64,000 nt of DNA, from contig CP145426.1 in the NCBI GenBank assembly GCA_036867785.1, positions 620,001 through 684,000 of the forward strand, written 5' to 3'. The notes under the pieces are model-generated. The model searched no databases. It was not told the DNA's origin and was given only the letters and a program-made list of their open reading frames with translations. Positions 1 to 64,000 of the stretch are shown piece after piece. Numbering within the stretch: the stretch's first letter is position 1; every line of letters begins with the position of its first letter. The translations under genes were made by a program, and so were the position numbers. This stretch comes from Plasmodiophora brassicae (lineage: Eukaryota).

Positions 1-35821: not shown

Positions 35822-38800
35822 TTAGAAATCTGCTAACAGTCGTGAGCAGAGCGGGTCTCCTTCGGCTTGTCGTTCGAGGAAGGCCCTGACGATATCAGGA
35901 ACATCGGCCGCCATGACCGAGTAAGGTTCCCATGAATTGTCGGTGGCATCGAATCCGATCCAGTTGATCAGTAGTTCAGTGTCACCTGACGTAGAGTTGA
36001 CTCGAATGTCCTCGACTGCGTTGACTTGGTAAGCCACGCCGGTGAGCGCGATGTTGTGCTTCAGGGAAGAGGTGACATTCAAGTGCGCATCTGCATAGAA
36101 CATTAAGCGCTGGGCGTGTACATCTGAGATATGATCAGTCAAGAGATCTCGAACTCGATACACCCAGTCGTTGATGGTGTCGATAATCTGGGCAGGTCCA
36201 GTCCAGTTGTACTCGGACTTGGAGTGCTTGCCATGGTTGGCCACGAGAACATAGTCGCCCGTCGTGAAGTTGATCTCGCGAACATTGCGTCGGCGACGCC
36301 GGGCGCGTTGCTTGAGATCACGTAGATGGGTGCGTGTACGTGCCACTTCTTTGTGCATGTCCTCGAGAGAATCGATAAGTTCCGTCGTCATTTCCTTGAG
36401 ACGGTCAGGGGTCAACGGTACGTCGATAACCGCGTCGATGCGTTTGTTGAAGATAATCGAGATAGGTGTCGAGGGTGGCAAACCCGTAAACATCGTGACA
36501 GGCGCGTAGCCCACACTTGATCGAACAGTGTGATTTACCGTCATGTTGATCAGCGGAAGGACATACGGCCAATCCTGGAATGGAAGATTTAGCTCGGAGA
36601 GGAGGGACTTCAGCAGAAAGAGAAGCCGCTTGTTGACAACCTCAACCGTGCCGTTCGCCCAAGGTGTGTAGGCAGTTGTGAAATGATGGTTGCAGTGTAA
36701 CCGGCTATTAAGCTCGGCGATAACCGCGTTTTTGAAGTGTGTGCCGCGGTCAGAGACATGTTGGAAAACAATGCCGAAACGTTTGAACCAATCCAGAAGA
36801 GATTCGGCGACAACGCTGTGATCCGCGAATTGACAAGGAATTAACTCGACGAATGCTGTAGCGTCGTCCTTCAGAACCAGAACATAACGAAGTTGATGAG
36901 AATCGCCTGGACGAGGTTTGGATAAGAACAGAAAGTCATAGTGGATGACCTTATTGGGCTTGTCCGCATGCATAGCCGTGCCATAAGGTCGGGGGATCAT
37001 CGAATCTTTGTTGCGTAGGCAGTGTAAGCATTTGTCCACAAATGCACGAACAAAGGAATCGAGATCAGGCCACCAGAAGAGTTGCGCGATGCTCGAAATA
37101 GTCGATGCAGCAAGTTGATGACCAGACAGTCCCATATGTGAAATCACTGCGATGCGTAGCTGCAGTGCATGTGATGGTACCCAGAGTTGATTGTCTGGAG
37201 TACGCCAGCCAGATTCCGGGCTAAGGTGGAGAGACATGTCCCCTTCGAGTTGGAGAATATCAGAAACGGCAGATAGGTCGTGTTGGCGAATGTAGTCGGT
37301 CTGAGCGTTACTAATCTCGTCGACAGACGGCCAGATAAACTCATCGGTCATCTTGTAATCGTCGAAGTCAAGATTAATTGCCATATGACGAATAGAACGG
37401 AACGATGGAGGGGAAAATGAGGAGAGTGGTTGCAGGGCGACGCCCCACCGCGTGGCGAGGTCGGCCCAAACGTTGTCCTCCCCAGCAATGTGCTCAATGT
37501 GAAAATCTAGGTCGATAATCTGAAGTCGCCAGCGCTCCAAGCGATCGCCGGTCGTCCGACTAATTCGTGCAACCGAGGCTGGGTTCAGAATGAAAACCAA
37601 ATTACGGTGGTCTGTGAAGATTCGAAGTGCCAGCTTTGACATAGAGATGAAGTGTCTGAGGCGATAGCAGCCTTCAATGATGGCGTAGGCCTCCTTCTCA
37701 ATGGTCGCCCACTTCAATTGAGAACCACGGAATGTCCCCGAGATGAACGACAAAGGTTCGTGGTGTTGCTCACCGTACGGGAGATCAATATCTTCCGGAG
37801 GGATCTGCGACAGGAAAACAGACCAGAAACGGTCACTCGCATCCGGAAAGAGACACATGATCCATTCGTCCTTGGTGTGCGCCAGCGTCATGGCCTCCGA
37901 TAGTCGATGCTTCAGAGAATTGAAACTGGTGAGATGGTCAGTGGTCCAGCCGATGTCGGCTAAACGAACTCGACGTAGGTGTGATTTCTTCAGACTGCTG
38001 ACAGAACGAGAAGCGGACAGAAGTAGATCCTGTAGCGGATGAACATGTGCCGCGAATTGAGGGATAACAGAACGGACCCAATTGAGGCCCGAGAGGAACT
38101 GTTGGAGATCAGCAGCCGTGATAGGAGTTGATAGATCGTGCAAGGCGTTGAGATACGAGCGATCGAACGACACTCCATCAGCGGATATAACGCGACCGCA
38201 CCATGTCACTGAAGTGAGATATAACTGGCAGCGATCAGGGTTGAGTTTAACTCCAAACTCGTCGAAAGCGTTGAGAAGAGATTCGAGTGTGTCCATGTAG
38301 GCTCCGAATCCAGATACGTAGCCGAGGATATCGTCGATCCAGAGTAGGGCGCAGATATATAGAAGTTTCCCCAACACCTGTTGCATTCCCGCCTGGAACG
38401 CAAACACGCAATCAGCGATTCCCTGGATGATGCGCCTGGGTGTAAACGTGGCGATGTGCGTCATGAACGAGCAGGCCTCCTGCGAATCAGGGTGCAACGG
38501 AAATTGCCAATAGCCTTTAAAGGCATCGAACAGCATGAAGATGGTCGCGGAACGTAGGTAGGTCAGGATGATGTCGATGTGAGGCATCGGCCATGCAATG
38601 CGTTCGGTCTGTTTGTTGACGGCTTCATTGATGTCGACGGTCAGCCGATGGCCGCGAACCTCCGTGTCCTTCTTGTCGACGACCAGACACGGCGACGCGT
38701 ACCTGCTGTGCGGATTGCGGTACACAAAATCGTTTTCCGCCAAGGTTCCTACGTGATCATCCATGAATTTTTGCTGTTCGAGGGTATACCTTCGTGTTCG

Positions 38801-40711
38801 GCAACGAACAGGACGAGCATCTGCTTTGAAGTGTAGTTTCAGTGGACTTACTTTCGCAGGTGGATCACGGCCAAGCTTCGTTCGCCATATGTCTTTGTGT
38901 CGATTGACAGTTGTGCGTAGACGCGGGACTTGATCGTTAGGGAAACCGGAGTCAGTTGCACGTTGTATCATCCGGTCTATTGCCCTGTCCACGTCTGTAT
39001 CGGAGTGTTCTCCGATTTCGACATCATAGTCGTCACCCGGATCATTGGTGTCCAATTGGGGCTCATGATCGCGAGTTGTTCCACTTACCTCCGGGTGTCT
39101 TACCGCTCTCATCGTGATCCCTTGACCACCTGGGGCGTGACGTTCCGGGGTCGGATCCGCTTCGATGATGATAGGACCATTTGCCTCGATTAACATCTCC
39201 TTCAGTTGTGTAGCTGGATTGATACCCAACGCGTCCAGTTCCGGGGCTCCTAAAAGGACAATGTCATCAGATAGGTCTTCGCGACATACGTTGATTTCCC
39301 GCCCGCGTAGATGTGCAGGTTTGCCATGCGAAGGTGGGACAATGGTGATGTCCACGATCGCTGTGGCGACAATTGTTGTCGTAGCCCCGATCGTTGCAAG
39401 TTTCGCCTCCGTTGGATGGTCGAACACTTTGACTGGGACATGCTGGATGGCTTGAATCCGTAGCAGTTGCGATTGCGAAATGACGGTCTTCGTCGCACCA
39501 CTATCGGCTTCGAATGGAAGGTCGAGCGAGTTCTGGAAGCGAAGTCTCATAGGGGACGGTGTTGACGGCGACGGCGGGCCCATGCGCTTTGCCGTGTCTG
39601 CGTTGCCCTTACTCTCCTCCTTCTCTTTGCGCTCTTTCTGGAACTTTTCAATGGCAGCTTTGCGTTCTCCTTGAGTTGCCTTCGGGCACACTTGGACCCA
39701 GTGCTGCTCCTTGCAGATTAGGCAACCTGCCTTTGGAGGATCCTTACCTTCGAAACGTTTTCGGATGTGCTCGGGGATGTCCCTCGATTCGTCTTTCGTT
39801 TGCGATGTGGACGATTGAGCTGTCTTCAGTCCGATCGGATTTGTCGGATGCTTGCCGCCATTCCTATTCGGAGCAACAACGTCCTTACCTTTCTTACCTG
39901 CAGGTGGGGACATGGTCTGCGCTGGAGACTTCTTCTTCTCAGCTTGCAGCCGGAAGTGTTTGTCCTGCTCTTTGGCAAGACGGTCGACGAGGTCGAAGAA
40001 TTTGAGCTCGTCCTTCTCAGCGTCCCTGCACCCTCCGAACTCGATCGCGCGTTCGACTAGAACCGCAAGGTCAGTGGGACGGATACCTCCGCGTAATACC
40101 TTGATCTTGCGCTTGGTTCCTTTCGTTCCTTTGGCGTATGTGTCTTGTAGCCCATAGTCGTCGATTAGCTCATCGAACTTGGCGAAGAAAGACGTGACAC
40201 GTTCCTCAATACTCTTGATTGACAGGTTCATGACCACTGTCTTCGTGAGAAGCGCCTTGATGTCTGTCGAACTCTCGACATCAGCCTCCCTGCGTTGGAC
40301 TGACCTCAAGTAGCTCATGATGTCGCCATCCGTGATCGTGCTGGCGGGTTGACGTAGGCGATATTTCGACATCCCTCTGAGGACGTCCTCGGTAATGCAT
40401 GACTTCACCGTTGGCGGATGAATATCCTCCTTGTAGATCAGTCGGCGCTCGTTAACGATCTCGACGTGTTTCCTATATTTCTTGAGGAAATCGTTAATTC
40501 CGTCCTTGGCCGTAAGGCTCAGGGTACGTAGGATGGGCGGTTTCAAAGGCATAAAGATCGGGCTCTTACCGTGCAGGTTTGTTGACTGAAGCCCTCGATC
40601 GATTTCGTCATCTGTCGACGATTCATGCTCCTTGGCCTCGGCGTCGGAGTTGGTCCTGGCGTCGTCCTCCATCTGTAGACGAACGGGCGCTCTGCGGCCA
40701 CCTCCTGCCAT
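35822..40711 (-). CDS. Single gag-pol polyprotein with C-terminal chromodomain (1629 aa)
   Basis: Zn knuckle CLICKEQHWVQVC; protease ADSGA; RT DAFKGYWQ and WIDD; RNase H DAS..EKEAYA..TDHRNL; integrase HHCC, SDRGTHF and NGTVE; chromodomain LINWIGF...SWEP. Confidence 0.96.
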   Translation of the reverse strand: MAGGGRRAPVRLQMEDDARTNSDAEAKEHESSTDDEIDRGLQSTNLHGKSPIFMPLKPPILRTLSLTAKDGINDFLKKYRKHVEIVNERRLIYKEDIHPPTVKSCITEDVLRGMSKYRLRQPASTITDGDIMSYLRSVQRREADVESSTDIKALLTKTVVMNLSIKSIEERVTSFFAKFDELIDDYGLQDTYAKGTKGTKRKIKVLRGGIRPTDLAVLVERAIEFGGCRDAEKDELKFFDLVDRLAKEQDKHFRLQAEKKKSPAQTMSPPAGKKGKDVVAPNRNGGKHPTNPIGLKTAQSSTSQTKDESRDIPEHIRKRFEGKDPPKAGCLICKEQHWVQVCPKATQGERKAAIEKFQKERKEKEESKGNADTAKRMGPPSPSTPSPMRLRFQNSLDLPFEADSGATKTVISQSQLLRIQAIQHVPVKVFDHPTEAKLATIGATTTIVATAIVDITIVPPSHGKPAHLRGREINVCREDLSDDIVLLGAPELDALGINPATQLKEMLIEANGPIIIEADPTPERHAPGGQGITMRAVRHPEVSGTTRDHEPQLDTNDPGDDYDVEIGEHSDTDVDRAIDRMIQRATDSGFPNDQVPRLRTTVNRHKDIWRTKLGRDPPAKVSPLKLHFKADARPVRCRTRRYTLEQQKFMDDHVGTLAENDFVYRNPHSRYASPCLVVDKKDTEVRGHRLTVDINEAVNKQTERIAWPMPHIDIILTYLRSATIFMLFDAFKGYWQFPLHPDSQEACSFMTHIATFTPRRIIQGIADCVFAFQAGMQQVLGKLLYICALLWIDDILGYVSGFGAYMDTLESLLNAFDEFGVKLNPDRCQLYLTSVTWCGRVISADGVSFDRSYLNALHDLSTPITAADLQQFLSGLNWVRSVIPQFAAHVHPLQDLLLSASRSVSSLKKSHLRRVRLADIGWTTDHLTSFNSLKHRLSEAMTLAHTKDEWIMCLFPDASDRFWSVFLSQIPPEDIDLPYGEQHHEPLSFISGTFRGSQLKWATIEKEAYAIIEGCYRLRHFISMSKLALRIFTDHRNLVFILNPASVARISRTTGDRLERWRLQIIDLDFHIEHIAGEDNVWADLATRWGVALQPLSSFSPPSFRSIRHMAINLDFDDYKMTDEFIWPSVDEISNAQTDYIRQHDLSAVSDILQLEGDMSLHLSPESGWRTPDNQLWVPSHALQLRIAVISHMGLSGHQLAASTISSIAQLFWWPDLDSFVRAFVDKCLHCLRNKDSMIPRPYGTAMHADKPNKVIHYDFLFLSKPRPGDSHQLRYVLVLKDDATAFVELIPCQFADHSVVAESLLDWFKRFGIVFQHVSDRGTHFKNAVIAELNSRLHCNHHFTTAYTPWANGTVEVVNKRLLFLLKSLLSELNLPFQDWPYVLPLINMTVNHTVRSSVGYAPVTMFTGLPPSTPISIIFNKRIDAVIDVPLTPDRLKEMTTELIDSLEDMHKEVARTRTHLRDLKQRARRRRRNVREINFTTGDYVLVANHGKHSKSEYNWTGPAQIIDTINDWVYRVRDLLTDHISDVHAQRLMFYADAHLNVTSSLKHNIALTGVAYQVNAVEDIRVNSTSGDTELLINWIGFDATDNSWEPYSVMAADVPDIVRAFLERQAEGDPLCSRLLADF

Positions 40712-40754
40712 TAAGTGAGTTCGTTTGCTTGGGGCTCTTTGCGCAAGAAGCTTC

Positions 40755-40951
40755 TGTGCTAACGCCGCCGCTGCCCACTACGGGGGCGGTCGGTCGCAAG
40801 AGTCGGCGCCTGGTGATATAACGAACTGATGTATTTGGACAGGATCGTCACAGCAAGGGCCGCTGCGGGGTCGAGTACGGTCATGATCATGTGACCGGGT
40901 GGCAGCAGCATCTGAGCAGCATCATCTGAGTACTGGTACTCTGGATGAACA
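40755..40951 (-). repeat. 5' LTR
   Basis: Direct repeat of 35616-35812. Confidence 0.96.
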
Positions 40952-41046
40952 AGAACTCTGTATGCTCAATCTCCTGTAGATTACATGATTTTTGTTAGCC
41001 TGCGTAGAAGCAGTGTTCGCTTGTACATGCCGTTGTAAACTCAACT

Positions 41047-41213
41047 GTTTTACACCGAAGTTCGTAAAGGTCTATTTTTTATGCCAAAGTTCGTAAAGGT
41101 CATTTTTTTTGTACCGAAGTTCGTAAAGGTCATTTTTTTGTACCGAAGTTCGTAAAGGTCATTTTTTTTGTACCGAAGTTCGTAAGTTCGTACGAACTTT
41201 TTTCCAAAAAACC
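41047..41213 (-). repeat. Right TIR of the MULE
   Basis: Reverse complement of the left TIR, with the same tandem units. Confidence 0.92.
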
Positions 41214-41360
41214 CTTTTTTTGTGGTTGCGTTGATGTTTTTGTGCGGTCGCGGCTGCCTATGGACATGTTAAGATCGCTGGATCGGCAACCAGAGCCTTT
41301 GGCCAAAAATGCTATTTTAGAATCGTGTGGGTACTGAAACTTTACAAAACCAGATTCATG

Positions 41361-43952
41361 TTATCGATAATCGCCGCACGAGCAAGCGCCGTTCCTGAAG
41401 TAATGGTGGCGGCCGGGTTCACGGATGAAGACGGCGCAACCGGTGACCGACGTGACGATCTTGATCGCCTTGTGGCAGTCGGTGCAGATGCGGCAGGTGC
41501 TGGACGCACGGATGTCTAAATGGGACTGCTGCAGCGCGTACACGACGGCAATCATCGCGCTGTGCACGCGTCGCCGGGGACGTTCGCCCGTATCCGGGTC
41601 GTACCCGAGGCGCACTAAATCCACCATAAGTCGCATGTACGCCTCGCTGAGGCCGTCTTCACGTAAACGCGCATCATCCGCGCCGAAACGCATCACAGCC
41701 TGATCCGGCAGCATCAGCGTTGTCTCATCAGCGGGGAACGCAATCCCCATAGCCTGCATATCGGACCGCACCCTTGTAGCGTCAGCGAACCGTCTCGTAC
41801 GCGCGTACAGGTCGAGAATCAGGTGGCATGCTTCCAGGAGCTGGCCGTCGTCGCTTCCTGCAGCGCCTTCGGAATGCAAAGCGCGAATCCGCTCGTATGC
41901 TCGTTCGCCACGTACCGCATCGTTATGATGAGAGCAGGCGCGAAGAAGGGCAACCCATAAACGGACGCTGCTCGGCCTGTTCCTCGCAAGGCGCTCCGCG
42001 ACGTCCAGCCTTCCAGCTCGCCCATGCAGGTCCAGTAGGCACAACTCATGAGCAGCGTTGATGGGGACCTGCCAGACCTGTGCGAATTCGCCTAAAAGGG
42101 CATTGGCGCGGCCCAGGTCCCTGCACGCGCGCAAGACCGCCGTCAGCGTCACATGGTCAGGCCGGGCTCCCGCCTGCTTCATGCGTCCGAATAGCGCCAG
42201 CGCAGTCGGTCCCTGACCAGCACGGGCGAACGCGTCAATGGCCAGGGTCCACGTGACGACATCGGGGCGGAACCCGGATCGGAACGCGACCTGCCCCACG
42301 TCGTCCATCATGCCGCACGCGGCGTACGCCGACACGAACGCGTTGCCGACGACAACATCATCGCGCAGATGACGACTATCGCCCGCGCAACGCTTCAGTT
42401 CGTTGAGGGCGCAGAGGTCGGAGCATCGCCCACAGGCGGCCACCAACGACGCGAACGCGGCAGGCGTCGCGCGAAACGGATGCTTACGAAACAGGCACAT
42501 CGCTTCGCGAACACGATCCAACTTTGAGTACGAAACCAGGACGTCCGAAACAACAGCGCCGTCGTCGTCATCGTCACAGCCACGCCCAGCTGACGCTGAC
42601 ACTCGATCACTGAACGTGTCGACGGCACTGCTGTACACGCCCTGACGCGTGTAAGTAGCAATCATAGCCTTACAGGCGGCGGTCAGGCCAGAATGCGACG
42701 AGCACTGGAGCGAGGCGAACACCCGCTCGGCAGCGGGGACGTTACCGCATCGCCCATACGCGGATACGAACGCAGCGACGACGGCGACGTCGCCGATCAA
42801 GGACGATCCGTCGCCGCTGGCGTACTGCTCGAGGGCCTGGACGACCTGGGGCAGGAGGCAGGAGCCATACGCTGCCACAAATGCGCTGAAGACGGGTGGT
42901 TCGTCGAACAGACCGGCACGGCGTGCATGGCACTCCAGGTCCTCGACGGCCGACAGCTTCCTCCAGCGTCCGAACGCGCGAGCGAACGCTGCAACGACAA
43001 TGGGGACGCGTAGCAGATCGGGACGACGATGTCTGCCAGTCGCGTAATCGTACAATGTCTGAACGACGGCAGCGTCGTCGGTAGTGCAACAAGAAACCAG
43101 CAAGGAGAGCACTGGGCTATCGACGGGGACGTCGCGTTGCACCATGGTCTCGAACACCGCCATGGCCTGTCGAGTGCGACGTGCTCGGGCCAGGGCCGAT
43201 AGGACCATCGTGTAGATCGGCAACGACGGCGCCAGCCCGGCATCGTCCATGACCCGTACCGTTTCCGACACGCGATCCAGCCGGCCGCCGGCCAGCAGCG
43301 CCTTGAACAAGTTGGCGAACACGGCGTGGCCGGGTGGCGGGACGTCGACGGCGTTGTCCCGGCGAACGATCACAACGTCGAGAAGGCGATCGGCGACGTC
43401 GCTGGCCGATGACGATGATTCGGCGCAGACAGCGGCGAGCAGCGACAGCATTTGTTCGGAGAGGACCCGATGCTTGATGGCGTCATCGACAAGGAACAGG
43501 GCGGCATCGGGTTGCCGGGCGACCCGGCAGAGGTTCGCGACGCCAAAGATGACGTTGTGCGAACGAGGCCCGCATTGCCGGTACAGGTGAAGCGCCGGGC
43601 GCACCAGGGGCGGGGTCGCCACCTGGCAAGCGCCTAGGAACGTGCAGAACAGCGTGTCATCGTAGGATGTCATCCCGGCGGACACGGCCGCCTGCATGAC
43701 ATCCGGCGCCTTGCCCGGGCACGCGCGCCTGCACAGCGACATCATGACCTGGAACAGGCGCGCATCGGCGAACAGCGTCGTGTCGATGACGCGACGAAAG
43801 ACGACCCAGGCTCGGTCCGCATCCGTCTCCTCCTTCAAGATGCGGACGGCGACCGGCACCGACGGCACCCGGAGGAACCTCTCCACCGCCGACGACGCGG
43901 CGGGACGGTGGCGATGCGCGCATCGCGCACTGCGTTCACCCCATCGTCGCAT
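41361..43952 (-). CDS. Pentatricopeptide-repeat protein with E-like and degenerate DYW domain (possible small upstream exon)
   Basis: PPR motifs such as PDVVTWTLAIDAFARAGQG..AL.LF..M...GARPDHVTLTAVLRAC; LLDLHGRAGRL; C-terminus HSA...RIC.DCH..IK...IRE..RHHYFRNG.CSCGDYR. Confidence 0.9.
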   Translation of the reverse strand: MRRWGERSARCAHRHRPAASSAVERFLRVPSVPVAVRILKEETDADRAWVVFRRVIDTTLFADARLFQVMMSLCRRACPGKAPDVMQAAVSAGMTSYDDTLFCTFLGACQVATPPLVRPALHLYRQCGPRSHNVIFGVANLCRVARQPDAALFLVDDAIKHRVLSEQMLSLLAAVCAESSSSASDVADRLLDVVIVRRDNAVDVPPPGHAVFANLFKALLAGGRLDRVSETVRVMDDAGLAPSLPIYTMVLSALARARRTRQAMAVFETMVQRDVPVDSPVLSLLVSCCTTDDAAVVQTLYDYATGRHRRPDLLRVPIVVAAFARAFGRWRKLSAVEDLECHARRAGLFDEPPVFSAFVAAYGSCLLPQVVQALEQYASGDGSSLIGDVAVVAAFVSAYGRCGNVPAAERVFASLQCSSHSGLTAACKAMIATYTRQGVYSSAVDTFSDRVSASAGRGCDDDDDGAVVSDVLVSYSKLDRVREAMCLFRKHPFRATPAAFASLVAACGRCSDLCALNELKRCAGDSRHLRDDVVVGNAFVSAYAACGMMDDVGQVAFRSGFRPDVVTWTLAIDAFARAGQGPTALALFGRMKQAGARPDHVTLTAVLRACRDLGRANALLGEFAQVWQVPINAAHELCLLDLHGRAGRLDVAERLARNRPSSVRLWVALLRACSHHNDAVRGERAYERIRALHSEGAAGSDDGQLLEACHLILDLYARTRRFADATRVRSDMQAMGIAFPADETTLMLPDQAVMRFGADDARLREDGLSEAYMRLMVDLVRLGYDPDTGERPRRRVHSAMIAVVYALQQSHLDIRASSTCRICTDCHKAIKIVTSVTGCAVFIREPGRHHYFRNGACSCGDYR

Positions 43953-44224
43953 TGCCTGCGGAAACCCGCCACGAAGCTGGGCAGCAGCCCGCCCCCGCAG
44001 TGCACTGCAGTTGGCCGCGGGGTGTGCAGTTCGACTGTGGGATGCGTCGCAGCTGCAAGCCGTGACCCGTCAGGGAGGACAGCTGCAAGCACGCCGTGAC
44101 CTGTGTCGCCCCCGCGAGGGCCGTCGTCATTGCAGTCGCGCAGTTTTGCCGTTTCCTATTCTGGGGTTGCGTGGGCCGCGCCGCGGTTGGGCCCTCACTG
44201 TCGGGAGTCGCCGTGACGCATGCG

Positions 44225-46169
44225 ATGCTGCAGGCGGCGGCCGTCGCCGTGCTAACGCTACTGGCGCTGGTCCGCGCCAGCGACGACGCCGAGTGCCTGC
44301 TGTGCATACGCTGCATGTGCGATCGCATCGAGGGCGACGACACGGGCGGCGTTTTCGCGTACGTTCCGGCGTCGTCGATGGCGGTGCCGCATCGGGGTGG
44401 CTGATCGCCTGCGCGTAGGGTGTGTAGCGGGCCGCTGGTGCCGTTCTTCAACATCCACGAGGAGTTCATCGGCTGCAAAGACAGTCGCCGGATCCGACTC
44501 GCCGGCGACGACGGCACGTTGACCTACGCCCGCGATAGGCAGTACGGTGCAGATCAATGGCAGTGCTGGAACGAGTCATGTCGTCTGATCCGGACGCCCC
44601 TGTGCAGGCGCATGTCGGTGCGCGATATCAAAATCGTTCGGACAGGGCGACCCGAAGAGGTCGCCCTGTCCGAACTTCGGGTCGCCCTGTCCGAACCGAG
44701 TTTCAACGTGACGCTGCCGCCATCGACCGCGAACCTGTTCCCGGGCGTCGAAGTGCTTACGTACCGCTGTGGCTCCATGGTGGACTCGTCGTGCGCCTAC
44801 TGACAGGTCCATAGGCTGACGGGCGTGTCCGGCGCCGAAATGTTCTACCTGCGGTACTTCAAGGACGCGACGATCATGTCAGACGCGGGTGTCTACGGCC
44901 GCGCGTCCAATCTGCGTCTGACGTGTGTCGTAGTGAGTTACGCGAGGTGCCGTCCCCCGTCGTGTTCGAGCATCAGAACGAGGGGTTCTCCCTGCCGCAT
45001 CTGGAGCACTTGTACGATCTGGCGAACGCGGCACCCTTCGGTTAGGCGGCTGACACGGTTGGACAGGACGATCGAGGGGTTCGTGAACGGCTCCGTACAG
45101 GGCGACCCAGAGTGCAAGGACGTGCTCTGCTTCGGCAGGCCCTTCTTCGAGCCGCTGTACGACATGTTCAGCCTGACGAGCGTGTATGGGTCCCCCTGTT
45201 CCCCTCCGCCGTAACCATCTGAACCGTACGCACAGGCAAGTATCGCGGTTCCTACCGATGAGCAAGTTCATGCACGGCGCGACGGAGGAGGCGCGCCGGC
45301 AACGCCAGGACCTGGCGGAGGCCCTGAGCTCGCAAAGGCGCGTCACCTTCAGGTGGGAGCACTGCGAGCTGAACTACTCGCTGACGACGACGCTGCCTAT
45401 GTCGAGACGACCGGGCCCGCCGTCATTGCTGGCGTTGCCGTCCTGGTCCAGGTACCTGGTCCCGGTACTGGCCGTCGCGGTAACGATTGCCTCGACGTCG
45501 GCATCGCTTCACGACGCGTACAAGCAGCGGGAGGCGGAGCGCCGCCAACAATACCTTAACCGGGTCGTGTCCAGAACGAAACCTGCGGTTTTCGTCCTGC
45601 TACCGTCCATTCTGTCCGGGTACGATTCGCTCGGCCTGCCACGAGCATGCGCGCCGTTTTCGCTGACCTCTGCCTCGCCTAGCGACATTCTGCGTCTGCC
45701 TGGCTGTGTGCTGAGGGCCGCGAAGTATTCGGCGACGTTGCCAGGGGATGCAGTGAGGGCGGCCAGTCGTTTGGCAAAGAGATCGTGGCTGACGCCGGCG
45801 CCGGTCACACGTCCTGCTCCCGAGCGGCGTACGTTGCCGTGTGCACCCGTGTGGCCTTCGTACATCTTCTAACTGTGCTGGGTTGCAGCAGCAGACGTGC
45901 CGTCGTCCTGGATCGGGGCCGTCGTCGTGGTGTCCTGCTGCGTTGTCGCGTTCGGCCTGCTTCAGCTCGCGCTGGCCGTCGTCCGTCGGAGGCGTCGGAA
46001 CGCGACCATGGAGTTCTGGAGGAAACGCCAGCAACTGGCCGATAACCTCGACGAGTGGTACCGCGCGTCGCTACGTCGCCAGGGCCTGCCGCCCACCGTC
46101 GTCTCCGACCTAGTGTTCACCCGTCCGCCCAACTATGTCCTGAAGAAGCAGGCGCACTTCTTCCTCTAG
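44225..46169 (+). CDS. Uncharacterised Cys-rich signal-peptide protein with C-terminal TM; exon structure approximate
   Basis: Signal peptide MLQAAAVAVLTLLALVRAS; chain of coding-like ORF pieces separated by intron-sized gaps; TM WIGAVVVVSCCVVAFGLLQLALAVV followed by RRRRR. Confidence 0.5.

Positions 46170-64000: not shown

Follow-up and report, generated by a model that had tools for sequence, protein, structure and literature searches.

Land plants are known to have PPR proteins that cannot deaminate on their own and depend on a separate DYW domain for catalysis. Among the plant E/E+ editing factors without their own catalysis, CRR4 works with DYW1, and the E+ proteins are served by DYW2 or MEF8. 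Mutagenesis published for plant DYW proteins shows that a Glu to Ala change in the HxE motif abolishes editing. Among protists, lineage-specific expansions of DYW-PPR proteins tied to mitochondrial C-to-U editing are described for Naegleria, Acrasis, malawimonads, the paradinid Ascetosporea and Diplonema (PPRD1) in two reports (PMC11946409, bioRxiv 10.64898/2026.09.04.749523), the first of which gives the His, Glu and Cys residues as conserved in its protist DYW sequences. Within the literature searched, the earliest report of C-to-U editing in Rhizaria dates from 2025 and concerns the paradinids (PMC11946409), and a 2026 survey counts 31 rhizarian DYW domains with no further detail in its main text (PMC13386178). 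No description of a DYW family or of C-to-U editing in Plasmodiophora brassicae was found in the same literature, which lay outside subscription papers.

The locus described here is located in a window of 64,000 nucleotides, the whole stretch of contig CP145426.1 that was analysed. It is a minus-strand ORF of 863 amino acids with an ATG start and a TAA stop that encodes a PPR-E-DYW protein, and it is a real nuclear gene of Plasmodiophora brassicae, the clubroot protist. The features of the locus, with the evidence for each, are as follows.

41361..43952, minus strand: whole ORF, 863 codons plus TAA, with 97% identity to P. brassicae PBRA_009253.
41301..44153, minus strand: extent of the transcript-sized contigs, from the run contigs of three studies.
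43863..43952, minus strand: residues 1–30, Arg-rich N-terminus with two acidic residues (sequence).
43053..43862, minus strand: residues 31–300, conserved N-terminal P-type PPR module (family matches and predicted structure).
43377..43381, minus strand: polymorphic site at codon 192/193, where the contig of one run has TCGA duplicated in tandem, which adds 4 letters and shifts the frame.
41961..43052, minus strand: residues 301–664, PLS-type PPR array of approximately 11 motifs (Pfam and paralog-built profiles), ending in P2 (565–599), L2 (600–634) and S2 (635–664), with approximate borders upstream of P2.
41736..41960, minus strand: residues 665–739, E1 and E2 motifs (TPR_14 at residues 664–693, alignment to 9kfx and model helices).
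41364..41735, minus strand: residues 740–863, DYW deaminase-fold domain (Pfam, alignment to 9kfx, model and fold search).
41727..41732, minus strand: PG-box columns, occupied by A741-D742 and not by Pro-Gly (paralog alignment).
41556..41564, minus strand: H797-S798-A799, the HxE motif with the catalytic Glu replaced by Ala (DNA cac agc gcg).
41472..41486, minus strand: C823-T-D-C826-H827, the CxxCH zinc-ligand motif, kept (sequence).
41361..41372, minus strand: D861-Y862-R863 and the stop, DYR replacing DYW (sequence and second allele).

This layout is like that of the land-plant PPR-E-DYW C-to-U factors, represented by OTP86 (7o4e/7o4f) and 9kfx, in that a PLS tract running to P2-L2-S2 is followed by E1, E2 and a DYW fold, with the His and CxxC zinc ligands and the C-terminal HxxF...CSC site in place. 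Unlike these factors, the protein has Ala for Glu, AD for PG and a DYR end, and unlike the plant-like database matches it carries a P-type PPR module of approximately 270 aa before the PLS tract. Pfam analysis of the ORF identified PPR_2 (E = 1.1e-24), PPR (6.1e-22) and PPR_long (3.3e-12, residues 146–292), and PPR_1 and PPR_3 also match, which assigns the protein to the PLS-type PPR proteins. The P2, L2 and S2 profiles built from paralogs score 40–46 bits on residues 565–664. The E1 and E2 motifs are identified by residues 665–862, which align without a break to the E1-E2-DYW region of 9kfx, and by the helices that the model places there. Position 5 is non-canonical in several internal PPR motifs when judged by eye, and this was counted against the reading of the gene that is preferred below. 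Residues 1–30 are presumed to be a mitochondrial presequence on the basis of their composition.

Contigs of 2806, 2852 and 3236 letters, each from a different study, are collinear with the gene, two without gaps and the third with a 4-letter insertion only, and the ORF is thus apparently intron-free, as the initial annotation had stated. The low-coordinate ends of these transcript-sized contigs, on the 3′ side of the gene, fall at 41301, 41302 and 41312, and their high-coordinate ends at 44105, 44153 and beyond 44200. A DNA-like run extends past the 41301–41312 ends. The gene is apparently transcribed, although this is only a hint since the RNA label of the runs is itself a guess. The GC content of the gene (0.64) equals that of its flanks, and its GC3 of 0.741 is above its overall GC of 0.642, so a position-specific composition persists.

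The C-terminus matches DYW_deaminase (PF14432) with 59.1 bits against a cut-off of 24 (E = 4e-16), residues 796–862 covering profile positions 24–92 of 93, which bears out the initial assignment to the DYW class. A sequence search of solved structures matched residues 665–862 to the synthetic PPR-DYW protein 9kfx (E = 3.1e-21), followed by DYW1 (7w86, 1.6e-12) and OTP86 (7o4e, 1.6e-10). An AlphaFold2 model built for the C-terminal 200 residues reached a mean pLDDT of 91.3 and a pTM of 0.82, and its best matches in the PDB are 9kfx (E = 1.7e-13) and then the DYW domains of OTP86 and DYW1; Foldseek placed 9kfx, 7o4e, 7o4f and 7w86 all at E ≤ 2.5e-5, which identifies the DYW fold. The DNA cac agc gcg atg encodes H797 S798 A799 M800, with the Ala codon GCG at 41556–41558, and the alignment to 9kfx sets HSAMIAVVYAL opposite HSEKLAIAFGL. 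The three motif observations made initially therefore hold: HSA in place of HSE and the DYR end are found in both the window and a second allele, and the CxxC ligands C823 and C826 are kept. A second zinc site is kept as well. Compared with a competent DYW domain, the CxxC is present, and the HxE Glu, the PG box and the aromatic end of the terminal tripeptide are each missing, the protein ending in G-D-Y-R directly before the TAA. The linker preceding HSA is also approximately 11 residues shorter than in most paralogs, which together with the lost PG box was counted against the preferred reading; two strands are still predicted at the altered PG-box columns. Because the Glu is absent from two alleles and neither the fold nor any zinc ligand is lost, it is reasonable to infer from sequence and model that the domain is folded but catalytically inert, the loss of catalysis being drawn from the published work on plant DYW proteins.

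The gene is one member of a large, lineage-specific family. The family census used the best 150 of 14128 matches from one search of cluster representatives, and its counts are a lower bound; word-index searches with the family alignment or the N-terminal module alone gave 13 and 14 proteins, respectively, and added little. The N-terminal module (residues 31–300) was matched at more than 60 bits in 55 of 152 proteins, these being the best 150 representatives and earlier matches, with 30–51% identity to the copy in the window. Its predicted structure has 17 helices in a generic PPR solenoid fold, and a fold search with the module returned generic PPR/TPR solenoids only and no specific function. 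At least 39 of the 55 proteins, within the best 150 of 14128 matches, carry a DYW domain, so the census shows that the window gene is not a lone oddity. HxE and CxxC are both intact in 20 of these 39 proteins against 25 of 26 plant-like matches, and the HxE motif or a CxxC cysteine is lost in 19 of 39 family representatives against 1 of 26 plant-like ones (Fisher p = 8.2e-5). Seventeen of the 19 degenerate members carry the name P. brassicae. Besides the window protein, which ends DYR, one family member (P0034) ends GYR. The losses of catalytic or zinc residues require at least 13 state changes on the tree, and the C-terminal CxC and the second His of HxHF are kept in all 39 DYW representatives; these recurrent losses and kept residues indicate that the non-catalytic DYW domain is a recurrent and structurally maintained state in this genome. 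Two of the intact paralogs are short with few PLS motifs (P0007, 641 aa; P0024, 621 aa). Orthologs from another species with more than approximately 50% identity were not found in the searches, which included the best 150 of 14128 representatives.

As one of dozens of paralogs of which about half have lost catalytic residues, the protein is probably an RNA-binding helper and not an enzyme. With confidence a little above even, we read it as a mitochondrial factor that binds RNA without catalysis and either relies on active paralogs or works outside editing. The protein would enter the mitochondrion, where its PPR tract would bind one or a few RNA sites, and the inert domain, with Ala for Glu at the HxE proton shuttle, no PG box and Arg for Trp at its end, would carry out no deamination alone. 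It may mark a cytidine that an intact DYW paralog, a putative partner, would edit in trans, or it may have a role apart from editing, such as RNA stabilisation, processing or splicing, in the mitochondrial genome, which is intron-rich and 114.7 kb long. The initial annotation had left three options, an inactive RNA-binding factor, a partner to an active editor and a gene that decayed recently. The present analysis narrows this choice without settling it. The inert site is supported, and decay keeps the support of a frameshift allele.

The chance that faulty sequencing or assembly produced the Ala codon is practically nil. GAG was looked for at this codon, and the contigs of all four runs, from four studies, cover it and match the window with no other letter; the protein of an independently sequenced strain (P0171 = PBRA_009253) likewise has HSA, CTDCH and DYR, and no support for an error was found in the run contigs or in this second-strain protein. 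It is also highly improbable that the domain is still active, with a neighbouring or partner residue, for instance, standing in for the canonical Glu in deamination or another reaction. The kept zinc ligands H797, C823 and C826, the second zinc site and the intact fold would suit such activity, but the same Glu to Ala change abolishes editing in plant DYW proteins and the aligned helix HSAMIAVVYAL provides no acidic substitute. The PG box, reported as required for editing in PMC13386178, is lost as well. A more serious alternative, though one we regard as doubtful, is that the gene is in decay, the copy having become dispensable after the loss of the Glu and drifting to a pseudogene of which the open frame is a remnant. 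The frameshift at codon 192/193 in one run is matched by a 670-aa Logan ORF that starts at V194 and is found on three Logan contigs, the longest of 40 kb, and some isolates thus seemingly manage without the full protein. The window and the second-strain allele differ at 22 of 863 aligned residues and by one in-frame indel of a single residue, and at 2.55% this amino-acid divergence exceeds that of every other pair among the 17 cluster-member pairs compared (others 0–2.4%), with changes that by eye are spread evenly across all domains. This divergence was counted against the preferred reading, as was the end branch of the window DYW domain, which is among the longest in the tree (1.15 against a median of 0.65). 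The lost PG box, the Trp to Arg change at the end and the shortened linker also favour decay, and the end branches of degenerate members are somewhat longer than those of intact members (0.87 against 0.70), a weak difference (one-sided Mann-Whitney p = 0.059). However, intact paralogs diverge similarly between strains (P0016, 2.4%; P0015, 1.9%), and the two diverged alleles are both open over 863–864 codons with their sole indel in frame. The kept zinc ligands, the confidently predicted fold, the GC3 in excess of overall GC and the transcript-like contigs in three studies also argue against decay. Since 19 of the DYW paralog clusters, of which there are at least 39, are degenerate, a non-catalytic state that is maintained is a better explanation than one recent accident.

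Gene transfer had also been raised initially, and as a recent event from host plant to parasite it did not withstand the comparison and is extremely unlikely. The PLS-E1-E2-DYW architecture is plant-like and P. brassicae lives within the roots of Brassicaceae, both of which count for transfer. So does the published view that protist DYW genes were acquired from plants by transfer (PMC11946409, PMC13386178). Against this, in a tree of the 39 family and 26 plant-like DYW domains, the family domains all fall on one side of a branch with an SH-aLRT of 100 and are separated from the plant-like ones by a long stem. The nearest named non-family proteins among the matches listed are from lycophytes and Amborella, and the plant-like matches are 22–33% identical over the C-terminal 200 residues. 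Every family member has the N-terminal module, which the plant-like matches do not have, and the GC content of the gene is that of its surroundings. An ancient transfer of the DYW family into the lineage is possible, as the tree holds no other protist DYW sequences.

The preferred reading of a non-catalytic RNA-binding factor can be extended, tentatively and with the balance of probability against it, to the whole family. Mitochondria of P. brassicae might perform plant-like C-to-U editing that has independently been split in two parts, with about half of approximately 40 DYW-PPR paralogs acting as dead site-recognition factors that use the deaminase of intact paralogs, some of them very short, and that may dock by way of the shared N-terminal module; P0007 and P0024 could be such catalytic donors. 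The proposed logic would resemble that of the plant E/E+ factors, in which a site-recognition PPR protein is paired with a separate active DYW domain. Unlike in those factors, the P. brassicae DYW domain is whole but inactivated and not truncated, and unlike in plants the proposed split would have arisen independently within a rhizarian family. The family also differs from the protist DYW sequences described in PMC11946409, as about half of its members have lost one of the residues given there as conserved. If true, the split system would be a convergent counterpart, in a rhizarian parasite, of the angiosperm editosome of the E+/DYW2 type.

The gene presents a DYW domain that is complete but inactivated, in a rhizarian parasite of crops. 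It points to an entire family with at least 39 DYW clusters, of which about half are degenerate, and from this family dozens of mitochondrial editing sites would be predicted in P. brassicae. The active and inactive DYW domains of the family form a natural series in which to study how recognition and catalysis part.

The PPR-E-DYW gene of the window is a single ORF on the minus strand, running from 43952 down to 41361 with 863 codons counted from the first ATG. Pfam matches several PPR families in the gene product (PPR_2, E = 1.1e-24; PPR, 6.1e-22), including PPR_long at residues 146–292 (3.3e-12). The initial annotation left open that the C-terminus might not match the DYW model, but DYW deaminase PF14432 is found at residues 796–862 (E = 4e-16; 59.1 bits, curated cut-off 24). 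A sequence search of solved structures aligned residues 665–862 end to end with the E1, E2 and DYW regions of the synthetic PPR-DYW protein 9kfx (E = 3.1e-21), where HSAMIAVVYAL of the window protein faces HSEKLAIAFGL, and gave further matches to DYW1 (7w86) and the OTP86 DYW domain (7o4e). The residues H797-S798-A799-M800 are encoded by cac agc gcg atg and are followed by C823-T-D-C826-H827, H849-H850-Y-F and C857-S-C859, and the protein ends in G-D-Y-R before a TAA stop, with Arg in place of Trp as the last residue. On the ORF, the motif reading and the Pfam and solved-structure matches, the HSA motif, retained CxxC and DYR end noted in the initial annotation are therefore all present. The PG-box columns read AD, and, compared with most paralogs, about 11 residues are missing from the linker between GYxPD and the HxE helix. 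Public databases already list the gene's product as a DYW-domain protein. The protein is organized as follows, and from its composition we infer that the first segment is a mitochondrial presequence.

Organization of the window protein
Residues 1–30: Arg-rich N-terminus with two acidic residues
Residues 31–300: N-terminal module, strongly conserved among paralogs
After residue 300: PLS-type tract of about 11 motifs, ending in clear P2 (565–599), L2 (600–634) and S2 (635–664)
Residues 665–739: E1/E2
Residues 740–863: DYW domain

AlphaFold2 modelling of the last 200 residues with a 55-row alignment gave a mean pLDDT of 91.3 and a pTM of 0.82, with a sole dip at residues 121–130 of the model (mean pLDDT 66), the linker before the HSA helix. 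The top PDB matches of this model were 9kfx (E = 1.7e-13), the OTP86 DYW domain in both states and DYW1. The N-terminal module is modelled as 17 helices (pLDDT 95.7), and a fold search with it returned generic PPR solenoids only.

Of the 24 public runs listed, 20 contain the stretch; these 20 come from 10 studies. In all four runs examined (four studies) the Ala codon is covered by contigs, with no alternative letter listed at any position of 41100–44200, so the possibility that reads carry GAG falls away. The 90%-identity cluster of the window protein includes P. brassicae PBRA_009253 (UniProt A0A0G4J633, "DYW domain-containing protein"), a second-strain allele that differs at 22 of 863 aligned residues plus one extra Ala and likewise carries HSA, CTDCH and DYR. 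Sequencing or assembly error at this codon is contradicted by the four runs and by this allele; since HSA is shared, the Glu replacement is older than the split of the two alleles.

P. brassicae, which causes clubroot, belongs to the Phytomyxea within Rhizaria. Three studies yielded contigs (2806, 2852 and 3236 letters) that are collinear with the gene, in keeping with the intron-free ORF first reported. On the 3' side of the gene they end at 41301, 41302 and 41312, about 50–60 letters past the stop, and a DNA-like run extends beyond. They resemble an unspliced mRNA some 2.8 kb long, which is taken as a hint of transcription, the RNA label of these runs being a guess. About 350 letters beyond this 3' end lies a Ty3/gypsy-type LTR retrotransposon (35615–40951), which looks very young as its LTRs are identical. 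In one run, short contigs reach very high depth across 41100–41203, which suggests repeated sequence there also. GC content is 0.51–0.56 over roughly 30–42 kb (30001–42000) against 0.60–0.73 elsewhere in the window; this low-GC stretch is where the retroelement and the neighbouring long ORFs lie. The GCM domain is known chiefly from animals, so its match in a rhizarian protist is unexpected.

Neighbouring features in the window
17005–20922, plus strand: ORF of 1305 aa, weak REJ-domain match (E = 6.8e-8)
22688–24283, minus strand: ankyrin-repeat ORF (Ank_2, E = 1.1e-58)
32364–35660, minus strand: ORF of 1098 aa with a GCM (glial cells missing) DNA-binding motif, PF03615, at residues 193–316 (E = 1.1e-7; 32.4 bits, cut-off 25)
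35615–35812 and 40754–40951: LTR direct repeats, 198 nt each, 100% identical
35822–40711, minus strand: retrotransposon ORF of 1629 aa with RT, RNase H, integrase zinc-binding and integrase core domains
47124–48059, plus strand: ankyrin-repeat ORF (Ank_2, E = 2.1e-19)

When 1.84 billion cluster representatives were searched exhaustively, 14128 matched at E ≤ 0.001. Among the best 150 of these plus a few earlier matches (152 other proteins), 55 carry the N-terminal module at >60 bits, 39 of which have a DYW domain, and 26 further DYW proteins lack the module. Database look-ups name P. brassicae for 20 of 21 family representatives, the other being known from a metagenome alone; of the 39 DYW-bearing clusters, 25 belong by name to this species and 13 were not looked up or are nameless. 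Six of nine non-family matches looked up are from lycophytes (Diphasiastrum, Selaginella) and Amborella, and three are nameless. By identity to the window copy, the module is the best-conserved part of the family proteins (30–51%, against 25–41% for the C-terminal 200 residues). A quick maximum-likelihood tree built from the C-terminal 150 residues separates the 39 family domains from the plant-like ones by a branch with SH-aLRT 100, consistent with a family that arose once and then expanded within the lineage. As for the gene transfer hinted at initially, the outgroup of this tree consists of top-scoring plant-like sequences, with other protists absent, and so cannot name a donor, if there was one.

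Motif columns of the aligned domains were read by script. The His and Glu of HxE and both CxxC Cys are kept in 20 of 39 family domains, compared with 25 of 26 in the plant-like set (Fisher p = 8.2e-5). Among the 19 degenerate domains, seven have lost a zinc ligand and 12 have only the Glu replaced: by Ala in the window copy and the paralog P0019, Val in three, Thr, Asp and Pro in two each and Cys in one. On the poorly resolved family tree, the intact/degenerate state must change at least 13 times. Every one of the 39 domains retains the C-terminal CxC and the second His of HxHF. That catalysis is lost while the structural zinc site is kept across many paralogs argues that the inactive domain is a tolerated, structurally maintained state and not just wreckage. 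P0034, a P. brassicae paralog of 807 aa, keeps HSE, has lost the first Cys of CxxC and ends in GYR, so the W-to-R ending is not unique to the window gene. Three short members with an intact E-DYW end (P0007, 641 aa; P0024, 621 aa; P0010, 708 aa) consist of the module, a handful of PLS motifs and E-DYW, a plan resembling that of DYW2 and MEF8, the trans-acting deaminase donors of plants.

According to published mutagenesis work, Ala in place of the HxE Glu abolishes deamination by plant DYW proteins, and the window protein is presumed non-deaminating on this basis. It would be a DYW-type PPR protein without catalytic capacity, a kind already known. We lean towards a functional, non-catalytic mitochondrial RNA-binding factor, which would flag sites for an active paralog or else take part in RNA processing. 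Loss of the window copy by decay is possible but less probable. In one of the four runs, a contig has four extra letters, TCGA, after 43377 (codon 192/193), which repeat in tandem the four letters that follow, and a 670-aa ORF in the protein's cluster, on three Logan contigs of up to 40 kb, begins exactly at V194 and is otherwise identical. Together these indicate a frameshifted allele in some isolates, predicted to be without the presequence and most of the module. Against decay, the two diverged alleles have open frames from end to end with a sole, in-frame indel, all zinc ligands are kept, and GC3 of the gene is 0.741, compared with 0.642 for its GC overall.

The amino-acid difference between the two intact alleles (2.55%) is the largest of 17 cluster-member pairs compared, but is no outlier, as intact-site paralogs reach 2.4% and 1.9%. 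The end branch of the window DYW domain is 1.15 against a median of 0.65, and degenerate domains have slightly longer end branches than intact ones (0.87 against 0.70; one-sided p = 0.059), as decay would have it. Residual activity, recent host-to-parasite transfer and error share a small remainder.

According to Yabuki et al. (2025), their paradinids are the first rhizarians for which C-to-U editing has been reported (PMC11946409), and Plasmodiophora is unmentioned in the available text of that paper. A 2026 survey counts 31 DYW domains in Rhizaria, and its tables may already hold the family genes (PMC13386178); a 2026 preprint on Diplonema PPRD1, in its available portion, surveys Discoba and malawimonads only. 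The P. brassicae mitochondrial genome is intron-rich with 114,663 bp, and in the accessible part of its description RNA editing appears only inside a reference title (PMC6823432). Searches of open-access literature found no description of the high inactive-DYW share, of the N-terminal module common to the family or of the frameshift polymorphism. The family context is more interesting than the single gene, since with it existing data can directly test for mitochondrial editing in P. brassicae.
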